From Thermoplasmatota archaeon (GTDB taxonomy: Archaea > Thermoplasmatota > Poseidoniia > Poseidoniales > Thalassarchaeaceae): a stretch of DNA of 58,395 nucleotides. Positions 1 to 58,395 of this stretch are shown here, piece by piece; position 1 is the first letter of the stretch, and each line of letters begins with the position of its first letter. The translations under genes were made by a program, and so were the position numbers. The notes under the pieces are model-generated. The model did not search any database. It was not told the DNA's origin and saw only the letters and a program-made list of their open reading frames with translations. Location of the stretch: contig JAYZFV010000034.1 in assembly GCA_036336595.1 (NCBI GenBank), forward strand, positions 1 through 58,395, given 5' to 3'.

Positions 1-831
1 GACTGCTTCGAACCAAACATAGACCCTCTTGGAGTTCCACTCGTCGCCGTCAAGTGGCAGGGTGATGCCCCAGTCGATGTCTCTAGTCACCGCTCGGGGG
101 CGTAAACCCATTTCTAGCCAGTTCTTCGTCATAGCCCTAACGTTTGGCTTCCAAACACCCTGCCTCTCAGAGGCATGTGCTTCTAGCGATGCTTGGAACT
201 CATCCAAGAGCAAGAAGTAGTGATCGGTGTCTCTGATTTCGATTTTGGCATCAGGATTCAACTTTGACATTGGATTAACGAGTTCGTGGGCTTCGTAGGT
301 AGCTCCGCAGGAGTCGCACTGATCTCCTCTGGCGCCTTCATCCCCGCATACCGGGCAATCTCCCTCGACATATCGGTCAGGGAGAAACCTTACACTTCCC
401 TCCGATCCAACGGAGCAATACTGCTGCATCGTCTTGCGTTCTAGGAAATTGGCCTCAAGCAGCTTGCTGAAGACCTCCCGCACGATGTCCTTGTGCATCG
501 GGTCGGAAGTCCTGTTGTAGAGTGCTCCGCCGAATTCAATCCCCCGGGGATCCACGGGATTGACCCACGAACACCCTAAATCAGCCAAAGCCTTGGAGTT
601 GACCGAGTGGTAGGTGTCTACTACCTCCTGTGGGAGAATTCCCATCTCCTCGGCAGTAATAGTGATTGGAGTACCGTGCTCGTCCGACCCACTGCACATC
701 AGGACCTTACGTCCGCGAGCTCTTTCGTATCGGTACTGAATGTCTGCGGGGAGGCAGTTGCCAGCGACGTGGCCCAGATGAAGCGGACCGTTTGCATAGG
801 GCCATGCCATGAATATTGATACGTAACTCAT
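1..831 (-). CDS. metG: Methionine--tRNA ligase, N-terminal part (runs off the window start)
   Basis: Not in the ORF track. Manual translation from ATG at 831 gives MSYVSIFMAWPYANGPLHLGHVAGNCLPAD (HIGH-type HLGH), then MCSGSDEHGTP, zinc knuckles (CPVCG..GARGDQCDSCG) and PRAMTRDIDWG. Confidence 0.96.
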   Translation of the reverse strand, partial: MSYVSIFMAWPYANGPLHLGHVAGNCLPADIQYRYERARGRKVLMCSGSDEHGTPITITAEEMGILPQEVVDTYHSVNSKALADLGCSWVNPVDPRGIEFGGALYNRTSDPMHKDIVREVFSKLLEANFLERKTMQQYCSVGSEGSVRFLPDRYVEGDCPVCGDEGARGDQCDSCGATYEAHELVNPMSKLNPDAKIEIRDTDHYFLLLDEFQASLEAHASERQGVWKPNVRAMTKNWLEMGLRPRAVTRDIDWGITLPLDGDEWNSKRVYVWFEAV

Positions 832-980
832 CCCGACAACCACTTTCTCCCCCGTCAAGTTAGATATTTATGTCATGTTCGCCCGGAAGTACATGGAGCC
901 AAGCGCAGTGAATAGCCGTATGGGTACTTTCACGACACCCTATCGGACTCCGAGGGGCATCAGAATTGATTGATTACACG

Positions 981-2024
981 ATGATCGTCGCATACGCAGT
1001 GCTGGCGCTGAGCGCTTCGTTTCTCTGCAGCATTCTAGAAGCTGTTTTACTATCAGCGTCGCACGGACACATCGCTGCTCTCAGAGACACTCATCGTAAA
1101 GTCAGTCAGACTTGGACTGCTTGGAAAGAGGACCCTGAGCGCCCTCTCACAGCCATTCTCACACTCAACACCGCTGCTCATACAATCGGGGCTCTCGGGG
1201 TTGGTGCAGAGGTCGAGAACCAATTCGGTGGTGGGCAGGTCATAATCCTCGCTTCAGCCGTACTCACGTTGGCCATACTGCTGCTCAGCGAGATTCTGCC
1301 CAAGACCATCGGAGCACTCTACTGGCGCAGACTAACGATCCCCTCGTACCACATCCTTAGGGTTATGATGGTGCTCCTATGGGTCATCGTAAAGCCAATC
1401 GAGCTGATTCGCTCCTTGCTGCCTCGCGTAGAATCAGCAACTGTTACGCGCAATGAGCTCTCAGTACTTGCTGACATCGCAGAGGAATCGGATGTAATAG
1501 AGGAAGACGAGGAGACCGTTATTCAAAATCTTCTGAAGCTTAGGGAGATCAAGGTGAGCGCCATAATGACTCCCAGGGTAGTCATGACGACCGTCGCTTC
1601 GACCGAAACCGTCGGTGAGGTTCTGGAGAAGATTCCCATCATGATTCACGGAAGGATGCCCGTTACTGGCGATAGTGTTGACGAAGTTAGGGGGCTCGTT
1701 CTCAGGAGCGAGATTCTTAGGAGGGCTGCAGACGATGACTTCACTAAGACCATGGCTGAAATCTCCAGAGTTGCACAAACCTGCAGTACAGAGGACTCGG
1801 TGGACAGGGCGCTTGACATACTACTGGAGAACAAGGAACAGATATTGGTGGCCAAGGACGAGTTTGGAGGCACTGCAGGACTGGTAACAATGGAGGACAT
1901 TATCGAGACTCTTCTTGGCGTCGAAATCGTGGACGAGTCCGACCAAGACGCAATCGACGATGGGGTCCTTCACGAGGATATGAGGGAACTAGCCAAGATT
2001 CGCTATGACTTTGAAGTCGAGTGA
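981..2024 (+). CDS. CNNM/CorC-family membrane protein (DUF21 plus tandem CBS domains), putative Mg2+/Co2+ efflux
   Basis: SFLCSILEAVLLS, AILTLNT, SEILPKT, IMTPR and DEFGGTAGLVTMEDIIETLLG motifs. ATG at 981; TTG at 966 is an alternative start. Confidence 0.9.
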   Translation: MIVAYAVLALSASFLCSILEAVLLSASHGHIAALRDTHRKVSQTWTAWKEDPERPLTAILTLNTAAHTIGALGVGAEVENQFGGGQVIILASAVLTLAILLLSEILPKTIGALYWRRLTIPSYHILRVMMVLLWVIVKPIELIRSLLPRVESATVTRNELSVLADIAEESDVIEEDEETVIQNLLKLREIKVSAIMTPRVVMTTVASTETVGEVLEKIPIMIHGRMPVTGDSVDEVRGLVLRSEILRRAADDDFTKTMAEISRVAQTCSTEDSVDRALDILLENKEQILVAKDEFGGTAGLVTMEDIIETLLGVEIVDESDQDAIDDGVLHEDMRELAKIRYDFEVE

Positions 2025-2035
2025 GGATGAGAATC

Positions 2036-2854
2036 CTATTCGGTTCCATCGGTAGAGGTGGCCTCACTGGCTTCCTTGTCTTGCAGCCAGCCCCTCTCTG
2101 CAGAGTAGTCACCCAGTTGCTCCAGCCTTTTCAGCCACCCCTTGGCTTCGGCAGTCTTGGTAGTCCTCACCAACCAGACACCGCCAAAGAGCGTATCCCA
2201 TAGCCCCATGTTATCCCTCTTGAAACGGTAGAATAGGTAGTCCACCATTGATGGAAAAAGAAGGGCCAGTCCTATACCGAGAAGAACCTGCCCGCTGGTT
2301 TCCCCGATGTCCTGAATGGAAGTGGCAACCATAAGGACGCCCACCAACACGACAACGAATGTCAGGCCCTTAATCAGTAGATAGTAGGGATTGGGCGCGA
2401 TACCTTTGGAATTGACATAAGCCGTCCTGCTGATCCAGTTTCCCACAGTCCTGCCCGTAGAGCGGGGCATGAAACCCAAGTTGAACAACATCAAGAGCAA
2501 GCCTAGGATAATGAAATAGGTGAAGTCTGCATAGACTCCCCAAGCGTTGATTGCAAGAATTGGGATACACCACCCATAAGAAACTGCGAAGTCCGAGCCT
2601 CTACGGATGAGGCGCTGACCACTGGTTACCTCTTCGAACCCATCTGGTAGCGTTTTGACCTCCCTGGCTCTCCTCGCCCTTGGGGTGCGGGCCTTCCTCT
2701 CACGTCTTCGAGACCTCGGCTTCTTCTTGGGGGCCTCATGCACTGGCTCGGGTTCAAGGACCGTGGTTGGAGGGGGCGTGGGGGCAGCTGGTGGTGCCTC
2801 CTGGACGCCTTCTCCAGATCGAATCTTGTCAGCCTTCTCCAGCAAGCCCATCAA
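2036..2854 (-). CDS. Membrane protein, RDD-like, with Pro-rich and basic N-terminus
   Basis: About 4 hydrophobic segments, with RLIRRGSD, TGRTVG and LWDTLFG resembling RDD-family motifs. Abuts the upstream gene's stop codon. Confidence 0.55.
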   Translation of the reverse strand: MMGLLEKADKIRSGEGVQEAPPAAPTPPPTTVLEPEPVHEAPKKKPRSRRRERKARTPRARRAREVKTLPDGFEEVTSGQRLIRRGSDFAVSYGWCIPILAINAWGVYADFTYFIILGLLLMLFNLGFMPRSTGRTVGNWISRTAYVNSKGIAPNPYYLLIKGLTFVVVLVGVLMVATSIQDIGETSGQVLLGIGLALLFPSMVDYLFYRFKRDNMGLWDTLFGGVWLVRTTKTAEAKGWLKRLEQLGDYSAERGWLQDKEASEATSTDGTE

Positions 2855-3841
2855 TCAACCCCCATACCTTTCCGCCACTCGTTTGTACAGTTCGAAATCG
2901 GGTGATTCTACGAAGTTGTGCATGACGGTGTCGGGCAGGTCGCCAAGGAGGTCGTTAATCATCCCGAAGAAACGAACGCGGGAATCGTCATCCGTATGCT
3001 GTGGATCCCTACCCACCTGCTGGAATAGAACAAATGACTCTGACTCGATGAAACTGTTCGTGAACTCATCCGGCATCTCACCTAAGAGGCTGTTAATGAC
3101 GACGAAAAATCGATAGAATTCCTCATCAGCGGTTCTGAAGCTCTGAATCGCGACGACGAACTCGTCGAAGTCGAGCGTTCCAGAGTCATCGAGGTCGGCC
3201 TTGTCGAAAAAAGACTTGAGGGAATTGAGGTCTAGATTGGACAGAGTCTCGCTGGAAATGCCTGTGGCGTCGGAGACTCTGACAACGAAATCCTCGTCAT
3301 CCATGGCCTCTAGGAATTCAGAAAAAGACATCTCGGTGCCCTCTTCGGGTACGGAGATCAACTCAACCGTCGGCTTGATAGAGCGAAGATCGTGCTGCTC
3401 CTTCTTCCTCAGGATGATGATCTCCCGGTCTAGCTCGGAGCCGAATCGGTCAGAGAACCTATCCATCAGGCTGCCCGACTTACCCGAAGCAATCCGATCT
3501 ATTTGCCCGTATATGCCGTCCCTTGACGCAGTGCCGATTCTGGGGTCGGAAGTCTTCCTATTTTCCCAGACAGACTTGAAGTCCGAGGCTGAAGCCTGCT
3601 GATTGGGTATCGGAGGGTCGCCCAAGGAATTGGCTGCATCTAGGAGATCCGCATCACCGCTCAACTCCTGTGGGAAGCCAAACTTGGGGGGTGGGGGGTG
3701 TAGGGGGGAATCGAGCGGCGGAGGCGGCATCACCAATCCAGGGGGCGGTGGCGGCAATGCGAAATCGTCACCATCGGAGTCGGATTCAATGCTGTCTAGA
3801 GCATCAACCATGCCATGCTTCCGGAGTCCTCCACTATTCAA
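2855..3841 (-). CDS. Hypothetical EF-hand protein with polyproline N-terminus and tandem C-terminal repeat
   Basis: Canonical EF-hand loop DLDDSGTLDFDE, PPPPP tracts, and two copies of FF..IN.LLG..PD....F.ES..F.L. The start may be the ATG about 30 nt downstream. Confidence 0.7.
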   Translation of the reverse strand: MNSGGLRKHGMVDALDSIESDSDGDDFALPPPPPGLVMPPPPLDSPLHPPPPKFGFPQELSGDADLLDAANSLGDPPIPNQQASASDFKSVWENRKTSDPRIGTASRDGIYGQIDRIASGKSGSLMDRFSDRFGSELDREIIILRKKEQHDLRSIKPTVELISVPEEGTEMSFSEFLEAMDDEDFVVRVSDATGISSETLSNLDLNSLKSFFDKADLDDSGTLDFDEFVVAIQSFRTADEEFYRFFVVINSLLGEMPDEFTNSFIESESFVLFQQVGRDPQHTDDDSRVRFFGMINDLLGDLPDTVMHNFVESPDFELYKRVAERYGG

Positions 3842-3873
3842 TATTCTGTGGTTGCGGGAACGCCGAGCATCGA

Positions 3874-5085
3874 TTATTGCTGCGTTACTTCTGCCCAGCC
3901 CTTCAGTGAAAGGAATGTGGCCATGGCCTCGCTCACCTCAAAGAGGTCCCCCGCGTTGCCCTCGATCCTCTCCCCTGCTACTTCTGCAGTGGCATCGTCG
4001 ATGAGTATCCTGACCGTCATTTGATTTTGCTGACTGAAAACCACGGACTCATTCATGGGATCGAACCTGTTGCTTGTGCTGGGATCCAGCCTATGCAAAG
4101 GAAACTCCGTGACCCTGAGGCCGGACTTTCCATGTAGGCTGCCCACCCATCGAATAACTCTCTTAGTGTCAACCGTGACCGCCTCGTCTGTCTCACCAGC
4201 ACTTCCCATGACTACTGAGGCATCACCCTTGACCAGCTCCCAGAATATTGGAGTGCACGTCTCGCCGAAAACCAACAGTGCCCTATCATCCCGCAGGCGA
4301 CTGACTCGTTCCGGTGACTCAGCCAGTTCGGCGAGCTCCAATATCCTCGCCTTGCCGGAAGATCTAATCTGGCTTCGCGGTAATCTGGCCCTTGTCTTAA
4401 GTATCTCATGGAGCCTCTCGAGGATGATTTTCCTATCCGGTCCCTTCTCTGAGATGACTCTGAGCTGTCCCAACACGGAATCCATACCCAATCTGGCCCT
4501 ATTTCCCCAACTCACGTCTGGTCCTTCCAGAGCAGATTGGACGTCGATCCCCTCCCCTCGGATGTAATTCACAATCTCCCTCCTTGCGTTGGAATCGAGG
4601 TGAAGCAGATTCGGATCCCTCACGTGAATGTGAAATCCCCGGTGTCCGGAGAATGTAGTTTGGACGTATTCCTCCCTGAATCCGAACTCTGGGTGCAGAA
4701 ATTCTGACCATAGCCTCCAGGCCTGATGCTGAATGGTATCAATCATGGCGGGAAAATCAGTATCCGACACACCCGGAAGGTGATCCCCATCGAGATCGAA
4801 GATGAGATCGGCCCCCAGCCAGCCCTTCTCCGACATCTTCCTGTTCGAAGGTCGCTGGTAGTAGGCTGTGCTGTGGAAGCAAGAGTGTGGGGCACGATTC
4901 TGGAGGTAGTGAAGCAGCTCGGTTTTGCTTTGAAAAGCTCTGTGCCTATCTGGAGGGGCCCCGCCCCAGGGAACGAACATCCACTCCCTGGATTTCAGTC
5001 TAGGTGGGGTCCAGAGCGAAGCAGAATCGAGCGAACCGTAGTACTCAGAGAAACGCAACGCGAAGCGGCTCCAACCACCTGCCAT
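3874..5085 (-). CDS. priS: DNA primase small (catalytic) subunit
   Basis: REW, STAYY..P, GADLIFDLD, FSGHRGFH and DEAVTVDTKRVIR..GSLHGK AEP motifs. Confidence 0.95.
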   Translation of the reverse strand: MAGGWSRFALRFSEYYGSLDSASLWTPPRLKSREWMFVPWGGAPPDRHRAFQSKTELLHYLQNRAPHSCFHSTAYYQRPSNRKMSEKGWLGADLIFDLDGDHLPGVSDTDFPAMIDTIQHQAWRLWSEFLHPEFGFREEYVQTTFSGHRGFHIHVRDPNLLHLDSNARREIVNYIRGEGIDVQSALEGPDVSWGNRARLGMDSVLGQLRVISEKGPDRKIILERLHEILKTRARLPRSQIRSSGKARILELAELAESPERVSRLRDDRALLVFGETCTPIFWELVKGDASVVMGSAGETDEAVTVDTKRVIRWVGSLHGKSGLRVTEFPLHRLDPSTSNRFDPMNESVVFSQQNQMTVRILIDDATAEVAGERIEGNAGDLFEVSEAMATFLSLKGWAEVTQQ

Positions 5086-5121
5086 GGATTAGCAAGAGTC
5101 GGGTGGGACATAAGTTTTCAA

Positions 5122-5358
5122 TCAGCCCAGTTGGAGTCCCGTGACTGATTTTCCCTCAGTCGCTGATCCTGCTCCCGTAGCCTCGACATAGGCCTCCCAG
5201 CAGACATACTCGTTGTCCATTACGATTGCCTCGGCGAAAGTTAGGGCCTGTCCAGTGATAGCGCAAACCGGTCCAAGTTGTCCCGATGCAGTGGACAACT
5301 TGCTTGGATCAGGCATGGCATGGCCTGCTACGCTTGATTCTTCATCCTTGCGAACCAA
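5122..5358 (-). CDS. Small hypothetical protein
   Basis: 78-aa ORF filling the gap upstream of priS on the same strand, with CAITG...VCWEAY. The true start may be the internal ATG (MPDPSK). Confidence 0.55.
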   Translation of the reverse strand: MVRKDEESSVAGHAMPDPSKLSTASGQLGPVCAITGQALTFAEAIVMDNEYVCWEAYVEATGAGSATEGKSVTGLQLG

Positions 5359-5404
5359 GTTTCTCCATGCAAACTCATTTCAACTCGATGGCCGGCGAGG
5401 AGCC

Positions 5405-6265
5405 GTGTCAGTCGAACCATTGCTAGTTAGAATCGGGCATTCACCTGACCCTGATGACGCGTTCATGTTCTTTGCACTGACTTCAGGGGCAATAGAGACT
5501 CCAGGACGTGTGTACGAACATTCCCTCGTCGATATCGACACTCTGAATCGAGAGGCCTTGAAGAGCACCTACGAGGTCTCCGCAGTTAGCATTCGCTCGT
5601 TTCCGGATATCTCAGAGGAATACGCCCTGATGAACTGCGGCGCCTCCATGGGCGAGGGATATGGGCCGATGGTCATCTCCAATAATCCAATGACTGAGCA
5701 AGAGGCCAGTGAGAGGACAATTGCAATCCCCGGCTTTAGCACCAGTGCCTTCCTCGCACTGAGGCTGGCACTAGGAGAGGTGAGTGTAGTCGAAGTCCCC
5801 TTCGACGAGATTCTACCGGGTGTGGTCTGTGGGAAGTACGACGTCGGTGTGATCATCCATGAGGGGCAGCTGACGTGGAAGGATGATGGCGTGCATCTCC
5901 TTCTAGACCTCGGTATGTGGTGGAACCAAACAACGGGGCTGCCTTTGCCGCTTGGAGGGAACGTCGTCAGAAAGGACCTGGGCGATAAAGTCTGTAGGGA
6001 AATCACGAGGGATGTCAGAGCGAGCATTAAACACGGCCTGGATAACCCAACGAGGGCTCTTGAGTTCGCACGTCAGTGGGGCAGGGGAATCGATGAAAGC
6101 ACCAACAAGGAGTTCGTATCGATGTATGTGAACGAGCGTTCTCTCGATTATGGCCATGAGGGCCGCGAGGCGATCAGACTATTCTTGGAGAGGGGACAAG
6201 AAATCGGCCTAGTTAGGGAAGACATTGTTGTTCGGGAAATTCAATTCATAGGGTACGATGATTAG
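5405..6265 (+). CDS. mqnD: 1,4-dihydroxy-6-naphthoate synthase (futalosine pathway)
   Basis: GHSPDPDDAFMF, DIDTLN, GASMGEGYGP, IIHEGQLT, LPLPLG and MYVN motifs. GTG at 5405 chosen as start. Confidence 0.92.
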   Translation: MSVEPLLVRIGHSPDPDDAFMFFALTSGAIETPGRVYEHSLVDIDTLNREALKSTYEVSAVSIRSFPDISEEYALMNCGASMGEGYGPMVISNNPMTEQEASERTIAIPGFSTSAFLALRLALGEVSVVEVPFDEILPGVVCGKYDVGVIIHEGQLTWKDDGVHLLLDLGMWWNQTTGLPLPLGGNVVRKDLGDKVCREITRDVRASIKHGLDNPTRALEFARQWGRGIDESTNKEFVSMYVNERSLDYGHEGREAIRLFLERGQEIGLVREDIVVREIQFIGYDD

Positions 6266-6740
6266 TATGGGAGGCAGGAAACCGGATATCAGTGAGTTCG
6301 ACTCAGTCGACCCCGCCCCCCCCAGTGGGGAGGTTAGTATTTCCTCCTTGAGGGAGATCCTGTGCGATGAGGAAGGGCGAATGTTCCTGAGAATGAGGGC
6401 CCTTTTCGCTTTGAGGAACATCGGTGGACAGGATGCCATCGACTCTTTGGCGGCTGCTTTCAATTCCGCCTCTGCCCTACTCAAGCACGAAGTCGCCTAC
6501 GTCATGGGTCAGATGCAAGATGGTCATGCAGTGCATCACCTGATAGAGCGACTAGAGGACAAGGACGAGGATGTAATGGTCAGGCATGAGGCGGCAGAAG
6601 CCCTAGGTGCGATAGGGGACATGACTGCTTTGGCTACACTGGAGAGGTTCAAGGAGGACCCAGAGGAAGTTGTGGCTGATTCCTGCGAAGTTGCCATCGA
6701 CCTCCTCGAGTGGATATCGAGCGAACGTCTCGACTACTAG
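6258..6740 (+). CDS. Half-length deoxyhypusine hydroxylase (DOHH)-like HEAT-repeat protein
   Basis: SVDPAPP, RALFALRN, SALLKHEVAYVMGQMQD, MVRHEAAEALGAIG and VVADSCEVAID match one half of eukaryotic DOHH. The two HE motifs are 33 aa apart. Confidence 0.85.
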   Translation: MISMGGRKPDISEFDSVDPAPPSGEVSISSLREILCDEEGRMFLRMRALFALRNIGGQDAIDSLAAAFNSASALLKHEVAYVMGQMQDGHAVHHLIERLEDKDEDVMVRHEAAEALGAIGDMTALATLERFKEDPEEVVADSCEVAIDLLEWISSERLDY

Positions 6741-6742
6741 GG

Positions 6743-7540
6743 CTAGTCAAAGTTGAACCACGTTGGTCCTTCTTCCAAACCACATACTTCCCTAAGAAAG
6801 TACGACAAGCCCGAGATGCTTCTGCTATCTAGAACGTTGCTGACCTCACGCTCGAAGTAGGATTCCATCCTTTCACTGGTAAAACCGAGCCTCGCGGCTG
6901 CTGCGCCGATGACCGCGGCCCTGACTTTGGAGTCGCTCTCGAAAAGGGAGTATTGTTCCACCATGTCATCATGTGCCTCCCGCACAAGTTCGATAGGTGA
7001 GTCCCTCCTAGCAGCGAAAACTCCGAACACCATGGGCAATCCGGTCCGGTTGGTCCACTCTGCGCCTAGATCTAGTTGCACCAAACCAGGATCATGGCGA
7101 GCGGCAGAAAGGGCTCGGTCACCAATGAGCAAAGCCCCGTCGCAATCCCTCAGCATCGTCTCTATGTCAGGTCCCATCTCCACCAATTTGGGATCCAGAG
7201 TATACCCTTCGAGGAGCCATTTGAGCAGGGATTGAGAGGTTGAGGAGTCAGATGGTAGTGCGATATCCCTCATTGATTCGATCGGCCTGTTGCCGAAGAG
7301 AAGGACAGAGCCGACGTTCCCTTTGCTGACGATGCCGAGATCGGGTATCAGGTGCATCTCATCGGCGTGCAATGCGTAGTCTGCAGTAGGAATGGGGGCT
7401 GTCAGGCAGTCCCTCCTAAGGAGATGGCCGGTTAGCCACGCGGGGGGGGCAGGGAGTACCTCCCATCGACCGCCTAGGGATGAGAAGACGGGGTCGCAAT
7501 TGACGAATGCGACCCGACCTAGAACACGCCTCCACGACAT
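6743..7540 (-). CDS. mqnA: Chorismate dehydratase (futalosine pathway)
   Basis: GRVAFVNCDPV, GNVGSVLLF, SSTS, ALLIGDRAL and DLGAEW..RTGLPMVFGVF motifs. Directly follows mqnE. Confidence 0.9.
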   Translation of the reverse strand: MSWRRVLGRVAFVNCDPVFSSLGGRWEVLPAPPAWLTGHLLRRDCLTAPIPTADYALHADEMHLIPDLGIVSKGNVGSVLLFGNRPIESMRDIALPSDSSTSQSLLKWLLEGYTLDPKLVEMGPDIETMLRDCDGALLIGDRALSAARHDPGLVQLDLGAEWTNRTGLPMVFGVFAARRDSPIELVREAHDDMVEQYSLFESDSKVRAAVIGAAAARLGFTSERMESYFEREVSNVLDSRSISGLSYFLREVCGLEEGPTWFNFD

Positions 7541-7546
7541 GGAGCA

Positions 7547-8695
7547 CTACACCTGGTCGGCAATCGGAAGGGGCAGGTTGGATCGATTCATGGCATCGAA
7601 GAACTCGAGGGATGTATACGTCGAGTTTCTCTTAATCGGGACTAGGCCCGATGCAAGCACTAACTGAGCGATCTCCTCCCTGCTGTAATCCAACCTAGTC
7701 GTACTACCCGCCTCATGCATAATCTCCTCATGTCCCACTGTTCCATCAATGTCGTCAGCACCAGAGTTGATTGCAATAGAAGCCACGTGGTCACCTATGT
7801 TCATTCTGTAAGCTTTGATGTGTGGTATGTTGTCCAAGAGTATCCTAGATGTTGCAATCACCCTTATGACCTCGTTTGCCGAAGCCAGTTGGGCTTCAGG
7901 AAGGCGTGTTTTGTCGGGAAGATATGGGTACGGTACGAAACACTGGAAACCGCCGGAGCCATCCTGTTGCACCCTCAAACGATCGAGGTGGATAATGCGG
8001 TCCTCGACGGTTTCTATGGTGCCGAAAAGCATGGTGCAGTTTGTTGGTATTCCTATTGAATGAGCGGTTCCGTGAATTTCCAGATACTCCTTCGAAAGTT
8101 CCTTTCCACGGCAGATTCGGTCTCTGACCGAGTCTACCAAGATCTCAGCGCCTCCCCCGGGCAATGAGTCCAACCCTGCGTCTTTCAGAAGTTCCAAAGT
8201 CTTCCTGATGGGCAACCCGGATCTCTTAGAGATGTGCTTGATCTCAACAGAAGTGAGTGACTTGATGTGAATTTCTGGAAACCGCGCCTTGATTGATTGG
8301 AATAGATTGGCGTAGTGCTCTACTGTCCACTGAGGATGCAGCCCACCGACAGCGTGTACCTCATCTATGGAGTTGCCGTAAGGCTCGATGCGGGAAACGA
8401 ATTCTTCTGGTGAGAGAGCATAGGATTCGCTATGTCGAGGGCCCTTTCTAAACGCGCAGAACCTACAGGCCAACGTGCAGATATTCGTGGTGTTCACATG
8501 GAGATTGTCATTGAAGAATACATGATCGCCGAACCTAGATCGCTTAATCATATCAGCTAGTGCACAGAGTCCCGCAAGCGAGTTGTGAGTGTGCAGAAAT
8601 ATGCCCTCTTCTACTGTAATTCTATGACCATCAATAACTCTCCTCAGTATCCCACTGAGTAGCGAGTCACGTTGAACGGCGATGGGTGGCACCAT
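7547..8695 (-). CDS. mqnE: Aminodeoxyfutalosine synthase (radical SAM, CofH/MqnE family)
   Basis: CTLACRFC, NLHVNTTNIC, EVHAVGGLHP, SLPGGGAEI, TNCTMLFG, LDNIPHIKAY and GADDIDGT favour MqnE over MqnC. Start is ATG 8695 or 8749. Confidence 0.82.
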   Translation of the reverse strand: MVPPIAVQRDSLLSGILRRVIDGHRITVEEGIFLHTHNSLAGLCALADMIKRSRFGDHVFFNDNLHVNTTNICTLACRFCAFRKGPRHSESYALSPEEFVSRIEPYGNSIDEVHAVGGLHPQWTVEHYANLFQSIKARFPEIHIKSLTSVEIKHISKRSGLPIRKTLELLKDAGLDSLPGGGAEILVDSVRDRICRGKELSKEYLEIHGTAHSIGIPTNCTMLFGTIETVEDRIIHLDRLRVQQDGSGGFQCFVPYPYLPDKTRLPEAQLASANEVIRVIATSRILLDNIPHIKAYRMNIGDHVASIAINSGADDIDGTVGHEEIMHEAGSTTRLDYSREEIAQLVLASGLVPIKRNSTYTSLEFFDAMNRSNLPLPIADQV

Positions 8696-8875
8696 CTTGG
8701 AAAGCCTCAGGTTCCAGCCCGAATTCGTGTGTGACTGGGGGTCGAACATCGAGTTTCGGTGGAACGAGCGGTCAATAGGATTTGAACCCACGTTAGACAG
8801 AGGTATCGCTATGTAGGGCAGTTGAAAAATATCAATAGCCCGCGTTGTATCATCGAGCATAGAGGAGAATCGCCG

Positions 8876-9691
8876 ATGCGACTCAGTCTCGATGAATTAA
8901 CTGAAATGGCTAGAAGATGCAGGACTGACATAGTCAGAATGACGAACGCGGCCGGCTCCGGGCATCCTGGTGGCTCTCTCTCTGCCATCGACCTCATGGT
9001 CGCTCTGTACGGAACCAACCTCAGATTCAGGGTCGACGACCCTGAATGGGGAGACCGTGATAGGTTCATTTTGAGCAAGGGGCATGCTAGTCCAGCGATG
9101 TACGCTATCCTCCACCAGATGGGAGTACTCGATGACACCGACATCATGGGCTTCAGAAAGTCTGGGTCGGTCTGCCAAGGCCATGTTGACATGAGTTGGA
9201 CGAACGGTGTGGACTTCTCTGGTGGTAGCCTCGGGATGGGCATGTCGTTTGGATTGGGCTGTGCCATAGCAGCGAAAATGGATGGTAGCCAACGACGCGT
9301 CTGGGTGATGATTGGCGATGGTGAGACGCAAGAGGGCCAAGTGTGGGAGGCTGCTATGGCTGCGGCTTACCACAACGCCTCGAACCTGAAGGTCATAGTC
9401 GATAGAAACAGAATTCAGAACGATGACTTCGTAGAGGATCAGATGGAGATAGGCGACATTGCCGCTAAGTTCTCTTCGTTCGGCTGGGAGGTCAAGGAAG
9501 TCGATGGGCACGACTTGGCTTCAGTGGTGGATGTGATTGACTGGGCTGCAACACACCAAGAGAGGCCTGTTGCAATTGTCGCCCACACCACCAAAGGCAA
9601 GGGAGTCTCCTTCATGGAAGACAACCCTTCTTTCCATGGTAAAGCTCCAACTGACCAGGAACTGCAGTTGGCCCTGGGGGAGTTAGCATGA
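8876..9691 (+). CDS. Transketolase, N-terminal (TPP-binding) subunit
   Basis: SGHPGGSLS, DRDRFILSKGH, GSLGMG, GDGE..EGQVWEA and HTTKGKG motifs. Confidence 0.93.
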   Translation: MRLSLDELTEMARRCRTDIVRMTNAAGSGHPGGSLSAIDLMVALYGTNLRFRVDDPEWGDRDRFILSKGHASPAMYAILHQMGVLDDTDIMGFRKSGSVCQGHVDMSWTNGVDFSGGSLGMGMSFGLGCAIAAKMDGSQRRVWVMIGDGETQEGQVWEAAMAAAYHNASNLKVIVDRNRIQNDDFVEDQMEIGDIAAKFSSFGWEVKEVDGHDLASVVDVIDWAATHQERPVAIVAHTTKGKGVSFMEDNPSFHGKAPTDQELQLALGELA

Positions 9692-10647
9692 GCGCTCCCT
9701 CTTCTGGGGGTGCTTCCAGAGACGGTTATGGCCGTGCGCTGCTAAGGCTGTCCGAGGATCCACGAGTAGTGGTCCTGGATGCAGACCTCGGAAAGTCCAC
9801 GAAGTCTTACTACTTTCGAACAGAGCATCCAGAGAGGACGGTTTCACTCGGAGTCGCCGAGCAGAACATGATGCTCGTGGCCGCGGGGATGGCATCCTCC
9901 GGGAAGATTCCTTTCGCTAGCACCTTTGCTATATTCTCCGAACGCGCCTTCGAGCAGATCAGGAATGCGATCGCTAGACCGGGACTGGCTGTACATGTCT
10001 GTGGAAGTCATGGGGGAATTCATACCGGCTCAGACGGGAGCAGTGCACAATCGATTGAGGACCTGGCAATCTACCGGACCTTGCCTGGGATGACCGTAGT
10101 TCATCCGTGTGATGACCTAGCTGCTGAGGAGTTGACGTTACAGCTCAAAGACATCGATGGACCCTCATACATGCGTACGGCTAGAAACAGGACGAGGCGC
10201 ATATATGACGATGATAGTGTGAGGGGTCTGAAGATTGGAAGCGGAAGCGTACTCAGGGAAGGAGGGGATGTCGCCATACTGTCTTGTGGAGTAATGGTGG
10301 AGCAGGCACTCGATGCTGCTTTTGACCTATCCAAAGAAGGCATCGAATCCACTGTGGTTGACATGCACACAATCAAACCCTTGGATGCTCCCATGCTCCA
10401 TAGGGTCACCGAAGAATGTGGTTGCTTGGTCACCGCAGAGGACCACTCTGTGATTGGGGGATTGGGGGGCGCTATTGCCGAATGGTTGTCCCTCAATCGT
10501 CCCATTCCCTTGGAGATGGTCGGTGTGGCCGATAGATTCGGCGAGAGTGGTGACCCAGATGATCTCATGCAGATAATGGGCCTTACCTCAGCTGAAATTT
10601 ATACTGCAGCGAAGCGTGCCATTGACAGGAGAAACACCATTCCCTGA
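9688..10647 (+). CDS. Transketolase, C-terminal subunit
   Basis: VVLDADL, GVAEQNM, TFAIF, DGSSAQ..EDLA, TIKPLD and EDHSVIGGLG motifs. Overlaps the N-subunit stop by 4 nt. Confidence 0.93.
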   Translation: MSAPSSGGASRDGYGRALLRLSEDPRVVVLDADLGKSTKSYYFRTEHPERTVSLGVAEQNMMLVAAGMASSGKIPFASTFAIFSERAFEQIRNAIARPGLAVHVCGSHGGIHTGSDGSSAQSIEDLAIYRTLPGMTVVHPCDDLAAEELTLQLKDIDGPSYMRTARNRTRRIYDDDSVRGLKIGSGSVLREGGDVAILSCGVMVEQALDAAFDLSKEGIESTVVDMHTIKPLDAPMLHRVTEECGCLVTAEDHSVIGGLGGAIAEWLSLNRPIPLEMVGVADRFGESGDPDDLMQIMGLTSAEIYTAAKRAIDRRNTIP

Positions 10648-10700
10648 ATACCATGGTGGCGGTCATTTCATAGGGGTCGGGATGGCGAGAATCATACTGG

Positions 10701-11285
10701 ATGGATGACCCCGATGCGGTGAAGAGGCTGCTCGATGGCACTATCGAGCCCTCGGAGATCGAAGGAAACCCCCGTCTATTTGCCATGGCTGAGAGGATCT
10801 ATGGTAGGGAGGCACTGGAAGAGCTTGGTGTGTTCGCCCCGGAAATCGAGACTCCGGTGATTCCTGAGAACATCGGAGCCATTCCCTCGGGGGTTAGCCT
10901 TCCGGACTTCCGACCCGAATTAGATGTATTGAAGTCAGGAGACGTGGAAAGGAAGAGTGGAAAGAGGAGGTTAGTTACCCTTGGATTTGGAATTCTGGGA
11001 CTCCTCGGTGTCAGCTTCAACCTAGTGATAGGAGTTGGTTGGGTACTTTGCTCAACAGGAATTGCAAACATGAGGGAGATTTGCTCCGAAGGAGATACCA
11101 AGGTTGTTTGGCACAATTCATTCGGTTGGGATAACCTTCACCAAACTGAAACATGGACTCAACCCATGCAGATTGACCTGGCCGACGGAGTACTGTTGGC
11201 GGTATTTTTGCTGTTGACTTTGATTGGCATTTTCGTCAGAAAGAAGTCAGTACATTCGGGCGATGTACTGCCTCCTCCTGGTTGA
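10701..11285 (+). CDS. Hypothetical membrane protein (2 TM segments)
   Basis: 194-aa ORF with an acidic N-terminal region and two hydrophobic helices flanked by basic residues. Confidence 0.6.
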   Translation: MDDPDAVKRLLDGTIEPSEIEGNPRLFAMAERIYGREALEELGVFAPEIETPVIPENIGAIPSGVSLPDFRPELDVLKSGDVERKSGKRRLVTLGFGILGLLGVSFNLVIGVGWVLCSTGIANMREICSEGDTKVVWHNSFGWDNLHQTETWTQPMQIDLADGVLLAVFLLLTLIGIFVRKKSVHSGDVLPPPG

Positions 11286-12797
11286 CTTGCCGGTAATAAC
11301 GCAAACACGGGGTTCTTTGAAAGAATCTTCACAATCGCCAAGAAGGGTCATACCAGTAAGTTTCTCGAGGACTTCAGCGTCCGAGTCGTTGCCGTCGAAG
11401 GCGACCTCGTAAACAATTCCCTCCTCGATTTGCCCGGCGAACTCCAAGTTCCCTTCCTCACCTACAAGTGAGGGTAGCGGTTTGACTAGATCCTCGAGGT
11501 TCTGGTTGGCACGTAATCTAAGTTCGTCCGCCAGAGAATCTAGAGCAGCGGATACGATAGATGCGATGCCATCTAGTGGATGTTCCATCTTTCCCCCAGT
11601 CCTCAGGGAGATGACGCATTGCCCTTTATCGAGGTCTCGGGGTCCGAGCTCAAGCCTGATTGGTGCCCCCCTAATCTCCCAATCATAGTGCTTCACACCG
11701 GGCCTCACGTCCCGGTCGTCGACCTTCACCCTTAGTCCGGCTGATGACAGGTCGTCGGCAAGCGCCGTCACTGCCGGAGTGACTCTATCGTCCGCATGGG
11801 CAGCCACAGGCATCAGGATGACTTGGAAGGGCGCCACCGAAGGAGGCAGGATTAGACCGTTGTCGTCACCATGCATCCCCACTACTGCCCCCAATAGCCT
11901 CTCAGACATTCCGAAGGTGGTTTGGTGGCAAAGTTTCGTCTGCCCGTCCGCGGCTTCGTACGAGAGGTCGAAGGCGCCCGCCCACTGGTCGCGATAATGG
12001 TGGTAGGTTGCGACTTGCAGCGTCCGTCCATTAGGCATCACTACGTCGGCGGCCTTGGAGAACCAAGCCCCAGGGAAGGTGTCCCAAACGGGTCTCCTCG
12101 AAACAATGGAGGGCAGGCACAAATCATGAAGGATCCTTTGGACCATCGCTGCGTCCTCCTCGATCTGACGGTTCGCGCCATCCTCGTCCGCATGGGCTGT
12201 GTGTGCCTCGAAGAAGTGGATCTCTCGGACGCGGATGAATGACCGGGTCTGCTTCGTCTCATAGCGGAAGGTATTGACAATCTGGAAGGTCTTCAGTGGG
12301 AGGTCGGCGTGGCTTCTGACCCATAACGAGAACATGGTGTACATCGGGGTCTCGGAAGTCGGACGAAGGAACATGGGAACCTCTAGTTCGTTCTCGCCCC
12401 CATGAGTAACCCAATAGACCTCCTTCTTGAACCCCGAGTTTTCATCATCCATTCGGAGTTCTGATGGGTCCGCACCAGCTTCCCTGGCTATCTTGAGCTT
12501 GGAGACGAGTCGGTTCTCCTTCTCGAGAAGGTCCTCCGGTACGAGCAGGGGGAAGCTGTACTCCTGATGGCCAGTTCTCGCCATCTCTGAACGAGCAAGG
12601 CCATCAATCAGGTTCATCGTGCTCAAACCATACGGCTTCCAAACGTCCATGCCTTTGATCGGATACCTCTTATCGACCAAATCCGCAATCTCGATGATGG
12701 CGGGGTACCATGCGTTGAAATCCGACTTTGGTGGGATGCCGCGCTTGGCTTTCCTTGGGCTTGCCATGGTTCTTCTCCCCGTCGCCAATCGCTTCAA
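11247..12797 (-). CDS. proS: Proline--tRNA ligase (archaeal/eukaryotic type)
   Basis: FNAWY, LRPTSET, SHADLP, FRYETKQTRSFIRVREI, GMSERLLGA..HGDD.GLILPP and C-terminal ARMY. The start may be 12767. Confidence 0.96.
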   Translation of the reverse strand: MKRLATGRRTMASPRKAKRGIPPKSDFNAWYPAIIEIADLVDKRYPIKGMDVWKPYGLSTMNLIDGLARSEMARTGHQEYSFPLLVPEDLLEKENRLVSKLKIAREAGADPSELRMDDENSGFKKEVYWVTHGGENELEVPMFLRPTSETPMYTMFSLWVRSHADLPLKTFQIVNTFRYETKQTRSFIRVREIHFFEAHTAHADEDGANRQIEEDAAMVQRILHDLCLPSIVSRRPVWDTFPGAWFSKAADVVMPNGRTLQVATYHHYRDQWAGAFDLSYEAADGQTKLCHQTTFGMSERLLGAVVGMHGDDNGLILPPSVAPFQVILMPVAAHADDRVTPAVTALADDLSSAGLRVKVDDRDVRPGVKHYDWEIRGAPIRLELGPRDLDKGQCVISLRTGGKMEHPLDGIASIVSAALDSLADELRLRANQNLEDLVKPLPSLVGEEGNLEFAGQIEEGIVYEVAFDGNDSDAEVLEKLTGMTLLGDCEDSFKEPRVCVITGKSTRRRQYIARMY

Positions 12798-12816
12798 TGA
12801 TTCGTATACTAAGTGC

Positions 12817-14010
12817 TCAATTGGATGAGATAATAGCCTCTATGGCCTCACACAGTTCGAGGTTGTCCTTCATTGGATGAACCGAGCCGTCAGGCTTCAC
12901 AATCCTGCACCTTGGGGTGTTTTCATCCGTAACTTCCCCCATTAGGTTCGCTACGACGGCATCGACTCCATATGCAGCAATCTGCTCCATCGCCCTTTCG
13001 ACGAGGACGCTCTCAGAGACACCGACCTCGAGTTTGAAGCCTATCCGAGTAGATTTCCCCACGAGCGGGGAGAGTTTGGCGATATGTTTCGGCCCGGGAC
13101 TAAGTGTTAGTTCCCACGACTCTTCGCCGCTGGCCCTCTTTCCTCCCTCGGGATGCGCGTAATAGTCCAGTACTGCAGCGGCATGAATCCAGGCTTCGGG
13201 CATATTTTCTGACTTGGCAACTTCTAATGAAACGGAGAGCATCCCATCCGGAGTACCGGCCCTGCGTACGTCTGGTAATAGGAACGAGGGGGATGCTGAG
13301 GTCTTTCCCGCAATGCAGATGATGTCGTGCCCCATCCTATGGAGATGCTCTGCAATGGCCCAACCGGTTTGTCCAGAGGAAGCGTTTTGGATTGCCCTCA
13401 CTGCATCGATCGGAGCCCTATTGGCCCCTAATGTAATGGCGATTCGCCTTCGGTTGTCGAGCTCCTTATTGAGGAGATTACAAAACTTAGCAACGATTGT
13501 TATCGTATCAGGCTGCTTCCTACGATCCTCAGTTGAATCGTCCACGAGAACGGCGGCTCCGTCGGCTTCCAGCGCATCAATCAGTTCCCCCGTAACAGGG
13601 TCATCGAATAGGTCATCGTGCATCGACGGGACGAACAACAATGGAGTATCGCTACCCCTAGCAGCAGAGAGGGCCATCATGACCGGAGAGTCGATGATGC
13701 CGTGTACGTGCTTCGCTATCGTGTTTCGGGTGGCTGGGGCCAGCAGGACCCCATCGAAGCCAGCGAGTTGTGCCATTTCCGGGTCCCAGTCTGTAAGTAC
13801 GTCGGTTCCTGAACCCCATGAGAGGGCCAGAGGGGTGATTACCCTCTCAGCACTGCTTGTCATCATAGTGACGATTGAAGCCCCATGTCGTCGAAGCTCC
13901 CTTGCGAGTTTGACAGACTCGACTGCAGCGATTCCTCCAGAAACAGCAAACAAGACTGTTCTACCTGCTAGGCAGCGGCTGCTGACCTCAACTCCGGTGT
14001 CACCTCTCAC
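12817..14010 (-). CDS. coaBC: Bifunctional phosphopantothenoylcysteine decarboxylase/synthetase
   Basis: SGGIAAV, APATRNTIAK, PSMH, IDAVRAIQNASSGQTG, HAAAVLDY, GFKLE and VVAN motifs. Confidence 0.93.
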   Translation of the reverse strand: MRGDTGVEVSSRCLAGRTVLFAVSGGIAAVESVKLARELRRHGASIVTMMTSSAERVITPLALSWGSGTDVLTDWDPEMAQLAGFDGVLLAPATRNTIAKHVHGIIDSPVMMALSAARGSDTPLLFVPSMHDDLFDDPVTGELIDALEADGAAVLVDDSTEDRRKQPDTITIVAKFCNLLNKELDNRRRIAITLGANRAPIDAVRAIQNASSGQTGWAIAEHLHRMGHDIICIAGKTSASPSFLLPDVRRAGTPDGMLSVSLEVAKSENMPEAWIHAAAVLDYYAHPEGGKRASGEESWELTLSPGPKHIAKLSPLVGKSTRIGFKLEVGVSESVLVERAMEQIAAYGVDAVVANLMGEVTDENTPRCRIVKPDGSVHPMKDNLELCEAIEAIISSN

Positions 14011-14067
14011 GTGCGTGGTACCGCTTGGTGCTTCATGAGTGCGTCGACTGATAGATTCGTATTACTG

Positions 14068-15201
14068 TTATACCCTCTCAAGGGCGGTTGCGATGCCCAT
14101 GCCACCACCGATGCACATGGTAGCTATAGCTCGCTGGCCGCCCGTTCTGGTCAGTAAGCTGGCAGCTTTGCATGTGATTCTGGCACCAGAAGCACCTAGG
14201 GGGTGTCCAATTGCAATCGCACCACCATCCAAATTGACAAGTTGCGGGTCCAATCCCAACTGCTTGACGCAAACGATGCTCTGAGATGAAAATGCCTCGT
14301 TCAACTCAAAAAGGTCAACGTCTGGAATTTCCCAACCTGCCCGTTGCAACACTAGCTCGGTGGCCGAGATTGGCCCTAGGCCCATCAAGTCTGGGGGGCA
14401 ACCAGTTACTGCGCCCGCAACTATTGCTGCGATGGGTGCCAATCCATTGGCAAGGGCGAACTCCTCACTGCAGACAAGCGCAAATGCAGTACCATCGGTC
14501 AGAGGCGAAGATGTTGCAGCCGTGACCGATCCTCCTTCGATGAACGCAGGGGGTAGGAGAGACATCGATTCGAGCGAGGTTTCGGGGCGTACGCACTCGT
14601 CTTTGTGAACCTCGCCATCAGGCTTGGAAATAGGAGCCAACTCGTCGTTGAAGTACCCTGCCTGCAAGGCTTCGGTCGCCTTCTGATGGGATGTCAGAGC
14701 GAATCTCTCCTGCTCCTCCCTCGAGATGCCGTGAAGATCGGCTACGTTCTCTGCAGTTATTCCCATGTCGACGTATGCCTGGGGGTATGAAGACTCCAAT
14801 TCGGGGTGGGGACTCCAATTGAATCCTCTACGCATTACCCTAGACATGGACTCGACTCCCCCACAAAGGAAGCACCCTCCCCAGCCGCTCATTATGTAAG
14901 AGGCCGCTGTGAGGATGGACTGCATCGAAGAACCGCACAGCCGATTGAAAGTCGCACCGGGCACAGAATTGGGCAAACCCCCGAGATAGGTGATTATTCG
15001 ACCGATGTTGTAGCCCTGCTCCCCCTCTGGGTAGGCGCAGCCCACTAGAATGTCATCGATAAGGGCGGGTTCTATAGAATTACGTTCGAGCAAGGTTCGA
15101 GCGACTTGTCCGGCCATCTCATCGGGGCGCACATCAGCGAGGCCGCCTCTGTGGGCCTTCGCGAATGGGGAGCGGTTCCAATCGACGATTACCGCTCTCA
15201 C
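14068..15201 (-). CDS. Acetyl-CoA C-acyltransferase (thiolase)
   Basis: NRLCGSSM, GGVESMS, ELNEAF, GHPLGASG and MCIGGG catalytic motifs. GTG at 15201 chosen as start. Confidence 0.93.
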   Translation of the reverse strand: MRAVIVDWNRSPFAKAHRGGLADVRPDEMAGQVARTLLERNSIEPALIDDILVGCAYPEGEQGYNIGRIITYLGGLPNSVPGATFNRLCGSSMQSILTAASYIMSGWGGCFLCGGVESMSRVMRRGFNWSPHPELESSYPQAYVDMGITAENVADLHGISREEQERFALTSHQKATEALQAGYFNDELAPISKPDGEVHKDECVRPETSLESMSLLPPAFIEGGSVTAATSSPLTDGTAFALVCSEEFALANGLAPIAAIVAGAVTGCPPDLMGLGPISATELVLQRAGWEIPDVDLFELNEAFSSQSIVCVKQLGLDPQLVNLDGGAIAIGHPLGASGARITCKAASLLTRTGGQRAIATMCIGGGMGIATALERV

Positions 15202-15299
15202 GGAGGCTCGTCGCAAGGGGCGGCCATAACGATTCCCGGTATATTGAGTCGGGGACCTTCACCGAGGGGTTCTTGTGTAAGCGTCGATGGGCCGCTCCC

Positions 15300-15989
15300 A
15301 TGATAAGGGAATGCGCAATACACGGTTATTTCTCTGATGACGACCTGTGTCCGGCCTGCAATTCTGATGGCAAGTTCATCATGAGTACGGGCGAGCGGGA
15401 CAGCATGGGGAGGAAGCTCGCACTCGTCCTGAGGCATGCGCCCGAAAAGTTCGATCTCGATATGGACATCAATGGGTGGATCGACGTGAGAGACATCATC
15501 AGGCAGTTCAAGAACTCCAACAAAAGGAGGCAGCATTGGCTACGACCCCACCACTTCAGGGCGATCTCGGAGACAGACCCGAAGGGAAGGTACGAGGTTC
15601 GCGGCAACATGATCAGAGCAACTTACGGTCATACCGTGGAAATTGAGCTCGACCTGCCAACCAGTGATATTCCAGACTCGCTGTACTATCCCTGCGATCC
15701 CGAAGAGGCTGGAAACCTGCTTGAGGTTGGGATCAAACCAGCAGGCAGGGCGCACGTTCACCTTTCTGCCAATATGCGAGCAGCCGCTGAGGCGGGCAGA
15801 GTGCATAGGGCCGATCCTGCCATCATAGAGGTCGATACTGCCAGAATGGTGGCTACCGGGGAGACCATTTGGCATGCTGGAGTGACCGTGTACCTGACTG
15901 AAAACGTGGCAGGGGAGTACCTTAGTATCGTAGACCCGGCAGATCCCGAACTCTCCCTATTGAGGGACACATGGCTCGAAGAGGAATAG
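15300..15989 (+). CDS. kptA: RNA 2'-phosphotransferase Tpt1/KptA
   Basis: Archaeal N-terminal CxxH...CxxC, then LRHAP, KGRYE, IRATYGH, GIKPAGRAHVHLS and VYL. Confidence 0.92.
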   Translation: MIRECAIHGYFSDDDLCPACNSDGKFIMSTGERDSMGRKLALVLRHAPEKFDLDMDINGWIDVRDIIRQFKNSNKRRQHWLRPHHFRAISETDPKGRYEVRGNMIRATYGHTVEIELDLPTSDIPDSLYYPCDPEEAGNLLEVGIKPAGRAHVHLSANMRAAAEAGRVHRADPAIIEVDTARMVATGETIWHAGVTVYLTENVAGEYLSIVDPADPELSLLRDTWLEEE

Positions 15990-16313
15990 TCAGAACTCAC
16001 CACATACGGGACAGAATTCGATGTCGTGGCTCATGGCAGCGCCGCATTTTGGGCATTCCCCCCCTTCCTTGGGAGTGGGGGCCACCTCATGCTGACTCGC
16101 TACCCTAGTCGAAGATTCCCTATCCACGAATGGGGCTGCGACGCTGTCGCCCAGCCTCTCGATTAGCTCCCCGAAGCGTATTGCCTCAGCGATAGCAATC
16201 TCGATCTGTAGCCTCCTCCGATCTCTTTCATTTGAGTCTTCAATGTTAGTGGTTTCTGCGAGTTCGGCTTGCAGCCACCTCTGGAACCTGCTAATGTCAT
16301 TGGTATTAGGCAC
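15990..16313 (-). CDS. Small protein with C-terminal zinc ribbon
   Basis: CPKCG...FCPVCG at the C-terminus, after a helical charged N-terminal region. Confidence 0.65.
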   Translation of the reverse strand: MPNTNDISRFQRWLQAELAETTNIEDSNERDRRRLQIEIAIAEAIRFGELIERLGDSVAAPFVDRESSTRVASQHEVAPTPKEGGECPKCGAAMSHDIEFCPVCGEF

Positions 16314-16402
16314 GAACTCACCAATTGGCTATCATGGTTAAACTGTACGCGTCCGGGATTGAAAATGTTAGAATACGAGTTCCATGAGGGCGCGTTGGTA
16401 AG

Positions 16403-17200
16403 ATGAAAGGCAGAATAGTGATTAAACTTGGGGGGAATCTAATCACCGACAAATCATCCCAGAAGACCATTAGGCGGGAAGAAATCAATGCCGTCTCCTC
16501 CGTCCTCGCTGCCACTATCGACGAAGGTTACACGTTGGTAATAGTTCATGGAGCAGGTTCCTTCGGCCATCTGCTAGCGAGACGCTGGTTAATTGACACT
16601 GGGGCTAAACCAGAAATTCTTGGAGGGCAAAGGGATGCAGTGTCTCAGATTAGAACGGACATGCGTGAGTTGAACTCAGAAATAGTATCCAGTCTAGCCC
16701 GTAATGGGCTTCGTTCAGAGGGCCTTCCCCCCTCTAATTGGGCGGAAGGTACTGGAAGAGAGTTCGTGGGCGACCTATCAATCTTCGAGCGTGAATCGGC
16801 TGATGTTATCCCCATTACTTTCGGAGACGTTGTCAATAAAGGAGGTATGGAGGAATTCGGAATCCTCTCTGGGGATGACCTGATGCTAAGGCTATCCTTG
16901 GAACTTCCGGATGTGACGCACTCGATTTTCCTGCTTGGAGATGCTGGAGGTGTGATGGACAGGCCTCCAGATCAGACGGGCGCACAACTACTGCCGAGTT
17001 GGAAACCACAGGACGATATAGCCTCTAACCACCTACCTGAGATCGACGTAACGGGGGGAATAAACCTCAAGCTTGAACGTGCAAGCGAGATAGCAAACGT
17101 AGTGAAGGAAGTTTGGCTATTGGATGGTAGAGAGCCGGACAGGGTGCTTGAGTTGCTAAGTGCCGGTAAAACGGTCGGGACAAAGATCCTCGGTAGTTGA
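16403..17200 (+). CDS. ipk: Isopentenyl phosphate kinase
   Basis: IKLGGNLITDK, VHGAGSFGH (IPK-diagnostic His), FGDVV, ILSGDD and DVTGGI..K motifs. Adjacent to the IDI-GGPPS fusion. Confidence 0.9.
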   Translation: MKGRIVIKLGGNLITDKSSQKTIRREEINAVSSVLAATIDEGYTLVIVHGAGSFGHLLARRWLIDTGAKPEILGGQRDAVSQIRTDMRELNSEIVSSLARNGLRSEGLPPSNWAEGTGREFVGDLSIFERESADVIPITFGDVVNKGGMEEFGILSGDDLMLRLSLELPDVTHSIFLLGDAGGVMDRPPDQTGAQLLPSWKPQDDIASNHLPEIDVTGGINLKLERASEIANVVKEVWLLDGREPDRVLELLSAGKTVGTKILGS

Positions 17201-17243
17201 GGAACTTCATATATGCCCCTCATTCCCCTAATACCTGAGAGAA

Positions 17244-18938
17244 ATGGTACACGACCGGTCTTTGTCGTTGGAAGACCATGACGGCGCCCAGTCAGAGATG
17301 ATGGAGGAGATGTGCCTTGTAGTTGATGGGCAAGACAATATGACTAGAACCCTATCAAAATTTGATTGCCATCATCTTGACGGGCACAGGCACAGGGCCT
17401 TCAGCGTGCTCCTATTCGATTCAAAGGGTCGCCTGCTGGTACAACGCAGATCCTCTGAGAAAATCACCTTTCCCGGGGTTTGGGGTAACACTTGCTGCAG
17501 TCACCCCCTCAATATAAAGGGCGAAAATGGAGATGCAGTGAGCGGCGTCATCAACGCTGCTAAGAGGAAGCTGGAACACGAGCTCGGAATTCCCACAATC
17601 TCCACGGATAGCTGGGATTTCCATCATATTGGCATATTGGAGTATGCTTGCAGGTGGGATGAAAAATGGATCGAGAGAGAGATGGACCACATTCTGATTG
17701 TGGAAGGGGACGCCGAGATAACTCCAAACGAAAACGAGATTGCGGCCGTCCGATGGATGTACCCAGCCGATGTTGAGAAGATGATGGAAGGTGAGGGCGA
17801 ATGGGGCGAAGAGAATGTAGCTCCTTGGTTTCGGCTGATCTGGCAGCATTTCATAGAGCCCAATGGGGTTGATGCCAATACCCTCGCAAACTCAATTTTC
17901 GAAGACATCATATTTTGCGGGGAGGTAGATTTGAATGGTCTGCCAATCAAGCCCGGATATAACCTACTAGATGCCCTGTCAGTGCAGAGAGAACAGGTCG
18001 AGAAGGAAATCATGACCAGCCTCAGCAAGATGAGGCAGGAAAGGCTACACGGCGCAATGACTCATCTTTTCAAGGGAGGTGGGAAGAGACTGAGGGCGAT
18101 ACTGCCTCGGCTCGTGGGAGAGGCCGTAGGAGATGCTAACGACGGGCACTACACCCTCGGGGCGTCGATTGAGATTATTCACAACTTCACCCTAGTCCAC
18201 GACGACATCATGGACCAAGACCCGATACGAAGGGGACTGGAGGCGGTTCATGTCGCATATGATGTTGCAACTGCCATTAACGCAGGAGACGCGATGCTAG
18301 CAGTTGGGTTCGAGATCCTGGCAGAGTCAAAGGACATCCCCCCCGAAATTCTCAGGCAACTTATCATTGCTATTGGGGAGATGGTGAGGGGGGTCGCAGA
18401 GGGCCAGCAGGAAGACATCGAGTTCGAGGGCAGGGAGCACGTCACTGAGGAAGAGTACATTGCCATGATAGCAGGCAAGACCAGTGCTATGTTCGAAACC
18501 TGCGCTAGGACCGGAGCGATACTCGCCAACGCTAGCCAGGATTCCGTCGAAAACATGGCTCGATGGGGGCTGAATCTTGGTCTCTGCTTCCAACTGATGG
18601 ATGACCTCATTGAAATCACTGGCGACACCGTCACACTGGGCAAGCCAGCAGGGTCTGATATCGTACAGGGTAAGAAGACGCTGATAGCTATACACGCTAT
18701 TGGCTGCGGAATAGATCTACCACATTTCAACAAGGTCTATGGCACAGAGAATTGCGATGATGATGACTTGTCCAGAGCCGTAGATGAGCTGCGAGAATCT
18801 GGTTCGATTGACTATGCCAAGCAAAAGGCGATGGAGCACCACGCATTGGCTCATAGTTGCCTGGACGAGCTGGAAGAATCCGAGGCAGTTGACGTGTTGA
18901 GGGAGCTCACTGACTTCCAACTGATCAGGATAAACTAA
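17244..18938 (+). CDS. Fused type 1 isopentenyl-diphosphate isomerase / geranylgeranyl diphosphate synthase
   Basis: N-terminal domain has HRAFS, KITFP, NTCCSHP and EREMDH. C-terminal domain has GGKRLR, FTLVHDDIMD..RRG, GQQED, KT, FQLMDD and GK..GSD..GKKT. Confidence 0.92.
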   Translation: MVHDRSLSLEDHDGAQSEMMEEMCLVVDGQDNMTRTLSKFDCHHLDGHRHRAFSVLLFDSKGRLLVQRRSSEKITFPGVWGNTCCSHPLNIKGENGDAVSGVINAAKRKLEHELGIPTISTDSWDFHHIGILEYACRWDEKWIEREMDHILIVEGDAEITPNENEIAAVRWMYPADVEKMMEGEGEWGEENVAPWFRLIWQHFIEPNGVDANTLANSIFEDIIFCGEVDLNGLPIKPGYNLLDALSVQREQVEKEIMTSLSKMRQERLHGAMTHLFKGGGKRLRAILPRLVGEAVGDANDGHYTLGASIEIIHNFTLVHDDIMDQDPIRRGLEAVHVAYDVATAINAGDAMLAVGFEILAESKDIPPEILRQLIIAIGEMVRGVAEGQQEDIEFEGREHVTEEEYIAMIAGKTSAMFETCARTGAILANASQDSVENMARWGLNLGLCFQLMDDLIEITGDTVTLGKPAGSDIVQGKKTLIAIHAIGCGIDLPHFNKVYGTENCDDDDLSRAVDELRESGSIDYAKQKAMEHHALAHSCLDELEESEAVDVLRELTDFQLIRIN

Positions 18939-21146
18939 TCAATCGGTGTACTGGGACTCCCCGGGAATCTCTTCCTTCAGTCCCTTCCGTTGCCTAATCT
19001 CACCGCTGACCTTGTGGAATAGATCGGAAGGAACTTGGACGTAGCCGGCGTTCTCGGTATTCCATACGGCCCTTCCTTGTGTTGCTGCCCTGATGTCGTT
19101 GGAGAATCCAAACGACTCGGCCACAGGCATCTTGCCGATGACGCTAGCGACTCCGCCCTCTACAGGCATGTCCTCGATGACTCCCCTCCTGGTCGAAACT
19201 TCTCTTGTGATGCCCCCAATCCATTCGTTGGGAGCATCTATCCTGATCTTCTGGATAGGCTCGAACATCACTGAACCAGCCCTGATTAACGCTCCCTTGA
19301 TGGCGTTCCTAACGGCCGGAATTGTCTGTGCAGGACCCCTGTGGATGGCATCCTCGTGCAACTTAGCGTCAACTAGCCTGACCATTACACCAGTCAAGGG
19401 CTCTTCGGCAATGGGACCCTTCTTGCAGACGTCGTTGAATGCTTCGATAATCAGTTCCCGGGTCTCATGGAGGTTCTGAATGCCCTTGGTATCGTTGACT
19501 AGAATGGTGGTCCCGTTTATGGCGTATATCTTCCTCATCAGGTTCTTGTCCAAGCCGAACTCTGCGAACTTGTTGCCGGTTTCCTTCGCGTCCTTGGCAC
19601 GAACAGGGCCATCCCCGAAGTGACCCTCCCTGAGGGCTTGGACAACATCCTCTGTTAGGGGCTCGACCTCGATGTAGAATCGATTGTGCCTGTTAGGGGA
19701 CTTACCTTCGAAGGGACGGCCCTTGTTGTCGCCAGATATGGACTCTCGATAGACCACAATGGGCTCGCTGACGTTGACTTTGATGCCTTGCTCCTCCTCT
19801 AGCCTGTAGACGGTGATCTCCAGATGCAGCTCACCCATTCCAGCTAGCAGAGCCTCGCCCGTTTCTTGGTTGGTTGAGACTTCTAAGGATGCGTCGGCCT
19901 TCGCCAGTCCCCTTAGCGCGTCAATGAACTTCGGCAGATCCTTCATTGCCTTGGGCTCAATTGCAACAGTAACGACGGGTTCTGAGTAGTGGCGTATGGC
20001 TTCGAACGGTGTGGCATCCTGATCGCGTGCGATAGTAACGCCGGCAGCAGCGCTCCTGACCCCAGTAAGTGCAGCTATGTTGCCTGCCGACACCCCTGAG
20101 ACTTGAATTCGGTCGCTCCCCACCATCATACTGACTTGCTGTACTCGCTCGGCCTTTGCTGAACCGATCGCCCAAACGGTCTCGCCCTGCTTGATGGTAC
20201 CTGAATACACCCTACCCACTGCGACTTCGCCTGCATGCTGGTCCATCCAAATCTTGGTAATCATCAGCGAAAGAGGGCCATCTGAGTCGCACTGCAACAT
20301 GGACTCGCCGACCTCAGATTCCAATTCCCCTTGCCAAATGTTAGGAATCCGGTACTCTTGTGCGATCAGTGGGGAAGGTAGTTTCTCAACTGTCATGTCG
20401 AGGAGAACTTCGTGCACGGGCGCTTTCTTAGCAAGCTCACGCTGTTGCTCATTGTGACAATGCTCGAAGATTTCCTTGAATGAAATTCCTGACTTGGACA
20501 TGTACGGCACGGTGATGCCCCAGTTGTGGTAAGCAGAGCCGAATGCGACAGTGCCGTCTTGGACGCTGACCTGCCAGTCCTTCTCGTGCCCCTCGGGAGC
20601 GAAGCGGCTGATCAGGTTGTTGACCTTGGTTATCTGTACCATGAACCTCTCCTGCATGTCCTCGGGAGTTACCTGCAGCTCGTTGATGAGTCGATCGACC
20701 TTGTTGATGAAGAGAACAGGCTTGACTTTCTCCTTCAGAGCCTGTCGAACAACAGTCTCGGTCTGTGGCATCGCCCCCTCTACGGCACAAGTCAGAATTA
20801 TACACCCATCGACAGCTCGCATGGCGCGTGTGACATCGCCTCCGAAGTCGACATGACCAGGGGTGTCGATGAGGTTGATTAGATAGTCCTCATCGTTCAC
20901 TTTGTGGACCATGGAGGCGCTTGCTGCATTGATTGTGATGCCTCTAGCGCTCTCTTGGTCATCAAAGTCTAGGACCCTCGACTTGCCAGCCAATTCCTCT
21001 GACATCATACCCGCGCCGGCAATCAGGTTGTCCGAGAGAGTGGTCTTGCCATGATCGATGTGGGCGGCGATTGCGAGGTTCCTGATGCGATCACGAGTAT
21101 GCATCACCTCAGTGGCACGCTTGATGTTATCTTCCTTGCGTCCCAT
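18939..21146 (-). CDS. fusA: Translation elongation factor 2
   Basis: AHIDHGKTT, RGITI, DTPGHVDF and NKVD G-motifs, plus the diphthamide loop LHEDAIHRGPAQ. Confidence 0.98.
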   Translation of the reverse strand: MGRKEDNIKRATEVMHTRDRIRNLAIAAHIDHGKTTLSDNLIAGAGMMSEELAGKSRVLDFDDQESARGITINAASASMVHKVNDEDYLINLIDTPGHVDFGGDVTRAMRAVDGCIILTCAVEGAMPQTETVVRQALKEKVKPVLFINKVDRLINELQVTPEDMQERFMVQITKVNNLISRFAPEGHEKDWQVSVQDGTVAFGSAYHNWGITVPYMSKSGISFKEIFEHCHNEQQRELAKKAPVHEVLLDMTVEKLPSPLIAQEYRIPNIWQGELESEVGESMLQCDSDGPLSLMITKIWMDQHAGEVAVGRVYSGTIKQGETVWAIGSAKAERVQQVSMMVGSDRIQVSGVSAGNIAALTGVRSAAAGVTIARDQDATPFEAIRHYSEPVVTVAIEPKAMKDLPKFIDALRGLAKADASLEVSTNQETGEALLAGMGELHLEITVYRLEEEQGIKVNVSEPIVVYRESISGDNKGRPFEGKSPNRHNRFYIEVEPLTEDVVQALREGHFGDGPVRAKDAKETGNKFAEFGLDKNLMRKIYAINGTTILVNDTKGIQNLHETRELIIEAFNDVCKKGPIAEEPLTGVMVRLVDAKLHEDAIHRGPAQTIPAVRNAIKGALIRAGSVMFEPIQKIRIDAPNEWIGGITREVSTRRGVIEDMPVEGGVASVIGKMPVAESFGFSNDIRAATQGRAVWNTENAGYVQVPSDLFHKVSGEIRQRKGLKEEIPGESQYTD

Positions 21147-21252
21147 AGCAGACCCCTGAATGATTTGCCGACCTGAAAGCGGTTCATAAAGCCGATTGAC
21201 CCATAGAAAGACACGTTGTCAAAACGATTGACTGAGGGGTTCCAAGACTAGG

Positions 21253-21879
21253 TCATCTCGCAGAGGCCGCAATCCTCTCGACTTCGTGCCTCTTTCCGAC
21301 AGCGTAAGAGTTGATGTCACCCTCAGCGGCCTTGGTGAGTTCTGAGATTACTCCCTGTGTCAACGATCTCTTACTCTTCCTTGTCGCCGAGGCGGAACCG
21401 ATCGCGAGGTTACGCAGTGCGACATCTAGACGACGGCTCGGAGAAGAGTCGACAGCCTTGGGCACGTTGACCGCACCCACCCTAATCCGAGTCGTCTCCT
21501 CACATGGGGCGGCTTCGGTAATGGCGTCTATGAACTTCTGTAACGGGTTCTCCCCACTCCTCTCGTGAATCATGTCGAAAGCGTCCTCGAGGGACTTGGC
21601 ACAGTGCTGTTTCTTGCCGCTGAACTTCCCAGACCGCATCAGGTTGTTGATGAACCTCTCAATTATCGAGAGGTCTTTTTTGCCGAACCATGCGTTGGCA
21701 TGCTTGCCCCCGGTGTGTGGGGTCCCTATCGTCCTGAGGTTGACGTAGGGGGAAATTCCTGGGTCGTTGCAGACCACCTCCGCAGCATCCCACTTGCCGA
21801 AGACCATCGTGCCTATGCCTGCAATCGGAATCTGCTCTTCGATTTGCTCTTCGCTTTGTTCTTCAACCTCGCCTTCCAT
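21253..21879 (-). CDS. rps7: 30S ribosomal protein S7
   Basis: PHTGGKH, IIERFINNLM, NPLQ, AVDSSPSRR and KRHEVERIAASAR motifs. Confidence 0.96.
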   Translation of the reverse strand: MEGEVEEQSEEQIEEQIPIAGIGTMVFGKWDAAEVVCNDPGISPYVNLRTIGTPHTGGKHANAWFGKKDLSIIERFINNLMRSGKFSGKKQHCAKSLEDAFDMIHERSGENPLQKFIDAITEAAPCEETTRIRVGAVNVPKAVDSSPSRRLDVALRNLAIGSASATRKSKRSLTQGVISELTKAAEGDINSYAVGKRHEVERIAASAR

Positions 21880-21888
21880 AGAGCCACC

Positions 21889-22329
21889 TCAGCGCACCGG
21901 CTTCTCCTTTCGACCACGGACCATCTCGTCCAAGGAAACGCCATTTACCTTGATTACCTTGTACCTAACCCCGGGAAGGTCCCCATATGAACGGCCCTTG
22001 CTGCCTCCGATGCCTTCAACCATTACCTCGTCATGTTCGTCGATAAACGAAATCGCCCCGTCACCGGGAGCGAATGCGGTCAGTCTGTTTCCAGTTCGGA
22101 TCAGACTGATCTTGACCGCCTTTCTGATTGCGGAATTCGGCTGCTTGGCCTCGAAACCTACCTTCTCAATGACTATTCCCTTGGCTTGAGGACTTCCTCG
22201 CAAGGGATCGTGCTTCAGCAATCCACCCTGTCGCCGCTTGGCCTGACGGTTCCTAAATTTCCTCTCCTTCCATCGGTACTTCTTGCGATCGGCCTTCATC
22301 TTCGAACCCGAGAAAAGACCCCGTCCCAA
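21889..22329 (-). CDS. rps12: 30S ribosomal protein S12
   Basis: [18 protein letters not shown] and [10 protein letters not shown] motifs. TTG start with GAGGTG 5 nt upstream. Confidence 0.97.
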
Positions 22330-22463
22330 GCATACACCTCTGGATGACGGGCCGGCGACCTGACATCGGTTTATGAGACTGACGGGGGCGCAACCGTTGA
22401 GTTACGTCTCGATGCTGTTCCCGTGAGCCAACATTGAAGCAGATTGGGCGGTCGGGCGACACT

Positions 22464-23735
22464 ATGGGCTTCCGTGAAATGCTTCAGGGCGTCCAAGTCG
22501 TGGATGAGCTCGTCAGCGTGCGTCACGAAATGCTCGAGCGCTCAATGGCATCCGAGCACCGGCCCTTGCTTCTAACCAACGTAAAGGAGTCACCTGGACA
22601 TCGAGCGGCGCTCAACATCATTGACAGGGATAGGCTCTGCGAATCCTTCGGAGTTGAACCTGGGGAGTTGATTGACATCCTTGCATGGGCGATGAATAAC
22701 CCCTCTGAGCCAGTTATGGTTAGCCCTCCGGAGGCACCTGTCCTAGAGAACACCATGGAGAAGGTGGACCTTACGGCTCTACCCATCCCATGGCACTATC
22801 CAGAAGACGGTGGTAGATACCAGTCAGCATCGGTGATTATCGCCCAGTACGATGGCACTAGGAACGCATCGTTCCACAGACAACTTCTCAGAGATGCGAC
22901 ACATACAGTATCTAGATTCGTGCCCCGTCATCTCCGGACCATGACTGACAACGCAATTGAGGCTGGCAACGAGATTCCGATTGCCGTTGTGAACGGTCCT
23001 GATCCAGTGGTACTGCTTGCCGGTGCCATGTCATTCGACGAACCGCTCTACGAGCTTAGGGTCGCAGCCGCCCTCCATGAGAGATTTTACGACGACTCAC
23101 TTAGGATTGTGGAGCTCTCAAACGGTGTGGCTGTACCCGCAGACTCAGAGTACGCCATGGAGGCCCGGATAACCCTGCAGACAGATCGGGAGGGACCCTA
23201 CGTCGACATCACAGGAACTTTGGATAGCATAAGGCTCGAGCCAGTCATCGAATACGATGCGATCCATCACAGGAACTCGCCAGTCTTCCATGCCCTTATT
23301 CCCGCGGGATTGGAGCACAAGACCCTCATGGGATTACCGAGGGCACCCACTATCAAAGCAGCCGTGTCAGAGGTTGCGACCTGTACTGATGTCTACCTTA
23401 CGGAAGGAGGCTGCGGATGGCTCTCTTCCGTAGTACAAATAGTGCCAAAGCAAAAGGGTGACGGGGTCAAGGCCATCCATGCTGCCCTCGATGGGCATAG
23501 GTCGATGAAGCAGGTGATCGTCGTCGATGGTGACATCGATGTCACCGATCCTGCTCGCGTCGAATGGGCCCTGATGACTCGGTGGCAACCCGATATTGAC
23601 ACAGTGATACTCTCTAGTCAGAAGGGCTCGAGTCTCGACCCTAGCCGTGATGAAGACGGCACTACGAGCAAGATTGGCATGGATGCGACATTAGATCCCT
23701 CTATCGATCGCTCAGCCTTCGAATCGGTGCTGTGA
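22464..23735 (+). CDS. UbiD-family prFMN-dependent decarboxylase, probably anhydromevalonate phosphate decarboxylase
   Basis: LPIPWHYPEDGGRY, NASFHR, EGPYVDITGT, EHKTLMG, GGCGWL, KQVIVVDGDIDV and GSSLDPS motifs; about 423 aa. Confidence 0.85.
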   Translation: MGFREMLQGVQVVDELVSVRHEMLERSMASEHRPLLLTNVKESPGHRAALNIIDRDRLCESFGVEPGELIDILAWAMNNPSEPVMVSPPEAPVLENTMEKVDLTALPIPWHYPEDGGRYQSASVIIAQYDGTRNASFHRQLLRDATHTVSRFVPRHLRTMTDNAIEAGNEIPIAVVNGPDPVVLLAGAMSFDEPLYELRVAAALHERFYDDSLRIVELSNGVAVPADSEYAMEARITLQTDREGPYVDITGTLDSIRLEPVIEYDAIHHRNSPVFHALIPAGLEHKTLMGLPRAPTIKAAVSEVATCTDVYLTEGGCGWLSSVVQIVPKQKGDGVKAIHAALDGHRSMKQVIVVDGDIDVTDPARVEWALMTRWQPDIDTVILSSQKGSSLDPSRDEDGTTSKIGMDATLDPSIDRSAFESVL

Positions 23736-23744
23736 GAGTTCCTT

Positions 23745-24731
23745 ATGTCCGAACGGCCACCTGGGATCACAGAGTCCCTACAGCATCCTAGGCGTAGCTT
23801 GGGCAACCGATACAGAAGCCAGGCTGAGAAATTCCTGAGAATCTCAGAGAGTGACCCCACAGGACTTTCGTGGGCCGAGCAGAGCGCGAAGCAAAGCGTT
23901 CTTCATGACTTCACGAACCCAGACAACTGGAGAATCCTTGTCAGAATAAAAATCAGTATTGGGGACGCCGAGGGAGTCAGGGCTGTTCTCAAGGACCTGA
24001 TCACAGTGTTAGGGAGGGACTCGATCCACCTGTCCCAACTGGATGAAATTGACATCCTCGGTTCTGCTGTTTCCCTTCTAGAAGGTGCCCTGAAAGCCGA
24101 TCCGCTAGACCCGGATGAGTGGTGGGATGACGTTGGCGATGACGACTCAGCGATTAGCGAGTTCTCCTCACGCCTGAAGAGGCTGGATGTCAGAGACGCT
24201 CGTGCTAACATTCTGTTCTCGAGGAGGCTTGAGAGGCTAAGGGCGAACGGCAAAGAGGATCTGTTCCTCGATCTATCGAGGTACCTTCTCGCTCAACGGC
24301 CCAACAATCACGAGGCGTGGGAGGAGTTGGGTAGAATGTACGAAAGGAGGGAAGAGTACGACCAAGCCTGGCTATGTTACGATCAAGCACAGATTCACTT
24401 CCCTCGATCAGGCGCCCGGGACCGCTTCAAGGAGAGAATGGCGGAAGGTCTAGCAGGTAGCGAGAGGATTCCATGGAAATCCCCAGGCATATCTGACAGA
24501 GTCGAATTTCTCGATAGGATGAGGGAGCTGTCCGTTCCGGCACCCCACAAATTCGAGGAAGAAGATGCACATGAGGTAGAGGGGGGCGGGGCTCTCACGG
24601 AGATTGAAAGGCTGCGCAGCAGCGGAAGGCTGCCAGAGGCCTTCTTCCTTGCACGAAGGATGGCAGCGGAGGGGCATGAAGACGCGGCCGACCTTGTAGA
24701 GGGGATTTTGGGGGAAATGGAAGATGGGTGA
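23745..24731 (+). CDS. TPR-containing hypothetical protein
   Basis: TPR-like segment PNNHEAWEELGRMYERREEYDQAWLCYDQA. Starts 9 nt after the UbiD stop. Confidence 0.7.
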   Translation: MSERPPGITESLQHPRRSLGNRYRSQAEKFLRISESDPTGLSWAEQSAKQSVLHDFTNPDNWRILVRIKISIGDAEGVRAVLKDLITVLGRDSIHLSQLDEIDILGSAVSLLEGALKADPLDPDEWWDDVGDDDSAISEFSSRLKRLDVRDARANILFSRRLERLRANGKEDLFLDLSRYLLAQRPNNHEAWEELGRMYERREEYDQAWLCYDQAQIHFPRSGARDRFKERMAEGLAGSERIPWKSPGISDRVEFLDRMRELSVPAPHKFEEEDAHEVEGGGALTEIERLRSSGRLPEAFFLARRMAAEGHEDAADLVEGILGEMEDG

Positions 24732-25125
24732 TGGGTTCGTGGTCATTTGGGCGATTCCAGATTCAAACTCAGGAGACAGTGGGTGCTGGGTGATGGTACG
24801 GCACAAAGATCGAGGTTGGGAGTTACCCGGTGGCGCCATTCACGAAGGAGAGGGGGCCGATGTAGCCGCACTCCGAGAATTATACGAGGAAACAGGGCTG
24901 CTGGGGATAGCAAAGGCAGTGGAAGAGAAAATCGTGGAGGGCGGCTGCGTCGTTCTTGTTACGGTGGCGGAATCTCCTCTCCCAGATGCATGGCCATCGA
25001 GCGACGACTCGATTGAGGAGGTGGGTTGGTGCAGGGAAGTTCCAGAGAACTTGGCATGGGATGCAGAGGAGATAGAGAGGATCCTGAATCACGACTGGAG
25101 TGCCTCGATTAGCCTAGAATCCTGA
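24724..25125 (+). CDS. NUDIX hydrolase
   Basis: Nudix box WELPGG.....E....AALRELYEETGL. Confidence 0.88.
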   Translation: MGDGFVVIWAIPDSNSGDSGCWVMVRHKDRGWELPGGAIHEGEGADVAALRELYEETGLLGIAKAVEEKIVEGGCVVLVTVAESPLPDAWPSSDDSIEEVGWCREVPENLAWDAEEIERILNHDWSASISLES

Positions 25126-25922
25126 ATCTCCCCCTTCCTTGACTCCAGAGTGGCCCTCCACGAAGGCTCCCCAATGAGGTCACTGGCATCTAGTACCAGT
25201 CCTAGATCGTCCCTCGTCCCCCCAGATAGGTCTTCGATGATCACCGGGAGGATTTCATTCACCACCTCTCTAATGTCATCTGGATGGGCCGCGATGCTTG
25301 TTTTGCCAGGTGCCTCCCTCGGTTTGGCATTCACGATTCTATCACTCATCCTCGGGGACGAGGAATCGATGTCATCCAGTGCCATGTCTAGCCACTCCAT
25401 GCCACTGACTAGGGCTTCCCCGGTCATCTTTGACTCCGTGAGTCGCTTCATAGCGATCCAGAGGTGCCTCATTGCTGGCTCGAAATCGTCCATTTCGCAT
25501 AGGATTCTCCCAGACTCCAGTCGCGATAGCCCAATGACGTCGTTGGGGTGCCCATTAGAGGACGAGATATCGGATAGTGTCACAAGCGCCATCATCGACT
25601 CCCCCCCGTTTCTATGCCATGCACCGAGGTTCAACAATGCCAACCCATGCAACGGAGAGCCGAATGACGCGGCCGCCAAGCGATCCACGCACCATCGTAA
25701 TTCAGTTCCAATGTGCTCGCTCTCGACCGCGCCCAAAAGGGCCCTTTCCATCCTCAACCAAGCCTCCATCTCGAAATCTCTCTCCTCGATACTCCGAGAC
25801 CGATCCAGAAGGCTCTCACTGAGATCCATGGCTTGTTCAGTAAGACCCCCGGAAAGAAATCCCTTGAGGAGAAGAGAGTCCACGGCTAGTTGGGTAGACC
25901 CATTAACTGTCGAGGAAGACAT
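25089..25922 (-). CDS. Hypothetical helical-repeat protein, last gene of the exosome superoperon
   Basis: 277-aa ORF 9 nt after pfdB, with a GAGGTG Shine-Dalgarno upstream of the ATG and TPR-like helices. Confidence 0.65.
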   Translation of the reverse strand: MSSSTVNGSTQLAVDSLLLKGFLSGGLTEQAMDLSESLLDRSRSIEERDFEMEAWLRMERALLGAVESEHIGTELRWCVDRLAAASFGSPLHGLALLNLGAWHRNGGESMMALVTLSDISSSNGHPNDVIGLSRLESGRILCEMDDFEPAMRHLWIAMKRLTESKMTGEALVSGMEWLDMALDDIDSSSPRMSDRIVNAKPREAPGKTSIAAHPDDIREVVNEILPVIIEDLSGGTRDDLGLVLDASDLIGEPSWRATLESRKGEIQDSRLIEALQS

Positions 25923-25931
25923 GGATGCACC

Positions 25932-26240
25932 TCATTCCCCCTCGAAGGCTTCCGCCAGTCTCTCGTACTGGTCCCTGACTCCCTCTTCCTTCTCCATGAG
26001 CCTGTTAAGGTGATCCTCGAGGGTGGTTTTTGCTTCGGTCAGATCGTTAACTAGGGAATCCCTATCGTCAACCTCCAGGAGGAGGTTACCGAAGGATCGA
26101 AAGACCGGTCTCTCGGGATCCTGTTTCTCGAGTGCCTCGACAGTGATTCCGTACTCAGATACTTGGGATGATAGCGTCTGGATCTGGTTCCTGACTACCT
26201 GGAGCTCCCTAGCAACTCCCTGAATCTCCTCGGCAGTCAC
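25932..26240 (-). CDS. pfdB: Prefoldin beta subunit
   Basis: Coiled coil - PVFRSFGNLLLEV hairpin - coiled coil, in the canonical superoperon position. GTG start at 26240. Confidence 0.88.
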   Translation of the reverse strand: MTAEEIQGVARELQVVRNQIQTLSSQVSEYGITVEALEKQDPERPVFRSFGNLLLEVDDRDSLVNDLTEAKTTLEDHLNRLMEKEEGVRDQYERLAEAFEGE

Positions 26241-26247
26241 TTGCTCG

Positions 26248-26490
26248 CTAATCGGATCCCCTCCCTCGAGTTGCTTCAAGCGATTGCTCAGAGGCAATTA
26301 ACCCTCGCATTACCGTGTTCCACCTAGCCCTGAGGTCGTTGAAGCTGTGAGAATCAAGAAAGATTCTGAGGTGCCCGTTTTCGTTAGCGTGCTCGGCCTC
26401 GGTGACTAGGGCTGCAGAAAGAGCCTCTGCTTGAGGGTGCTCTACGGAGAGACGTAGAAGTATGGTCTCATTCCTCTTCGGAACTGGCAT
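26248..26490 (-). CDS. pcc1: KEOPS complex subunit Pcc1-like protein
   Basis: 80 aa with LRIFLDSHSFNDLRARWNTVMR, similar to the Pcc1 LRA..NS..R motif. Lies between rpl37Ae and pfdB. Confidence 0.7.
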   Translation of the reverse strand: MPVPKRNETILLRLSVEHPQAEALSAALVTEAEHANENGHLRIFLDSHSFNDLRARWNTVMRGLIASEQSLEATRGRGSD

Positions 26491-26836
26491 CTGGATCTCT
26501 CTCTGCTAGCTTTCGCTCGTATTCAAGTGCTGCTTGCTGAGCGATCACTGTCATATCGGTGGCTGTCGCCCCCTCCATCGAACGGCGAACAATGCGTTTG
26601 TTGGCGTCCGAGGCCCTCGTGTACGGTTCCCAGACGCCGCCCGAAAAGGTGTGTTGGCACTTTCTGCATTCCCAGATTCCGGCTGCCTTCCTGCGGACCT
26701 TGGGGTACTGACAGTTGGGGCAGGTGTATTCCCTCGACTTCTTGGCAATGGCGGAACCGGCCCTACGTCTGACACTGACTCCGTACCTAGGGCCATAGCG
26801 TGCTGTAGCTCCTGCCTTTTGGGTTCTCTTTGCCAA
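26468..26836 (-). CDS. rpl37ae: 50S ribosomal protein L37Ae (eL43)
   Basis: RYGPRYG, CPNC..VRRKAAGIWECRKC and FSGGVW motifs. TTG start with GGTGGTG upstream. Confidence 0.95.
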   Translation of the reverse strand: MAKRTQKAGATARYGPRYGVSVRRRAGSAIAKKSREYTCPNCQYPKVRRKAAGIWECRKCQHTFSGGVWEPYTRASDANKRIVRRSMEGATATDMTVIAQQAALEYERKLAERDPDASSEEE

Positions 26837-26848
26837 TGATACACCACC

Positions 26849-27628
26849 CTAAAGCGAATCTACGATCTTCCTGAGCTCCTTCGATCTTTCCTGGGCGTGA
26901 CCCATGATTTCGGTGAATTCTTCCGTCGTGAAAATTCCCTTTAGACCCTTCTGAAGAGAATGGACATGGTCGTCGTCCCCAAGGGTGATGTGGATTCTCT
27001 CATCACCCCCGAGCTCCTCCCTGCCACACGCGTCGTACACAAATCGGGTGCCGACCTTGTGGTAAGAGCACATTATCGGAGTCTTGGACAAGCTCAACGG
27101 GTAGTCCTCCCCGACCTCGAAGCGCTCTGCCGGGACAACCGCGCTGCGTAAGGCGGCAATGCCAGCGAGCGCGAAAGCGTCGAACAGATTTCCATCGTCG
27201 GAGATCGCGAACAGATCGAGAATTACCTGCCAGGCCTTCTCGCCTGGGATGATGCAGAGGGCATCCACATCGATGCATCCCGACTCCCTTATTCCTCTGT
27301 CCACTACTCGGCCGAGCTCAATCGACTCCGGGCTAGGGGGGCCTGCTTCCCAATGAAGTCCAGCAACGGGCCTGATCTCCGCGGAGCACATCAGACCCCC
27401 CTGGTTGGGCCTGTCCGAGTACGGCTGCATAATCTGAAACTTGACCCCTGCGAAAACAATGGTGTCACCCATTCTGACCCTGGCCGAGCCCTCTGCTCTG
27501 GGCAGAACGGAAATTTCGGCCTCGACGTCACGACCTTCCCAGCGCTGCCTGCCATCTATGCGTGCATCGTTCTCAGCCAACTCAGCAAGGTGGGCACGGA
27601 GCAGTTTCGGAACTAGAGGTATCGCCAT
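26849..27628 (-). CDS. rrp42: Exosome complex component Rrp42
   Basis: RIDGR, AEGSARVRMG.T, ELGRVVDRGIRES and DDGNLFDA motifs. Confidence 0.95.
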   Translation of the reverse strand: MAIPLVPKLLRAHLAELAENDARIDGRQRWEGRDVEAEISVLPRAEGSARVRMGDTIVFAGVKFQIMQPYSDRPNQGGLMCSAEIRPVAGLHWEAGPPSPESIELGRVVDRGIRESGCIDVDALCIIPGEKAWQVILDLFAISDDGNLFDAFALAGIAALRSAVVPAERFEVGEDYPLSLSKTPIMCSYHKVGTRFVYDACGREELGGDERIHITLGDDDHVHSLQKGLKGIFTTEEFTEIMGHAQERSKELRKIVDSL

Positions 27629-28344
27629 CAGGCCTCACCCCCCTTTAGAGAGTCAACCATCAGACGGTGAATCGATTGGACGGCATCCATGTTGTACTGC
27701 CAAGCTTGGTTGAACTCCTCCTGAGAAAGGTCGCCGTCCATCTGGAGGAAGACCACCTCGCCTGAGTTTGGCAGTATACCCATTGGGAGGTCGGCCTCGC
27801 CATAGTTATCCTCCTCTTTATTGAGGTCACACACAACGATATCGTTGATCTTTCCACTTGCAACGCTGACTACCATGTCGGTCATCGGGATACCAGCGTC
27901 AGCTAACGCCACCGAGGCTGCCGTGAGTCCGACGCAACGGGTTCCGGCTTCGGCGCAAACAATCTCGATGCTGATTCTAATCTTAGATCGTGGGTACAGC
28001 TCGAGAAGGACCACGCTCTCAAGGGCGTCTTTAGTGACTTTGCTGACCTCCCTGCTACGTCGGTTGAAACCGGGGCGCATTCGATCAGTTGTTGAGAATG
28101 GGGCCATGTTGTATGCGACATCCAAAACCGCTCGGTCCTGTCGCTGGAGCTTCCTGGGATGGCACTCCATCGGGCCGTAGACGGCAACGATGGCTTCGTT
28201 GGTCCCCCACGTCATCCTGCAGGATCCGTCTGCAACAGGAACAACACCTGTCTGGATGGAAATCTCACGAAGATCGCCGGGCCCCCGTCCATCAACCCTC
28301 AACCCGTTCTCATCAATCATCTGGACATCGCCGTAGCCACCCAT
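27628..28344 (-). CDS. rrp41: Exosome complex exonuclease Rrp41
   Basis: RVDGR, YGP.E.HP, YNMAPFST, RRSRE, AEAGTR and DLNKEED motifs. Confidence 0.96.
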   Translation of the reverse strand: MGGYGDVQMIDENGLRVDGRGPGDLREISIQTGVVPVADGSCRMTWGTNEAIVAVYGPMECHPRKLQRQDRAVLDVAYNMAPFSTTDRMRPGFNRRSREVSKVTKDALESVVLLELYPRSKIRISIEIVCAEAGTRCVGLTAASVALADAGIPMTDMVVSVASGKINDIVVCDLNKEEDNYGEADLPMGILPNSGEVVFLQMDGDLSQEEFNQAWQYNMDAVQSIHRLMVDSLKGGEA

Positions 28345-29021
28345 CAGTGACCACCTCCGACTGGGATAAGACGTGATTCCTCGGTTAGTGAGTTGAGGCG
28401 TCTACGAACCTCCAGTATGCCACCTAAGTCGCCATCTATCCACATCCTGCCGTTATCAGCGACAACGATCCTGCATTCGGTATCCTCCTTTAATTGACGT
28501 AGCGAATTGCCGCCCCTGCCAATCAGCCTACCAAGCAGATGTGGGTCTATCTCCTCGATGACGCCAGAGCGAATCTTCCTCAGCCCCATGCCCTTCATCG
28601 TGACGACGCTAGAGTGGGTTTCTTCGACTTCCTGAACCCTGCAAAGAATCGCCTCACCGATGTCCATCACGGAGCGTGTGCCACCAAACTCGACCTTGCC
28701 AGGACCGAGACTCATGGGAAGAATCGCGTTGAATGGTGCACCGAGTTCAACGAACCATATGTTGTTCGTGCACCCCTCGATGAAACCTATTGCTAAGTCG
28801 CTCGGTCTGGGGATGTACCTTGTATGCAGCGGCTCAACCGTTACCGTGCTGCCCTTATGCATCATTCTGCCTTGTTTTGTAGCCCGAAGCCTGCCCTCCA
28901 TGACGAGTACGCCATGGCCGGCTTCTTGGCCTTTCGATTCTCCTAGGTCCTCCCCAGGAACGACGATGGATTCGGCTCGTCGAGTATCTCGCGGTCCGCC
29001 CGCGCCATTCTTCTTGCTCAT
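28344..29021 (-). CDS. rrp4: Exosome RNA-binding protein Rrp4
   Basis: VVPGEDL, YIPRPSD, an S1 domain, and a KH domain (RLIGRGG..VADNGRMWI). Confidence 0.92.
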   Translation of the reverse strand: MSKKNGAGGPRDTRRAESIVVPGEDLGESKGQEAGHGVLVMEGRLRATKQGRMMHKGSTVTVEPLHTRYIPRPSDLAIGFIEGCTNNIWFVELGAPFNAILPMSLGPGKVEFGGTRSVMDIGEAILCRVQEVEETHSSVVTMKGMGLRKIRSGVIEEIDPHLLGRLIGRGGNSLRQLKEDTECRIVVADNGRMWIDGDLGGILEVRRRLNSLTEESRLIPVGGGH

Positions 29022-29085
29022 GTTATCGAGCCGCGCGACCGGCCGGCCGTTCATAACCGTTGATGCCGTTAGGATGGTGTCGAAA

Positions 29086-29775
29086 TCAGTCCAATTCCCT
29101 GACCTCGACGTCGGATGAGCGCTTAGCGACCTTGTCGATGAGATCGTTCTTCATCCCACCGGGAACGGTAACTATGCAGGCCCATGTGCCGTCGCTCAGC
29201 CACTCTTCCCTCTGAATGGAGTCCCTGAGCATTTGATGAACTCCACCGTAGTCCTTTCCTTGAATTTTAAAGGCGAGGCGCACAGTGATGAATTGGAGAG
29301 GAATCAGCGGCCTCAGAGCCGCGACAGCATCCTCAACCTGACTTTCTGTCGATTTGAACGGGTCCACTGGGAAGCGTACCTCGTCCAGCGCGGTCTCGAT
29401 CCTAGTGTGGGGGTGTGGCAGCTTGGTCTTCGGGTCCGTGGCTGTGCTAGCGATCTGGGTGACAATCTGGCGCTTCTTATCCTCAACCATTCGACGCCTT
29501 TGCATTGTGGTCAGTTGAATTGAGCCCTCCCCCAGTATCCTGGTGACGCACGTGCCGAGGTCAGTGGTGCCAAAAACTCGTTCCAGAGAATCGCTCGTAG
29601 GCCTGTCCCCGCCTTTGGCATCGGACCAAACCTCATCGATTGCAAGCAGGTCATTGAGAGACACCGAATCAGGATCCTCCTTCCAATCGTCGACGAGTTC
29701 GGGGTCAACTAGGATCTCGTAGCGAGCTCCTCCCTTCTCGAGGCGGGCAAGCACCGCATCGTCGAGGCTGACCAT
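29086..29775 (-). CDS. sdo1: Ribosome maturation factor SBDS/Sdo1
   Basis: MVSLDDAVLARL..RYEILVDP, FGTTD, GSIQLT and DPKTKLPHP motifs. Confidence 0.95.
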   Translation of the reverse strand: MVSLDDAVLARLEKGGARYEILVDPELVDDWKEDPDSVSLNDLLAIDEVWSDAKGGDRPTSDSLERVFGTTDLGTCVTRILGEGSIQLTTMQRRRMVEDKKRQIVTQIASTATDPKTKLPHPHTRIETALDEVRFPVDPFKSTESQVEDAVAALRPLIPLQFITVRLAFKIQGKDYGGVHQMLRDSIQREEWLSDGTWACIVTVPGGMKNDLIDKVAKRSSDVEVRELD

Positions 29776-29813
29776 GGTTGCCCAGCGGGGAGTGTGGCTT
29801 AGAGGGTGGGGTC

Positions 29814-30524
29814 TCAGGACAGTTTATCCAAGTGCTTGAGAGTTGTTGCCGTGTCCATCTTGCTGTAGCCGTCATTGTCAACTGAGGCGATTTCGACGGT
29901 TTCGGGGTTCAAGTCATCCTCAAGGGACTCTCGCAGAGCCAGTAGTCCGAGTTTGATAGCGGCGTTCTTGGTCATCCCCGCCTTCCACTTGCCCTCGAAG
30001 TGATCGATCACTGAGGAACGGCCACGGCCAATCGCGCCTGCGTGGTACGATTGGTATGCACCAGAGGGATCGGTCTCGTAAAGGTGGACGCCCTCTTCAT
30101 CTATTCCTGCGATTAGCAAGGCGGTTCCGAACGGCCTGGCTCCACCGTACTGAGTGAAGGACTGCTTGTAGTCGCACATCTTCTTGACGAGCGTGGATAC
30201 CGGGATGGCATCTCCGTAGGTCATGCGATTGATCTGGCATTGAACCCGTGCTCTGTCGACGAGTTGGCGAGCGTCGGCTACTAGGCCCGAGGTGGTGATG
30301 CCGATGTGGTTATCGATCTGGTACATCTTCTCTATGGAGTCCGTGATAACGAGCTTGCTCTGAATCCTCTTGTCGACGATAAGGACCACGCCGTCCTTGT
30401 AGATTATTCCAACAGTAGTGGTACCCCTCTTTACAGACTCTCTCGCATACTCAACCTGATAGAGCCTGCCATCCGGGGAGAACGTCGACACTCCATGGTC
30501 GTAACCTCGTCCGCTGGGTTGCAT
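29814..30524 (-). CDS. psmA: Proteasome alpha subunit
   Basis: YD..STFSPDGRLYQVEYA, SGLVADAR, RPFG and TDPSG motifs. Confidence 0.97.
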   Translation of the reverse strand: MQPSGRGYDHGVSTFSPDGRLYQVEYARESVKRGTTTVGIIYKDGVVLIVDKRIQSKLVITDSIEKMYQIDNHIGITTSGLVADARQLVDRARVQCQINRMTYGDAIPVSTLVKKMCDYKQSFTQYGGARPFGTALLIAGIDEEGVHLYETDPSGAYQSYHAGAIGRGRSSVIDHFEGKWKAGMTKNAAIKLGLLALRESLEDDLNPETVEIASVDNDGYSKMDTATTLKHLDKLS

Positions 30525-30622
30525 CTGAATCGGCCCCATGCCTGAATGGACTCTTATCAATCTTGGTTGGGAGGGGACTCAGTCAGGGTGCCATTCATGG
30601 TGTTGCGACGACTAGGCGAACC

Positions 30623-31378
30623 ATGAGGGTAGCAGTGCTAGCATCGGGAGGGAAGGATTCGTCCTACGCAGCCTGGTGGGCTACATTGCAGGGATGGGAC
30701 ATTGTGGCTCTTGTGACCGTGGGGGTCCAAAGCAGCGACTCGATGATGTTCCAGACGCAGAACACTGCAATTGCAGGGCTTCAGGCCGCCTCGATGGGGG
30801 TTCCGTGGCTGCCGGTTACCACTATTGGGGTGGAGAAACAGGAGATGCTCGACCTAGAGCGGGGGCTGTCTGGTTCCTACTCGGTCGGAGATTCCTTCCA
30901 GACCATGTGGCCAGAGTCGTTCACACGTCCCGATTGCTTGGAGTTGCACGATGGTTTAGTTGAAATCGACGGTTTGGTGGTTGGCGCACTCCGTTCCGAC
31001 TACCAGAAAACCAACATCGAGATGATGTGCGATAGACTGGGAATATCGTCATTCTGCCCCCTCTGGCATAATAGGCCACAAAATCACATGAGATCGCTCT
31101 TGGACCATGGCTTCGTCGTCAGATTCACCTCTGTCTCGTGCGAGGGGCTGGATGAGGGTTGGCTCGGCGTAGCCCTGACCGATCATACCCTCAGGGACCT
31201 CGAAGGTCTAGCTAGAGAGTTCCGCTTCAACCTCGACGGAGAGGGTGGTGAGTTCGAGACGATTGTTACCCGAGGACCCCACCTCAAGCGGGAAATTTCC
31301 TGCGACGGCGATCCATGTTGGGAAGGCAGCAGGGGCGTCTGGGTCATGCGTTCTTGCAGTCTAAACGAGCATCGTTAG
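30623..31378 (+). CDS. dph6: Diphthine--ammonia ligase (PP-loop ATPase)
   Basis: SGGKDSS, DSMMF, GALRSDYQ, PLWH and GEGGEFET motifs. Confidence 0.85.
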   Translation: MRVAVLASGGKDSSYAAWWATLQGWDIVALVTVGVQSSDSMMFQTQNTAIAGLQAASMGVPWLPVTTIGVEKQEMLDLERGLSGSYSVGDSFQTMWPESFTRPDCLELHDGLVEIDGLVVGALRSDYQKTNIEMMCDRLGISSFCPLWHNRPQNHMRSLLDHGFVVRFTSVSCEGLDEGWLGVALTDHTLRDLEGLAREFRFNLDGEGGEFETIVTRGPHLKREISCDGDPCWEGSRGVWVMRSCSLNEHR

Positions 31379-31419
31379 ACTCAAACAGGGGTCTATGGTC
31401 GGCTCAGTCTGAGGATTCC

Positions 31420-32769
31420 ATGCCAGTGTCCCCAATCGACTACAGATATGGGCGGGATGAAGCCAAGGAAATCTGGTCACGAGATGGTCGTCACGCTAGG
31501 CTTCTTGAGGTCGAGAGGGCCTTGGTGTGGGCCCACTGCCAAATGGGCAGGGTTTCCGCTGAGGACTACGACGCTATCGCGGACGTCTCTGATCCCGGGA
31601 TAGTGACTGCGGATAGGGTGGATGAGCTGGAGGCCGAGACCCGTCACGATATCATGGCCTTGACCAAGGCCATGGCCGAGGCTGCTGGTGACGCAGGATG
31701 GTGCATACACCTAGGTGCAACCAGCAACGACATCACAGATTCAGCAGTGGCGCTTCAAATCAAGGACAGCATAGACCTACAGCGAGATACGATTTCAGGG
31801 CTCATTCTCACTATGTGTGACATAGCCGAGAGGGAGAGGGACACGGTAATGCTAGGCAGGACGCATGGCCAGGCAGCGGTACCAATTACCTTCGGTCTCA
31901 AAGTGGCAGTTTGGGTAGACGAGTTCAGGAGGCACCTCGATCGTCTCGACGAGATGGCATCGCGCTGCACTACCGGCAAGTTCCTCGGTGCCGTTGGGAC
32001 CGGAGCAGCGCAGGGTGAGAGGGCTCTCGAACTACAGGACTTGGTCATGGGCGAGCTTGGTCTAGAATCACCGGTCGCAACCACCCAGGTAGTAGGCAGA
32101 GACCGTTACATCGAATGGGTGGGGTGGATGGCTAACGTCGCAACGAGCGTAGAGAAGGTGCTTCAGGAGGTCAGGAATCTCCAGAGAACGGAGATTTCTG
32201 AGGTATCGGAGGCCTTCGATTCGGAGAAGCAGGTCGGTTCTTCCACCATGGCTCACAAAAGGAATCCCATTACGGCTGAGAATGCCTGTGGTCTTGCACG
32301 AATAGTGCGTTCTATGATTGTGCCTTCGTACGAGAACGCCCTGTTGTGGCACGAACGAGATCTGGCCAACTCCTCCAGTGAGAGGTTCACTCTCTCCCAC
32401 TCCATGATCCTGCTGGATGACATCATTGCCAAGTGCGACAGCGTCCTCTCGAGCATGGAGGTCGACTCGGAGAGAATGAGAGAAAACATCGAAAGTCAAA
32501 ATGGCCTGATAATGGCGGAGAAGGTCATGCTAGAACTCGTCGATAGGGGAATGGCGAGGGAAGAAGCACACGAAGCCCTGAGGAAGGCTTCCCTAGACGC
32601 TGTTGACCAAAGCCTCCACCTTGAGGATGCCTGTAGAGGCTCGAAGGTAATTAGCGGTATAATTGAAGGTGCCAGCCTGAGCGCTCTGTTCGACCCGAGG
32701 TCACATCTTGGGTCATCGGGTGAAGTCGTCGATCTCGCTGTTGGGAAGGCTAGGGACCGTTGCTCATAG
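31420..32769 (+). CDS. purB: Adenylosuccinate lyase
   Basis: SPIDYRY, TRHDI, HLGATSND, GRTHGQ and GSSTMAHKRNP motifs. Confidence 0.96.
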   Translation: MPVSPIDYRYGRDEAKEIWSRDGRHARLLEVERALVWAHCQMGRVSAEDYDAIADVSDPGIVTADRVDELEAETRHDIMALTKAMAEAAGDAGWCIHLGATSNDITDSAVALQIKDSIDLQRDTISGLILTMCDIAERERDTVMLGRTHGQAAVPITFGLKVAVWVDEFRRHLDRLDEMASRCTTGKFLGAVGTGAAQGERALELQDLVMGELGLESPVATTQVVGRDRYIEWVGWMANVATSVEKVLQEVRNLQRTEISEVSEAFDSEKQVGSSTMAHKRNPITAENACGLARIVRSMIVPSYENALLWHERDLANSSSERFTLSHSMILLDDIIAKCDSVLSSMEVDSERMRENIESQNGLIMAEKVMLELVDRGMAREEAHEALRKASLDAVDQSLHLEDACRGSKVISGIIEGASLSALFDPRSHLGSSGEVVDLAVGKARDRCS

Positions 32770-33006
32770 TAGCGTTGGGATCAACAGGGCCAAAGCAGTC
32801 ACGGTAGCGACTACGAAAAGCAGCATGATCATGGCGTGAGGCCCGAATTGGTTCACGTCTTTCAGAGCGACTCGGAGGAACCCCGCCTCAAGAACGCCCT
32901 TGATCATGGGGGCATCCGTCTCCTCGAAATCAGGAAGTGGGCGACGGGGGATTCGCTCGCTTGCGCTGGCGGATCCGCCTGAGCGTGATTTGGAAGACTT
33001 GGCCAC
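32764..33006 (-). CDS. Small tail-anchored membrane protein, hypothetical
   Basis: 80 aa with a C-terminal hydrophobic helix and a GTG start preceded by GGGAG. Confidence 0.55.
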   Translation of the reverse strand: MAKSSKSRSGGSASASERIPRRPLPDFEETDAPMIKGVLEAGFLRVALKDVNQFGPHAMIMLLFVVATVTALALLIPTLL

Positions 33007-33062
33007 GGTTCTCCCATACGGTATCGATGATTATCCTTCTTGCACTATTATCTAGAAAACGG

Positions 33063-33311
33063 TCATTCACCATCGTGCTTGTTTCTGGCCTGCTGTAGTA
33101 GGTCCTCCAGATCTTCCAGTGCATCCTCGTCTGGTTCCATTAGGATCTCGGGGTTCTTGGCGGCACCGCTGTAATGGTCGTCGATTCCTCCCTCCTTCAC
33201 TCTTCGACGCTGCCTAAGTCTAAGGAGGAGCCAGATAAGCGCGCCGGCCGTACCAAGGAGGATGAGGTTGACGGCGAGCTCTGTGGGTGTCGCCATGGGG
33301 GGAAATTCCAA
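33063..33311 (-). CDS. Small single-pass membrane protein, hypothetical
   Basis: N-terminal TM helix followed by RLRQRRR and an acidic tail. Directly follows tiaS. Confidence 0.55.
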   Translation of the reverse strand: MEFPPMATPTELAVNLILLGTAGALIWLLLRLRQRRRVKEGGIDDHYSGAAKNPEILMEPDEDALEDLEDLLQQARNKHDGE

Positions 33312-33321
33312 GGACTCGGTA

Positions 33322-34599
33322 TTACGTTATCCTAGTGATGGGGCCAAGGGAGATGGGGCGGGCCAGATGACGACGGTTTGAGGCCGTTGGCTCTACCCAA
33401 GAACCAGAGGTTGGAGGGTGCTGGAGACCGGGTCGACGGCTCGTCCACGCCTTCTTCTCAATACTACCGCAGGTTCTGCATCTGAGACCTTGGTTCCTTC
33501 CTGCGCTCCTCATGGTATTGGAACAGCAAACCGGCCTACTGACTATCCTTGGAGTGGGGCAGTCTAGGCATAGTTTCTCCAGGTGAATCGAACCATCGGG
33601 AGAGGCTAGTCCCGTCCAACTTACGATGTCACCGGGCAACAGTCTCCTCAGCAGTCTGTTGACCGGACCACCCTCGGAGAACGCCACCAACGTGACGGGG
33701 CGGGATCCGGTGAATGCTACCAAGTGTGAATGCCCGCCTTTAGTCTCCTTTGGCCTTGACACGATCGTTCCGGTCATCGAAGATGCGATGTGGTCGTCCG
33801 AAAGTTGGTTTGTCCTGTGTGCCGCATGTTCTGCGCATCGCTCGACGTCTGCCCTGCTCTGCAGCCATTCGTGGGCCTGGGAGACTGCTTGTGAGGTGGC
33901 ACCCCTGATGCCATAGAGCACGGGGCATGGCGTCCTAGGAGCAATCAACCCCCTACCCTTGGTGGGATCCCTGTTGACGAAGGTATCAGGGTGGAACTCC
34001 TCGAGCTCGGAGATGGCCCGGTGATCGACCTCTCTCCTCGTTCCGACCAAGGATGGCTCCCTCCATGCAATCAGTTCCCAGGAGGATGAGAGACTAGGAA
34101 TCCAAGAAACCGCAGCGCTCGCTCCCACTACACCCCAGGACGACAGGGATGAGAATACGATGCAGCCATGCTCGGTCGCCTCTCTAAGTCGGGAAGGGGC
34201 ATCGACGTGCCCACGTACCGCCGACCAATACCACTCCTCGGGGGTAGAAGTGGGCGAGATGAGCATGCAGGGAGAGGGGGCATACTTGGTTGGGGGGAAC
34301 TTCTCCACTTCGGAAAGCAGGACCTCGAACCATTCACGGCAGATGGCCAATAAGGCCTCGTGTTCCCCCTTATCGAGGTCGATAACTACACCCAGCGCGC
34401 CGTTGCCCCGGGTCCTCCTCTCGGCGAAGGGCCATAGTCGCACCAGCCTCCTCTCCACCACCTCGACGTCAAGGGCACTTCGAATGGTACGAATGAGATT
34501 GTCCATCCTCTCAGTCGTGCAGCCAACTGCGGGATGGTCCGTGTCGTCTAACCCGATTCTAATCAAACGGGATGGGGTGCCATCACTCATTCCCATCAC
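33322..34599 (-). CDS. tiaS: tRNA(Ile2) 2-agmatinylcytidine synthetase
   Basis: IGLDDTD...GCTT, LVRL...TRGNGA, PCPVLYGIRG, TNQ.SDDH, GGH, a C-terminal Zn ribbon and RRHLARP. Confidence 0.92.
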   Translation of the reverse strand: MMGMSDGTPSRLIRIGLDDTDHPAVGCTTERMDNLIRTIRSALDVEVVERRLVRLWPFAERRTRGNGALGVVIDLDKGEHEALLAICREWFEVLLSEVEKFPPTKYAPSPCMLISPTSTPEEWYWSAVRGHVDAPSRLREATEHGCIVFSSLSSWGVVGASAAVSWIPSLSSSWELIAWREPSLVGTRREVDHRAISELEEFHPDTFVNRDPTKGRGLIAPRTPCPVLYGIRGATSQAVSQAHEWLQSRADVERCAEHAAHRTNQLSDDHIASSMTGTIVSRPKETKGGHSHLVAFTGSRPVTLVAFSEGGPVNRLLRRLLPGDIVSWTGLASPDGSIHLEKLCLDCPTPRIVSRPVCCSNTMRSAGRNQGLRCRTCGSIEKKAWTSRRPGLQHPPTSGSWVEPTASNRRHLARPISLGPITRIT

Positions 34600-35239
34600 C
34601 CAAGATGATTTCGACTACGCTGGCCAGGCCCAATGAGGAATCGCACCTTATCCCCCTGACGCCGTGGGATGCCGCTGCGCCCATGTCAGCATTGCGATCC
34701 CCGACCAACACTGAAGTGGATTCGTCGGGTCTATTCAACCACTCACTTCCATAGAGAATCCCGACTTCAGACCCGGGATTAGAATTAGCGGAATCGAGCA
34801 ATTGGCGACCTGCCTCAAGCATTCCTGGGTTGGGTTTGCGAGCCCATGAGCCATCCCAAGGGGCGTAGGGGCTATAGAGGATCAGATCGAGGACAGCGTC
34901 ATCATCCCCACTCTGCAGGATGCTACGGAGTCGCTGGTGAATGTCGGCCAGATTTTCATGTCCCCAGTGCCCGCGTCCGATTGGTGACTGGTTTGTCACC
35001 ACGCAAATTCGGAAACCGGCACGCCTCAATCTGCCTAGAGCTGTATCAGCACTGGGAAGAAGTACTACTTCTCCGGGGGCGTTGACGTATTCCTCCGATC
35101 CAACGTTCAGCACCCCGTCCCTGTCCAGGTAGGCGATTTGCCCCTCCCATTCCCGGGACGAGGGTAGCTGTGCGAGTTCGAGCGGTGCGTCGAGGGGTGA
35201 GCCGTCTCTGTGGGGGGGGAGAATCTGCTCACAACCCAT
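34583..35239 (-). CDS. gmhB: GmhB-like HAD-IIIA phosphatase (heptose bisphosphate phosphatase family)
   Basis: LDRDGVLN, VVTNQS.IGRG, RKPNPGML and VGDRNAD motifs. Coupled to a GmhA-like gene. Confidence 0.75.
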   Translation of the reverse strand: MGCEQILPPHRDGSPLDAPLELAQLPSSREWEGQIAYLDRDGVLNVGSEEYVNAPGEVVLLPSADTALGRLRRAGFRICVVTNQSPIGRGHWGHENLADIHQRLRSILQSGDDDAVLDLILYSPYAPWDGSWARKPNPGMLEAGRQLLDSANSNPGSEVGILYGSEWLNRPDESTSVLVGDRNADMGAAASHGVRGIRCDSSLGLASVVEIILGDGNE

Positions 35240-35798
35240 GATTCGACTTGATTGCCTCTTTGACGATGTGGTTGATGATTAACTGGAGGTCTTCGATTCG
35301 CTCCATCGAATGAGAGGGCACGACGATAGCGACATCGACCATGTCGGCGAGCTTGCCACCGCCCATTCCACTGTAGTCACCCGTTACTGCTGCCGTCCTG
35401 CATCCATTCTCCATGGCGAAACGGATCCCATTCAGAACGTTAGGAGAGTTGCCCGAGCCACTGAACCCGACGACTAAGTCGCCATCTCGCAAGAAGGTCG
35501 AGAGTTGGCCCACGAACACGTTCTCATAATCGGTGTCGTTGGCCCATGCAGTCAGAGAAGGGATGTTGTCCACGTGAGAAATAGTCCTCAGTGACAGTTC
35601 CTTGGACCAGTCGCCCGCGCTATGTGACGGTGTGCCCGCGCTTCCACCATTGCCGATGAAGTGGACAGTCCCACCTAAATCCCGTGTGGACTCAACGAGA
35701 TTCCAGAACTCCTCGAGTGAGTCCAGGGGCATTCGACCTAGCGTGTCGACGAGTTCGTTGACGTAGAACTCGGCAAAAGAGCGGAAGTCGAAGACCAT
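35229..35798 (-). CDS. gmhA: GmhA-like SIS-domain phosphoheptose isomerase
   Basis: GNGGSA..SH, LTAWAND..Y..F..QL, SGSGNSPNV, GGKL and IED....H motifs. Confidence 0.75.
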   Translation of the reverse strand: MVFDFRSFAEFYVNELVDTLGRMPLDSLEEFWNLVESTRDLGGTVHFIGNGGSAGTPSHSAGDWSKELSLRTISHVDNIPSLTAWANDTDYENVFVGQLSTFLRDGDLVVGFSGSGNSPNVLNGIRFAMENGCRTAAVTGDYSGMGGGKLADMVDVAIVVPSHSMERIEDLQLIINHIVKEAIKSNHGL

Positions 35799-35858
35799 GG
35801 GTACCTGTTTGGGCGGGCGAGGGCATCCTATTTACGGGTTGATGACAGGAACGGGACT

Positions 35859-36842
35859 ATGGAGGACCCCATAGGGGCGGTAGTCGGCTCGCTCGCATCT
35901 TCACTAGGCATTGCTGAGGTGACGATGCAACTCATTATCGGCGCCGTGGGACTGATGCTGCTCGGAATTGGTTTCCACCGGAGCACGGAATCATATGCAG
36001 ATCGCGCCGCCATCGCCGGATGGCCCTTGATCGGCCTGTTCTTCTACCTCTACTCCGGTCACTATGTGGAGATTGCTGACCCAGTTCTGATTCTCATGAC
36101 GGCTGGGGCGTTACCTGCTGGAATTTGGATGTCAGTTTGGGAAGCGAGGGGCGAGACCGTTCACTCAGGAACCCTGCAGTGGTTAAGGGGGTGTGTGGTG
36201 GGGTCAATGGTGCCATACTATGCCGTTTACAACATCCCCCTACTCAACATGGGCTTCGTGTACGTTACTGCACTGAGCGCAGGGTGGATGTTGGAGTTCG
36301 CCGGAATAGGGGGCTATGGGGTGGGAGTCATGATGGTAGAGAGATTCGGCGAGGCACCCATTCCCGTCTCGGACTGGGCGGGCAACAGATGGGTCCTCAG
36401 CGAACCCCTGGGGGAGACCGGTTTCTTCATCGCAATGAACAATAGCGAGGGATTGACTGTAGTCGCCTTCATCTTCGCGTGCTCTGCCCTGCAGTCCATG
36501 GCCGTTTTCATTGGGGCGATCGTTGCACTAAGCTCTGTTCACTGGAAGAGGAGGGTGCGAGCGCTACTCATCGCACTACCCACTATCCATGTCCTAAACG
36601 TCTTCAGGAACGCTGGGATAGTTTGGCTGACAGACACTTACCCGAATTGGTCCTTCTTCGGTATCGGCATGTTTGACTTTGCCCACAGCTATGCCGCCAA
36701 GTTCGCAAGCCTATTCGCGATGTTTCTGATGGCAATCGCTCTGTTTGACCTGCTGCCAGAACTCCACAGGCACATTATGAGGGTGTTGAATCCGCTGATG
36801 GCTGCTTTGGGGTCCAAACCGGCTTCATCAGACCATCCTTGA
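35859..36842 (+). CDS. artA: Archaeosortase A-like intramembrane transpeptidase
   Basis: Multi-TM protein with catalytic ACSALQSM, LNVFRN and FDFAH...K. A PGF-CTERM substrate lies in the same window. Confidence 0.85.
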   Translation: MEDPIGAVVGSLASSLGIAEVTMQLIIGAVGLMLLGIGFHRSTESYADRAAIAGWPLIGLFFYLYSGHYVEIADPVLILMTAGALPAGIWMSVWEARGETVHSGTLQWLRGCVVGSMVPYYAVYNIPLLNMGFVYVTALSAGWMLEFAGIGGYGVGVMMVERFGEAPIPVSDWAGNRWVLSEPLGETGFFIAMNNSEGLTVVAFIFACSALQSMAVFIGAIVALSSVHWKRRVRALLIALPTIHVLNVFRNAGIVWLTDTYPNWSFFGIGMFDFAHSYAAKFASLFAMFLMAIALFDLLPELHRHIMRVLNPLMAALGSKPASSDHP

Positions 36843-39800
36843 TCTGATTCGCTCGTATAGCTTGCCAGTCAGCGGCATGTCATGCTCCCAAGCGAATTCC
36901 TTCATCACCCTCACAGCCTCCTTCTCGAGATCGGAATCACCCACGAAGTCTGTGATTTCTATCGTGTCGTTCCTCGTGTTTGCCTTGAAAGCGGCGATTG
37001 GCTCCTCCTTGTGGAACACGAGGTAGGCTGAGCCGTAGCCGAACCGCTCCCTGAGCAGACTTCCGAAGTAGTGAATCAGCGGGTCTGATGGTGGAATGAC
37101 AAGGTCCCTCGAAATAGAGAGGGCGTCGAGGTCCTCGAGCATGTCCTGGCGCCCCCAGCAGATGTCCTGCAGGTCATCGACTAGGAAACCCTTGATCAGT
37201 GTGCCATCTTCCTCGAACTCGTGCATCACGTCACTGATTTCCTCCGGGGAGAATGAAGAACCCGCCAAACGCTCTAATTGCTTCAGCGTGATGACGGGGT
37301 AGTTCTGGACCAGTTCCCTGAGATAGTCTCTCTTGATTCCCCACAAGTCAGCGTTCGGTAACTGTTCGACGGTCTTGAAACCGCCTCTGTAGTCTTGAAT
37401 CAGGTGACCGCTCCTGACTAGTGGCGATACGAGTTTACGGAAGTTGGATCTGCTCATGGCATTACGCTCCATGTATACGTCGGGGTCATTGTGCTCCCTG
37501 AAGAACTGTAAGATCTCCTCATCCTCGGACTCTATGGGCACGTTCCTGATGGTTAACAGATCCTGGAAGTGCCGATAACGGGCCCAAACCAGGTGTCCTC
37601 TGAGGTTGGAGCCCTGGTGTAACTGGTGCGCAGCGACCATCGAACTCAGGTTGACTCTGAACATCTCGCAGCGACCCCTCAGGGAGAAGTCGTCACGAAG
37701 CTCCCTGGTGTTCTCCAACGCTATTGTCTCGTTCTCCCACCTGCTATCCTGATGTAGCGAATGGTGGAGGAAGAGCGTTCTGTTGACTTTCTTCCTTGAA
37801 ATAGGGGCAACCACACCACCCCTGATGTACCTCTCATCATCGCCCATCGAGACGAAACCGAGGTCTGAGAGGATCAGTTGGATGTTTTCGTCGCAGTCGT
37901 GAACGGGAACGCCGTTGAAGGCATGCAGAACTGAGACATCGACCAAGCGATCACGATAGTTCTCGAGCAACTCCTCGAAGGTGGTCTTGAAATCGTCTAG
38001 GTAGGAGTGGGGGATGTTGATATCCTTGATCTCCAGGTAGTCGTTGACGACGAACATCAGGATCCTACCAATTGGATCCACGCCCTTGAAGACCGGGTAG
38101 TACCATCCTTGTTTGAGCAGGAGGCGAATCTCCTGGATAAATCGGCTACTGAACGGGTCGGACTGGGATAGGATTCTCATCTTCCTGTCTTCGGGAAGGG
38201 GGGACAGCAGGCGTTCGGCGTCCTCGGGCGATGCGTAGTAGTCCGTCGGGTCGGGTTGGAGTGTTACAATTCTAGAGATCGTTCCCTTCCTTTCCAGTTC
38301 CCTCAGAGCATCGGCCAACTCCTCGACGGGCCGGGCCACGAAGAAGCGCAGGGTATGAATCCGTACCGGTCCGATACGTGCAATGAGATGTGACAAGGCC
38401 TCATGAAATGGCAATGGCTCGATTCGGCCGTGCAAGCGTCTGAAAATGGCCATTGAGCGCTTCCTGTTCGGTACGTCGATGTACTGCTTGGCGACAGCCA
38501 GTTGGCGCTCCAGATTGGAAAGGGCTGACTTGAGGCTCCTCTGGACGTGGGCGTTTTCCTTCCCCTTGGGATAGTCTGCGAACAACTCCGAGCGTGAGGT
38601 TCCCTCCTCGGTTATCTTGTCTAGGAGTTCTTCCTCTAGTGGGCCTAGCCACGGATCGCCCCTTAGCCCGAGAAGCATTGGGAGTTGATTGCCGAGTGTG
38701 TAGCCAACGCGGTTGTGTAGCAGCCTGCCGTTGAAGATGTCCGAGTCGTGCTTGATGTCCTTCCAGTCACGGAACCTGTAGTTTGTCACTCTGTGCAGCA
38801 ACTCCTCCCTTCGTTGGACGAGCGCAAGGTTTCGAATTGCGTCAACGGGTTCGTCGAATGTCGCGAACGATTTGTGGAGGATGAGGGTCTGGAGAGTCCG
38901 ATAGTCGATGACATTGACTTGGCCACCGGTAATTCGGTACTCATCGACCCTGAGAATGAACTCGCCCTCGTCGGTCTGGGTGAAGAAGCCGATTGAGACT
39001 AGGTTGCGCATCTCAAGCTCTTGCAACACGGCCTCTACTTGGGCTGAGGGGAAGGGGAGTCTCAAACTGAGGGCCTCGGCGGTTTGCGGGCCCTCGGAGG
39101 CAAGCATGTCGAGTAGCTTGAGCCGTAGGCAGTCCATCGGGTCGGAGAGAGACCGCTTCCTCCAGCTGGAGGGGTTCCCGCCAACGAAAGACACCCCCAT
39201 CTCGTAGTGCAGACCCCCTGTGTAGAGCGCCCTCAGGTCATCCATCTCCGCGGCTCCAGCAATCGCTAGGCATCCCAGCGTACCATGGACCTCGGCCATC
39301 CTCATCGAGAACCACTTGTCATCGATCTTCTCGTGACCTGTGCCGCGAACCTTGGTAATCAGCTCGCGTTCGGCGAGCTCATGAACCCAACCACGAAGTG
39401 TATCGTAACCTATTGCCTTTAGCTTCTCACTGTACAGGGGATGCGTTAGCTTGCTCTCCAGACCGCCGCCCATGTCCATGAGTCTGAGGAGTTCGTTGGC
39501 GTTGGTCGGAACTACGACCTTGGACTGGTAGTATTCCCACAGTCGGGCCTCGTCCAGATCGGTCGCAAGGGAGCGGGCGCCGAGAAGGCGGCGTAGGATT
39601 TCAGGGTCTACATCCTTGATCAAGTAGGCACGTGTCCTGAGGGAGAGCAAGTCCTCGAACGAGGACATGAAGAGAGTCATGCCCAATGGGGAGGGCATCT
39701 TGACCCTGCGGTGAACGATTCGGACGTCCTCGCTTTCCATCCTGTTGATGAAGTCACTGAGCTGCCCCATGTCCAGATCAATGTTGAGTATCTCGCTCAT

Positions 39801-42125
39801 CGCCTCCCTGACAACCACGGAGTCCTCCATCTTCCTATGTCGATGCATGATCTGTTCGGCCTTCTGCTGGAATTGCTTGGGACTCACCTCCTCAGCACCA
39901 ATTCTCCGGGGGTTCAGCATGCTCCTTGATGCGACCTCCCTGAATCGCTTCGCGAAGAGCTGGGATTCGAGGAGGTACTGCTGCAGTGACTCCCCGCTAC
40001 CTCTGCCACTGAATACATTGGGGATTGCAGAGATCTCCACCTCGTGGCTAAGCTTGGCCATGAATCCATTCTCATCGAAGGAGAGTTCGTGAACGGCGAT
40101 GTTGTCCCTAGCCGCGATGCCCGCGAACAGGTAGCCAAGCGCGAGGTTGAACGCACGGCCCCTACATGTCGTCACTACGTAGGTTGGTAGAGGTGCCTCG
40201 ATCTGCTCGACCAGAATCCTGTCCTTCGAGGGGACTTGGAACGTCGTCGCAGAATGCTCATCCAGGAACTGCGTTAGTGCGTTGGCAACGGGTCGGTTCA
40301 GACCTAGGACGTCGACCAAAAAGGGCGTAATGCCCTTCCCTATTCGATATTGGACGGCGACGAGCGCAAGAAGTTCGAGGACCTCCTTGCTGAGCTCGTT
40401 GGTGCGACTCATCGCCTCCCCGGTCCAAGATGGGATTGTGGGTCGGTAACCCGTTGCGGATGTGACGTTGACTCTGGTCCCGATTACGCTTGAGACACGA
40501 TAGGTCGATCCGCCTAGCAGAAAGACGTCCCCGTTCCTTAAGCTCGAAACAAACGAGGAAGATAGCTGTCCGACTAGGGTTCCGTCTGATGTGAAGACGA
40601 GAAAGTTGCTGTCTGGGGCTATGGTTCCTATGTTGGTATAGTAGATCATCTGGGCAAATCCCCTCTTGCCAAAACGGTTCTCCTCCCAGTCGATCCACAT
40701 CCTCCTCTCCTCATCCAGAAGATCCAGCACCTCGATGTAGTCATCATAAGGCAATGACTTGTATGGCCAAGATGCGGAGACTAACTCGTAAGCCTCGTCG
40801 ATGTCCCATTCTCGGATGATCGTCAGTCCGATCAAAAACTGGGCTAGTACATCCAAGCAATTCTCTGGGAACCTCAGCAGGTCCATTTTCCCTGCGAGGA
40901 TGCCATTCTGAAGCGCTACTAGCTCGAGGAGATCATGTGGGGAGGTGGGCAATAACCGCGCTCTAGGCAGGCCGTCGACTTGGTGTCCGGCTCGGCCAAT
41001 CCTCTGCAAGGCCGTGGCAATCGACCCGGGAGAACCCACCTGAATGACCAAGTCCACTGAGCCGATGTCAATTCCCAGCTCTAGGCTGGATGAAGACACG
41101 ACGCATCTGAGTAGGCCGTTCTTCAGTCTTTGTTCGACGTCCACCCTGATTGTCTTGTCCATAGAGCCGTGATGTCCCTCTACTCCAAGGAGCCCCGCAA
41201 CCTTCAGACGCTGGACAAAGGTCTCTGTCATGTTCCTAGTGTTCACGAATACGAGTGTCGTAGTATGTGCCTCGACGAGTTCCTTGATGCGATCGATGTT
41301 GTGGTCGAGGATTTCCTTGACGGGAGTTGATGTGAAGCGGGGGGTTGGAAGTAGAATGTCTAGATCCAGTTCCCTAGATCCGGAGATCTTCGCGATCGAG
41401 ATTCTTTGAGGCTCCAAATCACTCTCCCGAGGATCGCTTGCCACGAGAAACTCAGCCACCTTATCCAGTGGCTCCATTGTAGCGCTGATGCCGATTCTCT
41501 GGACCGCCGAGTCAACCACCGAGTCCATCAGTGCGAGGCTGAGCGAGAGGTGCGTACCCCTCTTTGTCGGAACGAGGGAGTGCATCTCATCTATGATGAG
41601 CCACCCCAGATCATTCAGAAGCGGCCTGAACCTCTTGGACGCCAGCAACAATCCGAGTGATTCGGGAGTGGTGATAAGGATGTGAGGGGGCTTCCTCAGC
41701 ATCCTCTGGCGCTCCTTCTGGGGGGTGTCGCCTGTCCTGAGCCCGACCTTGATGTCCTGGGCCCTTCCGGGCAAGAACCGCTCCTTGATCTCGTTAAGTG
41801 GGCCGATAAGATTCTTCTGTATGTCATTGGCGAGGGCCTTGATCGGGGAGATGTAGATGCACTGGATTGTGTCGGGAAGGGAGCCGTCCAGCGACCTCCT
41901 GACTAGGTTGTCAATGATGGAGAGGAAGGCGGTCAGAGTCTTGCCCGAGCCGGTGGGAGAGCATAGCAGTAGGTGTTCGCCGTCCAGGATCTTTGGTATT
42001 GCGCTCTTCTGAGGGTCAGTGAAGTCATCGAACTTGTCCAAGAACCAGTTTCTAACAGGTGGACAGAGTCTACTGAGGATATCGTCTCCATCCGATAACT
42101 CATCTACATACGTAATTTCCGGCAT
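36828..42125 (-). CDS. lhr: Lhr-family SF2 helicase with very long C-terminal extension (1765 aa)
   Basis: SPTGSGKT, TTPESL, IIDEMH, SAT, HHGS, SSLELGIDIG, QRIGRAGH, DVLAQ, IGTI and PSW.GE motifs, followed by about 900 aa of winged-helix-like repeats. Confidence 0.93.
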   Translation of the reverse strand: MPEITYVDELSDGDDILSRLCPPVRNWFLDKFDDFTDPQKSAIPKILDGEHLLLCSPTGSGKTLTAFLSIIDNLVRRSLDGSLPDTIQCIYISPIKALANDIQKNLIGPLNEIKERFLPGRAQDIKVGLRTGDTPQKERQRMLRKPPHILITTPESLGLLLASKRFRPLLNDLGWLIIDEMHSLVPTKRGTHLSLSLALMDSVVDSAVQRIGISATMEPLDKVAEFLVASDPRESDLEPQRISIAKISGSRELDLDILLPTPRFTSTPVKEILDHNIDRIKELVEAHTTTLVFVNTRNMTETFVQRLKVAGLLGVEGHHGSMDKTIRVDVEQRLKNGLLRCVVSSSSLELGIDIGSVDLVIQVGSPGSIATALQRIGRAGHQVDGLPRARLLPTSPHDLLELVALQNGILAGKMDLLRFPENCLDVLAQFLIGLTIIREWDIDEAYELVSASWPYKSLPYDDYIEVLDLLDEERRMWIDWEENRFGKRGFAQMIYYTNIGTIAPDSNFLVFTSDGTLVGQLSSSFVSSLRNGDVFLLGGSTYRVSSVIGTRVNVTSATGYRPTIPSWTGEAMSRTNELSKEVLELLALVAVQYRIGKGITPFLVDVLGLNRPVANALTQFLDEHSATTFQVPSKDRILVEQIEAPLPTYVVTTCRGRAFNLALGYLFAGIAARDNIAVHELSFDENGFMAKLSHEVEISAIPNVFSGRGSGESLQQYLLESQLFAKRFREVASRSMLNPRRIGAEEVSPKQFQQKAEQIMHRHRKMEDSVVVREAMSEILNIDLDMGQLSDFINRMESEDVRIVHRRVKMPSPLGMTLFMSSFEDLLSLRTRAYLIKDVDPEILRRLLGARSLATDLDEARLWEYYQSKVVVPTNANELLRLMDMGGGLESKLTHPLYSEKLKAIGYDTLRGWVHELAERELITKVRGTGHEKIDDKWFSMRMAEVHGTLGCLAIAGAAEMDDLRALYTGGLHYEMGVSFVGGNPSSWRKRSLSDPMDCLRLKLLDMLASEGPQTAEALSLRLPFPSAQVEAVLQELEMRNLVSIGFFTQTDEGEFILRVDEYRITGGQVNVIDYRTLQTLILHKSFATFDEPVDAIRNLALVQRREELLHRVTNYRFRDWKDIKHDSDIFNGRLLHNRVGYTLGNQLPMLLGLRGDPWLGPLEEELLDKITEEGTSRSELFADYPKGKENAHVQRSLKSALSNLERQLAVAKQYIDVPNRKRSMAIFRRLHGRIEPLPFHEALSHLIARIGPVRIHTLRFFVARPVEELADALRELERKGTISRIVTLQPDPTDYYASPEDAERLLSPLPEDRKMRILSQSDPFSSRFIQEIRLLLKQGWYYPVFKGVDPIGRILMFVVNDYLEIKDINIPHSYLDDFKTTFEELLENYRDRLVDVSVLHAFNGVPVHDCDENIQLILSDLGFVSMGDDERYIRGGVVAPISRKKVNRTLFLHHSLHQDSRWENETIALENTRELRDDFSLRGRCEMFRVNLSSMVAAHQLHQGSNLRGHLVWARYRHFQDLLTIRNVPIESEDEEILQFFREHNDPDVYMERNAMSRSNFRKLVSPLVRSGHLIQDYRGGFKTVEQLPNADLWGIKRDYLRELVQNYPVITLKQLERLAGSSFSPEEISDVMHEFEEDGTLIKGFLVDDLQDICWGRQDMLEDLDALSISRDLVIPPSDPLIHYFGSLLRERFGYGSAYLVFHKEEPIAAFKANTRNDTIEITDFVGDSDLEKEAVRVMKEFAWEHDMPLTGKLYERIRSRMV

Positions 42126-42292
42126 TTTTCAGGCGCACCTTCGCGGGACAGGGAATTGGAGTCGTACATGAATGCTTCTCCGGTGCGGCCCGCATAACGC
42201 CTGTAGCAGCGTCGCGCAAATCGGACTCGTATCGCAATGGGACGTATTGCTCGGGAACCCTAGGATGGCTTGAAAACCATGATACGAGGTCG

Positions 42293-44020
42293 ATGGGCAC
42301 CATGAGTAACGAACGCCGACTGGGACGTTTGACCTCGCTGCTAAGACGCAGGGGAATCGTCCTGCCCTCCTACGAGATATACGGCGGAGTCTCTGGTTTG
42401 GTCGACTACGGACCCGTGGGTGCGAGGATCAAGCGAAAGGTCATCGACGTATGGGTCGATCATTGGACGAGCATTGGCAATGTGGTGGAGGTCGACTCGC
42501 CGACCATCACACCCGAGCCAGTGCTAGTAGCAAGTGGCCACGTGGACGAGTTCAACGACCACATGTCCGAGTGCGGTGCTTGCGGGGCCGTGTTCCGCAG
42601 CGATCACTTGCTCGAAGGGCTGCACCCAAACCCTGACTCTCTCGAGGCCTCCGAGCTGGATGACAAGATTACTGACAGCGCGATACCCTGTCCTAGCTGT
42701 GGTGGGTCCGAATGGAAGGGTGCTAGCCCGATGAACCTCATGTTCCCAACTAGGATCGGCGCGAAGCGCGGAGGCAGAGTGGCATACATGCGTCCTGAGA
42801 CGGCTCAAGGCATGTTCATGCTATATCCTGCGCTTTTCAGACACTTCAGGCAGAAGTTGCCTTTCGGCGCTATCCAAACCGGAAAGGGGTTCAGGAACGA
42901 GATCAGCCCCCGGCAGGGGATGATCCGCCTGCGGGAGTTCAACATGGCTGAGCTCGAGTACTTCATCGATCCAGACGAGCCCCCCAATCAGGACCTTGGT
43001 AGTTGGGACTCCAGCGTTTCGCTGCTACCTGACCCCGAGGGTCCGCACGCAGGAGAGCACTCGGTGACATTCAGCGAGGCTCTTGGTTCGGGGATTGTTA
43101 AGCACCCTACCGTGGCGTGGTTCTTAGCCCTGACTTGGGATTTCCTAGTCGATGTGGGGGTGGACCCGGAGCGCATTAGATTTCGTCAGCACGCTAGCAC
43201 CGAGATGGCTCACTACGCCGCCGATTGTTGGGACTGTGAACTCAATGGCGAGCATGGATGGGTAGAGGCAGTGGGAATCGCCAACAGAACCTGCCATGAC
43301 TTGCTATCTCACGAGGAGCACTCGGGATCCAAGTTGCTCAGGGGCTGGCGCCAATTCGACTCACCGCATACTGAGACAAGGGAGGTGCTAGCCCCCAACG
43401 GGGCAGTAATTGGTCCGGCCTTCAAGGGAGAAGCAGGCGCTGTAGTGGATGCACTCTCGGAATTGATAGATGTGCCAGACTCGCTTCCCTTCATGCTTCC
43501 CTTGGCTGACGGATCGGACGTCGAGATCACAGAGGAGATGGTCACAAGGAGAGTCGAGAAGGTGACCGTTCGTGGGGAGTACTTCACCCCTCACGTAATC
43601 GAACCAGCCTTCGGCATTGACCGGATAATCTGGCACATCCTGGACCATGGCTACAGCGAGACTGAGAAGGAAGGGGAGGAATATACGATACTCTGTCTGA
43701 AGCAGGACGTGGCTCCGTTCGACGTCGTCATCCTCCCTCTGTTCGACAAGGATGGCATGGGAGAGATAGCTAGGGAGATTTCTTCGAGAGTCGCCTCTAT
43801 GCCCGGAATACATGGAGATTTGGACGCAAGCAGATCGATTGGAAGGAGATATGCGAGGGCCGACGAGATCGGCGTGCCTTGGGCGATCACCGTAGACCAC
43901 GCCTCCTTGGACGACGGTACCGTTACCGTCAGACGCAGAGATGACCAAACGCAAGTGCGTGCAGAAGTCGAGTCGCTTCTCAGTCACCTTTACACGGGAA
44001 CAGTTTGCGACTTGTTCTAG
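42293..44020 (+). CDS. glyS: Glycine--tRNA ligase (alpha2, archaeal/eukaryotic type)
   Basis: YEIYGG, SGHVDEF, MRPETAQG, FRNEISPRQG, REFNMAE, EMAHYA.DCWD, IEPAFGIDR and SIGRRYAR.DEIG motifs. Confidence 0.97.
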   Translation: MGTMSNERRLGRLTSLLRRRGIVLPSYEIYGGVSGLVDYGPVGARIKRKVIDVWVDHWTSIGNVVEVDSPTITPEPVLVASGHVDEFNDHMSECGACGAVFRSDHLLEGLHPNPDSLEASELDDKITDSAIPCPSCGGSEWKGASPMNLMFPTRIGAKRGGRVAYMRPETAQGMFMLYPALFRHFRQKLPFGAIQTGKGFRNEISPRQGMIRLREFNMAELEYFIDPDEPPNQDLGSWDSSVSLLPDPEGPHAGEHSVTFSEALGSGIVKHPTVAWFLALTWDFLVDVGVDPERIRFRQHASTEMAHYAADCWDCELNGEHGWVEAVGIANRTCHDLLSHEEHSGSKLLRGWRQFDSPHTETREVLAPNGAVIGPAFKGEAGAVVDALSELIDVPDSLPFMLPLADGSDVEITEEMVTRRVEKVTVRGEYFTPHVIEPAFGIDRIIWHILDHGYSETEKEGEEYTILCLKQDVAPFDVVILPLFDKDGMGEIAREISSRVASMPGIHGDLDASRSIGRRYARADEIGVPWAITVDHASLDDGTVTVRRRDDQTQVRAEVESLLSHLYTGTVCDLF

Positions 44021-44034
44021 GGGGCCAACATCAA

Positions 44035-45573
44035 GTGGCGCCAATCGAAAATGACCCTGTGGTCGAGGTGGGCTCGAAGCATGACTGGACGGAGCGCTAT
44101 CGTCCCAACACCCTCTCAGGCCTTGAGGGAAACGAGGACCGCATCAAGAGGGTGCGTCAGTGGCTCGATCGCTGGGCCTCAGGCTCAGTTCCCAAAAAGA
44201 AGGGGTTGCTACTTTCGGGGCCTCCAGGAGTCGGAAAAACCACTCTGGCGCTGGCGGTTGCGGAAGACAGGGGGTGGACTGTCATCGAGCTCAATGCCTC
44301 CGAACAAAGGAACGCATCTGCAATCAGGGGCTCTGCGACTAGGGGCTCCCAGCACATCTCCCTCGACCAATTTTCCTCCGAAGGTCCCTCTTCGGGAAGG
44401 ACCCTGATCCTCCTCGACGAGGTGGACCACCTCAGCGGGGGCTTCGCAAGGGTCTCTGAGAAGAGGATTGAGAGGGCCCTTGAGCCAACTGAGGACGACT
44501 CGATAGTTCTGAGAGGGGACTCCGGTGGCAAGGCCGAGCTGCTTAACCTCCTGAGTTCGACACAACAGCCCGTAATCATGACTTGCAACGACCCGATGAG
44601 GTTGTGGGGCAGCGGGAGCGGCTGGAGGAGGAACAGGGACAGGCTCCTGAGGCTGGCTGAGAATGTCATTTTCCAGAGAGTAGGGGGGGCTGGCCTCAGG
44701 CGTGTTGCCCACAAGGTCCTCGACGCCGAGGGGATGAGCATTGACCCCGAGAGCCTCGATGCTCTGATTGGAGGCAACCCAGGTGATATCAGGGCGCTGG
44801 TCAAGGATCTTCAGTCACTATCGTCAACGAAGCGCGGTCACATCACCTTGTCCGCCGTCAGGAGCCTATCAGAGGTAGCGGTGAGGGATGCGCACGTGGA
44901 CGTCTTCAAGGCAATGAGGCAGGTCTACGGCAATCGCTCCGGCTCACAAGCCAGGAGGATCCTGATGAACTCCGACAAAGATCCCGACGAGATGATTGCC
45001 TGGTTCGCATGGAACAACCAGTCGGTGATGGATCAGCGGGGCCTTGCAGCCATCAGTCCGGCAATGTGTAGATCCGACTCATCCCTAGCGACTAAGTACA
45101 CCAATCGTGCCTTCAGATCCTGGTACTGGGGCGCTGCCCTGCCAGCTCAGGCAGCGGTGGCATACTCCCCAAGCACTGGAGGCTCGGACGCTTACATCGG
45201 GTATCCCGACTTCCTCAGGAGGGGTAGCGAGTCTTGGAGAACAGGGCATCTCGTTGAACGCCTCTCCGAACTGCTCGAATCGAGCAGGTCGTCGGTCCGG
45301 GAGGATCTGTGGCCCAACCTCCTGGCTGTCCATGACAGGCAACTGGGAGGTGACTCGAGTGACTTCTCTGTGGCGATCAGGCTTGGACTAAGCGCTGAAG
45401 ATCACCTAGCTCTTCACGGGATGCCCAAGTCCCACAGGGATGCCAAGAACATAATCGTCGCCTTCGAGGAAGTTAGGGGGAATCAAGAAGACAAAGGGGC
45501 AGAAGGATCAGGTGGGGGCGAAAGCGGTGATGCCCTCAATGGGACCCAGTTCACCCTGGACGGGTTCGACTAG
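44035..45573 (+). CDS. rfcL: Replication factor C large subunit
   Basis: WTERYRP, GPPGVGKTT, IELNAS, LLDEVD and GDIR motifs, plus a C-terminal PIP box QFTLDGF. Confidence 0.93.
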   Translation: MAPIENDPVVEVGSKHDWTERYRPNTLSGLEGNEDRIKRVRQWLDRWASGSVPKKKGLLLSGPPGVGKTTLALAVAEDRGWTVIELNASEQRNASAIRGSATRGSQHISLDQFSSEGPSSGRTLILLDEVDHLSGGFARVSEKRIERALEPTEDDSIVLRGDSGGKAELLNLLSSTQQPVIMTCNDPMRLWGSGSGWRRNRDRLLRLAENVIFQRVGGAGLRRVAHKVLDAEGMSIDPESLDALIGGNPGDIRALVKDLQSLSSTKRGHITLSAVRSLSEVAVRDAHVDVFKAMRQVYGNRSGSQARRILMNSDKDPDEMIAWFAWNNQSVMDQRGLAAISPAMCRSDSSLATKYTNRAFRSWYWGAALPAQAAVAYSPSTGGSDAYIGYPDFLRRGSESWRTGHLVERLSELLESSRSSVREDLWPNLLAVHDRQLGGDSSDFSVAIRLGLSAEDHLALHGMPKSHRDAKNIIVAFEEVRGNQEDKGAEGSGGGESGDALNGTQFTLDGFD

Positions 45574-47129
45574 TCGGGACCCCATGTTCGTGGGTGAAGA
45601 AGGACCAACACGGTCAGCAGTTCGAGACGCCCGAGCCACATCAGGAAAGTTGAGATGAGAAGAGATGGGTGACTGAGGCTTGCCCATGTGGAGGTTGGTC
45701 CGTAAGCACCCAGAGCCGGTCCCGTATTGCCTAGCAGGGAAATGACCACGGAAAGGATGGTCTCCATGTCGAGTTCCGTCTCTAGCATAGAGAACAGTAG
45801 CAAGGAGACCGTCGCCAGCACCAACCACGAACTGATCATCCCAATTATGATCCACACCTTGCTCTCCTCGATGACTTGCTCGTTAAAGCGAATCGCGACA
45901 ACCTTGCGCGGTTTGATTATCCTGAGCACCTCCCTCTTGGCTAGCTCGAACGCTATCCTGATTCGAAGAACCTTGAGTCCGCCCCCAGTAGAGCCAGCAG
46001 AGGCGCCGACTATCATCAGAAGCAGTAGGACGAACTTGCTGAAAACGGGCCAATTGGAGAAGTCGGCGCTGGAGTAGCCCGTGCTCGAAATGGATATGGC
46101 TTGGAATAGCGCCTGCCTGATGGCCTCGATGCCCCCGTTGGTGCCCGAGCTGTAGAGATTGAATGCCATAGCGAGCCATGCAAGGAGCAGGATCAGCAGG
46201 TAAGTGCGGAGCTCCTCGTCCTTCCAGACCTCCCTCGAACGACCGGCCATAGCGAAGTACAGGAGGCTGAAGTTGATGCAGGTTAGCAGCATGAATACCA
46301 TGAGTATCACCTCTATCCTAGCGGAGTCAAAGCTCATGATTCCCCCATCAGAGGTGGCGAATCCCCCCGAGGGGAGTGTGGTCAAGGAATAGTTGACCGC
46401 ATCGAAGGTGCCCATGCCGCCAACGAAGTTGAGGAGAGCCATCTCTGTCAGGGTCAAAGCGACGTAGATCGTCCAGAGCCGCCTAGCGGTGCTTTCCAGA
46501 CTTATCCCCAGCTGGGAGACGGAGGGGCCAGTCAACTCCGCCCTTGCTAGGGCCATCCCCCCGCCCAATGCCCTAGAGAGTATGAGCAAACCGAGCATGA
46601 TGACTCCCATGCCACCAAGCCACTGAGAGAGGGATCTCCATAGTATGAGGCTCCTTCTCTGGCTGCCGATGCAGTCTTGCTCGGCTCCCTCGAGGCAAAT
46701 CGGGCTGGTGGAGTGGTCAATTACGGTCGCACCAGTGGTAGTGAAGCCCGACATGGATTCGAACCAGGAATGGAGCAAGCCCGCCAATACGTCGGAGTGG
46801 GATGCAGTGCCGTCCATGTACTCGAATGGCCCGTAGAACATACCGCCAAGCCAGAATGGCAGGGCACCAACCGCAACCACTGGGATCCACCCAAGAGCCA
46901 CGGAGGCGAATGCCTCCCGATCCCTGACTCTGGTTGAGGCGTCTGCGTCCTTCGAGAGGGAGACGAGTGATTGGCCTAGAAGTGCGGCTAGGATCAAGGG
47001 GACGAGGAACGTCCTCAGACCCACTTCCAATCCCTCTTGGTGGCAGCTGTATACGGCGACCACTGCCAAAGGGATGGCGACTAGGCGGATCGTCCATCCC
47101 AGAACCAGTCCTACAACGTCCCAGCGCAT
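45570..47129 (-). CDS. trkH: Trk potassium uptake channel TrkH
   Basis: FESMSGFTTTGAT, QWLGGMG, STGY, GSTGGGLK, LGNTGP and MWLGRLE motifs. Confidence 0.95.
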   Translation of the reverse strand: MRWDVVGLVLGWTIRLVAIPLAVVAVYSCHQEGLEVGLRTFLVPLILAALLGQSLVSLSKDADASTRVRDREAFASVALGWIPVVAVGALPFWLGGMFYGPFEYMDGTASHSDVLAGLLHSWFESMSGFTTTGATVIDHSTSPICLEGAEQDCIGSQRRSLILWRSLSQWLGGMGVIMLGLLILSRALGGGMALARAELTGPSVSQLGISLESTARRLWTIYVALTLTEMALLNFVGGMGTFDAVNYSLTTLPSGGFATSDGGIMSFDSARIEVILMVFMLLTCINFSLLYFAMAGRSREVWKDEELRTYLLILLLAWLAMAFNLYSSGTNGGIEAIRQALFQAISISSTGYSSADFSNWPVFSKFVLLLLMIVGASAGSTGGGLKVLRIRIAFELAKREVLRIIKPRKVVAIRFNEQVIEESKVWIIIGMISSWLVLATVSLLLFSMLETELDMETILSVVISLLGNTGPALGAYGPTSTWASLSHPSLLISTFLMWLGRLELLTVLVLLHPRTWGPD

Positions 47130-47131
47130 GT

Positions 47132-48556
47132 CTAGCTCCCTAGAGACTTCTCGACCTGTCCCAAGTCATCGATTTCGAGGAACAGGTAGACCCTGTCCCC
47201 TTCCTCGAGAGTCTGGTCGTGCTCAGGGGCTCTCGCGTGGGCGTTGCCTTCCTCGTCGATTCGCTCGACCATCGCCAAATTAACTCCCAACGTACTCTCT
47301 ACTTCACTGAACAATGAGCCGATGAGGCTGTTTCCAGACGGGATTTCAGCAGAAATAGAGACTAATGACGGCATTGATGGTATGCGTTGGTAAGTGCCAG
47401 GAACGTGCATGTGGATGGATTTCAGTATAGAGGTCACGGCTACACGCCTCTTGCTCACGGGTCGAAGTCCGATGCGATGAATAGCTTCGACTAGGGCCCT
47501 GTCATCCAATAGCAGGCCAGTACGCAGCACGCCCTTGTCCATGGCGCGCATCGAGATCGAGATGTTGAGGTTGTCATCCCCGAGGGTTGCTATGGCAATG
47601 TCGTGATTCTCGATAGCCAGCTCCCTGAGCAGATCCTCGTCCTCGGGGTCGCCATGAATTACGTCTAGCCTCTTGTTGACGCCAATTTGCGAGCCGACAA
47701 TCTCGTTAGCAGAATCTAGGTCTGGCTCGATGATTACCACGTTAGAACCCATTTCCAAGTAGTGGCGTGCCAGTCTGCTGCCGAATCTAGTTGCGCCAAA
47801 TATGGCGACGGAGGGCGTCTCAGGCATCTCGGAGTCCGGTGTTCCCAATGCCAACGCTATGTGACTGAACGATTCGGTGGTGCCAGTGACGAAGAGCAGG
47901 CTGTCGCCCTGTTGGATGATTTCGTTCCCAGAGGTGAGTCCCTCCTGGCCACCTTTGCCCCTAATTGCTAATATTGGAGGGACCATGGTATGTTTTCCCT
48001 CGATTGCCAGACTCTCACCGGTAGTCGTTCCAATTAGTGGTGAGGCCTCAGTAACTTCGGAGACGATAATCCATGCGTTATCCCCCAGGGGCAGTATGTC
48101 ATCCAAAGACGGAGCTATCAGTCCCGATACCAACTGCTCGACTATCGCCTCAGAGGGACACACGATGAAATTCGATCTCGACCACTTTTCGAGTGGTCCC
48201 GCGCCTCTAGTGGGATCCATAATTTTGGAGTCCCTGACGTTAGCTATCGTAATCAGTCCCGAGGCCGTGCGATCGCCGACCTGCTCGCTGAAGACCCGTT
48301 TGGCGAAGGCGCAGCCAAGAAGATTGACGTGATCGTCATTGGTAGCGAAGACGATGATTTCGGCGTCGCTGATGCCGGCTCTGATCAATGACTCCCGAGA
48401 GAGGGCGCTCCCAGTCACTAACAGGCAGTCGAGGGACTGGGACTCACTGATGGCATTTGGGCTGGGGTCGATGAGTGCAACGCCCCTTCGCTCACTCCTG
48501 AGTGCCGCAGCGACCCCACGGCCGACCTCGCCGGCACCTGCGATTATGACTCGCAT
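47132..48556 (-). CDS. trkA: Trk system RCK gating subunit TrkA
   Basis: IIAGAGEVG, with two RCK-N/RCK-C repeats. Directly upstream of trkH. Confidence 0.9.
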   Translation of the reverse strand: MRVIIAGAGEVGRGVAAALRSERRGVALIDPSPNAISESQSLDCLLVTGSALSRESLIRAGISDAEIIVFATNDDHVNLLGCAFAKRVFSEQVGDRTASGLITIANVRDSKIMDPTRGAGPLEKWSRSNFIVCPSEAIVEQLVSGLIAPSLDDILPLGDNAWIIVSEVTEASPLIGTTTGESLAIEGKHTMVPPILAIRGKGGQEGLTSGNEIIQQGDSLLFVTGTTESFSHIALALGTPDSEMPETPSVAIFGATRFGSRLARHYLEMGSNVVIIEPDLDSANEIVGSQIGVNKRLDVIHGDPEDEDLLRELAIENHDIAIATLGDDNLNISISMRAMDKGVLRTGLLLDDRALVEAIHRIGLRPVSKRRVAVTSILKSIHMHVPGTYQRIPSMPSLVSISAEIPSGNSLIGSLFSEVESTLGVNLAMVERIDEEGNAHARAPEHDQTLEEGDRVYLFLEIDDLGQVEKSLGS

Positions 48557-48635
48557 TCAGCGCTATGATTCCATGGATTGGATATAATACTGCGCCAAGT
48601 TAGGCTAATGCGAAAATGAGGGGGGTGATGTGTGG

Positions 48636-49454
48636 TTACTCCTCGCTATCAATGATTTCCCCTCTTATTCTCCGCTCGGCCTTCTCCCTGTTGCGGTCTG
48701 CCTGCCGGATGGTGCGTCTGTAGGCCTGCCTGGCTGCGGGAGTCAAACCGGAAGGGAGCCATGTCTCCTGCGCCCTAAACCAGAACAGGACCACAAAGGG
48801 TGCTGCTGCTAGGGCGAAGACGGGGTTGAACAGGGAGAGCACGAGGCACAGGGCTAGGATGGCCCTAGCAAGCGTGGAAAACAAAAACGGCTTCGTTCGA
48901 GAGCCCTCCAGAAGCTGATTGCCCTGCCATGTCGCCGGTAGGGCGTGCCCCATGCTCGCCAAAAGGGCAATCAGCACTGCCATTGCGACCGAGAAGGGAT
49001 TGAAGCCCGCGATGGGCGAGAGCGGGGCGAGATCGGGATCGAATAGGCGCACAATCAGATATGCCGCCTGCATCGAGCCAAGGCCGAGGCCGAGAGCCCA
49101 GCCAAAGGGCGGAGACGCCCTGATAGAGGCGACACGGGGCCTACCAACCAAGAACAAGGCTAGCGAGGACTCCACTGCGGCAATCAAGAGGGAGAGGGCA
49201 AACAGGTTACCCAAAGGCACGGAGACCGCGCTGGTCGAAGAGTCCTCGACGATGGTGATGAGGATAAGCTGGTCCACAGCGAGAGCGAGGAACACCCCGA
49301 TGACAATGCCGTAAAGCAAGTACCTCACCGCCCCAGAGAGGTCGTAGAACCCCGTCATACGAGCTATTACGCCCCTCCACCCGACGTAGACGCCAAGCAG
49401 GCTTATGGCGAACGCTACCTGCATTTGGAGCATCGGAATGTAGGCTGCTGCCAT
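48636..49454 (-). CDS. Multi-pass membrane protein, possibly degenerate YhfC/PrsW-like
   Basis: About 7 hydrophobic segments with AAVES, GWALGLGLGSMQA and MGHAL. Divergent from srp54. Confidence 0.55.
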   Translation of the reverse strand: MAAAYIPMLQMQVAFAISLLGVYVGWRGVIARMTGFYDLSGAVRYLLYGIVIGVFLALAVDQLILITIVEDSSTSAVSVPLGNLFALSLLIAAVESSLALFLVGRPRVASIRASPPFGWALGLGLGSMQAAYLIVRLFDPDLAPLSPIAGFNPFSVAMAVLIALLASMGHALPATWQGNQLLEGSRTKPFLFSTLARAILALCLVLSLFNPVFALAAAPFVVLFWFRAQETWLPSGLTPAARQAYRRTIRQADRNREKAERRIRGEIIDSEE

Positions 49455-49529
49455 GAACGGCCATGGCCCGCCACCTTTGAGCCCCACCCCTCAGACAACG
49501 TTCAAACCACACAATCCGGACCGAAGGTC

Positions 49530-50885
49530 ATGGCACTCGAGGGCTTCAAGCGCAGGGTTCTCGGTTCCATCGGTCTGCTCAAGGGCAAGAGAAAGGTCGA
49601 CGAGGAGACTGTCAAGGAGCTCAGCAAGTCATTACGCAGGGCTCTGCTGGAGGCTGACTTCAACGTCCGGCAGGCCAAGGAGCTGACCGAGCGCATCGAG
49701 AGGAGGATGCTGGAGGAGGAGCCGAGACCAGGCGTGCGCCTCGAGACCCATGCCATGAACCTAATCTACTCGGAGCTAGTCAGGATACTAGGGGCTCCGA
49801 GGAGCATCCGGCCTCACAACCAGACCGTGCTGATGGTCGGCCTCTACGGTCAGGGAAAGACGACCACGACCGCTAAGCTTGCGGAGTGGTGGAGGAAGAA
49901 TCACAGCGTCAAGGTGGCGGTGATAGAGGCAGACGTCCACCGTCCCGGTGCCTTTCAGCAAATCAGCCAGCTGCTTGAAGGTACGGCAGTGGAGGTCTAC
50001 GGCGAGCCAGAGGGCAACGATGCCCCAGCGATAGTAAGGAACGGACTGAGAAAGATCGGCACGGCTGACGTGGTGATCATCGACACTGCTGGCAGGGACA
50101 GCCTGGACGGTGAGCTGAAGGACGAATTGCTGGAGATAGCGGAGGTTGCGAACGCGTCTGAGCGATTCCTCGTCATCGACGCCCAGGTCGGACAGGCGGC
50201 AGGGCCGATGGCCACCACCTTCCACGATCTGGTGGGCGTCACTGGAACGGTCGTAACGAAGCTGGACGGCACGGCGAGAGGTGGGGGGGCCCTGAGCGCA
50301 GTGGCGACCACTGGGGCACCCATAGTATTCGTGGGGGAGGGAGAGAGGATTGGCGACCTCGAGAAGTTCGAGTCTGATCGTTTCATCTCCAGACTGCTGG
50401 GCATGGGCGACATCAAGGGACTGATCGATCTCGCACCCGATGACCTCGACGAGCAAGAGGCGATACGCCTGACACAACGCCTGATGTCTGGCAGGTTCAC
50501 CCTCACAGACATGTACACCCAGATGGAGATGATGAGCAAGATAGGGACCCTGGACAAGGTCCTCTCGCATCTTCCAGACACCATGTTCGGCGGCATGGCT
50601 AACATGAGCGTGGCACAGAAGCGCCAGATGCAGTCGAACCTCGAGAAGTTCCGCGTGGTGATGGATTCGATGACACAGGAGGAGAAGGACGATCCCCTGG
50701 TGCTGAAGTCAAGCAGAATCAGGAGGATCGCACGTGGCTCTGGCTGCGAGGAGAAGGACGTCAAGGACCTCCTAGCTCAATGGAACAGGAGCAAGAAGAT
50801 GATGCGAGGAATCAGGGGCGACCGGAGGTTCAGGCGTCAGATGCAGTCGATGATGGGCGTCGACGAGGACCTCGGTCTGGGGTGA
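49530..50885 (+). CDS. srp54: Signal recognition particle protein Srp54
   Basis: ALLEADFN, GLYGQGKTTT, DTAGR, TKLDGTARGG and the Met-rich M domain (DSMT..E, SRIRRIARGSG). Confidence 0.97.
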   Translation: MALEGFKRRVLGSIGLLKGKRKVDEETVKELSKSLRRALLEADFNVRQAKELTERIERRMLEEEPRPGVRLETHAMNLIYSELVRILGAPRSIRPHNQTVLMVGLYGQGKTTTTAKLAEWWRKNHSVKVAVIEADVHRPGAFQQISQLLEGTAVEVYGEPEGNDAPAIVRNGLRKIGTADVVIIDTAGRDSLDGELKDELLEIAEVANASERFLVIDAQVGQAAGPMATTFHDLVGVTGTVVTKLDGTARGGGALSAVATTGAPIVFVGEGERIGDLEKFESDRFISRLLGMGDIKGLIDLAPDDLDEQEAIRLTQRLMSGRFTLTDMYTQMEMMSKIGTLDKVLSHLPDTMFGGMANMSVAQKRQMQSNLEKFRVVMDSMTQEEKDDPLVLKSSRIRRIARGSGCEEKDVKDLLAQWNRSKKMMRGIRGDRRFRRQMQSMMGVDEDLGLG

Positions 50886-50889
50886 TGCC

Positions 50890-51504
50890 CTGCAACGTAG
50901 ATTCGCCATTGTAGGCCACAGGGCCCCCAGCTCCGGGATGCTGAACATCAATGACCTCGCTGGCTCGGGTGGTCGGACGGACGTTCTGGTGCGAGCGGTC
51001 AATGCCGCTCTTTTCGTCTCCCACGGAATTAGGACGGACAGTCATGTGACATTGCACCTGATGGGCGGACCCGGGCCCCCACGTAGGGTCTGGTTCGATG
51101 GCAGCGCCTTACGGGGGGTTCGACCCGATGAGCGTTCGATAGCGGGGCACATCAAGGCCCTGTTGAAAGGCCCCGTTCCACCTGTGGGGCGGTTCGTCGA
51201 GGCGTCGACCGGCATTTCGCACTCAGGCGGAGACCTACGACAGACCCTCGTGGAATGGGAGAATGGGGGAGTGGAGTGCTTCGTCCTCGATGCCACAGGG
51301 AAGCCCACCTCCATGATGCCATCAACTGGGTCACTGGGATTCATCCTCTCCGACGACTGCCCGTTCACCGAGGAGGAGGCCGATGTGATCAGGGGGCTGC
51401 CGCGCATCTCACTAGGCAAGGGATGGCTGCAAGGGCATGCCTGCATCACGATAGCCCATCACCTGCTGGATCAGGGTCACTCTCGCCGTTCTCCTCGAGG
51501 GTGA
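50890..51504 (+). CDS. trmY: tRNA (pseudouridine54-N1)-methyltransferase (SPOUT)
   Basis: RRFAIVGH, DLAGSGGR.DVL.R, FVSHGIR, RPDERS, FILSD and SLG..WL motifs. Probable CTG start at 50890. Confidence 0.88.
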   Translation: MQRRFAIVGHRAPSSGMLNINDLAGSGGRTDVLVRAVNAALFVSHGIRTDSHVTLHLMGGPGPPRRVWFDGSALRGVRPDERSIAGHIKALLKGPVPPVGRFVEASTGISHSGGDLRQTLVEWENGGVECFVLDATGKPTSMMPSTGSLGFILSDDCPFTEEEADVIRGLPRISLGKGWLQGHACITIAHHLLDQGHSRRSPRG

Positions 51505-52411
51505 CCAGGATGGCACCAGTGATCATCAGTGCGCCACCCACAACCGTGTAGGCCCCCAAAACCGCCTCCCCAGTCCACAGCCAGCCGATGATGCCACCGA
51601 GAACGGGTTCGAACAGCAGTGTGATGGAGACGATGATCGGTGGGATCCAACGCAGTATGGTGTTGATCCCGGTGTGGCCGCACAACCCGGGGCCGAGAGA
51701 TAGGTAGGCAACCCACGCCACCCAAGCGGAGTCAGTCCAGCCCAAGACTGCAGCCTCAGGGGGGAGGGAGGCCAGCGAGGCGCCCTCGATTGCCAGAGAA
51801 GACAATGCCAGCCATACTCCCGCTCCGAGGGTAACTGGGAAGGCGTAGACGAAGATGGGGAGCGCGCGCACTGACCTCAGGTGCCTGCCAGCGAACAGGT
51901 AGCCGACCACGGTTACCGCGCCAACGAAGGCAGCGGCATTGCCGATCAGGGACGCCTCGCCACTGCTCCCTACGTCTAGCAAGGTGATCGCAGCTCCAGT
52001 GAATCCAACGGTGACGCCAATGACGTGCCCCCTCCTGACCACGGAGCCGATTAGCGGCATCATAGCCACCACGACCAGGGGGTGAGTGTTCACGAACAGC
52101 AGACTGTGGACTAGGCTTGTGTGGTCAAGGGACCACACCCAACTGCCGAAGTGCATGGCGAGGAAGGCGCTCGAGGCGAGTATGAGCCAAGCATCCGAAG
52201 AACTGAGCCACGGGCGCTCCATCTTGGCCCGCTGGTAGGCGAAGCCAGGTAGCAGTACGAGCGCAGTGCCCTGCATCCTCCACGAAGCGCGTAGCAATGG
52301 CGGGACCTCGCTCATCTCCTGGAGCACGACCCCGGCGCTGGAGACGGCTAGCACCGCGACGCCGAGGAGGAGCCAGGCGCCTGCGGGGGTGCCGCTATCG
52401 GCTCCTTCCAT
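51446..52411 (-). CDS. DMT/EamA-family transporter
   Basis: About 10 TM segments with AVSSA, FLAMHF..W..SL..TS, GHT..N and EPV motifs. Confidence 0.88.
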   Translation of the reverse strand: MEGADSGTPAGAWLLLGVAVLAVSSAGVVLQEMSEVPPLLRASWRMQGTALVLLPGFAYQRAKMERPWLSSSDAWLILASSAFLAMHFGSWVWSLDHTSLVHSLLFVNTHPLVVVAMMPLIGSVVRRGHVIGVTVGFTGAAITLLDVGSSGEASLIGNAAAFVGAVTVVGYLFAGRHLRSVRALPIFVYAFPVTLGAGVWLALSSLAIEGASLASLPPEAAVLGWTDSAWVAWVAYLSLGPGLCGHTGINTILRWIPPIIVSITLLFEPVLGGIIGWLWTGEAVLGAYTVVGGALMITGAILVTLEENGESDPDPAGDGLS

Positions 52412-52413
52412 GG

Positions 52414-54774
52414 TCAGCCCGCCAACTCAGCGTCCATCACGCCAGAGGGCTCCGGGTCCCGGCCGTCACCGCCTCCGTCCTGGCCGATGATCCCCGCCTT
52501 CCTGAACAGTACGTAGATCATGGCCCCGACGATGACGTTGATCAAAACGAAGCCGGCGAGTCTGGCGAATGGCCACCAACCATAGTGCCCGAGCGATTCG
52601 TCCACGACGGCGAGAATCGCTGACTCGACCCCGTAGAAGGCCTCGCCGGTGAGCGCTCCCGCTGCTATCATGAAGGTGAAGAGCAGCATCTGCGCGCCTC
52701 TCTTCTCTGCCGCGGCGCTGCCCTCCTCTGACCTTATTGACTCGACCACGGGCTTCAGGCGGCGGTCCTCCCACCACGAGCGGAATGCGCCCCCGATCAG
52801 CATGGGGAACGTCGCTGGCGTTGGCAGGTACATCCCGAGGCCGAACGAGGTGCCCATCCCCGTGGCCCACTCTGCGAAGGCGCCTAGGGCCATTCCCATC
52901 ATCAGCGCGCTCCAGTTGCCCTGCCCCTCGGCTAGGATTGTCGTGAAGTACGCGAAGGCGTTCGCCTGCGGGGCCAGTAGGTCGATCTTGCCCTCAGCGA
53001 GCAGCTTGGAGAGGAAGATGGCGACACCTGCGCCTAGGATGGCCCCAGGAACGACGCCCATGATATTGCCCTTCGAGATGTGGTAGGGCCTGTTGCCGAT
53101 GTACAGGCTGTTCTTGTAGTCGCCTACGACCGTGCCGCTCATGCTGATGGCAGAGCCGAACACGGTGGTCCCTACCAGTGCCATCAGGACCGACTCCTCC
53201 TTGGTGAGGCCCACATCGAGGTTGAGGAAGACCAGGAGAAGCATTAGCAGGACTATGAATGAGGTCCCCGAGACCGGCTCTATGCCGGTCTCCCCCATGA
53301 CTCGGACGGCGATGGCACCCAGCAGGAAGGTGGTGGACAGCAGTACGACGGAGAATATCAGCGAGGGAAGCAGGGGGTACCCGCCGACCACGAAGATCAG
53401 CGTGATGGCGACGAACGAGATGCCCATGAATATGGGTATGTGGTAGAGCGGCCACTCGTACCACCCCTTGCCGTCCACGAACTCCTCGCCCTTCTCGCCG
53501 GTGAAGGCATGGGCAATGTCGCCGAAAATCCCAGCGAAGGTCGGAGTCATCTTGAGTAGCCCCAGGAGCCCACCGCCCAGTATCGCCCCTATCGCGACCG
53601 TGCGTACGATCGAGCCGAAGGCCTTCCACTGCACGATTGGGTACACCGGGTCAGAGCTCGTGTCCCCATAATCCGTGATGTTGATGTAAACGCCAAGCTC
53701 GGGGTCGTAGACCGGGACGTCCTGGAGCACGGCGAGGGGGATCAGCCAGAACCAAGCTAGGATCGCGCCTAGGTTAACGAGCAACGCGGCTCTGAACTTC
53801 ATGAACCAGCCAATCGCGAAAAGGGTGGGGCTCAGCTCTATCCCCAGGAAGGTGTACGACATCGGGTTGTCCGACTCGTAGGGGGTGATCCCCCCGTAAG
53901 GGGCATGACCGTCTTCGAGCTTGCTGGGTTGGTGGAACCACCGCTCGGTGTATATCGAAGCCAAGCCCCACTTCTCGCCGGACAGCGCCATTGCGAACCA
54001 ATCGGCGATGCTGCTGGGTATCCCAGCCACCTTCCTCGACCAACTGATGGGGTAGTCGATAACGAACATGAAGCCCATGGTGAGGACGGTCCAGATTCCC
54101 ACCGTCTTCAGCGACTCGCGTGCCGCCTCGGCCGAGCCGGAGCTGACGTCTGATGCGATGTCGAGCATCTTCAGGGTCGCTTCGAACCCCGGCATCGGGA
54201 GGGGGTCCTCGACCAGCCAGACTCGTCTGAAGATGATGAAGTACATCACGCCGAGGAAGCCTGCGAACATCGAGGCGATGATGCCGATGAAGGCGAGGTT
54301 GAGGGTGTCTATCGACGAGATCAGATGGCCGTCGCCGACTTTGTAGTCGTCGGAATAGGCCAGCAGGAAGATCGCCGGGAAGGTGAAGATGAACCCAGTG
54401 GATGCGTGAGTAGCCCCGGTGGTTGCGCTAGTGGCGATGTTGACCTCTGAGGGCGACCACTGGAGGGCCATTCCCAGCAGGTATGCCACGTACCAGGCAG
54501 CGGACACAGCGAGGCCGATTTTGAGCCCGATGTAGGCTGTGACGCCACTGAATACGGCACCGATCAGGACGCCGATGAGCACCTTCCTCGTATCCCAGTG
54601 GCTGATTTCGAAGGAGTCCTCGAAGTTCTTCTCCTCGAGGTACTGCTCGAGGACCCCCGTGTTGAGGTTGTTGTACATGTCCTCGTCGAGCCACGTTAGC
54701 GTCCCCCTCTCGATCGCCTCGAGACCGGAGGCTGTGACGGGTCGGCGATAGGCAGAGCGCTCTACGTCGGGCAT
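52414..54774 (-). CDS. OPT-family oligopeptide transporter
   Basis: YIGLKIGL, EVNI, GFIFTFPA, LPMP, GETG.EPVSG, DYK, LLAPQA and FGLGMYLP motifs, with many TM segments. Confidence 0.9.
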   Translation of the reverse strand: MPDVERSAYRRPVTASGLEAIERGTLTWLDEDMYNNLNTGVLEQYLEEKNFEDSFEISHWDTRKVLIGVLIGAVFSGVTAYIGLKIGLAVSAAWYVAYLLGMALQWSPSEVNIATSATTGATHASTGFIFTFPAIFLLAYSDDYKVGDGHLISSIDTLNLAFIGIIASMFAGFLGVMYFIIFRRVWLVEDPLPMPGFEATLKMLDIASDVSSGSAEAARESLKTVGIWTVLTMGFMFVIDYPISWSRKVAGIPSSIADWFAMALSGEKWGLASIYTERWFHQPSKLEDGHAPYGGITPYESDNPMSYTFLGIELSPTLFAIGWFMKFRAALLVNLGAILAWFWLIPLAVLQDVPVYDPELGVYINITDYGDTSSDPVYPIVQWKAFGSIVRTVAIGAILGGGLLGLLKMTPTFAGIFGDIAHAFTGEKGEEFVDGKGWYEWPLYHIPIFMGISFVAITLIFVVGGYPLLPSLIFSVVLLSTTFLLGAIAVRVMGETGIEPVSGTSFIVLLMLLLVFLNLDVGLTKEESVLMALVGTTVFGSAISMSGTVVGDYKNSLYIGNRPYHISKGNIMGVVPGAILGAGVAIFLSKLLAEGKIDLLAPQANAFAYFTTILAEGQGNWSALMMGMALGAFAEWATGMGTSFGLGMYLPTPATFPMLIGGAFRSWWEDRRLKPVVESIRSEEGSAAAEKRGAQMLLFTFMIAAGALTGEAFYGVESAILAVVDESLGHYGWWPFARLAGFVLINVIVGAMIYVLFRKAGIIGQDGGGDGRDPEPSGVMDAELAG

Positions 54775-54851
54775 GCGCCTCCTCCCTAGGGTCGGAGATT
54801 GACGCTTATACTTCTCGCGGAGGCAGGGGATGGCAGCGGGGAATCCGCGCC

Positions 54852-55253
54852 CTAGTGGTCCCTACTGATCTTGTAGCGGCCCATGGCTTCCACCCACTGG
54901 ATCTCGCCGCCGGACTGGAGGTTCATGCCCTCCTCGACGGGGAGGATTAGGGTCTGGTAGGTCTTGTTGTCCATGGCATGGACCTCGTTGCCCTGGATGT
55001 GGGTGATGATGGCCGAGCCCTTCTCGATGATTGGGATGTGGATGCTGTCGGTCACAGTTCCAACGTGGGACCGCTTCTGACTGGTGAAGATGTCCTCCAG
55101 CTCGATCCTGGCCTTTGCAGAGCCGTGCTTGCCCGGCTTGGACTTGGACATGCTCAGGATCTTGAAGGCGTCGTTGTCGATCGCCACGTAGCGACCGACC
55201 TTCAGGGTCCTGATCTCCGCACGCGTAGTCCCAGGCACGAACCCTTGGTCCAA
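54852..55253 (-). CDS. eif5a: Translation factor aIF5A
   Basis: SKSKPGKHGSAKAR hypusine-site loop (Lys42) and IFT..KR. TTG start. Confidence 0.96.
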   Translation of the reverse strand: MDQGFVPGTTRAEIRTLKVGRYVAIDNDAFKILSMSKSKPGKHGSAKARIELEDIFTSQKRSHVGTVTDSIHIPIIEKGSAIITHIQGNEVHAMDNKTYQTLILPVEEGMNLQSGGEIQWVEAMGRYKISRDH

Positions 55254-55283
55254 AGCAGCCTTATCAGCATTAGGGATTTGTGG

Positions 55284-55319
55284 CCCCGAGCCGGGTGCCG
55301 GGTGGCCCCCGGCCCGGGG
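55284..55319 (-). other. GC-rich stem-loop 3' of the surface-protein gene (possible terminator or stabiliser)
   Basis: On the minus strand, CCCCGGGCCGGG-G-GCC-ACCC-GGC-A-CCCGGCTCGGGG forms 15 pairs (one G-U) with one mismatch, 22 nt after the stop codon. Confidence 0.5.
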
Positions 55320-55341
55320 TTACGTGTGACTGAGCCTAGGC

Positions 55342-58300
55342 TCAGTCGTCCTTGCGGCGTCCTAGCATGGCAGCGCCGAGCACGGAGATCGCAGCGAGCA
55401 CGGACGGGAATCCGGGCGTGAAGCCAAGCTCGGGTTGCGCGTTCTCTCCCTTAGCGGCCTCAGACCTGCTGTCGGACGTGTCGATGGCGTCACAGTCACC
55501 GTCGCCGTCGAAGTCGGAGGGCGTCGAGCTCAGCTTCTTGCTGTCGGTGCCGCAGGCGGCCTCGACAGAGTCGCTGTAGCCGTCGCCATCGTCGTCGTCG
55601 TCGGTGTTGTCGCCTATGCCATCGCCGTCGGTGTCGTCCCACTCAGTTGGGTCGAGCGGGTACGGGTCCGCTTCGTTGAGCTCGCCGTCGCCGTCCTGGT
55701 CTGGGTCAGCGTTGTCGCCGATGTTGTCACCGTCGGTGTCGAGCCACTCCGCGCTGTTCTGCGGGAACGCGTCGTCGGCGTTGCTGACGCCGTCCTCGTC
55801 CATGTCCGAATCGGCGTTGTCACCGATGCCGTCGCCGTCCAAGTCCCTCGACTCGTTGGGGTCCATCGGGAATGCGTCGAGGCCGTCGGGGACCCCGTCG
55901 TTGTCGTCGTCGGGGTCAGAGCCGTCGCCGAGGCCGTCGCCGTCTTCGTCCGCTGTCTCGGTAGCATCGAGCGGGAAGGCGTCCTCGAAGTCGGCTTCGC
56001 CGTCGTTGTCGTCGTCGGTGTCCTCGTTGTCCCCTATCCCGTCGCCGTCGTTGTCGTTCCACTCGTTCGGGTCGTTCGGGGCCCAGTCGGATACGTCAGG
56101 CACGCCGTCGTTGTCGTCGTCGGTGTCGGACTCGTCGTCCGCCCCGTCGCCGTCGTTGTCGGAGCTGGCTTCCGGGTCCATGTCGAACTGGTCGACGTCG
56201 TTGGGTATACCGTCGCCGTCTGTGTCGTTGTCGGAGTTGTCGCCGATCCCGTCACCGTCCAGGTCCTCCCACTCGGTTGAATCGAACGGGAACTCGTCCA
56301 GGGCGTCTGTCACGCCGTCGTTGTCGTCGTCGTTGTCGGCGTTGTCGCCGGTCCCGTCGCCGTCGTTGTCGTAGGCCTCGCTGGGATCGAATGGGAACAG
56401 GTCCCACACCGTGTCCTCGCCAGACCATCCCGGGTTCTCCAGGCCAAGCTCGTCGAGGAATCCGTCCTCGCATCCTGGCCCTGCCTCACAGTTGTTCAGC
56501 TCCCAGTACTCGTCGAAGCCGATGGTGCTGCTGTTGTCGGCATCGAACATGAGTAGGTACTCCCAGGTCCAGTTGAACTCCTCCTCGGAGAGGCCGGCGC
56601 CGAACTCGTCTTCGTGGTACTCGTCCTCGCCGTCGGAGCAGTCGTCGAAGCCGTCGTTGACCAGGTCCATCGAGATGTTGGTGCCGTCGAAGCAGTCGAA
56701 CCAGTTGTCGGTCACGCCGTCCGGCTCGGTGCCGTTCTCGCCGCCGCCCATCCAGTCCTGTGGCTCGTCCTCGCCGTTGGGGCAGTCCTCCCAGCCGTCG
56801 TTGACCCACTCGAACGGGATCTCGTACTCGGTGCCGTTGTCGTGGCATACGAAGGTGTGCCCTTCTTCCTCGACACTCAGGTCGCCGCCAAAGTAGACGA
56901 ACAGCTCGGCCCAATCGACCTCGCCGTCGTCGGAGCTGTCGGCTGCGTTGAAGTTGTCAACCAAGCAGTCCAGGAACCCGTCATCGTCGAAGTCATCGTC
57001 GAAGAAGTAGGATTCGCAATCGATGGGGTTGGAGACTCCGTCGTTGTCCAGGTCGTCGTCCAACGCGTCGCAGATCCAGTCGTAGTCCATGTCGACCGGT
57101 TCGTCGCTGGCGTTGAGATCGTCAGACCCACAGAGCCACTCTTCCACGTCGCCCCATCCGTCGCCGTCGTCGTCCCAGTCCTCGTACCAGCCGCTGTCGT
57201 CGCAGTTGACGATGAACTCGGGGTCACCAGACCCGCTCATGTCGTAATCGCCGCTCATGACCCAATCGGGTGCGCCGTCGCCGTCGGTGTCCATCGCTAC
57301 GCAGGGATCGTTCGGATCCATGTCGTAGTCGTCCATGACGCCGTCGTTGTCGTCGTCGGTGTCGTTGTTGACCCAAGTCTGCGATATCGGCAGGGTGATG
57401 TCGTCCACCCAGACCGTGTCGTCGTAGCTGCTGACGCTGAAGTCCTTGTAGTACATCCACTCGAAGGTGTGGTACCCAGCAGAGATGGTCCCGGATTGGG
57501 TCCCGCTCGTCAGGCCTGACCAGCTGTTCACCAGGCTCCCGTCTAGGTAGAAGCGCAGGTAGTCCCAGTAGCCCTCGGTCGATGTCTCGTACGCGAACGA
57601 GTAGGTGCCACCCAGCGTGTCGATGCTCAGCTCGAGAGAGCTCGTCTCGGCATCGTCGATGTCGCCGGACTGCGCACTGAAGCTGCCGTTTATCACCACG
57701 TTGGACTGCACGAACCACTCCGCGTCGCCGAAGGTGGTCCAGCCGGACGGGATCGCCCCGCCCTCGAAGTTGCCCATGAAGGGCGGGTCGCCGTTGAAGT
57801 CGGGGATGCCGTCGCCGTCGTTGTCAGCCCAAGCAGTGCCGTCGTACGGGAACGGGTCGTTCTCGTCCATCACGTTGTCACCGTCGTCGTCCGGGTCAGC
57901 GTCGTCGCCGAGCCCGTCTCCGTCAGTGTCCACACAGTCGGAGTCATCGAGCGGAAGGTCGTCCTCGTCGTCGGGGCAGCCGTCGTTGTCGTCGTCGTCG
58001 TCGGCGTTGTCGCCGATTCCGTCGCCGTCCGCGTCGGTCGTCTCGTTGCCGTCCAGGGGCATGTCGTCGTTGTAGTCGTACACGCCGTCGTTGTCGTCGT
58101 CGGCGTCCTGGTTGTCGCAGTAGCCGTCGCCGTCGGTGTCGACCTGCTCGCCTGCATCGGTCGGGCAATCGTCGTCCACGTCGTCGACGCCGTCAGCGTC
58201 GTCGTCCATGTCCTCGATGTTGCAGTCGTCCGTCTCGTTGCCGTCGTCGTCGAGGTCGCACTCGCCCGAGCCCAGAACCAAGTACGGGAACACGATGTTG

Positions 58301-58395
58301 TCGAGCATGACCCTGTCGTCACCCACTGACACCGTGTCATCCTTTGCGTAGGTCCAAGTGAAGGTGTGCACGCCTGCGTCGACCCAGCCCTCGTA
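55342..58395 (-). CDS. Large acidic Ca2+-binding cell-surface protein with thrombospondin type-3 repeats and a PGF-CTERM anchor (5' end outside the window)
   Basis: Many [19 protein letters not shown] repeats, and C-terminus [25 protein letters not shown]. The frame is open to the window edge ([11 protein letters not shown]...). Confidence 0.9.
55480..56400 (-). repeat. Array of thrombospondin type-3-like Asp-rich repeats (coding)
   Basis: Recurrent ~35-aa unit E..D.DGDG.GDN.D.DDDNDG..D..D.FP.D. At DNA level this gives (GTC)n-rich repeats on the plus strand. A second array lies at about 57790-58260. Confidence 0.85.

What the first reader, a model, noticed from the sequence alone, without database searches (positions are those of the whole stretch)
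6258..6740. Half-length deoxyhypusine hydroxylase: candidate homodimeric archaeal hypusine-forming enzyme
Seen: a 160-aa HEAT-repeat protein with His77-Glu78 and His110-Glu111, 33 aa apart, in the contexts SALLKHEVAYVMGQMQD and MVRHEAAEALGAIGD. It starts with SVDPAPP...LREILCDE..MFLRMRALFALRN and ends VVADSCEVAIDLLEW. Established: eukaryotic DOHH (~300 aa) is an internal duplication with four HE motifs (human H56/E57, H89/E90, H207/E208, H240/E241; 33-aa spacing per half). It forms an O2-dependent di-iron site between the halves. Archaea have deoxyhypusine synthase, but no DOHH orthologue is generally recognised. From my recall of human DOHH, this protein mixes hallmarks of the N-half (SALLKHE, GQMQD, AIGD, LEW) and the linker/C-half (SVDPAPP, FALRN, SCEVA.D). 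Inference: it is a single-unit DOHH that homodimerises to rebuild the four-HE di-iron site. It could be a relic of the pre-duplication ancestor or a eukaryote-derived half, and would let an aerobic marine archaeon fully hypusinate aIF5A. I cannot exclude that this has been reported before.
Basis: partly seen in the sequence, partly recalled or inferred. Interest (0 to 1): 0.92.

Follow-up and report, generated by a model that had tools for sequence, protein, structure and literature searches.

The report
Half-size archaeal deoxyhypusine hydroxylase
Marine Group II archaea carry a conserved half-length version of the enzyme that eukaryotes use to finish the hypusine modification of translation factor 5A; it probably works as a pair of identical subunits, although the literature says archaea lack this enzyme.

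Summary
Window 6258..6740 (+) encodes a 160-aa, four-HEAT-repeat protein with His77-Glu78 and His110-Glu111. It is a clear homologue of eukaryotic deoxyhypusine hydroxylase (DOHH). It matches human DOHH (4d4z) at E 8.9e-71 over both halves, and its model superposes at TM 0.92, rmsd 1.0 A.

It is one unit of the two-unit eukaryotic enzyme. I found no two-unit gene in 401 genomes of its phylum. 109 of them carry the single unit, one copy in this genome. Both HE motifs are invariant in 31 of 31 sequences from about ten families. All 36 positions conserved in both eukaryotic halves are kept.

A homodimer is predicted with ipSAE 0.90 against 0.02 for controls. The gene tracks heme-copper oxidase (104/109 genomes against 71/292). 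It does not depend on the neighbouring Mqn genes. aIF5A and a canonical DHS are present.

In trees the archaeal units form their own clade. They are not nested in crown N- or C-halves. Relic versus ancient transfer is unresolved.

Papers from 2016 to 2021 state that archaea have no DOHH homologue, and I found no report of this form. IMG and the ESM Atlas auto-label it "deoxyhypusine monooxygenase". Activity, iron content and oligomeric state are untested.

The parts
6258..6740 (+). Single-unit (half-length) DOHH homologue, 160 aa from ATG 6258. The likely true start is ATG 6267 (157 aa). It has four HEAT hairpins (8 helices).
6309..6323 (+). N-terminal tail motif D18-P-A-P-P22. It equals the inter-lobe linker motif of eukaryotic DOHH. 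In the dimer model it clasps the last helix of the partner subunit.
   Evidence: aligns to the human linker; D and first P invariant, A and second P >=90%; contacts 10-12 with 136/140 of the other copy, alignment-A1 numbering = full length minus 9
6486..6491 (+). His77-Glu78, first HE motif. It aligns to human H56-E57 and H207-E208.
   Evidence: residue roles from PMC9117371
6507..6509 (+). Gly84 (His77+7). It aligns to human G214 (H207+7), a residue reported as needed for substrate binding.
   Evidence: (invariant G75 in A1 numbering)
6585..6590 (+). His110-Glu111, second HE motif. It aligns to human H89-E90 and H240-E241.
5213..6265 (+). PF02621 (MqnA/MqnD-type, futalosine pathway) gene directly upstream. 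It abuts or overlaps the DOHH-half start, so the two are probably co-transcribed.
6743..7540 (-). Second PF02621 gene, convergent with the DOHH-half gene.
7547..8860 (-). Radical-SAM MqnE/MqnC-like gene (CofH family).
54852..55253 (-). aIF5A, the presumed substrate, 133 aa from a TTG start. The loop is KPGKHGSAK, with the modifiable Lys42 at codon 55128-55130.
   Evidence: (TIGR00037, 117 bits, over cut-off)

Best explanation
The gene encodes one lobe of a deoxyhypusine hydroxylase. Two identical subunits are proposed to pair head to head across a two-fold axis. Each would bind one iron through His77, His110 and Glu111. The two irons would then form at the interface the O2-activating di-iron centre that the eukaryotic enzyme builds between its N- and C-lobes. 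Glu78 and Gly84 of each subunit would line the pocket for the deoxyhypusine side chain. The enzyme would hydroxylate deoxyhypusine, made by the genome's canonical DHS on Lys42 of aIF5A, to give hypusine. The N-terminal DPAPP tail of each subunit clasps the last helix of the other. That places the C-terminus of one subunit next to the N-terminus of the other, which is the geometry a tandem duplication and fusion would need to give the single-chain eukaryotic enzyme with this motif as its linker. Shown: homology, conservation of the catalytic residues, single-unit architecture across the phylum, and presence of the substrate pathway. Predicted in silico: the dimer. Inferred: iron binding, activity and substrate.
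For: Homology: human DOHH at E 8.9e-71, both halves. The AlphaFold model has pLDDT 93.1 and its best PDB match is 4d4z, TMq 0.92, rmsd 1.0 A, 50% identity. All named proteins among the 120 listed longer relatives are eukaryotic DOHH at 43-52% identity. Residues: both HE motifs, Gly84 and MVRHE..E..G are invariant in 31/31 sequences and 22/22 in alignment A1. 36 of 36 positions that are conserved (>=60%) and identical in both eukaryotic halves are the same in the archaeal unit. Residue roles come from a passage of PMC9117371. Architecture: 109 of 401 phylum genomes carry it, always as one unit. This genome has one copy. Dimer: ipSAE 0.90 (runs 0.89, 0.90, 0.91) against 0.02 for the best of 3 controls. 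Partner pLDDT is >=91 and the runs agree in >=80% of contacts. In the tool's calibration the mark was reached by 20 of 30 proteins solved as pairs of one chain and by 1 of 23 solved as single chains. The interface includes His110, Ser72-Leu74, Gly84-Gln85 and the DPAPP tail. Pathway: aIF5A is in the window. The canonical DHS matches archaeal DHS 8put at E 1.8e-77 with GGGISKHH. Oxygen: 104 of 109 carrier genomes have COX1 against 71 of 292 non-carriers, by my hand count. All carrier families have COX1. None of the COX1-free families f4 (0/14), f15 (0/53, after removing one generic HEAT hit) or f18 (0/24) has it.
Against: There is no biochemical evidence of any kind. Iron, dimer and activity are all untested. 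The dimer pass may reflect the model's memory of the two-lobed human structure, so it shows likeness and not binding. My own alignment and riding Fe ions also differ from the tool's calibration. A strictly symmetric site would have to bind an asymmetric substrate. The gene is dispensable. It was not found in 14 of 36 other genomes of the window's own family (genera g2 0/2, g3 0/1, g7 0/5, g9 0/4), nor in the aerobic families f3 (0/10), f21 (0/9) and f22 (0/5). In Poseidoniales it sits in a futalosine gene cluster, not beside aIF5A or DHS. Kin are not independent, so the COX1 association is only suggestive.
Confidence: 0.7

Rival explanations
1. It is a homodimeric di-iron oxygenase of the DOHH fold that acts on another substrate. 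One candidate is a step linked to menaquinone (futalosine) biosynthesis, with whose genes it is co-transcribed. Another aminoalkylated protein or a polyamine are further candidates.
For: A PF02621 gene lies directly upstream in 79 of 80 named Thalassarchaeaceae loci, with gaps or overlaps of mostly -44 to +13 nt. The same holds in 2 of 2 loci of the sister family f2. In one genome (G092) the two genes lie in a single 463-aa open frame. The gene is never beside aIF5A or DHS in the loci examined.
Against: The link is confined to Poseidoniales. Loci of f17, f28 and f47 have other neighbours. Family f28 has the gene in 18/19 genomes and PF02621 in 0/19; f27 has 2/6 against 0/6. Family f34 has PF02621 widely but no half-DOHH. 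The known futalosine pathway needs no hydroxylation (recalled, not from a call). The residues reported to bind the deoxyhypusine side chain are invariant. All 36 positions shared by both eukaryotic halves are kept, which is hard to reconcile with a change of substrate.
Confidence: 0.13
2. The single unit works alone or is a decaying relic. It could be a monomer with one iron or none, or a lobe that has lost activity because the second lobe is missing.
For: Only two of the four HE motifs are in the chain. The gene was lost in several genera. In one congeneric genome (G243) the frame ends at a TGA 9 codons early.
Against: Conservation is strong across about ten families (mean pairwise core identity 54.6%, catalytic residues invariant), which argues for selection on the metal site. 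The dimer prediction passes its controls. The surface that carries the HE motifs is the predicted interface, as between the two lobes of human DOHH.
Confidence: 0.08
3. It is a non-catalytic HEAT-repeat adaptor or PBS-lyase-like protein, as NCBI names it.
For: Pfam sees only HEAT_PBS and HEAT_2. NCBI records name it 'PBS lyase' or 'HEAT repeat domain-containing protein'.
Against: The NblB, CpcE and CpeY models score 40.6, 26.3 and 15 bits against cut-offs of 300, 330 and 600. Generic HEAT units lack the HE motifs (L034; outgroup units). The DOHH match is about 25 orders of magnitude better than the best designed alphaRep HEAT protein in PDB (8.9e-71 against 5.1e-45, the latter summed over many repeats).
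Confidence: 0.04
4. It is an artefact: a eukaryotic DOHH fragment binned or assembled into an archaeal genome, or a truncated gene.
For: About 50% identity to animal and algal DOHH is unusually high for an archaeal-eukaryotic pair.
Against: The gene lies inside a 58-kb archaeal contig, between a primase small subunit and Mqn genes. The same gene order holds in 79/80 independent public assemblies. These include contigs of 1.6 Mb and two records not labelled as MAGs, and a 2.06-Mb single-contig genome. No two-unit version was seen in 401 genomes. In the tree it is not nested in crown eukaryotic clades.
Confidence: 0.01

Closest known systems
Eukaryotic deoxyhypusine hydroxylase (DOHH; human DOHH PDB 4d4z/4d50, yeast Lia1, Drosophila nero)
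   Same: Same HEAT-hairpin fold (TM 0.92, rmsd 1.0 A to one lobe). Same HE-33-HE motifs, the GQ motif 7 residues after the first His, MVRHEAAEALG and ESCEVALD. Identity is 41-44% over the core to either lobe. The DPAPP motif equals the inter-lobe linker. The predicted subunit interface uses the HE-bearing face.
   Different: One lobe per chain (157-160 aa, 4 HEAT repeats, 2 HE motifs) instead of two (about 300 aa, 8 repeats, 4 HE motifs). The active site must therefore be built by a symmetric homodimer. The host is an archaeon. The gene is dispensable in some close relatives, and in Poseidoniales it is co-transcribed with futalosine-pathway genes.
PBS-lyase HEAT-like proteins (CpcE/CpcF, NblB, E. 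coli YibA, MTH187)
   Same: Same Pfam repeat families (HEAT_PBS, HEAT_2). MTH187 has a similar size.
   Different: These have no HE metal motifs. Sequence scores are weak (E 1.4e-4 to MTH187, 7e-4 to CpcE, 0.017 to YibA; NCBIfam scores far below cut-off).
Archaeal hypusination as described so far (DHS-only pathways; hydroxylase unknown)
   Same: It acts in the same pathway. The genome holds aIF5A with the conserved Lys loop and a canonical DHS.
   Different: Passages in PMC5178350 (2016), PMC6105217 (2018), PMC7432094 (2020) and PMC8153317 (2021) state that no DOHH homologue has been found in archaea. This protein would be the first. It cannot explain hypusine in the anaerobes that PMC7432094 mentions, nor in Sulfolobus, where PMC6105217 reports no DOHH-like protein among those co-purifying with aIF5A.

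Membership tests
Deoxyhypusine hydroxylase (DOHH) | Significant full-length sequence similarity of the HEAT unit to bona fide DOHH, better than to any other HEAT protein | tested here: met
   E 8.9e-71 to human DOHH, both lobes. All named proteins among the 120 listed longer relatives are eukaryotic DOHH. Best fold match is 4d4z.
Deoxyhypusine hydroxylase (DOHH) | His-Glu motifs 33 residues apart that supply the iron ligands (human H56, H89, E90 / H207, H240, E241) | tested here: met
   H77-E78 and H110-E111 align to both human pairs. They are invariant in 31/31 archaeal sequences. Roles from PMC9117371.
Deoxyhypusine hydroxylase (DOHH) | Residues reported to bind the deoxyhypusine side chain (E57/E208, E90/E241, G214 and its N-lobe counterpart) | tested here: met
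   E78, E111 and G84 align to them and are invariant.
Deoxyhypusine hydroxylase (DOHH) | Eight HEAT repeats in two lobes with four HE motifs in one chain of about 300 aa | tested here: not met
   The chain has 160 aa, 8 helices (4 hairpins) and two HE motifs. No two-unit gene was seen in 401 genomes. It is therefore filed as a variant, not a standard member.
Deoxyhypusine hydroxylase (DOHH) | Two lobes facing each other across a dyad so that four HE motifs form one di-iron site | tested here: inconclusive
   The homodimer is predicted with ipSAE 0.90 against 0.02 for the best control, and the interface is on the HE face. This is a prediction only and may rest on likeness to 4d4z.
Deoxyhypusine hydroxylase (DOHH) | Two Fe per active enzyme; O2-dependent hydroxylation of deoxyhypusine on (e/a)IF5A | not testable with these tools
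   Only indirect evidence is available: co-occurrence with COX1, and aIF5A and DHS present.
PBS-lyase HEAT-like proteins (CpcE/NblB type) | Score above the curated cut-off of the NCBIfam equivalog models | tested here: not met
   NblB 40.6 bits against 300; CpcE 26.3 against 330; CpeY 15 against 600.

The most novel reading that the evidence does not exclude
The archaeal single-unit enzyme is the surviving pre-duplication form of DOHH. On this reading, eukaryotic DOHH arose when a gene for a homodimeric archaeal subunit was duplicated in tandem and fused, and the subunit's N-terminal DPAPP clasp became the inter-lobe linker. Oxygen-dependent completion of hypusine would then predate eukaryotes and persist in aerobic Thermoplasmatota. 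Evidence in favour: the unit is more similar to each eukaryotic lobe (41.2% and 43.9%) than the lobes are to each other (37.2%). It forms its own clade outside crown N and C (the constrained tree has lnL 38.5 higher than the free one, p-AU 0.931). Its internal divergence is as deep as that of eukaryotic lobes. In the dimer model the C-terminus of one subunit lies beside the tail of the other. Not excluded: an ancient transfer of a stem-eukaryotic C-lobe with its linker. The unit shares the linker motif and slightly more states with C than with N (2 against 1 diagnostic positions, 11 against 6 one-sided matches).
Probability: 0.35. Interest if true: 0.88.

Novelty: new variant of a known kind. 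Interest (0 to 1): 0.78.

Why it matters
Reviews and primary papers on hypusination repeat that archaea have DHS but no DOHH homologue, so the hydroxylation step is called unsolved. This family is a clear DOHH homologue in some of the most abundant planktonic archaea of the surface ocean. It is in a minimal form, one lobe per chain. That gives three things. First, it is an easily testable candidate for the first archaeal DOHH (express it, measure Fe and mass, assay +16 Da on aIF5A). Second, it is a natural experiment on how a pseudo-symmetric di-iron enzyme is built from a symmetric dimer, with a plausible duplication and fusion route to the eukaryotic enzyme. Third, it provides a marker linking full hypusination to aerobic life within Thermoplasmatota. 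It does not solve how Sulfolobus or anaerobic archaea make hypusine.

Tried and rejected
Pfam and NCBIfam give only generic HEAT names. The PBS-lyase reading is rejected on scores.

PF01287 failed to find aIF5A in the genome. It also missed Haloferax in the controls. TIGR00037 found it.

Menaquinone-linked function: considered because of the tight operon, and mostly rejected by the phyletic profile.

Eukaryotic contamination or truncation: rejected.

Heterodimer with a second HEAT paralogue: no second copy at E<=0.01 in the 86%-complete genome.

Rooting: a tree with two generic HEAT units as outgroup put the root inside the archaeal group, but with weak support (68-73) and a 1.66-long outgroup branch. 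I treat it as inconclusive. The free 'quick' tree split the archaeal rows into two groups. The constrained search then found a better tree with them together, so that split is not real evidence.

A third homologue search with a divergent member (L027) gave only Euryarchaeota, Thermoplasmatota and Methanobacteriota names. It also gave one 'Halobacteriales archaeon' label on a 6670-base contig, the same length as a contig of G103, which is placed in the window's phylum. So I cannot say whether Asgard or other phyla have it. The ESM Atlas listed HEAT clusters of about 165 aa from Bathyarchaeota and Nitrososphaerota at 0.95-0.96. I could not fetch them, so this is untested.

Expression: three small marine metatranscriptome runs of one study hold short contigs. 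One 271-nt contig with 0 differences covers 6300-6570 inside the gene, and two others cover the upstream gene. The tool warns that DNA may be present in such libraries. This does not show transcription, and no contig bridges the gene junction.

Literature: searches found no report of an archaeal or half-size DOHH. 'deoxyhypusine hydroxylase' + 'Asgard' gave 0 papers. 'deoxyhypusine monooxygenase' + 'archaea' gave 1 unrelated paper. The two founding DOHH papers (PMC1324997, PMC1868894) are not held, and subscription journals are not searched, so a mention there cannot be excluded.
Full report
OBSERVATION. His77-Glu78 (6486-6491) and His110-Glu111 (6585-6590) are 33 residues apart. Orthologues of 159 aa align from residue 4. 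The start is therefore probably the ATG at 6267, 1 nt after the stop of the upstream gene. The ORF from 6258 would overlap that gene by 8 nt.

WHAT IT IS. Pfam sees only HEAT_PBS and HEAT_2. NCBIfam gives phycobilisome-lyase models far below their cut-offs: NblB 40.6 of 300 bits and CpcE 26.3 of 330. Against PDB sequences the best match is human deoxyhypusine hydroxylase 4d4z at E 8.9e-71. The query aligns twice, to chain 11-138 (111.9 bits) and to chain 141-287 (128.9 bits). The second alignment includes the linker motif SVDPAPP. An AlphaFold2 model built on a 22-row alignment has pLDDT 93.1 and eight helices. Its best solved match is 4d4z with TMq 0.92, rmsd 1.0 A and 50% identity. The next matches are designed alphaRep proteins at TM about 0.7. 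Among proteins of 281-2000 aa, 1902 of 6786 candidates match. Every named one of the 120 listed is a eukaryotic DOHH of about 300 aa, at 43-52% identity. The protein is thus one lobe of a DOHH.

A CONSERVED FAMILY, ALWAYS SINGLE-UNIT. Among proteins of 88-280 aa, 2055 of 2254 candidates match. The 120 listed are 151-162 aa. NCBI names them 'PBS lyase' or 'HEAT repeat domain-containing protein' from Euryarchaeota or Thermoplasmatota MAGs. JGI names some 'deoxyhypusine monooxygenase'. The exhaustive representative search finds 25,278 proteins at E<=1e-3 and 514 at E<=1e-30. The weaker tail is generic HEAT proteins.

In 401 genomes of the window's phylum, 110 match at E<=1e-10. One of these (G301, locus L034) is a generic HEAT protein without HE motifs, which leaves 109. 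By family the counts are f1 22/36 plus the window's own genome, f2 52/58, f28 18/19, f9 7/9, f25 3/3, f27 2/6, f17 1/1, and one each in f32, f33 and f47. Every match covers one unit only. Long open frames around some matches are upstream read-through in GC-rich genomes. The exception is G092, where the upstream Mqn gene and the DOHH unit share one 463-aa frame.

The window's genome (1.34 Mb, 86% complete) has one copy. Record titles of 80 related loci place the window's relatives in Thalassarchaeaceae/Poseidoniales, that is Marine Group II. They include very long contigs and two assemblies not labelled as MAGs.

CONSERVATION. I aligned 31 archaeal sequences from about ten families. Both HE motifs, the GQ seven residues after the first His, MVRHE..E..G, the D-P of the tail and the Ser of ESCEVALD are invariant. 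A passage of PMC9117371 gives the human iron ligands as H56, H89, E90, H207, H240 and E241. It gives the residues that bind the deoxyhypusine side chain as E57, E90, E208, E241, 'G65' and G214. By the alignments these are H77, E78, H110, E111 and G84 here. G214 is H207+7 and G84 is H77+7. The N-lobe counterpart by the same rule is residue 63.

I split 98 two-unit proteins into lobes with an HMM of the archaeal unit. Over the 133-column core, mean identity is 41.2% archaeal to N, 43.9% archaeal to C, 37.2% N to C (38.1% within one protein), and 54.6% among archaeal units. Of the positions conserved at >=60% in both lobes, 36 are identical in N and C, and all 36 are the same in a 15-row archaeal subset. 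At the 5 positions where N and C differ, the archaeal unit matches C twice and N once, and is variable twice. One-sided matches are 11 (C) against 6 (N).

HOW IT LIKELY WORKS. In eukaryotic DOHH each lobe gives two His and one Glu to one iron, and the two irons meet between the lobes. A single lobe can rebuild this only by pairing.

Complex prediction, run with two copies (alignment A1) and two Fe ions, scored 0.89, 0.90 and 0.91 against 0.00, 0.00 and 0.02 for three controls. Partner pLDDT was >=91 and the runs agreed in >=80% of contacts. In the tool's calibration the mark was reached by 20 of 30 proteins solved as pairs of one chain and by 1 of 23 solved as single chains. My alignment and the riding ligand differ from that calibration. 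The pass may also stem from likeness to the two-lobed human structure.

The symmetric interface holds, in full-length numbering, 17-21 (the DPAPP tail), 41-43, 46, 72-74, 84-85, 87, 106-107, His110, 114, 117-118 and 137-152. The tail of one copy touches residues 145 and 149 of the other. I infer that the tail is a clasp. I also infer that the C-terminus of one subunit lies next to the N-terminal tail of the other, as a duplication and fusion would require.

The genome has the substrate pathway. aIF5A lies at window 54852-55253 (-), with the loop KPGKHGSAK and Lys42. A canonical DHS is on contig C67 (294 bits to PF01916; E 1.8e-77 to archaeal DHS 8put, with GGGISKHH aligned).

TESTS OF THE RIVALS. 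Neighbourhood: the gene is embedded in futalosine-pathway genes. These are PF02621 at 5213-6265 (+) and 6743-7540 (-), and an MqnE/C-like radical-SAM gene at 7547-8860 (-). In 79 of 80 named loci the PF02621 gene lies directly upstream, and none of these is fused. The same holds in 2 of 2 f2 loci. Loci of f17, f28 and f47 have other neighbours: alanine racemase, a protein kinase and unnamed ORFs.

Phyletic profiles on the same 401 genomes give the following. PF02621 is found in 0/19 f28 genomes and 0/6 f27 genomes, although these carry the half-DOHH in 18/19 and 2/6. It is common in f34, which has no half-DOHH. So the gene does not need the Mqn pathway.

Heme-copper oxidase (PF00115) is found in 104 of the 109 carriers. 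The exceptions are G149, G363, G276, G064 and G307. It is found in 71 of the 292 others, by my hand count. Families without COX1 have no half-DOHH: f4 0/14, f18 0/24, and f15 0/53 apart from the false hit. Family f5 has none in 48 genomes, two of which give marginal COX1 hits. This fits an O2-dependent enzyme, but relatives are not independent. Aerobic families f3, f21, f22 and f34 lack the gene, and so do four genera of the window's own family. The gene is therefore dispensable, as DOHH is in yeast.

ORIGIN. A quick IQ-TREE was built on 99 rows by 133 columns. The rows were 23 archaeal units, with 8 near-identical f1 rows left out, plus both lobes of 38 proteins. Those 38 comprised 5 named proteins and 33 drawn at random from the 82 with few gaps. 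N is one side of a branch (SH-aLRT 93), and so is C (93). The archaeal rows sit at the centre. Holding the archaeal rows together gives a tree 38.5 log-likelihood units better than the free search (p-AU 0.931). The data therefore fit three clades, A, N and C.

The archaeal unit is not nested in crown eukaryotic lobes, which excludes a recent transfer from a modern eukaryote. An unrooted three-clade tree cannot tell a pre-duplication relic from an ancient capture of a stem C-lobe. Rooting with two generic HEAT units put the root within the archaeal group, but with weak support. I leave the origin open and give the relic reading 0.35.

WHAT IS KNOWN. I read passages, not whole papers. [quoted passage not shown] PMC6105217 (2018) says the same. 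PMC7432094 (2020) says homologues 'have not been identified'. [quoted passage not shown] Two 2026 reviews add nothing on this point.

Six full-text searches found no report of an archaeal or half-size DOHH. Automatic annotation has noticed the likeness, in JGI names and in ESM Atlas cluster names. The two founding DOHH papers are not held, subscription journals are not searched, and supplements are closed. An earlier mention therefore cannot be excluded.

VERDICT. I file it as a new variant of a known kind: a single-lobe, probably homodimeric DOHH, and the first credible archaeal homologue. Confidence that it is a homodimeric di-iron hydroxylase acting on aIF5A is 0.70. Interest is 0.78.

Noticed in passing
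genome contig C56:46892-47788 (-), locus L003:1489-2463 (-): A second, divergent DHS-family gene (143 bits to PF01916; E 1e-16 to the Pyrococcus DHS 7cmc). In the alignment, the Lys of the DHS ...GG..KH.. motif (GGGISKHH in the genome's canonical copy) is replaced: the paralogue reads VGGGIAGDF. That this Lys is the catalytic one is recalled, not tested. It may be a non-catalytic or differently acting DHS paralogue.
   Followed up: partly
locus L033 (G092:C2), 2483-3865 (-): In one family member the upstream PF02621 (Mqn) gene and the half-DOHH share a single 463-aa open frame with no stop between them. This is either a natural fusion or an assembly error. None of 79 other loci shows it.
   Followed up: partly
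locus L004 (G243:C36), about 1494-1953 (+): In a genome of the same genus the orthologue (83% identical) ends at a TGA where the others have the Trp of ...LLEW, which removes the last 9 residues. It could be a strain variant, an error or early decay.
   Followed up: no
window 3874-8860: The futalosine-pathway cluster (two PF02621 genes and an MqnE/C-like radical-SAM gene) lies next to the DNA primase small subunit. The order primase, PF02621, half-DOHH, PF02621, rSAM holds in 60 of 80 related loci, and parts of it in the rest. Neither PF02621 protein reaches any NCBIfam model at E<=0.01.
   Followed up: partly
window 55342-58371 (-): A 1009-aa, extremely acidic protein made of Asp-rich repeats (DxDGDGxGDNxD type, calcium-binding-like) with a C-terminal hydrophobic anchor. 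It is presumably a cell-surface protein.
   Followed up: no
ESM Atlas clusters, no coordinates: HEAT-repeat protein clusters of about 165-170 aa from Bathyarchaeota and Nitrososphaerota score 0.95-0.96 against this protein. Whether they carry the HE motifs, and so whether a half-DOHH exists outside Thermoplasmatota, could not be checked.
   Followed up: no
The genome search family codes f3, f21, f22, f34: Several families of the phylum that bear heme-copper oxidase lack the half-DOHH altogether, and so do four genera of the window's own family. The distribution is patchy and suggests repeated loss or transfer within the phylum.
   Followed up: partly
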